DNA of 64,000 bases from an uncultured Candidatus Binatia bacterium (GTDB lineage: Bacteria > Desulfobacterota > Binatia > UBA9968 > JAJDTQ01). The DNA lies in contig OZ244070.1 of assembly GCA_965215605.1 (NCBI GenBank), positions 736,001-800,000 on the forward strand. The letters are read 5' to 3'. Within the stretch, counting starts at the first letter, position 1; every line of letters begins with the position of its first letter. The translations under genes and the position numbers were made by a program. Below the pieces are notes generated by a model, which saw only the letters and a program-made list of their open reading frames with translations, had not been told where the DNA came from and did not search any database. Positions 1-64,000 of the stretch are shown here, piece by piece.

Positions 1-1
1 C

Positions 2-358
2 CTGCTGCTCTTGAACAGCGACGTCATACTCCACGACGCCCACGCCCGGGTCGGACCCCGGACCCTGTTCAACGACGGGATACCCCGCTGGCGCCGGGTG
101 ACGAGGACACTCCGGCAGCCCGGCCTCGTAAGGATCATCTGCGAGCTGCACCACGCCTGGATGAACGCCTACATCGTGGTGACGCCGGACCGGTTCTTCG
201 CGGTGACAGGCTCCCGCGGCCGCTACGCCATCGACGGCATCCCGCCGGGAACCTACGATGTGCGTTTTTGGCACGAACGATTGGGTGAGGTATCGCAGCG
301 GGTGGTGGTGGGCCCGGGAACGACGCAACGTCACGACGTCACGCTGCCCATGCGGTAA
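2..358 (+). CDS. C-terminal part of a cupredoxin-like / carboxypeptidase-regulatory-like domain protein (5' end outside window)
   Basis: NSDxxLH...ICELHHAWMNAYIVV...GRYAIDGIPPGTYDVRFWHERLG pattern typical of this family; frame open from the window start. Confidence 0.65.
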   Translation: MLLLNSDVILHDAHARVGPRTLFNDGIPRWRRVTRTLRQPGLVRIICELHHAWMNAYIVVTPDRFFAVTGSRGRYAIDGIPPGTYDVRFWHERLGEVSQRVVVGPGTTQRHDVTLPMR

Positions 359-395
359 GGCGGGAAAGCGCCCGCCGGCGAGGCCGTGGGACCCC

Positions 396-1070
396 TTACC
401 AGGTGGAGGGAATACTGGCGCGCAACCGCCGGACCCCTTCGGCGGCGCCGCCGGGCGCCTTGTAGACCGAGGAGCCGGCCACCAGCAGCGTGGCGCCTGC
501 CGCGACGACCCGGGCGGCATTGTCCGGCCCCACCCCGCCGTCGATCTCGATGGCGGTTTCCAGACCCCGCTCATCCAGCCTGCGCTTGAGGCGGCGCACC
601 TTGTCCACGCTGTTCTCGATGAAGCTCTGGCCGCCGAACCCGGGGTTCACGCTCATGATGAGGACCTGGTCCAGGTCCGGCAGGATGTCCTCCAGTGCCG
701 TCAGCGGCGTGGCGGGATTGAGCACCACCCCGGCCTTGCTGCCCAGCGACTTGATCTGCTGCACCGTGCGATGGAGGTGCGGACACGCCTCCTGGTGGAC
801 CAGGAGGGTGCCGGCGCCGGCCTTGGCGAAGTCCTCCAGGTAGCGATCCGGTTCCACGATCATCAGGTGCACGTCCAGCGGCAGCGTGGTGCTGCGGCGG
901 GCGGCCTCCACCAGGAGCGGGCCGATGGTGATGTTGGGGACGAAACGGCCGTCCATCACGTCCACGTGAATCGCATCCGCTCCCGCTTCGTCCACCTCGG
1001 CGATCTGCTGTCCGAGAATGCAGAAGTCCGCGGAGAGAATGGACGGAAGAATGCTAACGTGCTTGCCCAT
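396..1070 (-). CDS. rpe: ribulose-phosphate 3-epimerase
   Basis: [39 protein letters not shown] and EIDGG motifs. Confidence 0.97.
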
Positions 1071-2196
1071 GGTCCGCCGCCTTCCGGCATTCCTCCTCCA
1101 CCGCCGCGAGCAGCTTGTCGAAGGCCTCGGAGAAGAGCTTCACTCCGTCCTCCAGGAGCTTGTCGGTGATTTCCTTCATGGACACGCCCGCGCGCTCGAG
1201 GCCATCCATGGTCGCGGCCGCGTCTTCGACGGCCTCCTCGAGGCTCTTGCGAATCTCCCCGTGATCGCGGAACGCGTCCAGCGTCGCCGGCGGAATCGTA
1301 TTCACCGTGTCCTCGCCGATGAGCTCGTCGACATACAGGACATCCGGGTAGTCGGGGTTCTTGGTGCTGGTGCTGGCCCACAAGAGCCGCTGGGGCCGGG
1401 CGCCCTTGCCGGCCAGCGCCTGCCAGCCCTCGCCTTGCATGATCTCCTTGTAGCGCTTGTAGGTGAGCTTGGCGTTGGCGATGGCGACCTTGCCCATGAG
1501 CGCCCGCAGGCTTTCTTTTTGCGCCTCATCCGCGGTTTCGAGCCGTTTCTCGAGGGTACCATCCACCAAGCTGTCGATGCGGGAGATGAAGAAGCTCGCT
1601 ACGCTGGCGATGCGGCCCACGTCCAGTCCGTCGGCCGCCGCCTTGGCCAGCCCGCGGATGTAGGCCTGGGCCACCTGCTCGTAAGCTTCCCTTGCGAACA
1701 GCAGCGTCACGTTGACGCTGATGCCCTCCCCGATCAACTGCTCGATGGCCGGCACCCCTTCGGGCGTGCCGGGCACCTTGATCAGCAGATTGTCCCGCGA
1801 AACGGTGTTCCACAGCCGCCGCGCCTCCGCCACGGTCCCCTCGGTGTCGTGGGCCAGATAAGGAGACACTTCCAGGCTGACGTATCCGTCGCGCCGCCCG
1901 GTGTCGTCGTATACCGGCCGCAACACGTCCGCCGCGTCCTGGATGTCCCGGGTGGCGATGGCCTCGTACACCCCCTTGGGGTCCGGCGACCCGTCGCTGC
2001 CCATCTCCGCGATGATATCGTCGTAGTCGTCGCTGTCCGCGACGGCCTTCTCGAAGATGGCCGGATTGGACGTGACGCCCTTGAGTCCGTCCTCTTCCAC
2101 CAGGCGCTTCAGCTCGCCGCCGGTGAGGAGCTTCCGCTGGATGAAGTCCAGCCAGACCGACTGCCCATGTTCGCTCAATGCCTTCAACGGGTTCAT
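1054..2196 (-). CDS. tal: transaldolase (long type)
   Basis: [37 protein letters not shown] and [13 protein letters not shown] motifs. Confidence 0.95.
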
Positions 2197-2239
2197 GTTG
2201 CCTCCAAGCCGCCTGCCCGGACGGGTTCGCCGCCCGCCG

Positions 2240-4303
2240 CTACCGCGCCCGGCCGATCTGTTCCTTGGCCGCTGCGACCACGTCGTCCGCGGTAAAGCCG
2301 AATTTCTTCTGCAGGTCCTTGAGCGGCGCCGATGCGCCGAAGGACCGCATGCCGATCTGGTGTCCGCCGATGCCGGTGTACTTGGTCCAGCCGAACACCG
2401 AGGCCTGCTCCACCGACACCCGGGCCGTCACCTCCGGCGGGATCACGCTGTTCCGATAGCTCTCGTGCTGATCGTCGAACAGCTCCCAGCAGGGCATGCT
2501 CACCACCCGCGCCTTGATTCCCTCCGCCGCCAGCGCCTCGTAGGCCGCCACGCACAACGACACCTCGCTGCCGGTGGCGAGCAGCAGGACGTCGGGCTCG
2601 CCGTCCGGCGCATCCGCCAGCACGTAGGCGCCCCGGGCGACGCCGTCCGCCGAGGCGTAGCGGGCGCGGTCCAGGGTCGGCAGCGCCTGGCGTGTCACCA
2701 CCAGCACCGCCGGCTCGTGGTGCGCCTCCATGACCACCTTCCAGGCCGCCGTGACCTCGTTGGCGTCCGCCGGCCGGATCACCAGCAGGCCCGGCACCGC
2801 CCGCAGCGAGGCCAGATGCTCCACCGGCTGGTGCGTCGGACCGTCCTCCCCCACCCCGATGGAGTCATGGGTGAAGATGTGGACCACGGGCAACTCCATG
2901 AGGGCGCTCAGGCGGATGGCGCCCCGGGCATAGTCGCTGAAGATCAGGAAGCCCGACCCGTAGGCGCGCACCTTCACCAGCGCCATGCCGTTCAGGACAG
3001 ACGCCATGGCGTGCTCCCGCACGCCGAAATGGAGGTTCCGCCCGGCCGGGGTCTCCGCCGAGAAGTCGCCGGCCCCCTCGAAGGTCAGGCGGGTCTTGGT
3101 GGAGGGCGCCAGGTCGGCGGCGCCGCCCATGAGCCACGGGACGTTCCCCGCCAGGGTGTTCAGCACCTTGCCGGAGGCGTCGCGGCCCGACAGCCCCTTG
3201 GGGTCCGCGGGGAATTCGGGCAGGTCCCGGTCCCATCCCTCGGGAAGCTGACGGTGCTGCATCCGGAAGAGCTCGTCCGCAAGCTCCGGATACCGTGTCC
3301 GGTAGTCTTCGAGGCGGTCGAACCACGCGTCGCGCAGGGACTTGCCGCGAGATCCCATGCCTCGCCGGAAATGCTCCCGCACGCCGTCGGGGACGTGGAA
3401 CTGGGCGTCCTCGGGCCAGCCGTAGCGCCTCTTGGTGAGCTTGACTTCCTCTTCGCCCAGGGGCTCGCCGTGGGCGCCGCTGGTGTCCTGCTTGTTGGGC
3501 GAGCCGTAGCCGATGTGGCTGTCCACGATCACCAGGGTCGGCCGGTCCGTGGTGTCGTGGAACGTGCGGAAGGCCCGCTCCAGCATCTCCAGGTCGTTGG
3601 CGTCGCCGACCCGGACCACGTTCCAGCCGTAGCCCAGGAAGCGGGTGGCGACGTCGTCGGAGAAGGCCAGCGCGGTGTGGCCCTCGATGGTGATCCGGTT
3701 GTTGTCGTAGATCCAGCAGAGCTTGGACAGCCTCAGGTGTCCGGCCAGCGACGCCGCCTCGTTGGTCACGCCTTCCATCATGCAGCCGTCGCCGCACAGG
3801 GCGTACACCTCGAAGTCGACAAGATCCTCGAAGCCGGGCCGGTCGTAGCGGCTGGCCATCCAGCTCCCGGCGATGGCCATGCCCACGCTGGTGGCGACCC
3901 CCTGCCCCAAGGGTCCGGTGGTGGTCTCCACTCCGGAGGTCCAGCGGTACTCCGGGTGGCCGGGACAGCGGCTGTCGAGCTGGCGGAACTGCTTCAAGGC
4001 TTCCAGCGGGACGGACAGGGAACCCAGGGTCTCGTAGTCCTTGCTGACCGCCTTGGTCCCGGTCAGGTGGAGCATCGAGTACAGCAGCATGGACGCGTGC
4101 CCCGCCGACAGCACGAACCGGTCCCGATTGGGCCAGATGGGATCGTCGGGATCGAACCGCAGGAAACGCTGCCACAGGCAATAAGCCACCGGCGCCATGG
4201 CCATGGGCGTGCCCGGGTGCCCGGAGTTGGCCTGCTGGACCCCGTCGATGGAGAGGGTGCGGATCGTGTTGATGCACAGCTCGTCGAGATTGGCGTCGCT
4301 CAT
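2240..4303 (-). CDS. tkt: transketolase
   Basis: ANSGHPG, DRFVLSAGH, GVETTTGPLGQG, GDGCMMEG and GEDGPTHQP; start set at ATG 4303 behind an AAAGGAG RBS. Confidence 0.97.
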   Translation of the reverse strand: MSDANLDELCINTIRTLSIDGVQQANSGHPGTPMAMAPVAYCLWQRFLRFDPDDPIWPNRDRFVLSAGHASMLLYSMLHLTGTKAVSKDYETLGSLSVPLEALKQFRQLDSRCPGHPEYRWTSGVETTTGPLGQGVATSVGMAIAGSWMASRYDRPGFEDLVDFEVYALCGDGCMMEGVTNEAASLAGHLRLSKLCWIYDNNRITIEGHTALAFSDDVATRFLGYGWNVVRVGDANDLEMLERAFRTFHDTTDRPTLVIVDSHIGYGSPNKQDTSGAHGEPLGEEEVKLTKRRYGWPEDAQFHVPDGVREHFRRGMGSRGKSLRDAWFDRLEDYRTRYPELADELFRMQHRQLPEGWDRDLPEFPADPKGLSGRDASGKVLNTLAGNVPWLMGGAADLAPSTKTRLTFEGAGDFSAETPAGRNLHFGVREHAMASVLNGMALVKVRAYGSGFLIFSDYARGAIRLSALMELPVVHIFTHDSIGVGEDGPTHQPVEHLASLRAVPGLLVIRPADANEVTAAWKVVMEAHHEPAVLVVTRQALPTLDRARYASADGVARGAYVLADAPDGEPDVLLLATGSEVSLCVAAYEALAAEGIKARVVSMPCWELFDDQHESYRNSVIPPEVTARVSVEQASVFGWTKYTGIGGHQIGMRSFGASAPLKDLQKKFGFTADDVVAAAKEQIGRAR

Positions 4304-4440
4304 GGACGATGGACTCCTTTGAAGACCTGGTTGGCGACTCTCTTTCAACAAGTTTGCCAGATGAGTCCGGCCGCATACAACGCGTATCAACGCTTTCGAT
4401 TGGATTTTTCCCTCGCCAACCGATAATCTCCGGAATCCCC

Positions 4441-6087
4441 ATGGAAAACTTCACTCCGGCGGAACGCGAGCGACTCGCCCCGTTCTTCACCAACGTGGAC
4501 CGGCCGGTTTTCGGCCTCAGACTGCCGCAGGAGGTGGCCGGGGCGCTGTTCTCGCGCTACAGCCGCTCGGCCAAGGACCTCCGGCGCACGTTTCTGGACG
4601 AGTTCCTGGGCGACGCGGACCTCTCCACCATCCTGGACACGCCGGCCCCGGCCGCCGGCGACGACCCGGCCGTGCGCCGCGCGCGCGCCTTCTACGACCG
4701 CGTGCTCGTGGGATACGGCGACGACTCGGTGGCCCAGCTCGGCGGCGCCCACGTCGCCTGCGAGGATATCTCCAACGTGGCCGCCAAGGCTCTCGAGGAC
4801 GCGCGGATCGGTATTGCGCCGCTGGAGAAGTCCACCCGTTACGTCCGTTTCGACCGGAAGGACGCCTCCGGCCGGCACCTGTTCTTCGTCGAGCCGACCC
4901 TGGCCCGGTCGAAACACGGCGACGACTACCTGGAGCTCATGGAGCTCCTGTTCGACGCCTACTCGCGGCAGATGGAGCCCATGATCGAGCATGTCCGGAA
5001 GTCCGTTCCACTGGAGGAAACGGAACTGCGGCACCCCGGCACCGGTGAGACCGTCGCCTACGCCGAAGCCCGCAAGGACGGGAAGCTCGCCCGCTGGGCG
5101 GAGACAGCGTATCGATCCACGGTACGGGCCCATGCCTGCGATATCCTGCGAGGCTATCTGCCGGCAGCGACCCGCACCAACGTCGGCCTGTTCGGGGTGG
5201 GACAGGCCTTCGAATACCTGTTGTCCAAATGCCACTCCAGCGACCTCGCGGAGCTCCGCGACCTGGGCGGCGCCATGGGCCGGGAACTGGACACGCTGAT
5301 CCCCTCGTTCGTGAAGCGGGCTCAGCCCAGCCCGTACCTGTCGGAGACGTTCAGCCACACCCGCTCGCTGGCGGAGGAGTTGGTGACCGAACCCGCGCGG
5401 GAAGGCCCGAGCGTCACATTGGTGGATCACGACGGACAGGCGGAAGAGAGGATCATCGCCGCCATCCTGTATCCCCACGCGACGCACCCGCTGTCACAAC
5501 TGAGGGAACTGGCGGCGGGGCTGCCGGATGAGCGGAAGCAGGCGGTGCTCGACGTCTACATGAAGGGCCGGCGGCACCGGCGCGAGAAGCCGGGGCGCGC
5601 ACTGGAGCAAGTCTATTACACCTTCGACATCATCGGGAATCTCGGCGCCTACCGGGACCTCCAGCGGCATCGCCTGCTGAGCCAGGAACGGCAGGACTTC
5701 ACCACCGCCCACGGCTACGACACCCCGCCGGAGATCGCGGAAGCGGGATTCGGCGGCGAGTACCGGCACTGCATGGACCTCGCCGCCGAAGTCCATGAAC
5801 GGATCCGGAGAGACCATCCGCGGGAGTCGCAGTACGTGGTGCCGTTCGCCTATCGCACGCGATGGTACATGAAGATGAACCTGCGGGAGGCTGTGCATGT
5901 CGGCGAGTTGCGGACGATGCCGCAAGGGCATCCCGACTACCGCTGGATCACGCAGGAGATGTGGCGTCAGATTGCCGCGGTGCACCCGCGGCTGGCGGGT
6001 TACGCGCGGTTCATCGACTGGAAGACCTACCGCCTCGGGCGGCTGGCGTCCGAGCTCCGGACGGAGTTCAAGAGATCCGGCCGGTAG
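4441..6087 (+). CDS. thyX: FAD-dependent thymidylate synthase, tandem two-domain ThyX type
   Basis: ALFSRYSRS, GYGDDSVAQLG, LEKSTRYV, RDLQRHR and ELRTMPQGHPDYR motifs; start ATG 4441. Confidence 0.85.
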   Translation: MENFTPAERERLAPFFTNVDRPVFGLRLPQEVAGALFSRYSRSAKDLRRTFLDEFLGDADLSTILDTPAPAAGDDPAVRRARAFYDRVLVGYGDDSVAQLGGAHVACEDISNVAAKALEDARIGIAPLEKSTRYVRFDRKDASGRHLFFVEPTLARSKHGDDYLELMELLFDAYSRQMEPMIEHVRKSVPLEETELRHPGTGETVAYAEARKDGKLARWAETAYRSTVRAHACDILRGYLPAATRTNVGLFGVGQAFEYLLSKCHSSDLAELRDLGGAMGRELDTLIPSFVKRAQPSPYLSETFSHTRSLAEELVTEPAREGPSVTLVDHDGQAEERIIAAILYPHATHPLSQLRELAAGLPDERKQAVLDVYMKGRRHRREKPGRALEQVYYTFDIIGNLGAYRDLQRHRLLSQERQDFTTAHGYDTPPEIAEAGFGGEYRHCMDLAAEVHERIRRDHPRESQYVVPFAYRTRWYMKMNLREAVHVGELRTMPQGHPDYRWITQEMWRQIAAVHPRLAGYARFIDWKTYRLGRLASELRTEFKRSGR

Positions 6088-6089
6088 CA

Positions 6090-6162
6090 GGGGGCGGGTT
6101 TCAAACGTCTCAAACCCGCCCCTGAGGGGCGAAACGCGGCAGCTTCGCGACCCCGCCCCTAC
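6090..6162. repeat. GTAG-type REP-like palindrome doublet between convergent genes
   Basis: GGGGCGGGTTT...AAACCCGCCCC followed by AGGGGCG...CCCCGCCCCTAC; related to copies at 38748 and 45058. Confidence 0.65.
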
Positions 6163-6584
6163 GCCGCTTCGGCCGGGGCTTTGGCGTTGGCCTTGGCCTT
6201 GCGCCGCTTCCACTCCACCAGACCCCGCCGCAGGTAGCTGGGCTCTATTCCCAGCACGCCGCAAACGGACTCGAAGCTGAGGAAACGCTCATCGTCGACG
6301 GCGAAGATCCATTCCTCCGCGTCCCGATAGGCCGTCCGCCTCTTGGCCGTCCGGGCAAAGATATTCTTCCGGTAACAGGCGAGGGCATCCTCGAGGATGG
6401 CGAGAAGCAGGTGCTTCTCGGGCTCCAGTGGCGTCCTGCGCTGGACCGTATCCGTATACTGGTCGGCATCCACGCCATCGGCATCGAACAACGTCACGGC
6501 ATCGAAGGCATCGGCCATTGCGCGCTCCCGAGCCGGGCGGTCGCCGGGCTCCTTGTCCTGGGCCGCAAAAACTGCAACTTTCAT
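6159..6584 (-). CDS. conserved hypothetical protein (EPEKxLxLAxLEDA...EEWIF...SFESVCxxLG family)
   Basis: Coherent ORF with a near-consensus promoter upstream; start uncertain (6584 or 6608). Confidence 0.7.
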   Translation of the reverse strand: MKVAVFAAQDKEPGDRPARERAMADAFDAVTLFDADGVDADQYTDTVQRRTPLEPEKHLLLAILEDALACYRKNIFARTAKRRTAYRDAEEWIFAVDDERFLSFESVCGVLGIEPSYLRRGLVEWKRRKAKANAKAPAEAA

Positions 6585-6681
6585 AGTGACTTCCGTATCT
6601 TCCCTCATCGCTGGCACCGTCCGTTCCGATTAGACTGAAACCGGTTCCCGTGCCCCCCTCCAACCTTCCCTCACTGAGAAA

Positions 6682-6710
6682 AATCTAAGGTTCCGGCCGG
6701 ACTCTGTCAA
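6682..6710 (-). promoter_or_regulatory. sigma70-type promoter for the 6159-6584 gene
   Basis: Minus strand reads TTGACA-N17-TAGATT in an AT-rich intergenic region. Confidence 0.65.
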
Positions 6711-6846
6711 GGAATTCTTTCGGACCGCGCAAACAAATAATCGCAATTCTCGAAGAACTAATCTGAAAAATGCAACATTTCGTGCCGCACGATTCCGCCA
6801 TGATGGTTGCCATTCCCGCGACGCACCAGTAAACCAACTCGATATA

Positions 6847-8139
6847 GTGACCCGCAAGATCTTCTACGGCTGGTACATCGTCGGCGTCGGCTTCATCTGC
6901 TACCTGGGCTCGTCCTTCGCGCTATCCAGCACCCTCAGCATCTTTCTGAAACCCCTCACGGCCGAGTTCGGCATTTCCCGGGGGGTCTTCTCGTTCATCC
7001 GCAGCGGCGAGGTCCTGTTCTCCTCGGTGATAGCGGCCTTGGTAGGACCCCTCATCGACGGTTACGGAGCCCGATGGCTCATCGTGACCGGGGCGCTGGT
7101 GGGAGGCGCCGGCTTCATCCTGCTCAGCCAGATCCAGGAGTTCTGGCAGTTCATGTTCATACGATGGCTCCCGGTCACCGTCGGCGACACCCTCATGAGC
7201 TACATGGTGGTCAACGTCATGATCTCGCGATGGTTCATCCGCAAGCGGGGGCGCGCCATCTCCATCGCCAACACCGGGAACGGCCTCGCAAAGGCGACCA
7301 TGCCCCTGCTCGCCGTGTGGCTCTTCGCGCTGGTGGGCTGGCGCAACACCTGGATGGTATTCGGCCTGTTGACCCTGGCCATGGTGGTGTTGCCGGCCTT
7401 CCTGGTGGTCCGACGAAGCCCGGAGGATATGGGCCTGCAACCGGACGGCGCGCTGGCGTCTCATGAACCCTTCCCGGGCAGGACTCCGGAACGGGAAGGC
7501 CACCAGGCACCCGCCGCCGAAATCACATGGACGCGAAAGGAGGCCGTCCGCACCGGCACGTTCTGGTTGCTGGTCATCACCTACGGAACCGTCACGTTCG
7601 GGATCATCGGGTTGAACCTGCATATCTACCCCTACATTACGGACATCGGCTATTCGCCCGAGGTAGCCGCCACGGTCATGGGGGCGATGTCCCTGACACA
7701 GATGGCCGGCAACCTCATCTGGGGAGTGGTGGGCGAGCATATCGACGTGCGCAAGGCGGCCGCCGCCCAGTTCCTCCTGCAGGTTTGCGGCCTGGCGCTG
7801 GCCCTTGCGTCCCTGGGGCTGGGCTCGGTCTACCTTGGTTTCATCATCTACGGATTCGGCCTGGGCGGGATCCTGGTGATTCGCGAGCTGCTGTGGGCCA
7901 ACTACTTCGGCCGCGTCTCCCTGGGCCGCGTGCGCAATCTCGGCATCATGATCACCCGGATAGGCACCACCGCCGGCCCGCCCTTCTTCGGATTCTTCCA
8001 CGACTACACCGGCAGCTATTCCCTGTCGTTCGGCGTCTTCATCGGCGCGCTGCTGCTCTCGGCGTTCCTGGTCCTGGCCGTGCGCCCCCCGGGCAAGGCC
8101 GCCCCCTTGGGCGAGGTCCACCAACCGGCGACGCCATGA
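6847..8139 (+). CDS. MFS transporter (OFA/monocarboxylate-like), paralog 1
   Basis: About 12 hydrophobic segments, FYGWYIVG, GPLIDGYGAR, WFIRKRGRA and WANYFGRVSLG. Confidence 0.9.
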   Translation: MTRKIFYGWYIVGVGFICYLGSSFALSSTLSIFLKPLTAEFGISRGVFSFIRSGEVLFSSVIAALVGPLIDGYGARWLIVTGALVGGAGFILLSQIQEFWQFMFIRWLPVTVGDTLMSYMVVNVMISRWFIRKRGRAISIANTGNGLAKATMPLLAVWLFALVGWRNTWMVFGLLTLAMVVLPAFLVVRRSPEDMGLQPDGALASHEPFPGRTPEREGHQAPAAEITWTRKEAVRTGTFWLLVITYGTVTFGIIGLNLHIYPYITDIGYSPEVAATVMGAMSLTQMAGNLIWGVVGEHIDVRKAAAAQFLLQVCGLALALASLGLGSVYLGFIIYGFGLGGILVIRELLWANYFGRVSLGRVRNLGIMITRIGTTAGPPFFGFFHDYTGSYSLSFGVFIGALLLSAFLVLAVRPPGKAAPLGEVHQPATP

Positions 8140-9380
8140 CGCGCCAAACCAACCGGCCGTGGGTCATCGCCGGAGCCGCCTCGTTCACGTTCGGCTCCAT
8201 TCGCGGCCTTCACACATCCTTCGGCGTCTTCTTCGTGGCTCTCCTCGACACCTTTCACTGGAGCCGCGCGGTCACCGCCGGGCTTCAGACGGCAAACATG
8301 GTAACCGATGCCCTGGTATCGCCGTTCATCGGCCGCCTCACCGACCGCCTGGGGCCGCGGCGGGTCGTCATGGCGGGCAGCGTCGTCCTGGCCGCCGGTC
8401 TGGTCCTGTGCAGCCAGGTCAGCACGGCGTGGCAGCTCTATCTCTCTTTCGGGGTGGTGATGTCGCTGGGGTTCGCGGCCGGCGGCGTGATCCCCCACGT
8501 GGTGGTGGTGTCGGAGTGGTTCCCGTCCCGCCGGGGCCTCGTGCTGGGCATCGTCTACGGGGCGGTGGGCGTGGGCACCCTGATCCTCTCGCCCCTCAGT
8601 CAGTGGCTGATCTCCCTGTGGGGCTGGCCGCGCGTGTTCCAGGCCCTGGCGGCGGCCATTGTCATCGTCATCATTCCCCTGGTGTGGAGCACCTACCGGC
8701 CCAGCCCGCAAAGCACGCGCGAGCCGGCGGGAGTGAGGGGCGCCGCCGCGGGCGAGTGGTCGGCTTCCCTGGCTTTGAGGAGCATACAGTTCTGGGGCCT
8801 GTTCATCTCCCGGATGCTGGGCTCGGTGGGCACCATGCTGATCGTCACCCATCAGGTCGCTCACGTGGTGGACATCGGTTACAGCCACATCTGGGCCGCC
8901 GGGGTCTTCGGCGTCATGGCCTTCGTCAGCGCCGCGGGACGCGTGGCCTTCGGCTACCTCGCCGACGCCTTCACCAAGACGGCGGCCTACACCCTCAACA
9001 TCGCCTGCGCCGCCGTGGGCGTCCTCGCCCTCACCTTGGCAACCGACACCTCGCAGCCCTGGCTGCTCTACGTCTACGTCGGCGGCTTCGGCATCGCCTT
9101 CGGCTCCCGCGCCGTCATCCTCTCGGCCATCACCGCCGATATCTTCGCCGGCAAGGGCTTCGGGACCATCTTCGGGTTCTCCGTCGTAAGCGTGGGCGTC
9201 GGCGGCGGGCTGGGCGCCTGGCTGGGCGGCGCGCTGCATGATCTCACCGGCACCTACTTCGTGTCGTTCACCGTGGCCAATTCGCTGCTGCTGGTCTCGG
9301 TGCTGGCGGTGTGGGTCACCGGGCTCGACTGGATGCGCCGGTTCGACCGGCGGCTGTGGCCGGTTCCGGGCAAAGATTGA
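8136..9380 (+). CDS. MFS transporter (OFA-like), paralog 2
   Basis: GRLTDRLGPRR MFS motif A and WFPSRRG; ATGA overlap with the upstream stop. Confidence 0.88.
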   Translation: MTRQTNRPWVIAGAASFTFGSIRGLHTSFGVFFVALLDTFHWSRAVTAGLQTANMVTDALVSPFIGRLTDRLGPRRVVMAGSVVLAAGLVLCSQVSTAWQLYLSFGVVMSLGFAAGGVIPHVVVVSEWFPSRRGLVLGIVYGAVGVGTLILSPLSQWLISLWGWPRVFQALAAAIVIVIIPLVWSTYRPSPQSTREPAGVRGAAAGEWSASLALRSIQFWGLFISRMLGSVGTMLIVTHQVAHVVDIGYSHIWAAGVFGVMAFVSAAGRVAFGYLADAFTKTAAYTLNIACAAVGVLALTLATDTSQPWLLYVYVGGFGIAFGSRAVILSAITADIFAGKGFGTIFGFSVVSVGVGGGLGAWLGGALHDLTGTYFVSFTVANSLLLVSVLAVWVTGLDWMRRFDRRLWPVPGKD

Positions 9381-9505
9381 CTCGGACGGAGCGATTGCCT
9401 AGTTAAAGAGTCTTCCTGAACGCATCAAGCCCGCGCGTACCGCACCCCCGCTGCCGGAGGAGAAAAGCATGAGCCGACCGCCCGTCATCGACGCCCAGGA
9501 CCGCC

Positions 9506-10819
9506 GTGAACCCTGATTCCACCCACCGCTCCGCAAGCCCTGGGATCTTCTATGGCTGGTACATCGTCGGCGCCGCCTTCCTGGCCAACATTTCCTGCGC
9601 CTTCTTCCTCTCCAGCACCCTCAGCGTCTTTCTGAAGCCCGTCACCGCCGATCTCGGCGTGTCCAGGGGGATCTTCTCGCTGCTGCGATCGGGTGAGCAT
9701 CTCCTGTACGCCCTCATGGCGCCCTGGGTGGGGACCAAGCTGGACCAGTACGGCCCGCGCGGCATGATGGTCGCGGGCGCGGTCCTTTCGGCCGTCGGGT
9801 TCCTGCTGCTGGGGTGGGTGTCCTCCTTCTGGCAGTTCGCGTCCGTGCGCGTGACCCTGATGGCCGTAGGCCATGCGCTGGTCTGCTACTTCGTGGTGAA
9901 CGTCACGGTGGCCCGGTGGTTCGTCAGGATGCGGGGGCGGGCGCTGGCCCTCTCGCACCTCGGGCACGGCGTCGCCAAGGTGGCCATCTCCGCGGCGGTG
10001 GGCTGGCTCTTGACGTTCATCGACTGGCGCCAGGTCTGGACCCTGTTCGGCGTGCTGGTGGTGGGGCTGGCGGTCATCCCGGTGGCCATTTTCATGCGGC
10101 GAAGCCCGGAGGACGTGGGGCTTCATCCGGACGGCGACGACGCCCGCGGGCCGGCGGGCGGCACGGTCGACGGGAAAGGCCGGACAGCGAGGACCGGGGA
10201 CGAACCGGAGCCCGACATCCGCTGGACCCGAAAGGAAGTGCGCCGGACGTCCACCTTCTGGTTGATCATCCTGGCATTCGGCATGGTGGACATCGGCATC
10301 ACCGGCCTCAACCTTCACGTGGTCTCCTACGTTTCGGACCTGGGATTCGGCGGAGTTCCGGCCGCCCTGACCATGACCGTCATCGCCGGGACGCAAGCGA
10401 CCTCGGGGCTCTTGTGGGGCTTCGTCGGCGAGCGCGTCAGCGTCCGCAAGGTCATCTCGTTCCTGTTCCTGGTGGAAGCTGCCGGGCTCTACGTGGCGGC
10501 CAACGCGCAGGACCTCTCGACCATCTACCTCGGGTTCTTCTTCTACGGCCTGGGGCTCGGCGGCGCCCAGGTGCTGGAAGAAGTCATGTGGGCGAACTAT
10601 TTCGGCCGGATCTCGCTCGGCACCGTCCGCGGCGCCGCCCTGCAGATCGTGCTGTTGTGCGGGGTCTGCGGGCCCCCGTTCTTCGGTTTCGTGTACGATT
10701 ACACCGGGTCCTACCGGATCTCCCTCTTCCTGTTCATGACCATGCTGCTGATTTCATCGGCGCTGACGCTTACAATACGCAGGCCGCGGCGCCCGGCCGG
10801 GCTCGAACCGGCCGGGTGA
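9506..10819 (+). CDS. MFS transporter (OFA-like), paralog 3
   Basis: FYGWYIVG, LDQYGPR, WFVRMRGRA and WANYFGRISLG. Confidence 0.9.
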   Translation: MNPDSTHRSASPGIFYGWYIVGAAFLANISCAFFLSSTLSVFLKPVTADLGVSRGIFSLLRSGEHLLYALMAPWVGTKLDQYGPRGMMVAGAVLSAVGFLLLGWVSSFWQFASVRVTLMAVGHALVCYFVVNVTVARWFVRMRGRALALSHLGHGVAKVAISAAVGWLLTFIDWRQVWTLFGVLVVGLAVIPVAIFMRRSPEDVGLHPDGDDARGPAGGTVDGKGRTARTGDEPEPDIRWTRKEVRRTSTFWLIILAFGMVDIGITGLNLHVVSYVSDLGFGGVPAALTMTVIAGTQATSGLLWGFVGERVSVRKVISFLFLVEAAGLYVAANAQDLSTIYLGFFFYGLGLGGAQVLEEVMWANYFGRISLGTVRGAALQIVLLCGVCGPPFFGFVYDYTGSYRISLFLFMTMLLISSALTLTIRRPRRPAGLEPAG

Positions 10820-10840
10820 TCGGCCGGCCCGCTCAAGGGA

Positions 10841-12139
10841 ATGCAGAAATCCGCTAGACCCAGGCTGTTCTACGGCTGGTACATCGTCGGCACCGGCTTC
10901 GTGGTGCAGCTCGCCTGCCCCTTCTACCTTTCCAGCACCCTCGGGGTGCTGATGAAGTCCATCACCGCCGATTTCGGCGTTTCCCGCGGAACGTTCTCGC
11001 TCATGCGCGCCATGGAACTGGTGAGCTACGCCGGCGTGGCGCCGTGGATCGGCTCCCTGCTGGACCGCTACGGCGCGCGCTGGCTCATGGTCATCGGCGC
11101 GGCCATCTCCATCGCCGGCTTCCTGCTGCTGGGATACGCCCGCAACTTCTGGGAATTCACGTTGATACGGGTGGGGCCGGTATCCATCGGCCACGCCCTG
11201 GTGTGCTACTTCGTGGTCAACGTCACCATCTCCCGCTGGTTCGTGAAGAAGCGCGGCCGGGCCGTGGCCATAGCGCACCTGGGACAGGGCATCTCCAAGA
11301 CCGCCATCGCCCTGGTCGCGGCGGTGCTCCTCACCGCCATCGGCTGGCGTTACGTGTGGATCCTGTTCGGGGGCTTGGTGATCTTTCTCATCCTGATCCC
11401 GGCGGCGGTGTGGATGCGGCGGAGCCCGGAGGACCTCGGGCTGCACCCCGACGGCGCCCCCGAACCCTACGGGTCCCGTGACGAGACCTCCGCGGACCGG
11501 CCCGGCGGCCATCGGGCGTCCGCCGACGTGAGCTGGACCCGGCGGGAAGCCATGAGCACGTCCACCTTCTGGCTCATCACCTTCATCTTCAGCACCGTCG
11601 ACATGGGGGTGGCGGGCTTCAACCTCCACCTGGTCCCGTTCATATCCGACATGGGCTACTCTGCGGTATGGGCCGGCTCGGTGCAGACGGTCAGCGCCGC
11701 GACCCAACTCGGCTCGGGCCTTCTGTGGGGATTCGCGGGGGAACGGGTCAGCGTCCGCAAGGCCACTGCGTTGATGTTCGTCATACAAGCCTCGGGGCTC
11801 GTCCTCGCCATCCAGACAACCGAGTTGCGCTGGCTCTATGTAGCCTTCTTCCTCTACGGGGCCGGCCTGGGCGGCGCGCAGGTCCTCCAGGAGGTCATGT
11901 GGGCCAACTACTTCGGCCGCATATCCCTCGGCACGGTGCGGAGTCTCAGCGTGCCGATCCTCCTGCTCTGCGCCGCCACCGGCGGCCTCGCCTTCGGCTA
12001 CCCCTACGACTACACCGGCAGCTACGACCTGTCCCTGACCCTCTTCATCGCCGTGCAGGTCCTGTGCGCGGGAGTCACGCTGCTCATCCGGCGGCCGGTG
12101 AAAACCGCGCCGCTTGCGGCCGGCAGCGCCCTCCGCTGA
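10841..12139 (+). CDS. MFS transporter (OFA-like), paralog 4
   Basis: FYGWYIVG, LDRYGAR, WFVKKRGRA and WANYFGRISLG. Confidence 0.9.
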   Translation: MQKSARPRLFYGWYIVGTGFVVQLACPFYLSSTLGVLMKSITADFGVSRGTFSLMRAMELVSYAGVAPWIGSLLDRYGARWLMVIGAAISIAGFLLLGYARNFWEFTLIRVGPVSIGHALVCYFVVNVTISRWFVKKRGRAVAIAHLGQGISKTAIALVAAVLLTAIGWRYVWILFGGLVIFLILIPAAVWMRRSPEDLGLHPDGAPEPYGSRDETSADRPGGHRASADVSWTRREAMSTSTFWLITFIFSTVDMGVAGFNLHLVPFISDMGYSAVWAGSVQTVSAATQLGSGLLWGFAGERVSVRKATALMFVIQASGLVLAIQTTELRWLYVAFFLYGAGLGGAQVLQEVMWANYFGRISLGTVRSLSVPILLLCAATGGLAFGYPYDYTGSYDLSLTLFIAVQVLCAGVTLLIRRPVKTAPLAAGSALR

Positions 12140-12276
12140 CGGCTCCGCGTCCCACCCAGAAATATCAGCCTCCGGGTCCGACCATCCCTTAAGTCCGCTC
12201 CGAAACGGACGACTTAATTTATATAGGCGCCTACATCGGTTCGAGGACTTGAACTCAAGCAAGGAGGACTACCAAA

Positions 12277-12948
12277 ATGCAGATTCTGGACTTTTTCACC
12301 CAAAATGATTCTATCGTGACATCATGGATACTGGACCCGGACGGCGACGATCTCGACCTGGAGATCCACGGGTGCGGTTGTGGATGCGGGTGCGGTTGTG
12401 GATGTGGCTGCGGATGCGGCTGTGGATGCGGGTGCGGGTGCGGATGTTCCTGCTCGTGCGACAACACGGGTGCCAACGAAGAAGACAGCGATGACTACAG
12501 TGCGCCGGAAAGCAACTATGCCGACAGCGAAGACTTCTCCGGACCGGAGTACGCGCTTGAGGACACGCCGGCTCCAGCAGATACCACCGCTTCTACGGAC
12601 GATGCATCATCTGTCATTTCAGGTTGTATCTCCTCGGCGGCAACGTCATCATTGGGGTTGGACCCTGTAGCCGAACTGACGGGCGAACACTACGATCCCA
12701 ACGTGGACGAGGATTTTATCACCACAGGAACGCGTGGTCTTGGAGACATGATGTCGCCTCCCACCAACATTCCGGCCGTAATAGAGACGATTGGAGCTGC
12801 CCTAGGCGATCCGGATTGTCAAGCGACGATTGGTAATGCTGTCGACGCCGCCATTGACGGGTTCACTGACGTCCTGAGCGAAGTCGATCAACAGCTCAAG
12901 GCGGCCGATGAGTCCATACAGAATGCGGCCGGCTCGCTGCGTAACTGA
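12277..12948 (+). CDS. hypothetical protein with (Gly-Cys)13(Ser-Cys)2 tract, acidic linker and helical C-terminus
   Basis: Strong AAGGAGG RBS before the ATG; 223-aa ORF; repeat encoded by mixed synonymous codons. Confidence 0.8.
   Translation: MQILDFFTQNDSIVTSWILDPDGDDLDLEIHGCGCGCGCGCGCGCGCGCGCGCGCGCSCSCDNTGANEEDSDDYSAPESNYADSEDFSGPEYALEDTPAPADTTASTDDASSVISGCISSAATSSLGLDPVAELTGEHYDPNVDEDFITTGTRGLGDMMSPPTNIPAVIETIGAALGDPDCQATIGNAVDAAIDGFTDVLSEVDQQLKAADESIQNAAGSLRN
12370..12459 (+). repeat. degenerate 6-bp coding repeat (GGN-TGY)x13 then (TCN-TGC)x2
   Basis: ggg tgc ggt tgt gga tgc ... tcc tgc tcg tgc read directly from the sequence. Confidence 0.95.
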
Positions 12949-13056
12949 GGTGACCTCGTAACATCGCATAATCCGAGAGTTTGCGTCCCTCCCGCGGGGG
13001 ATGCAAACCCTTCGGGTTCGACCGGATTCTCCGAGAAGCAGAGGGTTGGAGACACC

Positions 13057-14124
13057 ATGACAAAACACTCTTGCGTGAAACATTCGGCATCCGTCACCCT
13101 GGCGTTGTCTCTGCTCTGGATCGTCTTGGCCATCAACCCTTCCGCTGGTCAAACGACGCCAACCAAAGGCACACCGCTCCACCTATGTCTCGACACCCAC
13201 AGGGACTGGAGCGCACGGGTTGACGCATGCCGTGCAGCCGCTGAGCAAGGGCACTCGGAAGCCCGGTACCATCTCGGCGTCATGCACTTCAAGGGGCGCG
13301 GTGTACCGCGCGATGCCGGCCAGGCGAGGTATTGGTACCGACTTGCCGCCGATCAACGACACCCGAAAGCCCAGTACAATCTCGGAACCATGTACGCTTT
13401 GGGCCAAGGCATTCCCAAGGACCTCGAAGCAGCGTTGCGCTGGTACCGCTCGGCCGCCGAACAGGGAAACCTGGCGGCACAGTACAACCTGGGGACGATG
13501 TATTTTCGCGGACACGGGACACAAACGGACCACGCCGAAGCGCTACGCTGGTACCGCTCGGCCGCCGAACAAGGATTTGCCTTGGCGCAGACCCAACTGG
13601 GGACAATGTACCACTCCGGGAACGGAGTACCCCAGGACTACGCTACGGCGTTGCGCTGGTACCGCTCGGCCGCCGAACAAGGAGACCCGCGCGCCCAATA
13701 CAACCTTGCGACGATGTATGACAAGGCACACGGAGTGGCCCAAGACTACACGAAGGCAATGCACTGGTTCCGGTTGGCGGCCGAGCACCGGCACGCAGGC
13801 GCACAGTACAACCTCGGTGTGATGCACTCAAAGGGCCACGGCGTACCCGTGGATTATGTCAAGGCCGCTCAATGGTACCGTAAGGCCGCTGAAGGCGGAT
13901 TCGCCCTGGCACAGTTCCAACTGAGTCTCATGTACATTCAAGGACACGGGGTTGGTCGAGATCTCGTACTCGCGTACATGTGGCTCGACTTGGCAGCCAC
14001 CGATAACACCCAGCCATGGACGGTCGCGCGTGATAAATTGGGAGAAACAATGGCACTCGAGCAGGTAGCAAAAGCACGGCAATTGGCACGCGCATGGTCG
14101 GAGAAACTTCGGCAGAGCAAGTAG
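13057..14124 (+). CDS. secreted Sel1-like repeat (SLR/TPR) protein, 7 repeats
   Basis: Seven 36-aa AQYNLGxMYxxGxGVxxDxxxAxxWYRxAAEQG units; N-terminal hydrophobic signal-like segment. Confidence 0.93.
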   Translation: MTKHSCVKHSASVTLALSLLWIVLAINPSAGQTTPTKGTPLHLCLDTHRDWSARVDACRAAAEQGHSEARYHLGVMHFKGRGVPRDAGQARYWYRLAADQRHPKAQYNLGTMYALGQGIPKDLEAALRWYRSAAEQGNLAAQYNLGTMYFRGHGTQTDHAEALRWYRSAAEQGFALAQTQLGTMYHSGNGVPQDYATALRWYRSAAEQGDPRAQYNLATMYDKAHGVAQDYTKAMHWFRLAAEHRHAGAQYNLGVMHSKGHGVPVDYVKAAQWYRKAAEGGFALAQFQLSLMYIQGHGVGRDLVLAYMWLDLAATDNTQPWTVARDKLGETMALEQVAKARQLARAWSEKLRQSK

Positions 14125-14216
14125 TCTGTCAGGATTGACGGACGATCCGCGGGCATTGGCATCACCGGCTTGACCCTTCTCGTCACCAGCCGGTGGTGCA
14201 CCCGCTGTTCCCTACC

Positions 14217-15290
14217 CTACGGCGAGTAGGTCTTCCCCTTGCGGTCGGTGACGAACAGCTCGGAGGGCAGCTCCGTGCCGATGCCCTTCTTGCGGGCGGC
14301 CTCGTAAAGGATCCGGGCGGTGGCGGCGAACTGGATGCCCATGCCGGTGTTGTTCTTGAAGACGACGATCTCGTCGTCGCTCTCGCGGCCGCGGCACTGG
14401 CCGGTGAGGAGCTCGCCCAGCTCGTGCAGGTCCTCCTCCTTGATGAGGCCGCGCTCGATGCGGGGGAACAGCTCCGCCTGCCTGTCGAGAAAGACCTGTC
14501 TGCGGAAACCCACCACGATCAGGCCGGCGCGCTCGATGACGGCGTCGTCCAGCTCGTGGCGGGACAGGTAGCTGTCGCCGCCCACGATGCTGTTAACGAA
14601 CGCCCCCTTCTCGAGCCACTCGCCCTTGATGACCGGGTCCACGGTGTTGGTGGCGGCGGTGACGATGTCGCTGCCGCGCACCGCCTCTTCCGCGGAATGC
14701 ACCGGCACGATCTCCACCCCGGCCTTCTCGGTCATCTCCTCCGCGAACCGCTCGCGGTTGGCGCGGGTGGGGCTGAACACCTTGACCGTGTCGAGCTGCC
14801 GCACGGCGCAGGCCGCCAGAAGCTGCGTCTTTGCCTGCTCTCCAGAACCCACCAACCCCATCACCCGGGCGTCCTCCCGCGCCATGTGCTTGGCCGCTAC
14901 CCCGCTGGTGGCGCCGACCCGGAAAATGGAGATGAAGTGGTCGTCCATGATGGACAGGAGCGAGCAGTCCTCCATGTCGAACAGGAACACGAGGCCGACG
15001 TAGTCGCCGGGGTAGATCCGCCGCTTGGTGCCCGCCACCTCCTCTTCGTCGGAGAAGGTCGAGTCGATGCGGAGCCCCATGGACTTCATCCCCGGCACCA
15101 GCCCCATGATGTTGTTGAAGTAGTACTGGAAACCGGGCTTCTTCCCCGGCGCCTGCACCCGGAGCCGGGCGCGGGGCGAGTTCACCGCGCTGCCCTCGCC
15201 CATCTCCCGATAGGCCTGCTCGATGGCGTCGATCTCGTCCGCCATGGGGACCAGATCTTCCAGTTGTTCATTCTTGAGGACCAGAACCAT
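14217..15290 (-). CDS. ornithine cyclodeaminase / mu-crystallin family protein
   Basis: NSPRARL, RVGATSGVAAKHMAR, GLVGSGEQA, DIVTAATN and FKNNTGMGIQFAA. Confidence 0.88.
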   Translation of the reverse strand: MVLVLKNEQLEDLVPMADEIDAIEQAYREMGEGSAVNSPRARLRVQAPGKKPGFQYYFNNIMGLVPGMKSMGLRIDSTFSDEEEVAGTKRRIYPGDYVGLVFLFDMEDCSLLSIMDDHFISIFRVGATSGVAAKHMAREDARVMGLVGSGEQAKTQLLAACAVRQLDTVKVFSPTRANRERFAEEMTEKAGVEIVPVHSAEEAVRGSDIVTAATNTVDPVIKGEWLEKGAFVNSIVGGDSYLSRHELDDAVIERAGLIVVGFRRQVFLDRQAELFPRIERGLIKEEDLHELGELLTGQCRGRESDDEIVVFKNNTGMGIQFAATARILYEAARKKGIGTELPSELFVTDRKGKTYSP

Positions 15291-15337
15291 TCGTCTCCTC
15301 CGGGAAAGTCTCGGCGGAACCATTCCCGCCTCTCTCT

Positions 15338-15433
15338 GTCATTCCCGTGGGGGCGGGAATCCAGGGGTGGCCACGGGGCGGCCTGCGTCTAGTGTCCGCC
15401 CCCCGCCTGGATTCCCGCCTTCGCGGGAATGAC
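15338..15433. repeat. palindromic MITE/RPE-like element, copy A
   Basis: GTCATTCCCGTGGGGGCGGGAATCCA...TGGATTCCCGCCTTCGCGGGAATGAC terminal inverted repeats. Confidence 0.85.
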
Positions 15434-17845
15434 GGTTGTTGGGAAGTCAGCGTCATCGGCCGGGCGTACGCGGCACAGGAACGACCGGTGCGGCAGCGAG
15501 CCGCTGATGGGGTCGCGGTACTCCGAGTCCACCAGCCCGTTGGGATTGGCTCCGAGCCCGGAGAAGGGATCGTGGCCCGGAAGCTCCAGCTCCGGGCAGG
15601 GCTGCCACCAGCCGTGTTGCGCGCAGACCACGCCGGGGATGATCCGGGTGGTGAGGTTCGCCCGCACCTTGACGGCACCCTTCGGGCTTTCCACGACCAT
15701 CCATTGCTTGTGCTCGATGCCGTGCTCGCCGGCCGTATCCGGATGAAGCTCCGCGGAGGGCTCCGGCGCCGCCTTGCGGAGACTGGGAAGAGCCCGGTGC
15801 TGGCTGTGGATGAAGGTCGTGAACTTGGCGTTGGTGAGGACCAGGGGATACTCCGCGGCAAGGTCCGGCCGGCTCGTGGGACTCAGGGCCGGCTCCTCGT
15901 ATTCCGGAAGCGCCGGGAACCCGTGCTCGGCCAACCGGTGCGAGTAGATCTCCACCTTGCCGGACGGATTGTTGAAGCCCTTCCGCCGGCCTTCGTCGTC
16001 GGTGTCCGCGTATTTGCGGTAGCGCCGGGGGCTCTCCAGGGTCACCCCGCCCGGGTGCGCCTTGATCTCGTCCAACGTCATTCCTGTGGGTTCCAACTGG
16101 TGAGCATAGGCCGCCTCCACGTCGCCGTCCCAGAAATCGTCGCCGAAGCCCATGCGCCTGGCCAGCTCGAACACCACCCAGGTGTCCGAGCGCCGCTCCG
16201 CCAGCGGCTCCACCGCCCGGCGCCGGTACTGGACGTGGGTTCGGGCATCCACCCGGTGGCGGAACCCGCCGCAGAGGTGGCCCATCTCCAGGAAGCTCGT
16301 GGCGGGCAGCACGTAGTCGCAGAGCTGGGCCGTGGGGGTCATGAACAGCTCGGTGGCCACCCCAAGCTCCAGGGCACACAGCGCCTCGCGCCCGCGTCCC
16401 GGGTCGCCGTTGGAGATAACCGTGTTGGAGCCCAGGTTGATCAGGGCACGGACCGGATACGGACGGTCCTCCAGGATGGCGCCGTAGACGTCGTGGGCCG
16501 CCACCGCGCCCGCGGTCGCCGGCGGGCCCAGCGGCTTCTCGTCGAGGCCGATGCGCCTGGCGGCCGCCTCGGCGGGGAGGAACTCCTTGCCGTCCACCCC
16601 GCGAAACGGTGCCATGGGCAGCATCAGGTTGCCCCCCGGCGCGTCGATGTCCCCCAATAGCGCGTACAGGATGGATATGGCCCGGCTGGTCTGGCTCGCG
16701 TTGGTGTGCTGGCCGACGCCGTTCCACATGAACATGCTCACCGGGCGGTTGTCGCTGAGGACACGCGCCGCTTCGCGGACCTGAGCCGCAGGGACGCGGG
16801 TGACGCCCTCGGACCGTTCCGGCGCGTGGGACGCGGCCAGCCGGGCCAGGGCGGCGAACGCCGGCTCGCACGATAACGCCCCGCCGTCCCCGTCCGGTAC
16901 GCCGAGCTTCCCGAGCAGCGCCGGGCGCACGCCGTCTTCGATGCAGGCCCGGGCGCCCGGATCGTAGGCCGCCGCCCGCTCCGCCGCTTCGTCCCACACC
17001 ATATAGCGGTCCGGACTGCCTCCCTCCGCCACGTCCGCCTCGGTCAACGGCTCTCCGGTGTCCGTTCGCAGGAGGAACGGCCCGTTGGTCCAGTCGCGCA
17101 CGAAGTCCTCGTCGTAGCGTCCTTCTTCGATCATCACGTGGATGATGGCCAGGGCCAGCGCGCCGTCGGCGCCCGGGCGCACCTGGAGCAGCACGTCGGC
17201 CTGACTGCCGAGGCCGACCTTTCGCGGGTCCACAACCACGACCTTCATGCCGCGCTTGCGCGCCGTGACGACGTCCTGGGCCAGCATCAACTGGGTGGAG
17301 CTCGGGTTGTGGCCCCACAGGAGGAAGGCGCCGCTGTGGAGCACGTCCGGGGACGGCTGCGGCACGCCGAAGGTGTAGCTGAACATCGTGTCCCGGTGCC
17401 AGTTGCAGACGTGGGTCGTGGACACCGAGTTCGGGCTGCCGATGCGGTTCAGCAGGCGCGACGACCACCCGTTGACATCGTCCGTCGAGGTGCCGCTGGC
17501 GGTTCCCCGGGCCATGGCGATGGCCTCGGCGCCGTAGCGCTCCCGGATGCCGAGCAGGCGCGCGGCGATGTCGTCCAGCGCCTCGTCCCAGCCCACCCGT
17601 TCCCAGCCCGGATCCTGGGCGCCCTTGGGGTTCGTGCGCCGCAACGGATGGTCCAGACGCTCGCGGTTGTAGACCAGCTCCGGGGCCGCCTTGCCCTTGA
17701 CGCAGATGGCGCCGCCGTTGGGGTGGTCGTGGTCCGCGTCCAGCCGGGTCACCCGCCCGTCTTCCACCGTGGCCACGGTGGCGCAGTGGGCGGTACACAG
17801 CACGCAGTAGCCCCGCACCTTCTCTATCCGAGGTTCCGTCATCAT
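15389..17845 (-). CDS. molybdopterin (Mo/W-bisPGD) oxidoreductase, DMSO reductase superfamily, with N-terminal 4Fe-4S cluster
   Basis: CVLCTAHC...ICVKG, RLDHPLRR, LWGHNP, VVDPR, DYVLPAT, PSGKVEI and HSQHR; no Tat signal seen. Confidence 0.9.
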   Translation of the reverse strand: MMTEPRIEKVRGYCVLCTAHCATVATVEDGRVTRLDADHDHPNGGAICVKGKAAPELVYNRERLDHPLRRTNPKGAQDPGWERVGWDEALDDIAARLLGIRERYGAEAIAMARGTASGTSTDDVNGWSSRLLNRIGSPNSVSTTHVCNWHRDTMFSYTFGVPQPSPDVLHSGAFLLWGHNPSSTQLMLAQDVVTARKRGMKVVVVDPRKVGLGSQADVLLQVRPGADGALALAIIHVMIEEGRYDEDFVRDWTNGPFLLRTDTGEPLTEADVAEGGSPDRYMVWDEAAERAAAYDPGARACIEDGVRPALLGKLGVPDGDGGALSCEPAFAALARLAASHAPERSEGVTRVPAAQVREAARVLSDNRPVSMFMWNGVGQHTNASQTSRAISILYALLGDIDAPGGNLMLPMAPFRGVDGKEFLPAEAAARRIGLDEKPLGPPATAGAVAAHDVYGAILEDRPYPVRALINLGSNTVISNGDPGRGREALCALELGVATELFMTPTAQLCDYVLPATSFLEMGHLCGGFRHRVDARTHVQYRRRAVEPLAERRSDTWVVFELARRMGFGDDFWDGDVEAAYAHQLEPTGMTLDEIKAHPGGVTLESPRRYRKYADTDDEGRRKGFNNPSGKVEIYSHRLAEHGFPALPEYEEPALSPTSRPDLAAEYPLVLTNAKFTTFIHSQHRALPSLRKAAPEPSAELHPDTAGEHGIEHKQWMVVESPKGAVKVRANLTTRIIPGVVCAQHGWWQPCPELELPGHDPFSGLGANPNGLVDSEYRDPISGSLPHRSFLCRVRPADDADFPTTVIPAKAGIQAGGGH

Positions 17846-17883
17846 GCTGATAGTCCGTGGTTCGCGGCCGTCGGGGCGGCCCG

Positions 17884-19362
17884 TCAATCGTCGCGGTTGG
17901 GCACCCCCACGAAGCCGTCGCCGCAGCCCGCCTCCTGGGCCGCCCAGCCGCCGGCCACGCGGCCGCTGAAGATGGACGGCCCAAGCATCGTCCCCTCGAG
18001 GCCCGCGCGGCCGTTGATGTGTCCGCCGGCCATGCCGGCCACCTCGCCCGCGGCGTAGAGGCCGGGGATCGGCTCGAAGTGCTTGTTCAACGCCCGGCAG
18101 CGTATGTCCGTCTTCACCCCGCCGAAGTTCTTGCGCGCCAGCGGAAAGATCTGGATGGCGTAGTAGGGCGGCGTGTCGAACTTCCTGGAAAGCTTGAGCG
18201 GCTTGCCGAACTCGGGCTCCTTTTCAAGTCCCTGCTCGCACGCCTGGTTGTAGCGTTCCACGGTTTCGAGAAAGGCCGGCACGTCCACCTCCGTGAGCCG
18301 GCCCAACTCCTCCAGGGAGTCCGCCTTCTTGATGAACGGGGAGTTGTCCAGCAGCTCCTGGACCTTGTCCCGGTCCACCTTTTCGCCGGCCCGGTAATAG
18401 GGGTCGGCGATCTCCAGCTTGGCGGTCATGGGCGTGTCCACCACGGCCCAGGCGTGGCGCGGGTTTTGGGCCATCAGCGCCGGCGAAGCGGAGTTGCCGC
18501 CCGACAGCGCCTCGTTGTGAAACCGCACGCCCTGCTGGTTGATCCAGATGTAGCCCGGGGCCTGGCGGAAGACCAGGCCGCGTCGCTGATTGGGGTCGCG
18601 ATAGTCCGGCGTGGCGTAGACGTAGAACCAGATGTGGTCCATGTGGGTCAGGTAGCCGCCGGCCTGTCTCACCAGCCGGTGGCCGGTTCCGGTGGAGCCG
18701 CGGCCGGAGCCCTCCATGACCTTTTCGCCCTTGAGGGCGGGGTTGGCCTCCAGCACCATGTCGAGGTTGGAGTTGAACCCGCCCGTGGCCACCACCACCA
18801 CCCGGCTGTCCACCTCCACGGCTTCGCCGGTGCCTGCGTCCTTGCCCAGGAGGCCGGTGACCCGGCCGTTCTCGCGCTTGAGCTCGGTAATCTCGGTATT
18901 GGACACGATCTCGCCGCCGCGCTCCCGGAACGCCGAGATGAGATGCGTCATCAGGCCAAGCCCGCTGTTCTGGGCCCGGGTCCAGCGCAGCACCGTGTTG
19001 CCCTCCTGCTGCTTCATGTCCACCCACTGGACGCCCATGCGCTCAGCCCAGAAGTAGAGGTCGTGGAGCGAATGCTCGATGTAGTAGCGCGCCCAGACCT
19101 CGTCCACCGAAGGACCGCCCCACCTGATCCAGTCGTTGAAGGCCAGGTCCGGCGTGTCGATGATGCCGTTGGCCTTCTGGATCGGCGTGCCCACGATGAG
19201 GCAGCCGCCGCCGGAGATGATGGCGGCGCCGCCCAGATCCGGCGCCTTCTCGAAGGCAATGGCGTTTGCGCCGGCGTCACGGGCCTCGATGCCCGCGGCC
19301 ATTCCCGCCCCGCCGGAGCCGACGATGGCGATGTCGGTGGTGTAATGCTTGACCTGCGACAT
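17884..19362 (-). CDS. FAD-dependent oxidoreductase (FAD_binding_2; flavocytochrome c / fumarate reductase flavoprotein-like)
   Basis: IVGSGGAGMAAG, GGAAIISGG, VVVATGGF, NFGGVKTD and IPGLYAAGE. Confidence 0.88.
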   Translation of the reverse strand: MSQVKHYTTDIAIVGSGGAGMAAGIEARDAGANAIAFEKAPDLGGAAIISGGGCLIVGTPIQKANGIIDTPDLAFNDWIRWGGPSVDEVWARYYIEHSLHDLYFWAERMGVQWVDMKQQEGNTVLRWTRAQNSGLGLMTHLISAFRERGGEIVSNTEITELKRENGRVTGLLGKDAGTGEAVEVDSRVVVVATGGFNSNLDMVLEANPALKGEKVMEGSGRGSTGTGHRLVRQAGGYLTHMDHIWFYVYATPDYRDPNQRRGLVFRQAPGYIWINQQGVRFHNEALSGGNSASPALMAQNPRHAWAVVDTPMTAKLEIADPYYRAGEKVDRDKVQELLDNSPFIKKADSLEELGRLTEVDVPAFLETVERYNQACEQGLEKEPEFGKPLKLSRKFDTPPYYAIQIFPLARKNFGGVKTDIRCRALNKHFEPIPGLYAAGEVAGMAGGHINGRAGLEGTMLGPSIFSGRVAGGWAAQEAGCGDGFVGVPNRDD

Positions 19363-19439
19363 GTTGCTTGAACCCCCTGGAACGCGATTCGGGATAACCT
19401 ACTCCCTAGCGCGGCGGGGGGTCAAGCCGGGCAGGAGCA

Positions 19440-41313: not shown

Positions 41314-41328
41314 CGACCCGCCGCCGCG

Positions 41329-42417
41329 CTACATCCCGTAGAACGCCCGGGCGTTGTCGTCGAGGATCTTTTCCACCACGCGGGCCGGAATGTCGTCGCG
41401 GGCGCGCAGCTTGGCGGCGACGTTGTCCTCGAAGGACTGGTCGAGGTGGCCGTAGTCCGAGCCGATCATGATGTGGTCTTCGTGGATGTAGTCGAGGAGC
41501 ATGGGCAGGTCTTCGTCCACCTCGCACACCACCCACAGGCGGCACTTCTCGAAGAGCTCGGGGCCGATGGGGACGTCGCCGTTCTTGATGGTGCGCCGAA
41601 GCTGGTGCAGCAGGTACGGCACCCATGAGGCGCTGGCTTCGACGAAGCCGAACCGGAGGCCGGGAAACCGCTCGGGGATGTGATTGGCCACCAGGTCCCG
41701 GAAGGCGATGAGCGGCAGCATGCGCAGGTGCGGCAGCGTGTGGCTGACCCTCACGTCGAACACGCTGGTGATGGCCGGCGAGCCCGCGCCGATGTGGATG
41801 CAGATGGGGAAGTCGAGACGGGCCGCCTCCTCGTAGAGCGGAAAGAAGTAGGGCTCGGCCAGTGAACGGTCGCCCTCGATGCCGCGCATGTTCACGCCCA
41901 CCGCGCCGTGCTCCTTGGCGTAGTGCAACTGCTTGATGGACTCCTCGATGGAGGTCAGCGGGAACACCGCGGTCCAGCGGAGCCGGTTGTCTCCCTGGGC
42001 CCAGACCTCGCCCATCCAGCGGTTGTAGGCGCGGCACAGCGCTACGTCCAGGTCCACGTCCTCGGTGAGACGGACGCCCCAGAGCGTCGAGTAGATCACC
42101 TCGGCGTCCGCGCCGCGCTTGTCCAGCGCCTCCACCCGGGCCCGCGGATCGGTCAATTGCCGGATCGCCAGGTCGATGTCCTGCCGGGTCCACTGCCGCT
42201 CCTGTTCGGCCGGGGTGCTGAGCCGGGCGCTGCCCTTGCCCACGGACTTGGGAAAGATCTGCCCGTCGATGAGCCAGAAGGCGTTGGAGCTCTGGTACTC
42301 GGTGTCGGTGGGCGCCTGCAACAGGATCGGCCGGCGGTCGTACATGTCCTTGTCCATGTACTCCCAGATATCCGCCGATTCGACGATGTGGGTATCCGCG
42401 TCGATGAAGCCGTTCAT
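41329..42417 (-). CDS. amidohydrolase-2 family protein (ACMSD/decarboxylase-like)
   Basis: IDADTH, CRAYNRW, PICIHIG, RFGFVEASASW and GSDYGH. Confidence 0.9.
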   Translation of the reverse strand: MNGFIDADTHIVESADIWEYMDKDMYDRRPILLQAPTDTEYQSSNAFWLIDGQIFPKSVGKGSARLSTPAEQERQWTRQDIDLAIRQLTDPRARVEALDKRGADAEVIYSTLWGVRLTEDVDLDVALCRAYNRWMGEVWAQGDNRLRWTAVFPLTSIEESIKQLHYAKEHGAVGVNMRGIEGDRSLAEPYFFPLYEEAARLDFPICIHIGAGSPAITSVFDVRVSHTLPHLRMLPLIAFRDLVANHIPERFPGLRFGFVEASASWVPYLLHQLRRTIKNGDVPIGPELFEKCRLWVVCEVDEDLPMLLDYIHEDHIMIGSDYGHLDQSFEDNVAAKLRARDDIPARVVEKILDDNARAFYGM

Positions 42418-42467
42418 GTCTGTCTCCTTTCAGGCTGGCACGGTTCCGCCTTGAGTTGTCGTGGCGG

Positions 42468-43910
42468 TCAGGGCAGCGGCGGCGCCTTCCGTGTCCAGGG
42501 CGACGCCTGCTCGTAGGCATGGGCCACCTTGAGCACGGAATCCTCGCGGAACGCGCCCGCCGCGATCTGCATGCCGATGGGCAGGCCGCCGCTGGAGAAG
42601 CCACAGTTCATGCTCAGCGACGGCAGCCCGCTGACGTTATGAGGGATGGTACAGAGTGTCAAGAAATTCCCGTCCGGACCCTGGAGCGGCTGCTTGCGGC
42701 CGTCCACCATCACCGAACCGCTCATGGACTCGTCGATGGACAGCGCCGGGACCGGCGAGGTCGGAGAGAGGATGACGTCCACCCGGTCCAGCGCCTCGTC
42801 GAAGCCGTCACAGATGAGTCGGCGGATGCGCTGGGACTGATTGTACATCCCGCCGGATACCGTGAGCGCCTGTATCTGCGTGGACAACATGCTCGGGCTG
42901 TAGTCCCGCGCGTGGTTCCGCAGGTAGTACTCGGCATCGGCGGTGCTCTCGACTCGGCTGGCGCAGAGCTGTACCGCCGGGATCAGGTCCATGTGCGGGA
43001 CCGTGACTTCCTCCACCGCCATCCCCAGGGAACGGAGAAGCTCCAGGGCGTCGGAGAGCGCCTGCATGACCTCTTTCGACGCGAACCTCTCGAAGTACCC
43101 CTTGACGATGCCCGCGCGCATGCCCTCGACGGAGGACCCCAGACTCGCCCCGTAGTCCGGCACCGGCTCGCGCGAGCTCAGCGGGTCCTGGGGATCATGC
43201 CCCGCGATGACCTGCATCATCGCCGCGCAGTCGGCGACGGAGCGGGTCAGCGGGCCGAAGTGGTTGGTGGAGTAGCCGCCGGTGCCCGGCACGCCGCCGT
43301 GAACGCTGACCCGCCCGTAGGTCGGCTTGAGGCCGACGATGCCGCACAGCGAGGCCGGGTTTCTGACCGAGCCCGCCGCGTCGGTGCCCACGGTGGCCAT
43401 GCACATGCCCGCGGCCACGGCCACCGCCGACCCGCTGCTGGAGCCGCCCGGAATGCAGTTCGTATCCCACGGGTTGCAAGGGGTGCCGTAGAACGGGTTG
43501 ACGCCGTGGCTGCCCTTGGCCCACTCGTGCATGTTGGTCTTGCCAAGGCTTATGGCGCCGGCCTCCCGCAGCCGGGTCACCACCGTGGCGTCGAAGTCCG
43601 GGACCCAGTCCGACAGCGCCTTGGCGCCGGCGGTGGTCCGCACCCCCCGGGTTGCGAAGTTGTCCTTGATGGAGACGGGGATGCCGTGAAGCGGTCCGCG
43701 GTAGCCGCCGGACCGGATCTCCTTCTCGGCGGCGGCCGCCTCCTCCAGGGCGCTCTCCGGAGTGGGCGTGAGATAGGCGTTCAGCAGCGGGTTCAGCCGT
43801 TCGAGCCGCTCCAGGTAGAGCTCGGTCAACGCCACCGGCGAGACCTCGCCGTCGCGGATCTTCGGGGCGACGTCGCTGATGGTCAGGGTCGCCAGGTCCT
43901 TCTCGACCAT
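42468..43910 (-). CDS. amidase signature family enzyme
   Basis: PLHGIPVSIKD, GKTNMHE, GGSSSGS and GTDAAGSVRNPA (K-S-S triad). Confidence 0.92.
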   Translation of the reverse strand: MVEKDLATLTISDVAPKIRDGEVSPVALTELYLERLERLNPLLNAYLTPTPESALEEAAAAEKEIRSGGYRGPLHGIPVSIKDNFATRGVRTTAGAKALSDWVPDFDATVVTRLREAGAISLGKTNMHEWAKGSHGVNPFYGTPCNPWDTNCIPGGSSSGSAVAVAAGMCMATVGTDAAGSVRNPASLCGIVGLKPTYGRVSVHGGVPGTGGYSTNHFGPLTRSVADCAAMMQVIAGHDPQDPLSSREPVPDYGASLGSSVEGMRAGIVKGYFERFASKEVMQALSDALELLRSLGMAVEEVTVPHMDLIPAVQLCASRVESTADAEYYLRNHARDYSPSMLSTQIQALTVSGGMYNQSQRIRRLICDGFDEALDRVDVILSPTSPVPALSIDESMSGSVMVDGRKQPLQGPDGNFLTLCTIPHNVSGLPSLSMNCGFSSGGLPIGMQIAAGAFREDSVLKVAHAYEQASPWTRKAPPLP

Positions 43911-43944
43911 TCGGGTACCTCCGGCCGCCGTACGAGGCGGCGGG

Positions 43945-45009
43945 TTAGAGACCGTACAGATTCTTGGCGTTCTGTCCCAGGATCTTGTCGATGATGTGGG
44001 GCGCCACTTCGCCCTTGTTCCTGAGCACGCGCAGGGCTTCGATCTCCGCGGAGCGGTCGGCGTGGCCGTAGTCCGTGCCGATGACGAGGTTGTCCTCGCC
44101 GCCGTACCGGAGGATGGTGGCGAGGTCGTCGTCGGTCTGACAGGCCACCCATACCCGGTTCTCCCGCAGCACGTCCTCCGGGAACTCCATCCCCTGCCGC
44201 TCGGAGAGCCGCTTGAGGTCGTGGATCACGTACGGCAGCCACTGGGCGCTGACCTCGATGAAACCGAACCGGAGGCCGGGAAACTTCGCCGGGATGCCTT
44301 CCATGATGAGCGAGTGGAAGTCCCCCACCACCGCCAGCTTGAAGCGGCGGAAGCCGGCCGTCGCCGGAAACATGTCCTGGTAGGTGAAGCTGGCGATGCC
44401 CGAGTGGACACAGGCCGGCAGGTCGAGCCTCGCGGCCTCCTCGTAGAGGGGGAAGAAATACGGGTCGGTGAGCTGCTTCTCGCCTTCCAGCCCCCGCATC
44501 ATGAAGCCGCAGGCGCCCGCGTCCCGCGCCCACGCCAGCTCGGCCAGGGCCTTGTCCATGGTCAGGAACGGCAGCAACGCGATCCAGCGCAGGCGCCCCT
44601 TGGCGCCCTCGCAGAGAGCGGCGAGCCAGCGATTGTAGGTCTTGCACAGCGCCAACTCCACCGCCGGCTTCATGGTCACCGGCCGGAGGAACAGGGTCGG
44701 GTAGAGCACCTGGACGTCCACCTCCAGCTCGTCCATGTGCCGGAGCCGCGCCTCCACGTCGCGCATCTCCCGGGTTTCCGGCGTGGTGTCCAGCCCGACG
44801 TTGTGGTTCTTGGGCTGCAGGCGGCCGTCCACGTACCAGTACTCGGTGCCCCGCTTGGGCATCCGGTCCCATTTGTCGCGCAGTTCGGCCTTGGTGTACT
44901 GCCGCTCCGACACGATGATCTCGGGCCGGAACTCCTGCTCCGATTCTTCCAGGAAGTCCCAGGTGTGCGGATTCTCCAGCACGTGGGCATCGGCATCGAC
45001 GGTGAGCAT
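43945..45009 (-). CDS. amidohydrolase-2 family protein
   Basis: VDADAH, CKTYNRW, ACVHSG, RFGFIE and GTDYGH. Confidence 0.9.
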   Translation of the reverse strand: MLTVDADAHVLENPHTWDFLEESEQEFRPEIIVSERQYTKAELRDKWDRMPKRGTEYWYVDGRLQPKNHNVGLDTTPETREMRDVEARLRHMDELEVDVQVLYPTLFLRPVTMKPAVELALCKTYNRWLAALCEGAKGRLRWIALLPFLTMDKALAELAWARDAGACGFMMRGLEGEKQLTDPYFFPLYEEAARLDLPACVHSGIASFTYQDMFPATAGFRRFKLAVVGDFHSLIMEGIPAKFPGLRFGFIEVSAQWLPYVIHDLKRLSERQGMEFPEDVLRENRVWVACQTDDDLATILRYGGEDNLVIGTDYGHADRSAEIEALRVLRNKGEVAPHIIDKILGQNAKNLYGL

Positions 45010-45057
45010 GGCGGGTCCCCTCCTTCCGTCCGCGGGCTCTCCACGGGTGCGGGGCAC

Positions 45058-45082
45058 GGGCGGGTTTGGAACCCGCCCCTAC
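45058..45082 (-). repeat. GTAG-type REP
   Basis: Identical to 38748-38772. Confidence 0.8.
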
Positions 45083-46452
45083 ACGGGCGGCCGGCGCTCG
45101 AACCAGCGGGCGTGCTGCTGGTAGGCGTAGCCCACCCGCAACAGCGTGGACTCGGCGAAGGCCTTGCCCCAGAACTGCATGCCCACCGGCAGGCCCTTGG
45201 AGCTGAAGCCGGACGGGATGGCGAGCGCCGGGACGCCCGCGAGGTTCGCCGGCGACGGATAGTCCGGACGGAGCATCTTGTTCACGGCGTCCAGGCCGTC
45301 CAGCTCCGACGCCAGCGGGGCCGTGGTCGGATTGGTGGGCAGGGCCAGAACGTTCACCTCTCGGAACACCGCGTTCAGCTCCCGCCGGAGCCGGCTCCGC
45401 ATCCGCTGGGCCTGGATGTAGTCGCCGCAGGTGGACACCGCGCCGATGAACAGCCGCGCCCGGCGAGACTCCGAGGCCTCTCCGGCCATGGCCGCATCCA
45501 TGTCGGCCCGGCATATGTTGTAGAACTCGCACGAGTAGATGAGGCCGTTGGCGATGGTGGCGTACTCCATGCTCGGCACCGTCACGTCCCGGACCTTGGC
45601 GCCCAGGGACTCGAAGACCGCCAGCGCCTCGTCCAGAAGGGCCAGTACCTCGGGGTCGGTGTCGATGAGGCCGAAGTAGTCCCGCGGCACGCCGATGACC
45701 ATACCCGAGACCCCGGCCTTCAGGTCCGCGCTGTAGTCGGAGACCTCCACCTGGCTCGAGGTGGGGTCCCTCGGATCGAAGCCGGCCAGCACCTGGAGCA
45801 TGTGCGCGAGATCTTCCACCACCCGCGTCATGGGGCCGGCGGTGTCCAGCGACCAGCCCAGCGGCGCCAGGCCGAACCGGCTGACCCGCCCGTAGGTGGG
45901 CTTCAGTCCGGATATGCCGCAGAAGGACGCGGGGTTCCGGATGGAGCCCGCGGTGTCCTCGCCCATGGAGCCCATGCACAGCCCGCCGGCGATGCCGGCG
46001 CCGGAGCCGGTGCTGGAGCCGCCGGGCACATGGTCGAGATTCCAGGGATTGCGGGCGCCCTTGATGCCTCCCGGAAGACCGCTCATGTTGAGCTTTCCGA
46101 GCATCACCGCCCCGGCCTCGCGCAGGCGGCGCACCGCGGTGCAGTCTTCCCCCGGGCCGTCGGGCTGCGGGATGCGCACCATCGAGAGCGCGCCCTCGAC
46201 GTCGTATTGATCCTTGACGGCGACCGGAATGCCGTGGAGCGGGCCCCGGTAGCGGCCGTTCCGAATTTCCTGCTCCGCCGTCCGGGCCTCCGCCAGGGCG
46301 CTCTCCTCCATGAGGTTCACGTAGGCACGCAGGTCCCCGTCCAGGGCGTGAATCCGGTCGAGGTAGGCTTGCGTCAACTCCACCGGGGAAACCTCGCCCT
46401 TCTGCAAGCGCGGGGCCATGCTGTCGATGCTGGAAAAACACAAATCCGACAT
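45079..46452 (-). CDS. amidase signature family enzyme
   Basis: PLHGIPVAVKD, GGSSTGS and GEDTAGSIRNPA. Confidence 0.9.
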   Translation of the reverse strand: MSDLCFSSIDSMAPRLQKGEVSPVELTQAYLDRIHALDGDLRAYVNLMEESALAEARTAEQEIRNGRYRGPLHGIPVAVKDQYDVEGALSMVRIPQPDGPGEDCTAVRRLREAGAVMLGKLNMSGLPGGIKGARNPWNLDHVPGGSSTGSGAGIAGGLCMGSMGEDTAGSIRNPASFCGISGLKPTYGRVSRFGLAPLGWSLDTAGPMTRVVEDLAHMLQVLAGFDPRDPTSSQVEVSDYSADLKAGVSGMVIGVPRDYFGLIDTDPEVLALLDEALAVFESLGAKVRDVTVPSMEYATIANGLIYSCEFYNICRADMDAAMAGEASESRRARLFIGAVSTCGDYIQAQRMRSRLRRELNAVFREVNVLALPTNPTTAPLASELDGLDAVNKMLRPDYPSPANLAGVPALAIPSGFSSKGLPVGMQFWGKAFAESTLLRVGYAYQQHARWFERRPPV

Positions 46453-46482
46453 GTCCGTTCCTCGCTGTTCGCCGGACCGCCT

Positions 46483-46677
46483 CTACCGGTCCTCGTCCGT
46501 CTCAGGCCGGAAGACCCCGCCGACCTGCTCGCCGGCCAAATTGATGGAGTGGAGTTTGTCCAGGCTCTCCATGTAGGTCTCCAGCATCGGAATGAAGCGC
46601 GCCCGATCGCTCTCGGCCATCTCGAGACCGGCCCGGTGCAGCAACCGCTTCAGGGTTTCCTCGGTGTGCTTGTCCAT
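46483..46677 (-). CDS. small protein upstream of amidase (possible GatC/AtzG-like accessory subunit)
   Basis: 64-aa MDKHTEETLKRLLHRAGLEM...GVFRP ORF with AGGAGG RBS. Confidence 0.6.
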   Translation of the reverse strand: MDKHTEETLKRLLHRAGLEMAESDRARFIPMLETYMESLDKLHSINLAGEQVGGVFRPETDEDR

Positions 46678-46717
46678 GACGAACCTCCTGTCCGCGTCAT
46701 CTTTGTGCCGCCCCGCC

Positions 46718-47464
46718 TCATCCCAGATCCCCCCACAGCAACTGCACGGCGCAGACGGCGGCCACCGCCGCCGTTTCCGTGCGCAGGATGCGCCTGCCCA
46801 GCCCCACGGTGTGAAATCCGTGAGCCGCGGCCCGCGCGGCTTCCTCCTCGCTGAACCCGCCTTCCGGGCCCACCATGACCAGCACGGAATGCAGGCTGGC
46901 GAACTCTTCCCGCAGGGAATGCAATCCTCGTCCCGACGGGCCTTCCCAGAACAACAGCCTCGCGTCGCACTGCCAGTCGGCGGCCAGCACGGCGTCGAAG
47001 CCGTCCGGCTCCCGTATCTCCGGCAGCCGGGTGCGCCCGGACTGTCTTGCGGCGGCGGCGGCGATCTTTTCCCAACGCTCGCGGCGCCTCCCGCTCTTGT
47101 CGCCGGCGAACCGGGGCACGGTGTGTGACGAGAAGAACGGCGCCACACATGTCACCCCCAGCTCCGTGGACTTCTCCACGATCCAGTCCATCTTGTCGCC
47201 CTTGCCCACGGCCTGGGCCAAGGTGACGGCCAGGGGGGACTCCCGCTCCGGGCGATAGGACCGTACCACGGTCATGGTTGCAACTCCACCATCATAGGCG
47301 CGGATCAGGGCCTCGTGCTCGGCGCCCTCGCCGTCCCATAGCAGCACCCGGGCGCCCGCGCGCAAACGCAAGACCTTGCGCATGTGCGCGAGCTCCCGAC
47401 CCTCCACCGTGGCGGCGCCGTCGCGCACCGCGTCGGGTGAAACGAGGAAACGCGGGAGGCTCAT
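46718..47464 (-). CDS. rsmE: 16S rRNA m3U1498 methyltransferase
   Basis: HMRKVLRL, KMDWIVEKSTELG, VGPEGGFS and LGRRILRTETA. Confidence 0.95.
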   Translation of the reverse strand: MSLPRFLVSPDAVRDGAATVEGRELAHMRKVLRLRAGARVLLWDGEGAEHEALIRAYDGGVATMTVVRSYRPERESPLAVTLAQAVGKGDKMDWIVEKSTELGVTCVAPFFSSHTVPRFAGDKSGRRRERWEKIAAAAARQSGRTRLPEIREPDGFDAVLAADWQCDARLLFWEGPSGRGLHSLREEFASLHSVLVMVGPEGGFSEEEAARAAAHGFHTVGLGRRILRTETAAVAAVCAVQLLWGDLG

Positions 47465-48318
47465 GACTCCTTCCGGAGCAGCAGCGTGCTCCACTCCTTG
47501 CGGTCCTTGCGCCGCTCGATCCGGAATCCGCCGAAACGCCCCATCACCGTGGAAACATGATCGTGCAGCAGCCCCGAGAGGACCAGCGAGCCCCCGGCGG
47601 CCACGCACCGGTTCAGCGGAACGGCCAGCTCCACGAGGGTCTCCAGTATGATGTTGGCCACCACCAGCGGGAACCGGCGCCGGACCCGGCGGACGCTGGT
47701 GTCACTCAGGGTCACCGCACCCTCCAGACCGTTGAGCGTGAGGTTTGCCCGCGCCGCTTCGAGGGCCACGGGGTCGTTGTCCACCGCCAGCACCTCGCGC
47801 ACCCCGAGCCCGGCCATGCCGATGGCGAGGACGCCGGAGCCCGTGCCCACGTCCAGCGCCTTGGCCGGCACGGTCTCGGCGCAAAGCTCGTCGATGAACT
47901 CAAGGCAGGAACGGGTGGTCTCATGGGTGCCCGTGCCGAACGCCATCGCAGGCTCAATGAGGACGGTATGGCGGCGGGTGTCTTTCGGACGGAGCCACGG
48001 CGGCGTCACCAGGAACCGCTTGCCGATCTTCTGCGGCTTGAAGTGGTCACGCCAGCCGTCGTGCCAGTTCTTCTCGGCGATGACCCGCCAGCGGGTGCGG
48101 CCCACGAAACCGTCGGGGAAGATCTCCCGGAGACCGCTCAGATAGTGCCGGACCAAGGGCCGGAGGGCGCCATCGTCCACCGCTTCCGGGAAGAACGCGC
48201 GCAGGGAACGGTCGCCGCAGACGACACCGGTCGAACCGTTCTCCACCAGGAAGTTGGATATCGTATCCTGCACCGGGCCTTGGGCCTGGACGGAAAGCTC
48301 AAGCCAGCGGGCGGGCAT
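47461..48318 (-). CDS. prmA: ribosomal protein L11 methyltransferase
   Basis: EPAMAFGTGTHETT, LDVGTGSGVL, VANI and LSGLL. Confidence 0.94.
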   Translation of the reverse strand: MPARWLELSVQAQGPVQDTISNFLVENGSTGVVCGDRSLRAFFPEAVDDGALRPLVRHYLSGLREIFPDGFVGRTRWRVIAEKNWHDGWRDHFKPQKIGKRFLVTPPWLRPKDTRRHTVLIEPAMAFGTGTHETTRSCLEFIDELCAETVPAKALDVGTGSGVLAIGMAGLGVREVLAVDNDPVALEAARANLTLNGLEGAVTLSDTSVRRVRRRFPLVVANIILETLVELAVPLNRCVAAGGSLVLSGLLHDHVSTVMGRFGGFRIERRKDRKEWSTLLLRKES

Positions 48319-48412
48319 GGCCTCCTTTATGGCACAGCCCCGGCGGCCGGGGGAAGGCGGTACGCATGCACAAAATTGTTGCTTGCGGTGGGGCCGTTGA
48401 TAAAATGGAGCC

Positions 48413-49507
48413 ATGGCACCGCCGGAAATCCTGCAGGCACCCGATTACTATCGCGCGGACAACGCCGGGGACTTTACGTATGCGCCGGACCGCATGGCCG
48501 TCTTCCGGGAAGCCAACCGGTTCCGGCGGGAGTTCGGGATCGCGCCGGCCGCGGCGGACGCCAGGAGGATCGATCTTCTCCTGATCGACGTGCAGCGCGA
48601 CTTCTGCCATCCCGAGGGCACGTTGTACGTCGGCGGGCGGAGCGGGCAGGGGGCGGTGGAGGACACCCGGCGCATCGCGGCGTTCATCTATCGCAACCTG
48701 GCGCGGATCACCCACATCCGCTGCACCCTGGACAGCCACAACAACTTCCAGATCTTCTTCCCCTGGTTCTGGGTGGACTCCTACGGGGAGCCCCTTTCGC
48801 CCCATACCCTCATCACGGTCGACAAACGCGACGCCAGGCAGTTGATCAACATCGACCCCCTGGGCAACGTCCTCAGCGGAAACGTCGTCCCCAACCCCGC
48901 CATGACCTCCTGGGTCACCGACAAGGGCTACGACTGGCTGGTGGAGCAGTGCCGCTTCTACAACCGGGAGTTGGCCGCGGGCGGGCGCTACACGCTCTAC
49001 CTGTGGCCGCCTCACTGCCTGGTGGGCAGCCCGGGCCACACCGTCACGGGGGTGGTGGACGAAGCCCGGACGCTGCACTCCCTCGCGCGCGTGTCGCAGT
49101 CCTGGACCGAGATCAAGGGCTCCCACAACCTCACGGAGAACTACTCCGTGCTGCGCCCCGAGGTCCTCACCACTTGGGACGGTGGCGTACTGGCCGAGAG
49201 AAACGTCCGTTTCTACAAGACACTGGTGAAGGCCGACGCGCTCATCGTGGCCGGACAGGCCGCCAGCCACTGCGTCAAGAGCACGGTGCAGGACCTGCTG
49301 GAAGAGATCCGGCGGGAGGACCCGTCGCTGGCGCGCAAGGTCTACCTCATGACCGACTGCATGTCCTCGGTGGTGGTCCGGGGCGAGGGCGGCGACATCG
49401 CCGCCGACTTCACCGAAGCCGCCGAGCAGACCCTGGACGAGGCCGCGGGCGCCGGCATGCATTTGGTGAAGTCTACCGAACCGATGGAAAGCTGGCCGGG
49501 GATGTGA
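48413..49507 (+). CDS. nicotinamidase-like / isochorismatase superfamily hydrolase (long form)
   Basis: LLIDVQRDFC, TLDSH, LWPPHC, EIKG, TENYS and GQAASHCV. Confidence 0.8.
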   Translation: MAPPEILQAPDYYRADNAGDFTYAPDRMAVFREANRFRREFGIAPAAADARRIDLLLIDVQRDFCHPEGTLYVGGRSGQGAVEDTRRIAAFIYRNLARITHIRCTLDSHNNFQIFFPWFWVDSYGEPLSPHTLITVDKRDARQLINIDPLGNVLSGNVVPNPAMTSWVTDKGYDWLVEQCRFYNRELAAGGRYTLYLWPPHCLVGSPGHTVTGVVDEARTLHSLARVSQSWTEIKGSHNLTENYSVLRPEVLTTWDGGVLAERNVRFYKTLVKADALIVAGQAASHCVKSTVQDLLEEIRREDPSLARKVYLMTDCMSSVVVRGEGGDIAADFTEAAEQTLDEAAGAGMHLVKSTEPMESWPGM

Positions 49508-49582
49508 CCGACAACGCTGCGCGGCGGGGAAGGCGTAGCGGAATACGATCTCGGACGGCTGCGTTCCCGTGACAAGGCGCGT

Positions 49583-50506
49583 TCAAACGGCCCCGGCCAC
49601 TTCGAGGAATCGATCATATCGCCTGGAGAGGAACTCGACGGAGGGCCGGTCCGCGGGTCTGCGGGGTAGCGCAATCGGCTGGTCGTGAAGCCCCTGAATC
49701 GCGTGCTGAAGTGTCGGACCATCAAATTCCTTGAGAATATCCGTACGCACTTCAATGGTCCTGTCGGGCCGCACGCCTACGAAGAACCGGTCGAACGTGG
49801 CGTGGTGCAGTCGACACAACGACAAGCCGTTGCGCACAACCGGCTGACCGTCCGGCTCCGTATCTGGAATTATGTGCGCTGCGTCAAGCAACTCACCATG
49901 ACGCAGTCGGCAGAAGGCGCACTGATGACGGTACGCCCGCAGGACCCTCTCACGGAATGCGCGTTGGTGCAGCCGGCGCACAGCCGTTGTCGTGAGGTAC
50001 TCTCGCCGAATATCCGCTACGGTTCCGGTGTCATAGGGCGCCTGTGAGAACAACTCGAGCCGATCGGGATCGTCCACTGCTACCGAAAATGCGAGATCCT
50101 CAGATGCGTCGCGGACGATGTACACAGGCCAGATCGCCAAGTACCTCCCCGGAACGATCCCGTGAAAATAGGCGAGCGGGAGTTTGTGGTGCATCGTGAA
50201 CCGCAGTCCGACGTTGTCGCGGTGCTGCGGATCCGTTCCACGATACCGGTATCTCAAGAGATTGTCGTAGCCGAACTCATCGTCGTATGGCCCATCGGGA
50301 GCGGTGGTGATAGACAACGGCACAGACATGACGGCGGGCTTGAATATCCCTTGCGGACTTAGCAACGGAACCCGTCGTTGGTCCAGCTCGAATCCCCGTG
50401 CGAGCCTTTCTCGCGACAATACGTCGCCATGGAGTGAAGTCTGGTGCGCAAGCCACTCAAAAGCGGCGTTTCTAACTCGCGCATCGTAGTTTCGGTCGAA
50501 TTCCAT
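49583..50506 (-). CDS. HNH endonuclease, putative restriction enzyme with N-terminal recognition domain
   Basis: RLHQRAFRERVLRAY, CAFC, LDAAHI and NGLSLCRLHHATFD; visibly lower GC. Confidence 0.85.
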   Translation of the reverse strand: MEFDRNYDARVRNAAFEWLAHQTSLHGDVLSRERLARGFELDQRRVPLLSPQGIFKPAVMSVPLSITTAPDGPYDDEFGYDNLLRYRYRGTDPQHRDNVGLRFTMHHKLPLAYFHGIVPGRYLAIWPVYIVRDASEDLAFSVAVDDPDRLELFSQAPYDTGTVADIRREYLTTTAVRRLHQRAFRERVLRAYRHQCAFCRLRHGELLDAAHIIPDTEPDGQPVVRNGLSLCRLHHATFDRFFVGVRPDRTIEVRTDILKEFDGPTLQHAIQGLHDQPIALPRRPADRPSVEFLSRRYDRFLEVAGAV

Positions 50507-50532
50507 TAAGGGTGCATCCCCGCAACCGAGAG

Positions 50533-51744
50533 TCAGGCAGATGATACTGCTGTCTCCAAACCGTCCTCCAGGCGCTGCTTGATCCGTTGCAGGAAGCGGG
50601 CGCCGATGGCGCCGTCCACGACGCGGTGGTCGGCGGAAAGGGTCATGGTCATCATGGCGCGGATGGCGATGTCGTCGCCGTGGGGGACCACGCGGGGCGC
50701 CACACGGCCCACGGCCAGGATGCCGCATTGCGGCGGGTTGATGATGGCGGTGAAGCTGTCGACGCCGAACATGCCGAGGTTGGATACCGTGAAGGTGCCG
50801 CCCTGGTAGTCCGTGGGCATCAGCTTGCGGTTCTGGGCCTGGGCGGCCAGCTCACGGCTGCGTAGCGCCAGCTCCTCCAGGGGAACCTTGTCGGCATTGC
50901 GGATCACGGGGACCACGAGGCCTTCGTCCACGGCAACGGCCACGCCGAGGTTCACTTCGCCGTACTGTTCGATTCCCTTGTCCGTCCACGACGCGTTCAT
51001 GGCCGGTGATTCCGCCAGCGCCCGGCCCACGGCCTCCAGGATGAAGTCATTGACGGACGGCACGGGCTGGGCCCCTTGCTGCTTCAAAGCGTCGCGCCGG
51101 GCCTCGACGCCGGTCATATCCACTTCCATGTTCAGGTAGAAGTGTGGCGCCGTCTGCTTGCTCGACGTCATGCGTTCGCCCATCAAACGGCGCATGCGGC
51201 TGAGAGGGACGGAACGCCCGGCACCGGCTTCCGCGGCCGCGGCGCCCGGAGCCAGGGGAGGCACGTCACGCGCCATCACCGCGCCCTCCGGCCCGGTGCC
51301 CGTCAGACCGGCGAGGTCGAGGCCCTGCTCTTTCGCCAGCCGTTTGGCCGCCGGAGATGCGAGAGTCCGGCCGGTTTGATGATTTGCCGCGGTCGATGCA
51401 GCGACAGTCGCCGGGGCCTTCGTCGGCTTCCGCGTTGACGCGCGACCCTTGCGCTTGCCTCGGCGCGGAGGGCTCGCGGATTTTTCCGGCGCGGATCCCG
51501 CCTCGGCCGGTTCCATGATGAGCCCGATGGTCTGTCCCACGGGGATGTCGTCGTCCGGCGCCGCGGTGACCTGGGCCAGGATTCCGGAAGCGGGTGCCTC
51601 CACCTCCACCACGGACTTGTCCGTCTCCACCTCCATCAGCATCTCGCCCTTGGTGACGGAGTCCCCTTCCTGCTTGAACCAGCGCACCAGTCGACCCGTC
51701 TCCTGGGTCGCTCCCATGGCCGGCATGATCACGTTCACCGCCAT
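50533..51744 (-). CDS. dihydrolipoamide acyltransferase (E2) of a 2-oxoacid/acetoin dehydrogenase
   Basis: Lipoyl ETDKS, E3-binding ASPAAKRLA...GTGPEG, GGTFTVSNLG and DHRVVDG. Confidence 0.93.
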   Translation of the reverse strand: MAVNVIMPAMGATQETGRLVRWFKQEGDSVTKGEMLMEVETDKSVVEVEAPASGILAQVTAAPDDDIPVGQTIGLIMEPAEAGSAPEKSASPPRRGKRKGRASTRKPTKAPATVAASTAANHQTGRTLASPAAKRLAKEQGLDLAGLTGTGPEGAVMARDVPPLAPGAAAAEAGAGRSVPLSRMRRLMGERMTSSKQTAPHFYLNMEVDMTGVEARRDALKQQGAQPVPSVNDFILEAVGRALAESPAMNASWTDKGIEQYGEVNLGVAVAVDEGLVVPVIRNADKVPLEELALRSRELAAQAQNRKLMPTDYQGGTFTVSNLGMFGVDSFTAIINPPQCGILAVGRVAPRVVPHGDDIAIRAMMTMTLSADHRVVDGAIGARFLQRIKQRLEDGLETAVSSA

Positions 51745-51816
51745 CGCCTTCAGCTTCTGTAGCCCGGGATAGAGACGGGGCAGGAGCCGCACGGCCCCTG
51801 CCCGGGTTGGTTCGGA

Positions 51817-52335
51817 TTACTCGTAGGAAACGCCGGGGATGGGCTTCTCCAGAACTTCCTCCAGGGTGGTGGCGCGGGACCACTGCTCGGCCGGCCGGCT
51901 CTCGCCCTCCCAGCCGATCTGGTCCATGGTGGCGTAGAGCTCGATCTGGAAGCCGTCCGGATCGAGGAACTCCACGCCCGGGTTGCAGCCCGGACCCCTG
52001 CGGCCTTCGTACACGATGGGCACGTTGTTGGCCTTCAGGAATTCGCGGATCTTGAACAGCTCGGTGACGCTCCCCACCTCCAGGGCGAAATGGTTGAACG
52101 CCACCTGGTCCGGCTCGGGCTGCCCCTTGTTGGACTTGGACGGGAACAGCGCAACCGTATGGTGATCCGACGCGTTGCGAAGAAAGATCATGCCGCGCTC
52201 GTTGACGTCGGACACCTGGAAGCCCATGATCTCCGTCCAGAACTTCGTGCTGCGCTCCAGGTCGCTCACGTTGAACACCACGTGCCCGATCTTCTTGACC
52301 TTGATGGGTGTCGTTTCCTCACTGATCATGTTCAT
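51817..52335 (-). CDS. VOC family protein (extradiol dioxygenase-like domain)
   Basis: IGHVVFNV, DHHTVAL, NHFALEV and FLDPDGFQIE. Confidence 0.87.
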   Translation of the reverse strand: MNMISEETTPIKVKKIGHVVFNVSDLERSTKFWTEIMGFQVSDVNERGMIFLRNASDHHTVALFPSKSNKGQPEPDQVAFNHFALEVGSVTELFKIREFLKANNVPIVYEGRRGPGCNPGVEFLDPDGFQIELYATMDQIGWEGESRPAEQWSRATTLEEVLEKPIPGVSYE

Positions 52336-52397
52336 CTCCTTTCCCTACAGGCACGGGGAGTCTCTGGACCCCGGTGGCCCGCGTTCTTGGCGGTTTC

Positions 52398-52727
52398 CTA
52401 GTCGATGTGGACGAAAGCCCTGGCCCAGTTGTCCGGCGCCAGCGTGTGCCCCTGCCCGGTAACGTCCTCTGCCAGGAACACGTCGCCGGCCACGAAGGTC
52501 CGCGACGTGCCATCACCCACGCGGATCTCGGCGGAGCCCGCGAGAGTAATGCAGTATTGCCGGCGCGGCGCCGTGTGAAAGTCTCCCAGATGGGTCGCGG
52601 GATCGTTCTTCAACACCAGGCCGGTGACCGGCAGGGTTTCGAAGAAATGGCCGCCGTCCGCACTCGTGTCCATATCCTCGAAATGGGACTGGCCGTCGTC
52701 CCCGGTAAACAATCGAACGAACTGCAC
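52398..52727 (-). CDS. small cupin-like protein
   Basis: RLFTGDDGQSHFED, FHTAPRRQY and LAEDVTGQGH; GTG start with GGAGG RBS. Confidence 0.8.
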   Translation of the reverse strand: MQFVRLFTGDDGQSHFEDMDTSADGGHFFETLPVTGLVLKNDPATHLGDFHTAPRRQYCITLAGSAEIRVGDGTSRTFVAGDVFLAEDVTGQGHTLAPDNWARAFVHID

Positions 52728-52874
52728 GGTGAACCTCCTGTGTGTCCGAAGGCGCGGCGCGGCGCGTCCCCCTTTGTACGCCTTCGGGCACGGGTAGATC
52801 AATCGCCGGCCGCGCCACAGGTTTGTCCGGGCCGGTGTGTTATACTCGCCGCCATCCAAAACCGGGAGGCTTCC

Positions 52875-53636
52875 ATGCGACTCAAGGACAAGGTCACCAT
52901 CATCACCGGGGGCGGACACGGGCTCGGCAAAGCCTACGCCAGGCGGTTTGCGGAGGAAGGCGCTCGGGTGGTCATCGCCGACATCGACGCCGCCGCGGGC
53001 GAAACCGTGGCCCAGGAACTGACCCAGTCGGGTCAGTCCGGATGGGCCCGGGCCACCGACGTCACGAAATACGACAGCATCGAGGGGCTGGTGGCGGAAA
53101 CCCTCGACCGGTTCGGCCGCATCGACGTGCTGCTCAACAACGCCGCCATCTACGTGACCCAGACAATGTGGATGGGCCGGGTGGAGGACTGCCCGCTGGA
53201 CGAGTGGGACCGGGTCATGGAGGTGAACCTCAAGGGCGTCTTCCTGTGCTGCCGCGCGGTCATTCCCGTGATGAAGGAGCAGAAGTCCGGCAAGATCATC
53301 AACATCGCGTCAGGCACCTTCCTGAACGGCACCAGCAACATGCCCCACTACACCAGCTCCAAGGGCGGCGTAGTCGGCCTCACCCGGGTCATGGCCAGGC
53401 AGCTCGGGGACTGGAACATCAACGTCAACTGCATGACCCCCGGCTCCACCATGAGCGAGGACGTGATCACCGACGAGATTCGCAAGCGACGGTCCGACAG
53501 CGCCGGCCGCCGGGCCTTCAAGCGCATACAGGTTCCCGAGGACGTCACCGGCACCGCGCTGTTCCTGGCCAGCGCCGACAGCGACTTCATGACCGGGCAA
53601 CTGCTGGTGGTGGAGGGGGGCGGGATCATTCATTAG
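52875..53636 (+). CDS. short-chain dehydrogenase/reductase
   Basis: TGGGHGLG, NNAA, NIAS and YTSSK. Confidence 0.93.
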   Translation: MRLKDKVTIITGGGHGLGKAYARRFAEEGARVVIADIDAAAGETVAQELTQSGQSGWARATDVTKYDSIEGLVAETLDRFGRIDVLLNNAAIYVTQTMWMGRVEDCPLDEWDRVMEVNLKGVFLCCRAVIPVMKEQKSGKIINIASGTFLNGTSNMPHYTSSKGGVVGLTRVMARQLGDWNINVNCMTPGSTMSEDVITDEIRKRRSDSAGRRAFKRIQVPEDVTGTALFLASADSDFMTGQLLVVEGGGIIH

Positions 53637-53704
53637 GCGGAAGCAAGCGAGGAGCGCTCTCGTGCGGAAGGTCCTGACGTCTTCGACAACGATCATGAAG
53701 CGTT

Positions 53705-54601
53705 TCATTGACAGCAACCGGCCTGCGATTCCGTGTCCCACACCAGCTTGAGACTCCCGCACGGTTCCCCGATCTCGCCCCGCGCCCGCTCCGGCGGATA
53801 GCCCAGACAGTTTGAGACGTAGCGCACGCCGTCGATGAGCCGGTCGCGGTTGCGGTGCTGGTGGCCGTGGACGTGGACGACCGAGCCCAGCGCCCGGAGC
53901 TGGGCCTCGATCCGCGTGCTGCCGGCGACCCGGCTGAAGTTGAAACGGATGGCGCGGCCGGCCCGGGCGGGCGGGGACGCCGGCGAGCGGAACATCACCT
54001 CCCGCCTGGGCAGGAAGTGGCTGAACGACAGCACCGGGGCGTCGTACTCGCGACCGAGGTGAGGCTCGTTCATGTCGAGAAAGTAGTCCGCCGCCGACAG
54101 CCGTTCCGGCCACCGGGTCAGGACTTCATCCGCCCACATGGAGAGGCCCGAGTCGTCACCTTGTCTGGGGACGTAAAGGCTCTCGTCGCCCTGCTCGGGT
54201 TTCACGTACCACGAGAACAGCGGCACCACCCACGCTCCGGGATCGCCGGAGCCGCTGGCCACCTTGGCAGGACTCGTGGCAACGTCAAGGCCGGCGCACA
54301 ACCGCATGATCTTTCCGAACTTGGCCACGGAGTCTCCCTGCTCACCGCGCCGGAGCCAAAGCTCGTGGTTCCCGGGAACGAAGAAGACGTGGGCGAACCG
54401 TTCACGGAGGCCTCGGAGAACACGTGCCAGCCTGGCGAGGTCGTCGGTCACGTCGCCCGCCAGCAGCAACGTGTCATGCTGGTGGTCCTCGGCGTGAAGC
54501 GCTTGTATCAAGGCCATGTTCTGCGGGTAGTCCGCGTGCACGTCGGATATGGCGAAAATACGCATGGCGGGTCTCGGGGCAAGTTCTTCATCCGCCTTCA
54601 T
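53705..54601 (-). CDS. calcineurin-like metallophosphoesterase
   Basis: SDVH, AGD, PGNHE, SHFLP and HGHQH; start may be 54565. Confidence 0.88.
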   Translation of the reverse strand: MKADEELAPRPAMRIFAISDVHADYPQNMALIQALHAEDHQHDTLLLAGDVTDDLARLARVLRGLRERFAHVFFVPGNHELWLRRGEQGDSVAKFGKIMRLCAGLDVATSPAKVASGSGDPGAWVVPLFSWYVKPEQGDESLYVPRQGDDSGLSMWADEVLTRWPERLSAADYFLDMNEPHLGREYDAPVLSFSHFLPRREVMFRSPASPPARAGRAIRFNFSRVAGSTRIEAQLRALGSVVHVHGHQHRNRDRLIDGVRYVSNCLGYPPERARGEIGEPCGSLKLVWDTESQAGCCQ

Positions 54602-54886
54602 AACAGTTCCGTCTTGTGATCCGTAGACGCCTTGGATATGATCCGGTCCGGCCCTGAAACGGGCTGAACCTCCTGGTGATGGCCCTGATGATCATTTTCC
54701 CGGCGCTGGTGCTGTGGCTGCCGGGGCTGATGAACTGAGCCCTCGGCCATCCCTTCCCGTTCCCGCCCGGATCCAGCGAACCAGCCCTAAAGTTTTCGAT
54801 GGTTCCGTCGATCTTCTCATACAGAGGGGCCGGGTTTCCATGAACCCGGCATGACCAAAACGTTCTTGCGCAAAGGAGGTGTCAAG

Positions 54887-55534
54887 ATGCGCAAAGGTAT
54901 GAGAGTCGGTTGGCGCGGACTGTTGTCCGCCGCGGTGTTCGGTATGATCCTGGGCGGGGTCTATCCCGCGTGGGGACAGAACATCTTCATCAACGAGGTC
55001 CATTACGACAACCGCGGCACGGACGCGGACGAGGGCCTCGAGGTGGCCGGGCCCGCGGGCACCGACCTGAAAGGATGGAGCCTCGTTCTCTACAACGGCA
55101 AGAACGGAAAGCCGTACCGGACCGTTCCGCTGGAGGGGTCCTTTGCCGACCAGCAGGGAGGCTACGGCACATTGTCGTTCCCCATCAGCCGCATCGAGAA
55201 CGGCGCCCCGGACGGTATCGCGCTGGTCAACGCCGCCGACGAAGTGGTTCAGTTCCTGAGCTACGAGGGCGGCTTCACCGCCGCTTCGGGACCCGCCCAA
55301 GGTCTTGCGGCCACGGACATAGGCGTCCGGGAATCCAACAACACGCAGGCCGGCCATTCGCTCCAACTCAGGGGCTCGGGCAACTCGCCCGGCGACTTCG
55401 CCTGGCACGGACCCGGCCAGGCCACCCCCGGCCTGGTGAACGCGGACCAGACCTTCGTGGCCTCGCCGCGGGAAACCACCGGCGGCGGGCAGACCGGTTC
55501 CGCCCCCGTGGAGGTGGTGAAGGAGAGCCGCTGA
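54887..55534 (+). CDS. secreted lamin-tail-like domain protein (domain found at the N-terminus of extracellular nucleases), stand-alone
   Basis: Signal peptide, IFINEVHYDN, LYNG, IENGAPDGIAL, QFLSYEG and ATPG; AAGGAGGT RBS. Confidence 0.75.
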   Translation: MRKGMRVGWRGLLSAAVFGMILGGVYPAWGQNIFINEVHYDNRGTDADEGLEVAGPAGTDLKGWSLVLYNGKNGKPYRTVPLEGSFADQQGGYGTLSFPISRIENGAPDGIALVNAADEVVQFLSYEGGFTAASGPAQGLAATDIGVRESNNTQAGHSLQLRGSGNSPGDFAWHGPGQATPGLVNADQTFVASPRETTGGGQTGSAPVEVVKESR

Positions 55535-55702
55535 GTCGAGGCCTGCCCCGGCTTGGCGGAGATATGGGCTTCCCGCGCCGCAGCGGGAAGCCCCCTTTTC
55601 ACGAGTCCGGCAACGGTCCTGCCGTTGACGCACCATGGTCCTTCCAGTAACGTAAGGCCGTCGACGTCGGTCGGGAATACACACTCGGAAGGAACGAAAC
55701 CC

Positions 55703-56563
55703 ATGGCAAAGTTTCGCATACAGCCGCACGGCAGACTCCAGGAGTGGGTGGCGCATGAACTGGGGTATTTCACGGACGAGGGGCTGGATTACGATTTCGT
55801 CTTCGGCATCGTTTCGCAGCAGTCCGAGAAGCCCAAGGAAGTCCGTCACGGCGCCCTCGAAGACATGAAGGAAGGACGGGCCTGCGACGTGAGCTCGGCC
55901 TGTCACTGGATGGTCAACGTGGCCGCCACCGGGCAGCACGGCCGCATGTGGGGACACGCCTACTCGGTGACGCCCTCGGGCATCTTCGTGCCGCCGGAAT
56001 CCGACATCCGCAAGCCCCGGGACCTGGCCAACGTCGAGATCGCGGTGGGATACCACTCCGGGAGCCACTTCTCGGCGCTGCAGGCGCTGGAGGCCATCCT
56101 CGACTCCTCCGAGGTGAAGCTGCAGTTCGCCGGCCGGCCGTTGGACCGCATGGCGCGGCTGCTGGAACGCGATGTGCCGGCCGGCAACGTCTTCGGCGCG
56201 CCCATGTACGTGCTGGAGCAGCAGGGTTTCCGGAAGATCGTCGATACCACATTCATGATCGGCTTCCTGCTGGAGCCGGAGGCCGACGAAGAGGAGGCGA
56301 GGAAGTACTTCAACGCGCTGCAACGCGCGCAACGCGACATCGACATGGAGCCGGAGCGCTACCGGCACTATCTCCTGAAGGAGATCCCCGAACGCTACCA
56401 CGAGCTGGTGGACGTCAACGCGATGGGGGTCGGCGAGCGCATGGTCTTCGAGCCCTACACCCGGGAAGTGTACGAGAAAACGCACCGCTGGATCGCGACC
56501 CGGAACCTCTTCAGCGCCGACACGCCCCTCGACGAGCCCTACGAGTCCGCCGTGGCGCTATAG
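55703..56563 (+). CDS. NMT1/SsuA-like substrate-binding-fold protein without signal peptide
   Basis: ELGYFTDEGLD, SSACHW, IAVGYHSGSHFS and GFRKIVD. Confidence 0.7.
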   Translation: MAKFRIQPHGRLQEWVAHELGYFTDEGLDYDFVFGIVSQQSEKPKEVRHGALEDMKEGRACDVSSACHWMVNVAATGQHGRMWGHAYSVTPSGIFVPPESDIRKPRDLANVEIAVGYHSGSHFSALQALEAILDSSEVKLQFAGRPLDRMARLLERDVPAGNVFGAPMYVLEQQGFRKIVDTTFMIGFLLEPEADEEEARKYFNALQRAQRDIDMEPERYRHYLLKEIPERYHELVDVNAMGVGERMVFEPYTREVYEKTHRWIATRNLFSADTPLDEPYESAVAL

Positions 56564-56761
56564 CGCTCCCTGATTCGCCTTCCCGACAACGGCAGTCCCG
56601 GCCCCGTCGCCGGCGGCTGCCGTTTCATTTTCGGCCGCCCTGCCCGATGCAACACTCGGTTCTTCTCTTGCAAGCCGCTGTCAAGACGCAGTAGATTGGC
56701 CTTCTCGCCACCTGCCGCCACAGACGGACCCGCGAAGACGCCGGGCCATCAGGAGGATCTC

Positions 56762-57626
56762 ATGGCCATCAATGCTCGACCGATCGCCTCGCCGGACGCG
56801 GACTACGCCCTCATCGACTCCGACGCGCACGTGGTGGAGACGGAACGGACCTGGGAGTTCATGGATCCGGAGGACGAGAAGTACCGCCCGGTATTGGCGG
56901 CGCATCCCACCGACCCCCACGTCCAATGGTGGATCATCAACGGACAGGCTCGGGGCTTCCGGTTCGTGACACTCACCGAGGAAGAGATGGCCGAGCGGTC
57001 CCGCGAGCAGGGCCGGGACCTGGTGACCCCCATCGGCTCCCGCGAGGACGACGTGGAACGGCGCCTCCGGCACATGGATCGTCTGGGCATCGACACCCAA
57101 GTGCTGTTCCACACCCTGTGGACGGTGCCCACCACCGACCGGCCGGAGGTGGAGCTGGCGCAACGGCAACCAGGACATCATCGATATCACGAGGCCGGCC
57201 TATGATCCCGCCGCCTTCGGCCTGATGCGGTTCCGCCTCATGACCGCGGGCTCGTGCGAGGGCCTGATCGAGAGCCAACTGCCGCTCAAGTTTCCCGATC
57301 TCCGCTGGGCCTTCATCGAGGCCGGCTCCATGTGGCTGCCCTGGATGCTGCACGAGGCCAAGCGCCGCAGCCTGCAGCGCGGCACCCCCTTGCCCGACGA
57401 CGTGCTCAAGGAGTTCAACATCTTCGTCACCTGCCAGAACGACGACGAGCTGGCCTACACCCGCCGGTGCGGACCGGACAACCTCGTCATCGGCAGCGAC
57501 TACGGCCACTACGACGGCTCGAGCCAGATGGACGCCTTGCGCGTGATGCGGCAGCGGACGGACATCGACGAAGAGTCGAAACGGAAGATCCTGAACGACA
57601 ATCCCAAGAGGTTGTGGCGGTTGTAG
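56762..57626 (+). pseudogene. amidohydrolase-2 pseudogene (internal deletion plus frameshift near 57160)
   Basis: N-half IDSDAH...EVELA and C-half FIEAGSMW...GSDYGH are in different frames; the central part seen in paralogs at 41329 and 43945 is missing. Confidence 0.8.
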
Positions 57627-57714
57627 TACACTAAAACCCCGCGGCGCGTTGCCCATCGGGTAGCCAGGACGAGCGCGCCGAGGCGGCGCCATGACGTGCC
57701 CTTGGGCTCGTCCG

Positions 57715-58857
57715 TCAAAGGCGGGTGTTTTCGATCTCCAGACCCAGAGCATGCTTCCCGGCCAGGTCGTAGGCGACTTGGCGCGCCTGCGCATGCTGGC
57801 TGATCACATGCAGGTCCTGGAAGTGGCGCTGGATGATGTTGCCTTCGTAGATGACGGTGGTGCCGGAGGCGTTGTAGAGCTGCTCCACCACATGCACCGC
57901 GACCCGAATGCAATGGGTCGTCGCCAACCGCAACGCAACCCGCCGGTCCAGGGTGAACGCTTCCTCCGACGCGGCTTCGTCCCACAGTGCGCGGACCGCG
58001 TCACGCAGATAAGCCCGACCAGACGCAAGGGCGGCCAGGGTCTGGCCCACCGTCGCCTGCACCGCCGGCTGGTCGCGCAGCAGGGCCCGCATGGAGTGGG
58101 GCGTCTTGGCTCCGGCCAGCTCCATGAACGCGTCCAGGCACGACCGGGCCGCCCCCAAGGCGAGGGCGGCGTCACCGCACGCGAACAGCAGGACGGTGGA
58201 GAGCCGGTAGAGCGCACCGGGCTCCACCACAGGGGCGCCGCGCTGGCGCACCGTACGCTCGGCCGGAACGAAGGCGCCGTCCACCGCAAAGTCGTTGGTG
58301 CCGGTGCCGCGCATGCCGCGGACCTTCCATGTATCCAGCACCGTCACCTCGGCCGCGGGCACGAACAGGAATTTCTGCACCGGCTCACCGTTGTCCGGGA
58401 TCCACGCCCGGGCGGCGAACCATGACGCGTGCCGGCAACCGGAGCTGAAACGATGACGCCCGGTGACGCGGTACCCGCCCGGGATCGGCGCCGCTTCCGA
58501 CGTGGGCATGGCGGTGTTGGCCACCACACAGCGCGGCGTGTCGGTCCAGATCTCCCGGGCGATCTCATGGGGCATGCGCGCCGCGTAAGTGGCGAAGATC
58601 GAACACTGGTTGACGATCCACGCGGCGCTGGCGTCGGCCTCGCCAAGCTCCCCCAGGACCTCGATGTAGGACGGCAGGTCGATCTCGACGCCGCCCAGCG
58701 ACCGCGGCAGCGCGAGCTTGAACAGCCCGGCGTCCGCCAACTCGTCGAACAGTGCCCGCGGCAACTCGCGCTCCGCCTCGATCCGGTCGGCGCAGGATCG
58801 GATCGTCGAGGCCAGCGCCCTGGCGGCGTCCAGCATGGGATGGTTCGTGGATGACAT
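57715..58857 (-). CDS. acyl-CoA dehydrogenase-like flavin-dependent monooxygenase (HsaA-type oxygenase component)
   Basis: LPRSLGG, FSSGCRHA, DTWKVRGMRGTGT and QRHFQDLH. Confidence 0.85.
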   Translation of the reverse strand: MSSTNHPMLDAARALASTIRSCADRIEAERELPRALFDELADAGLFKLALPRSLGGVEIDLPSYIEVLGELGEADASAAWIVNQCSIFATYAARMPHEIAREIWTDTPRCVVANTAMPTSEAAPIPGGYRVTGRHRFSSGCRHASWFAARAWIPDNGEPVQKFLFVPAAEVTVLDTWKVRGMRGTGTNDFAVDGAFVPAERTVRQRGAPVVEPGALYRLSTVLLFACGDAALALGAARSCLDAFMELAGAKTPHSMRALLRDQPAVQATVGQTLAALASGRAYLRDAVRALWDEAASEEAFTLDRRVALRLATTHCIRVAVHVVEQLYNASGTTVIYEGNIIQRHFQDLHVISQHAQARQVAYDLAGKHALGLEIENTRL

Positions 58858-58930
58858 CACAGCCCTAGTGTCCTGTCTGGAGCAGCGCGGATCGAACCTT
58901 CGTCCAACTTGTTCCACTCATGCGCGGGTG

Positions 58931-60241
58931 TCAACTCAGCATGAGCCGGGGCAGAGTCAACACCAGGGCGGGAAAGGCGATCATGACCGCCAGATTCAAC
59001 ATGTCGAGGAGCACAAAGGGAAAGCAGCTCTTGTAGATCTCCACCATGGAAGCGTCCGGCACCACCCCCTTGAGCACGAACAACTGCAGACCGAAGGGCG
59101 GCGTGGTGTTGGCGACTTCCATGTTCAGAAGCATCAGGATGCCGAACCAGATGGGATCGAACCCGAGTTGGGCGGCCAGCGGGAAGTAGATGGGCACGGT
59201 GATCATCATGATGGAAATCTGGTCCACGAACATGCCCAGCACGAGCACGATCAGCATCATGAGCACCAGGATCACCACCGGCGAGGCCGGGAGGCCCGAC
59301 ACCAGCTCCACGAGACCACGGCTGGCTCCAGTGAACGCCAGCACCTGGCTGAAGGCATTGGACGCCAGGATGATCATGAGCACCACGACCGAAACCCGCA
59401 CGGTGCTCATCACCGCCTGCACCATGACCTTGAACGTCAGGCTGCGGTACATGGCGGCCACCAGGGCCGTGCTCAGCACCCCCAGGGCCGCCGCCTCCGT
59501 GGGCGTGGCCACGCCGATGAAGATCACCCCCAGCACCATGAACACGATGAGGCTCAGGGGCGCCAAGTGCAGCAGGCTCACGAGCTTCTCTCGCGTGGAC
59601 ACATGCGCGACGTCGTAGATGGGTGCCGACGCGGGACGCAGCTTGGCCCGGATGACGATGTAGGCCGCGTAAAGGCCGGCCATGAAGAGACCCGGGCCGA
59701 TGCCGGCGATCAGGAGCTTGCCGATGGAGATCTCCGCGAGGCTGCCCAGCAAGACGCCCATGGCCGTGGGCGGGACGATGGCCGCGAGACCGCCGGCCGC
59801 CGATATGGGGCCCACGGACATCAGGTAACTGTAACCCCTGCGTCGCATCTCCGGCACCAGCGTCGTCCCCAGCATGGCGGTGGTGGCCATGCTGGAGCCG
59901 CTGAGGGTGGAGAAGAGCGTGCCGCCGCTCACCGCCAGAAGGCTGAGCCGCCCGGGTATGCCGCCGATCCACTTGTCCAGGGCATCAAGGGTGCGCACCG
60001 CAAGCCCTGATCGGAACATGATCTCGCCCATGAGGATGAAGAGCACCACCGGGGCCAGCACGAAGCTCGCCAGGGTGGCGAAGGCGCTGGTCGCCATGAG
60101 CCGCAGCGCCGGGAAGCCCCCCATGAACAGGTAGAAACCGCCGATGTTGATCAGGAGAAAGGCGAACGCCACCGGCGTGCCGGCCACGAACAGGACCATC
60201 AGCACGCCGAGCATCAAGGCCAGGACTTCGTACCACTCCAT
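58931..60241 (-). CDS. dctM: TRAP transporter large permease
   Basis: LFILMGE, SGSSMA, IVPPT, ATPTEAA and TPPFG. Confidence 0.92.
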   Translation of the reverse strand: MEWYEVLALMLGVLMVLFVAGTPVAFAFLLINIGGFYLFMGGFPALRLMATSAFATLASFVLAPVVLFILMGEIMFRSGLAVRTLDALDKWIGGIPGRLSLLAVSGGTLFSTLSGSSMATTAMLGTTLVPEMRRRGYSYLMSVGPISAAGGLAAIVPPTAMGVLLGSLAEISIGKLLIAGIGPGLFMAGLYAAYIVIRAKLRPASAPIYDVAHVSTREKLVSLLHLAPLSLIVFMVLGVIFIGVATPTEAAALGVLSTALVAAMYRSLTFKVMVQAVMSTVRVSVVVLMIILASNAFSQVLAFTGASRGLVELVSGLPASPVVILVLMMLIVLVLGMFVDQISIMMITVPIYFPLAAQLGFDPIWFGILMLLNMEVANTTPPFGLQLFVLKGVVPDASMVEIYKSCFPFVLLDMLNLAVMIAFPALVLTLPRLMLS

Positions 60242-60248
60242 CTCGTGC

Positions 60249-60797
60249 TCAGAGGGAATCCTGGCCTACGGGACCTGGTCCGTCCGGAACCGGTCCGCCG
60301 CGGCGCAGCACCCCGACGTTGTGCCACGCCTGACGCAGGAACTCGATGAACAGCAGGAGGCCGCCGATGAAGATGGGAAGGATCAGCGGCCAGCGCTTGA
60401 CCCGCCACGCCTTCAGCTCCGCATGGCCGCCCAGGTAGGAATCCCAGGTCTCCCAGGCGCCTTCCCACGCCAGCACCACCGCGCCCAGCGCCGCCACCAG
60501 CGGCACCAGGATGGCCAGGATCAGCTGCGTCCTCGGCCCGAGCCTTTCCACCACGATCTCCACGCGCGTGTGTGCGTGGTCGCGCAGCACCCAGGGCGCT
60601 CCCAGCATGGTAATATAGACCAGTGAATATTCGGTGAGGTCCACCGCCCAGATGGTGGGGTTGTTGAAGAAGTAACGCGCCACCACCTCGTAGAGCACCG
60701 AGAAGGTCACCGTCACCACCAAAAGCCCCGCCAGGTAGGCGAAGCCGTTCAGCAGCGAGTCCCAGGCCCGCTCCAGAGTCTGCCCGAGTTGCGGCAT
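60249..60797 (-). CDS. dctQ: TRAP transporter small permease
   Basis: Four TM segments, EVVARYFFNNPTIW and HTRVE. Confidence 0.9.
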   Translation of the reverse strand: MPQLGQTLERAWDSLLNGFAYLAGLLVVTVTFSVLYEVVARYFFNNPTIWAVDLTEYSLVYITMLGAPWVLRDHAHTRVEIVVERLGPRTQLILAILVPLVAALGAVVLAWEGAWETWDSYLGGHAELKAWRVKRWPLILPIFIGGLLLFIEFLRQAWHNVGVLRRGGPVPDGPGPVGQDSL

Positions 60798-60906
60798 GTT
60801 GAGGTTTGATCCCCCGGCGGGCCGTCCGCGGCGCGCGCGGAAGGCCCGGCGGGTCTTTCACCGCCTGAGGGCGTGAAGAAGCGCCCCGTGCCGTAGTGCT
60901 TTCGCT

Positions 60907-61902
60907 CTACTTGTCTTCCAGGCCGCGCGCCAGCTCCCGGATCTGCTTGCCGTACTCCGGCGAGTTGGGCAGGTACTTCTTCCAGGAGGACTCGTACGCC
61001 ATGGTGCGGAATTGCTTGGCCTCGTCGCCCTTGAGCTCGATGATCTTCATGCCGTGCTTGTTCACCAGCGCATCGAGCTCCTTGTCGATGAGCCCCTGGA
61101 AGTATCCCGGCGTCCACTTCTCCACCGCGACGATGGAGTCCGTAATGACCTTCTGCTGCGCCGGCGTAAGCTTCTTCCAGGGCTCCAGGCCCATGTACAG
61201 CCAAGTCCGTACCGTCCAGAAGTACGGCTTGAGCATGCAGCAGACCTGCTCGTAGAGCTTGTTCCCGAGGGTGCCGATGACCGGGGAGAAGTACCCGTCC
61301 ACCACCCCGCGCTCCAGGGCGTTGTAGACTTCCGGCCATTTCACCGTGATCATGGTGGCGCCCAGGGCCTGCCCCAGCGGCAGATAGGTCGGCGTGCTGC
61401 GCATCTTCTTGCCCTTGAAGTCGGCCAGGCCCTTCACCGGCTTCTTGGTGAAGATGGCGAAGCCCACGGGGCCCGAGGTCAGCCCCAGGAACTTCACGCC
61501 CGCCCGCTTCTGGACGATGCCGTCGAAGTACTTCGTGACCCCGGCCTCTCGAAGCTCGGCGGTCTTGCCGACGAAATACTCGAGAAAGACCCCTTCCGGT
61601 ATCTTGGCCGAATCGTAGGCGCCGGCGCCGTTCAATATGTCCAGCGTGCCCCGCTGCACCAGACCCAGCATCTCGAACGGCGACGAGATCTCGGGGCCGC
61701 CCTTCCAGTCCACCCGCATCTTGCCGCCGGACCTCTTCACGACCTCTTTCTGAAACTGCCAGAAACCGTTGTTGAAGTCGTTGTGTTTCGCCCACGCGGT
61801 GGCGCCCTTGAGCACCAGCTCGGGCTCGGCGGCCGGTGCGGCCGTCGCGATGACAAGACCCATGGTGAAAAATGCAACGATACAGCCAAGTGCCCTTCTC
61901 AT
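60907..61902 (-). CDS. dctP: TRAP transporter substrate-binding protein
   Basis: Signal peptide, GGPE, DFKGKKMR and EVYNALERGVVDG. Confidence 0.9.
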   Translation of the reverse strand: MRRALGCIVAFFTMGLVIATAAPAAEPELVLKGATAWAKHNDFNNGFWQFQKEVVKRSGGKMRVDWKGGPEISSPFEMLGLVQRGTLDILNGAGAYDSAKIPEGVFLEYFVGKTAELREAGVTKYFDGIVQKRAGVKFLGLTSGPVGFAIFTKKPVKGLADFKGKKMRSTPTYLPLGQALGATMITVKWPEVYNALERGVVDGYFSPVIGTLGNKLYEQVCCMLKPYFWTVRTWLYMGLEPWKKLTPAQQKVITDSIVAVEKWTPGYFQGLIDKELDALVNKHGMKIIELKGDEAKQFRTMAYESSWKKYLPNSPEYGKQIRELARGLEDK

Positions 61903-61947
61903 GGATTCGTCCTCCCTTTCGTCGGCCCTGTTCTCCGATGCCGGGCC

Positions 61948-61977
61948 AGACTAGTACCCTTGCCGGAAGGCTGTCAA
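61948..61977 (-). promoter_or_regulatory. sigma70-type promoter of the TRAP operon
   Basis: Minus strand reads TTGACA-N18-TAGTCT. Confidence 0.55.
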
Positions 61978-62078
61978 GGACAACTTGGCGTGCCTCCGAC
62001 CGGCCTCCGGTTCGGCCTCGAAGCGATGCCGAACCGGTTGTCGCGCGGATTTGCCCGGGACGGCGTTTCGCGGTATCG

Positions 62079-62104
62079 GTAGGGGCGGACGGGGAAACCG
62101 CCCT
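62079..62104 (+). repeat. degenerate GTAG-type REP
   Basis: GTAGGGGCGGACGGGGAAACCGCCCT. Confidence 0.55.
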
Positions 62105-62143
62105 CGACAAAGCGCCGACATGCCCCGCACGGGAGGAAGTCCA

Positions 62144-62470
62144 ATGGGTACAATCGAAGAGAAGATAGGCGCGGACTACCTGCGTCTCCTGGCAGCCAGA
62201 CAACGCCTTTCCGTCCTGGACAGCGAAGCAAAGAAGATGGTCGGCAACCTCAACATGGCCGTCAGCCTGCTGAGCGGGAAAGAGACCGGCCATTACGGCG
62301 ACGACGGCAACTACCATGTCCACAATCGCCCTAATAGCGGCGTTCCGCACCGGCAGTTGACGCTGCCCACCGTCGAAGAGCTGAGCAAGGTCATCGAGTA
62401 CCGGAAGCTGGCCAAGGACGAGCTGGATTCCCTGGCGAAACAGTTCAAGGAGCTGGAGGCCAAGCTTTGA
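62144..62470 (+). CDS. hypothetical protein (helical / coiled-coil)
   Basis: GGAGG RBS, 108-aa ORF with host-like codon use, no recognised motif. Confidence 0.6.
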   Translation: MGTIEEKIGADYLRLLAARQRLSVLDSEAKKMVGNLNMAVSLLSGKETGHYGDDGNYHVHNRPNSGVPHRQLTLPTVEELSKVIEYRKLAKDELDSLAKQFKELEAKL

Positions 62471-62483
62471 GGGATGGGGGAAG

Positions 62484-62556
<73 letters not shown>

Positions 62557-62636
62557 AGAGTTGAAAATATTGCCGAAAATCCCGGACGCGTCAACAAGGG
62601 CGGTGTGCGGGATGTCGTTTCCGGAGGTTTTTGCCC

Positions 62637-63719
62637 ATGACACTACTGTTGAGCAATGAAGAGATCGACCGGATACTGACCATGGATATGGCGCTGGAGT
62701 GCGTCGAGCGGTCACAGCGGTCGCTGGAGGCCGGGGAAGCGGTCAACAGCCCGCGGGTGGACACGCTGGCTCCCACCACCGTCGGCGAAACCAAGGGGGT
62801 CTACAGCCTCAAGGCCATGAGCGGTCTGTGGCCGGACGAGGGCATGGCCGCGTTGCGCATCAACAGTGACGTGCTGATCTGGCCGGAAGTCTCGGGCAAC
62901 GTCCGGCGCGACCGGCTGCCCTCCGCCGACGGCCGCTGGAACGGCCTGATGCTGCTGTTCAGCATGGAGACCGGGGCGCCAGTGATGATCTGCCCGGACG
63001 GGTACATCTCGCGCATGCGGGTGGGCGCGGCCAACGGCCTGGCGGCCCGCTACCTGGCCCGTGATGACGCCTCGGTGATGGCGCTACTCGGCACCGGATG
63101 GCAGGCCGGCGGACAGTTGATGGCGCACTGCGCGGTGCGGCCCATCACCGACGTCAAGGTGTACAGCACCAACCCCGCGAACCGGGAACGCTTCTGCCGG
63201 GAGTTGGCCCCGCGTGTGAAGGCCCGACTCACGCCGGTGGAGTCGGCGGACGAAGCGGTGGAGGGGGCCGACCTGGTGGTGACCGGGACCAACTCCATGG
63301 AGCCGGTCCACCAGCAGCGGTGGCTGCGCCCCGGCGTCCACTACAGCGCGGTCAAGGTGCAGGAGATGGACTACGACTTCCTGGAGACGGTGGACCGCGT
63401 CTTCCTGTTCTCCAGGAACCCCGCCAACATCCGGCCGCAGGTCTACCGCACGGAGTCCGTGGACACGCCGGAGGGGGCCGGCGGCTGGTGGGCTGAGCGC
63501 ACCACGCCGCTCTGGGAACGTCTGGAAGAGTTGCCCCGTGCCATCATCGGCGCGGTGGAGGGACGCCGGTCCGCGGAGGAGACCACGGCCTTCGTCAACA
63601 ACGTCGGCCAGGGCCTCCAGTTCGCCGCCGTGGCCCAGCGGGTGTACCGGGAGGCCGTCGACAAGGGCGTCGGCCGCACCATGCCCACGGAATGGTTCAC
63701 CCAGGACGTGCATCCGTAG
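62637..63719 (+). CDS. ornithine cyclodeaminase / mu-crystallin family protein
   Basis: NSPRVD, MRVGAANGLAARYLAR, LLGTGWQA, VTGTNS and NNVGQGLQFAA. Confidence 0.88.
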   Translation: MTLLLSNEEIDRILTMDMALECVERSQRSLEAGEAVNSPRVDTLAPTTVGETKGVYSLKAMSGLWPDEGMAALRINSDVLIWPEVSGNVRRDRLPSADGRWNGLMLLFSMETGAPVMICPDGYISRMRVGAANGLAARYLARDDASVMALLGTGWQAGGQLMAHCAVRPITDVKVYSTNPANRERFCRELAPRVKARLTPVESADEAVEGADLVVTGTNSMEPVHQQRWLRPGVHYSAVKVQEMDYDFLETVDRVFLFSRNPANIRPQVYRTESVDTPEGAGGWWAERTTPLWERLEELPRAIIGAVEGRRSAEETTAFVNNVGQGLQFAAVAQRVYREAVDKGVGRTMPTEWFTQDVHP

Positions 63720-64000
63720 GGACGGGGTTCAAACTTGGCTGTGTAGCGTACTTCCTACCGCCGGCCGCCGGTAACTATCTGAAAACAAATCAGTAAGACT
63801 CTCCGCTTGAAAGACTGGATGATTCGCTCACGAACAATCAACACATGGTCAACTGAGACCGGCGATTGACGCCGGCCCGGTGGTCCCCGCGCTTCCCGGA
63901 CTACCGAATCTCTCCGTCATTGAAGCACGGTCGTGCGCACGGCCCGGAAAATGAATTGGTGCCTAAGTGGTACCCAGAAGAACCCTTGCAATCTCGTCGT

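Follow-up and report, generated by a model that had tools for sequence, protein, structure and literature searches.

The open reading frame (ORF) at positions 12277 to 12948 of the window, the whole 64,000-nucleotide stretch of Candidatus Binatia DNA that was analysed, belongs to a protein family with a constant leader-like N-terminus and a cysteine tract. The family is conserved across one genus and is genetically linked to an operon for a multinuclear non-haem iron oxidative enzyme (MNIO; PF05114, the family of MbnB, TglH and ChrH), and its C-terminal types are paired with particular downstream genes. With moderate confidence, these comparisons lead us to favour a RiPP-like precursor that is encoded in trans to its enzymes, modified by the MNIO, exported, and equipped with a bacteriocin-like polymorphic tail.

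Architecture of the ORF

The ORF and the features around it are as follows.

12193..12210, + strand: terminator-like hairpin, after the upstream MFS gene (hairpin scan)
12261..12267, + strand: Shine-Dalgarno-like AAGGAGG, 9 nt ahead of the ATG at 12277 (read from the sequence)
12277..12948, + strand: ORF, 223 aa, member of the leader plus GC-tract family (ORF list, homologues and between-strain substitutions)
12277..12369, + strand: leader-like N-terminal module, residues 1-31, ending DPDGDDLDLEIH (conserved residues in the alignments)
12370..12459, + strand: Cys tract (GC)13(SC)2, residues 32-61, 15 alternating Cys; putative MNIO target
12460..12591, + strand: acidic Asp/Glu/Ser-rich linker, residues 62-105, starting DNTGAN (sequence reading)
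12592..12945, + strand: C-terminal 'type A' domain, residues 106-223, varying among family members; putative toxin-like cargo
12625-12627, + strand: Cys117, in the C-terminal part of the ORF
12817-12819, + strand: Cys181, in the C-terminal part of the ORF

A preliminary description of this DNA had listed the ribosome-binding site, the 31-aa N-terminus, the 15 alternating Cys, the acidic linker and the two C-terminal Cys, and the sequence and the ORF list bear out every one of them. The hairpin scan returned 3 sites where 1.8 were expected, and the site at 12193..12210 alone is not significant; it hints weakly that the ORF perhaps opens its own transcription unit. By sequence reading the N-terminus is acidic and has no hydrophobic signal segment. 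The leader ends HG-C and does not contain a canonical double-glycine site. AlphaFold2 with alignment A1 gave a mean pLDDT of 56.6 and was confident for the last ~50 residues only, which are predicted to be helical (pLDDT 77-93); the leader is predicted to be disordered and the linker scored low. An antisense His-Pro ORF at 12255..12476 was discarded as a mirror artefact of the tract repeat.

Searches of Pfam and NCBIfam assigned the ORF to no family, as the preliminary description had supposed: NCBIfam returned nothing and Pfam only KRTAP at E 0.98. Neither database gave a metallothionein match, nor any of the precursor signatures of bufferins, oxazolins or captophorins (DUF2282, Buf 6/12-Cys, EGKCG repeats).

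The tract is a repeat under protein-level selection

The tract is written in mixed codons (TGC 10, TGT 5, GGA 5, GGG 4, GGT 2, GGC 2, TCC 1, TCG 1), and these counts agree with the mixture of Gly and Cys codons reported before. At the DNA level it is a degenerate tandem repeat, with TRF periods of 6, 18 and 24 and 76-84% matches. In related strains from other samples, changes of +6 nt and -24 nt occur within the tract, both in frame. The repeat and these between-strain indels show that slippage or recombination does alter the length of the tract.

Eleven substitutions separate the tracts of these strains. Ten are synonymous, and the eleventh together with one of those ten produces a Gly to Ser change; no Cys has been lost. 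The leader carries no substitutions at all, while the linker and C-terminal part, pooled, carry 5 synonymous and 20 non-synonymous changes. The predominance of synonymous change in the tract, the retention of every Cys and the unchanged leader make protein-level selection on the ORF clear from the substitution pattern. The earlier proposal of protein-level selection rather than DNA slippage is upheld for selection, with the qualification that TRF detects a repeat and that the tract length shifts.

The same data bear on whether the ORF is a gene. A hexanucleotide repeat made by slippage could leave a frame open by chance, and both the TRF signal and the different tract lengths of the strains would be expected of it. 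Conservation effectively refutes this explanation: 27 of 28 genomes retain the ORF at full length, the leader is unchanged, the tract changes are synonymous, the indels keep the frame and the ribosome-binding site is strong.

GC3 is 0.61 for the ORF and 0.68 for the downstream Sel1 gene, compared with 0.91-0.92 for the flanking genes. The gene pair is compositionally foreign.

A family with a constant leader confined to one genus

A search with the ORF found 37 homologues. Twenty-five of these were taken into alignment A1, near-duplicates and N-terminally over-extended calls being left out. Among the 26 aligned sequences W17 is invariant, and L19, D27, L28 and E29 are near-invariant; alignment A2 (19 sequences) concurs on the conservation of the leader. 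The first GCGCGC (G32-C37) is present without exception (26/26) and is usually preceded by DLDLE[IV]H. The homologues keep the tract, and its variation in length between strains is in frame. The plan of the family is W17 and GCGCGC, both constant, followed by a variable Cys tract and then by interchangeable C-terminal domains. For the tract tally we used 44 members, 4 of 48 proteins that did not fit the tract pattern having been omitted. Their tracts contain 3-16 Cys (median 12), and 16 of the 44 have a TGA[NH] motif behind the tract.

Members occur in 27 of the 28 genomes of the genus and in none of the 189 genomes from outside it in a class-wide sample of Candidatus Binatia. Judged from these searches, this is a rare family confined to one genus of Candidatus Binatia, and the ORF is no orphan. 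The term 'orphan' was apt for the window, and it does not hold for the genus as a whole. No paralogue with the same leader was found in the ORF's own genome, where a profile search detected a single leaderless remnant of the LAS type (C1:349920-350477) adjoining an IS element. At locus L020, a 69-aa ORF consisting of leader plus tract lies in an unrelated metabolic context and is probably a truncated family copy.

When the leader profile from A2 was run against 1.84 billion representatives, 30 matches were obtained at E <= 0.001. Six of these are giant FN3-repeat proteins matching at positions 4-32 only, which we regard as chance or strand-pattern resemblance and do not count as members.

Family members are linked to an MNIO operon

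As the preliminary description noted, no modifying enzyme is encoded within the window. Gene neighbourhoods in related genomes point to one elsewhere. At locus L013 an MNIO gene (PF05114, E 3.4e-70) begins 98 bp past a family member (10001-10801), and genes for a DUF2063-like protein, an ABC transporter of 761 aa and HlyD come after it. At L024 the gap between family member and MNIO gene is 7 bp, with the genes for the partner and an ABC transporter next in line. At L025 the order is family member, S9 peptidase, MNIO, partner, ABC and HlyD. Three genomes thus provide at least three loci at which a family member adjoins or precedes an operon of MNIO and partner. In other genomes most members are not adjacent to MNIO.

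The ORF's own genome contains exactly one PF05114 match, in an operon 344 kb from the ORF.

G000:C1:403718-405324: MNIO and DUF2063-like partner in the ORF's own genome

This MNIO is 82% identical to the L013 enzyme and has the same DUF2063-like, ABC and HlyD neighbours; by position, the operon also holds TauD-like and SDR genes. Its ABC transporter lacks the ~160-aa N-terminal domain of the ABCs in the family-adjacent operons. The L013 transporter matches Peptidase_C39 weakly (E 7.3e-4, 19.8 bits, below the cut-off of 22). No precursor was found beside the own-genome MNIO.

An MNIO orthologue (>= 78% identity) is present in 26 of the 28 genomes of the genus. One genome (G089, 98% complete) has neither family nor MNIO, and another (G205, 76% complete) has the family only. 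Outside the genus, the best MNIO matches in the class-wide sample are at most 37% identical; a tally of such weak matches across the class covered 146 of 201 genomes, and the unpublished genomes G087 and G183 enter into this tally only. The co-occurrence of family and MNIO carries small statistical weight because it falls within one genus, whose related genomes are not independent.

Among the solved relatives of the MNIO, the DUF692 entry 3bww is the closest (E 3.3e-37), followed by TglH (2e-16) and MbnB (5.8e-8). The partner scores E 0.0018-0.0019 against Pfam DUF2063 (~19 bits, below the cut-off of 27.2) and has no sequence match in the PDB. Its AlphaFold2 model (A3, 6 rows; pLDDT 43.9) was too poor for a fold comparison.

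The modifying enzymes first suggested for the tract were of the YcaO and radical SAM classes. Both are poorer candidates than the enzyme to which the family is linked, an MNIO accompanied by its partner, ABC transporter and HlyD. A YcaO gene is nevertheless present in the same genome, 253 kb from the ORF.

G000:C1:495221-497614: YcaO

Gly-Cys and Ser-Cys are established YcaO substrates, and a precursor of the TOMM or microcin B17 type, with these units cyclised to thiazol(in)es by the YcaO of the genome, would suit the composition of the tract. We consider this very improbable. The YcaO cluster has an NHLP-type precursor of its own, ending in a CCC core, together with a canonical C39-ABC exporter. 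Of the 28 genomes in the genus, 16 have its orthologue; the search missed it in 11 of the 27 genomes that carry the family, five of these being single-contig assemblies. No family member was found beside YcaO in 18 loci.

Alternating Cys might also be used directly, by a gene-encoded, unmodified metal binder similar to metallothioneins or phytochelatins or by a biomineral nucleator, as the preliminary description had offered as its second option. The 15 alternating Cys, none lost between strains, would fit such a protein, as would its sole Pfam signal, a weak match to Cys-rich keratin-associated proteins. In a metal buffer, however, one would not expect a conserved leader, swappable C-termini or downstream genes whose membrane or Sel1 products are specific to each C-terminal type; family members of relatives adjoin operons for MNIO and exporter, and the ORF lies in no metal-resistance operon within the window. 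We judge the metal-binder explanation improbable. Metal binding would itself fit as a consequence of MNIO chemistry, since thiooxazole peptides bind copper according to PMC12668002, and an unmodified phytochelatin mimic is less likely.

C-terminal types are paired with downstream genes

The C-terminal domains of the family are unrelated to one another while the N-terminus is constant. The type A domain of the ORF is common only to the ORF, P0001, P0002, P0045 and the genes in L003, L004 and L005. It has no Pfam match, and the ESM Atlas gave no usable match for residues 100-223. No homology of this domain to known toxins was found, and no longer proteins containing it were found, the latter being weak evidence.

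Downstream of the ORF, at a distance of 109 bp, lies the gene for a Sel1-repeat protein with one N-terminal hydrophobic segment.

13057..14124, + strand: secreted Sel1-repeat protein, 355 aa (Pfam Sel1, E 2.5e-74, 7 repeats)

A type A gene is followed by a Sel1 homologue in 4 of 4 cases, including L005, which has a different genomic context. Likewise, type B genes are followed by a multi-pass membrane protein (6/6) and type C genes by a small membrane protein (3/3); at L011, L012 and the three type C loci the homology of the downstream genes was judged by eye from the sequences. One C-terminal type matches the LAS zinc-peptidase fold of Hedgehog-N (PDB, E 2.9e-5; below the Pfam cut-off). Between family member and MNIO, no immunity-like gene was found in L013 or L024.

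A constant N-terminus, unrelated C-termini and type-specific downstream genes, the layout of polymorphic toxins and bacteriocins, are found together in this family. This layout suggests that the type A domain is a toxin-like cargo. Sel1 proteins have many roles, and the one encoded here is a candidate for the immunity protein that matches the type A domain, or for its partner. Polymorphic cargo and type-specific downstream genes formed no part of the preliminary reading. Its RiPP-like interpretation, with a leader, a Cys-rich core and a fused cargo, gains support from the homologues and the gene neighbourhoods.

These pairings would also suit a polymorphic secreted toxin or bacteriocin whose tract stays unmodified, as a flexible spacer, a disulfide- or zinc/copper-binding segment or a trafficking element, with an MNIO operon that acts elsewhere and shares only the lineage. 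The LAS-peptidase-like type points the same way, most family copies lie away from MNIO, and co-occurrence in one genus could reflect shared ancestry. We nevertheless think it unlikely. In three genomes, at least three loci have an operon of MNIO and partner directly downstream of a family member, the own-genome MNIO has no alternative precursor beside it, and the GCGCGC behind the conserved leader is invariant. This strict invariance makes leader and GCGCGC resemble a recognition site followed by a target site.

Discussion

The mechanism that we infer for the ORF, from modification of the tract and its chemistry to export, toxicity and immunity, would begin with the leader. In the MNIO-modified precursor reading, the DUF2063-like partner would recognise the 31-aa leader (W17, D27-L28-E29 and the ...EIH end) and present the Gly-Cys/Ser-Cys tract to the MNIO, both proteins acting in trans from the operon at G000:C1:403718-405324. 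The MNIO would then oxidise the X-Cys units of the tract, most likely to 5-thiooxazoles or alternatively to oxazolone-thioamides, with a shift of -4 Da per Cys. The product would be a thiolate-rich, probably copper-binding segment. The ABC/HlyD pair would export the modified protein, whose swappable C-terminal half may be an antibacterial toxin, with the Sel1 protein as its putative cognate immunity protein.

The closest parallels are the captophorins, oxazolins and bufferins, which PMC12668002 and PMC12452194 describe as MNIO-modified, copper-binding thiooxazole peptides. They too have repeated X-Cys-Gly units in which every Cys is targeted (PMC12668002; PMC12452194), and PMC12668002 reports for known MNIO substrates that every Cys of the repeated X-Cys-Gly motifs is converted. 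According to the same sources, these systems combine an MNIO with a DUF2063/RRE-type partner, and protein-sized precursors are known. The nearest solved relative of the MNIO described here, 3bww, is a DUF692 protein of that broad group. The ORF, in contrast, has no Sec signal peptide and no Pfam or NCBIfam precursor signature; the partner falls below the DUF2063 threshold and resembles PME-type 2 as PMC12452194 describes it; the operon includes an ABC exporter and HlyD, with the precursor in trans; and the ORF family has a polymorphic C-terminal domain and paired downstream genes. Assignment of the ORF to the bufferins, oxazolins or captophorins was therefore rejected for want of a Sec signal peptide, a bona fide DUF2063 (PME-type 1) partner and a signature.

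Another group, 'adjamnio-I' (Antoine et al. 2025, PMC12452194, Table 2), is listed there with 100 sequences, which are 122-293 aa long, contain 8-21 Cys and carry no signature; the genes stand in the order precursor, MNIO, PME-type 2 (PMC12452194). Compared by these descriptions only, its lengths, Cys counts and operon order fit the ORF family. Polymorphic tails, immunity-like genes, ABC/HlyD and trans copies do not appear in the text of PMC12452194 that was consulted. From what that text gives, the ORF family may be the uncharacterised adjamnio-I group. In the literature the term 'adjamnio' was confined to one paper.

Methanobactin (MbnA with MbnB and MbnC) is similar in having, behind a leader, a Cys core that an MNIO oxidises together with a partner protein, and in yielding a copper-binding product. 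It differs in that MbnB is distant (E 5.8e-8), no MbnC-type partner was seen here, and MbnA is short and has no cargo domain. Microcin B17 and other TOMMs share a Gly-Cys/Ser-Cys-rich core behind a leader. They depend on YcaO, which here is tied to another precursor and dispensable for the ORF family.

Polymorphic toxins and glycine-zipper bacteriocins combine a constant N-terminus with swappable C-termini and cognate downstream genes, and truncated copies and remnants accompany them. The ORF family has the same modular layout, with truncated copies and remnants; unlike theirs, its N-terminal module is a RiPP-type leader and Cys tract with a link to MNIO. Literature searches found nothing that combines a polymorphic toxin with an MNIO, and nothing specific on a RiPP or bacteriocin of Binatota/Binatia.

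More speculatively, these proteins could be 'metallophore-armed' polymorphic bacteriocins, in which a copper-binding chain of thiooxazoles or oxazolone-thioamides is carried on an interchangeable toxin. The tract would then serve as a handle for export, receptor binding or uptake, type-specific immunity genes would guard the producer, and one trans modification/export operon would serve scattered cassettes. We hold this to be a tentative and rather unlikely extension. The siderophore-microcins MccE492 and MccH47 are ribosomal toxins with a post-translational metal chelator, an immunity gene and export of the ABC/HlyD type; in their case unrelated enzymes attach a salmochelin to the C-terminus. 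They offer a functional analogy for the metallophore-armed bacteriocins, for which receptor-mediated uptake would be conjectural. By this analogy the proteins may resemble siderophore-microcins with a chalkophore-like group in place of the siderophore.

MNIOs are a fast-growing class of RiPP enzymes, and the products known from them are small metallophores or metal buffers. If the MNIO-modified precursor reading is true, the substrates of an MNIO pathway would include full-size proteins whose genes lie far from those of the enzymes, and an alternating Gly-Cys polymer with up to 16 Cys (15 in the ORF) would add a new substrate type. The precursor, the MNIO and the partner, one of each, make a concrete, cloneable test set; they come from Binatia, an uncultured lineage at phylum level for which there is hardly any experimental biochemistry. 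Genome mining restricted to adjacent genes misses trans-encoded precursors, of which the ORF would be a case in point. For the family as a whole, the chemistry of RiPPs would be combined with the modular design of polymorphic toxins and immunity genes.

Organization of the ORF and selection on its Cys tract

The 223-aa ORF is laid out as follows. The preliminary description was confirmed for the ribosome-binding site, the 31-aa acidic N-terminus, the tract, the linker and the two C-terminal Cys residues.

Features of the ORF
12261-12267, forward strand: Shine-Dalgarno-like AAGGAGG, 9 nt upstream of the ATG at 12277, read from the sequence
12277-12948, forward strand: ORF, 223 aa
Residues 1-31: acidic N-terminus (leader), terminal residues DPDGDDLDLEIH
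12370-12459, forward strand: Cys tract, residues 32-61, exactly (GC)13(SC)2
After the tract: linker rich in Asp/Glu/Ser
C-terminal part: holds Cys117 and Cys181

Both Cys codons (TGC 10, TGT 5) and all four Gly codons (GGA 5, GGG 4, GGT 2, GGC 2) are used in the tract, and Tandem Repeats Finder reported its DNA as a degenerate repeat with periods of 6, 18 and 24 and 76–84% matches. An antisense His-Pro ORF over the tract was rejected as the mirror image of this repeat. The only Pfam match to the ORF, to keratin-associated proteins (E 0.98), is meaningless, and NCBIfam had no match. A 10-bp hairpin (12980-13006; arms 12980-12989 and 12997-13006, one G-T pair) lies 32 nt past the ORF stop, between the ORF and the Sel1 gene. 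It lacks a T-run, and the scan for terminators did not pick it up.

Contigs of other samples, from strains ~96% identical to the window, were aligned to the ORF region. Two tract indels were observed, +6 nt and −24 nt, neither of which shifts the frame. The tract carried 11 substitutions, 10 of them synonymous; the eleventh together with one of those ten changed Gly to Ser, and no Cys was lost. There were no substitutions in the leader. The linker and C-terminal part had 5 synonymous and 20 non-synonymous changes, and this tail is fast-evolving. The in-frame indels, synonymous tract changes and unchanged leader therefore indicate that selection keeps the alternating Cys pattern and the leader, while tract length drifts via repeat dynamics. 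Protein-level selection had been proposed in place of slippage: the selection stands for the Cys pattern and leader, with all Gly and Cys codons mixed, whereas the repeat structure and length changes qualify the dismissal of slippage.

A rare family with a common head

A word-indexed protein search with the ORF found 37 proteins at E ≤0.01 among 2917 candidates, all unnamed or ‘hypothetical’. When 25 of these were aligned with the ORF, the tract was present and W17 and G32-C37 were invariant among the 26 sequences, with L19, D27, L28 and E29 nearly so. The homologues' tract varies in composition (GC, SC, DGGC and others) and is followed by an acidic linker, and their C-terminal domains are unrelated to each other. 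Among the 44 of 48 proteins fitting the tract pattern, Cys residues per tract ranged from 3 to 16 (median 12).

With a profile built on residues 1-45 (alignment A2, 19 sequences), only 30 proteins scored E ≤0.001 among 1.84 billion representatives, and six of these (P0041, P0047, P0050-P0052, P0054) are giant FN3-repeat proteins that we discounted as members. The family is therefore rare. The leader profile weakly resembles the first two strands of the FN3 repeats in the six giants (pattern ..ITLTW......YEVDVDG). We take this as a resemblance only, though it hints at a possible beta-hairpin in the leader. At one locus (L020, 9977-10186), a 69-aa ORF consists of leader and Cys tract without a cargo domain, among unrelated metabolic genes of formyltransferase, AMP-ligase and xanthine-dehydrogenase type; it could represent a minimal precursor or, alternatively, a truncated copy.

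All 18 loci from a scan of species-representative genomes were in MAGs labelled Candidatus Binatia or bearing older delta-proteobacterial names. In a class-wide sample of 201 genomes, the family was found in the genome containing the window (G000) and in 10 of the 11 others of its genus, and in none of 189 genomes of other genera. Across the genus, 27/28 genomes carry it, with 1–6 matches each, some with stop codons or truncated.

Association with an MNIO operon

At three loci of other genomes, family members are physically linked to the gene of a multinuclear non-haem iron oxidative enzyme (MNIO, PF05114). At locus L013, a PF05114 protein (MbnB/TglH/ChrH, E 3.4e-70) follows the family member by 98 bp, with a DUF2063-like partner (E 0.0019, under the cut-off), a 761-aa ABC transporter and HlyD downstream. 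At L024 the MNIO starts 7 bp past the family member, followed by partner, ABC transporter and HlyD, and at L025 the order is family member, S9 peptidase, MNIO, partner, ABC, HlyD and a TauD-like gene. L025 also has another MNIO-partner pair, preceded by a 292-aa protein (15785-16663, reverse strand) whose C-terminal domain is of the LAS type and whose leader-like N-terminus, with the conserved Trp and then an acidic ...ELELDVD.. stretch, leads into no Cys tract; the leader may work without a tract here, or this may be a decayed copy. L026 has a C-terminal remnant alone upstream of the MNIO.

G000 has exactly one PF05114 gene (contig C1:403718-404599), 344 kb from the ORF. The encoded enzyme shares 82% identity with that of L013, and the same DUF2063-like, ABC transporter and HlyD genes follow. 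No precursor gene adjoins the MNIO gene: a gene for a DUF6282 protein lies upstream, and no Cys-rich ORF occurs in the 225-bp spacer. The ABC transporter of this operon is missing the weakly C39-like N-terminal domain found in operons adjacent to family members. MNIO orthologues (≥78% identity) occur in 26/28 genus genomes, and best matches outside the genus are ≤37% identical. One genome (G089, 98% complete) has neither MNIO nor family; in another (G205, 76% complete) the family is present and the MNIO was not found. The carriers are all related, so the co-occurrence amounts to a single observation at the level of the lineage, together with one joint absence, and is no statistical test; the adjacency loci weigh more.

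YcaO and radical-SAM enzymes had been named earlier as candidate modifying classes, and G000 does encode a YcaO (C1:495221-497614) that might act on the tract instead of the MNIO. Its gene, however, belongs to a cluster of its own, together with a canonical C39-ABC exporter, a methyltransferase and an 87-aa NHLP-like precursor with a terminal CCC core, and the YcaO orthologue, present in 16/28 genus genomes, was missed in 11 family carriers, five of them single-contig assemblies. This YcaO therefore does not qualify as the enzyme dedicated to the family. This RiPP-type cluster (L027, C1:479000-498999, outside the window) also contains HlyD-like and 973-aa second transporter-like genes; its exporter is 740 aa, its YcaO is a 798-aa fusion on the opposite strand, and its precursor (L027 9002-9265) carries the Cys-Cys-Cys core behind an ...AG site. 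In our reading the proposal of a RiPP-like precursor was right in kind and wrong in enzyme class, MNIO being the probable modifying enzyme. We consider the link between the ORF family and MNIO slightly better than an even proposition.

Against known structures, the MNIO profile was closest to DUF692 3bww (E 3.3e-37), with TglH (2e-16) and MbnB (5.8e-8) more distant. Gadgil et al. (PMC12668002) report that, in the large group of MNIOs with DUF2063 partners, every Lys-Cys within EGKCG repeats is turned into a 5-thiooxazole, a reaction that removes 4 H, and that the products bind copper. By analogy, X-Cys units of the tract would be oxidised by the MNIO to thiooxazoles or oxazolone-thioamides, and the invariant GCGCGC directly behind the leader would be the primary modification site. 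Antoine et al. (PMC12452194) indicate that protein-sized precursors are possible MNIO substrates, that precursors without signal peptides pair with DUF2063-like ‘PME-type 2’ partners, and that an uncharacterised group, ‘adjamnio-I’ (100 sequences, 122–293 aa, 8–21 Cys), has the order precursor, MNIO, PME-type 2. In lengths, Cys counts and gene order, that published group fits the leader-plus-tract family, which is possibly already catalogued there without description.

Interchangeable C-terminal domains and paired downstream genes

In the window and 12/18 loci, the family gene occupies the same site of a conserved housekeeping stretch, after transketolase, ThyX and three to four MFS transporters and before an ornithine-cyclodeaminase-like gene, a molybdopterin oxidoreductase and a flavoprotein. 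The tandem MFS paralogues directly 5′ of the ORF (6847-12139) comprise three called genes with space for a fourth at about 8140-9380; relatives' syntenic loci retain three to four. GC3 is 0.91–0.92 in the flanks versus 0.61 in the ORF and 0.68 in the next gene, a foreign-looking cassette by this measure.

Each C-terminal type is paired with its own downstream gene. Type A, which includes the ORF (window, L003, L004 second copy, L005), is followed in 4/4 cases by a Sel1-repeat gene with an N-terminal hydrophobic segment (Pfam Sel1 match E 2.5e-74 in the window), and L005 keeps this pairing despite a different wider context. Type B (L008-L012, L017) precedes a 159–198-aa protein in 6/6, with at most three strongly hydrophobic segments, and type C (L006, L007, L016 second copy) a 123–139-aa protein in 3/3, with two to three hydrophobic segments; homology of the downstream genes was judged by eye from sequences for L011, L012 and type C. 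A 59-aa leader-plus-tract stub adjoins a Sel1-family gene at L016 and L018, and L004 has an additional truncated family copy. The type A domain showed no likeness to any known toxin, including in Pfam and the ESM Atlas.

A further type shows the LAS zinc-peptidase pattern H..D / HxH, and its profile matched Hedgehog N-terminal domains in the PDB (E 2.9e-5), single proteins falling under the Pfam cut-off. At C1:349846-350980 (L023 2846-3980), outside the window, G000 contains a leaderless LAS-type remnant directly beside an IS3-like transposase. The gene after the remnant encodes a small secreted protein, and in L025 a homologue of this protein comes after the intact LAS-type gene. The pair looks like an orphaned toxin-immunity module. 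FGE-sulfatase-like and TauD-like genes lie just downstream of the remnant.

Like polymorphic toxins and bacteriocins, the family combines a constant head, interchangeable tails and cognate downstream genes, which in those systems confer immunity. Family members directly beside MNIO genes have no adjoining immunity-like gene. A toxin role for the ORF tail, which we infer from this likeness, is somewhat less probable than the MNIO link. Most likely, the ORF product is a substrate, encoded in trans, of the pathway made up of MNIO, partner, ABC transporter and HlyD, and carries a polymorphic tail that pairs with an immunity gene.
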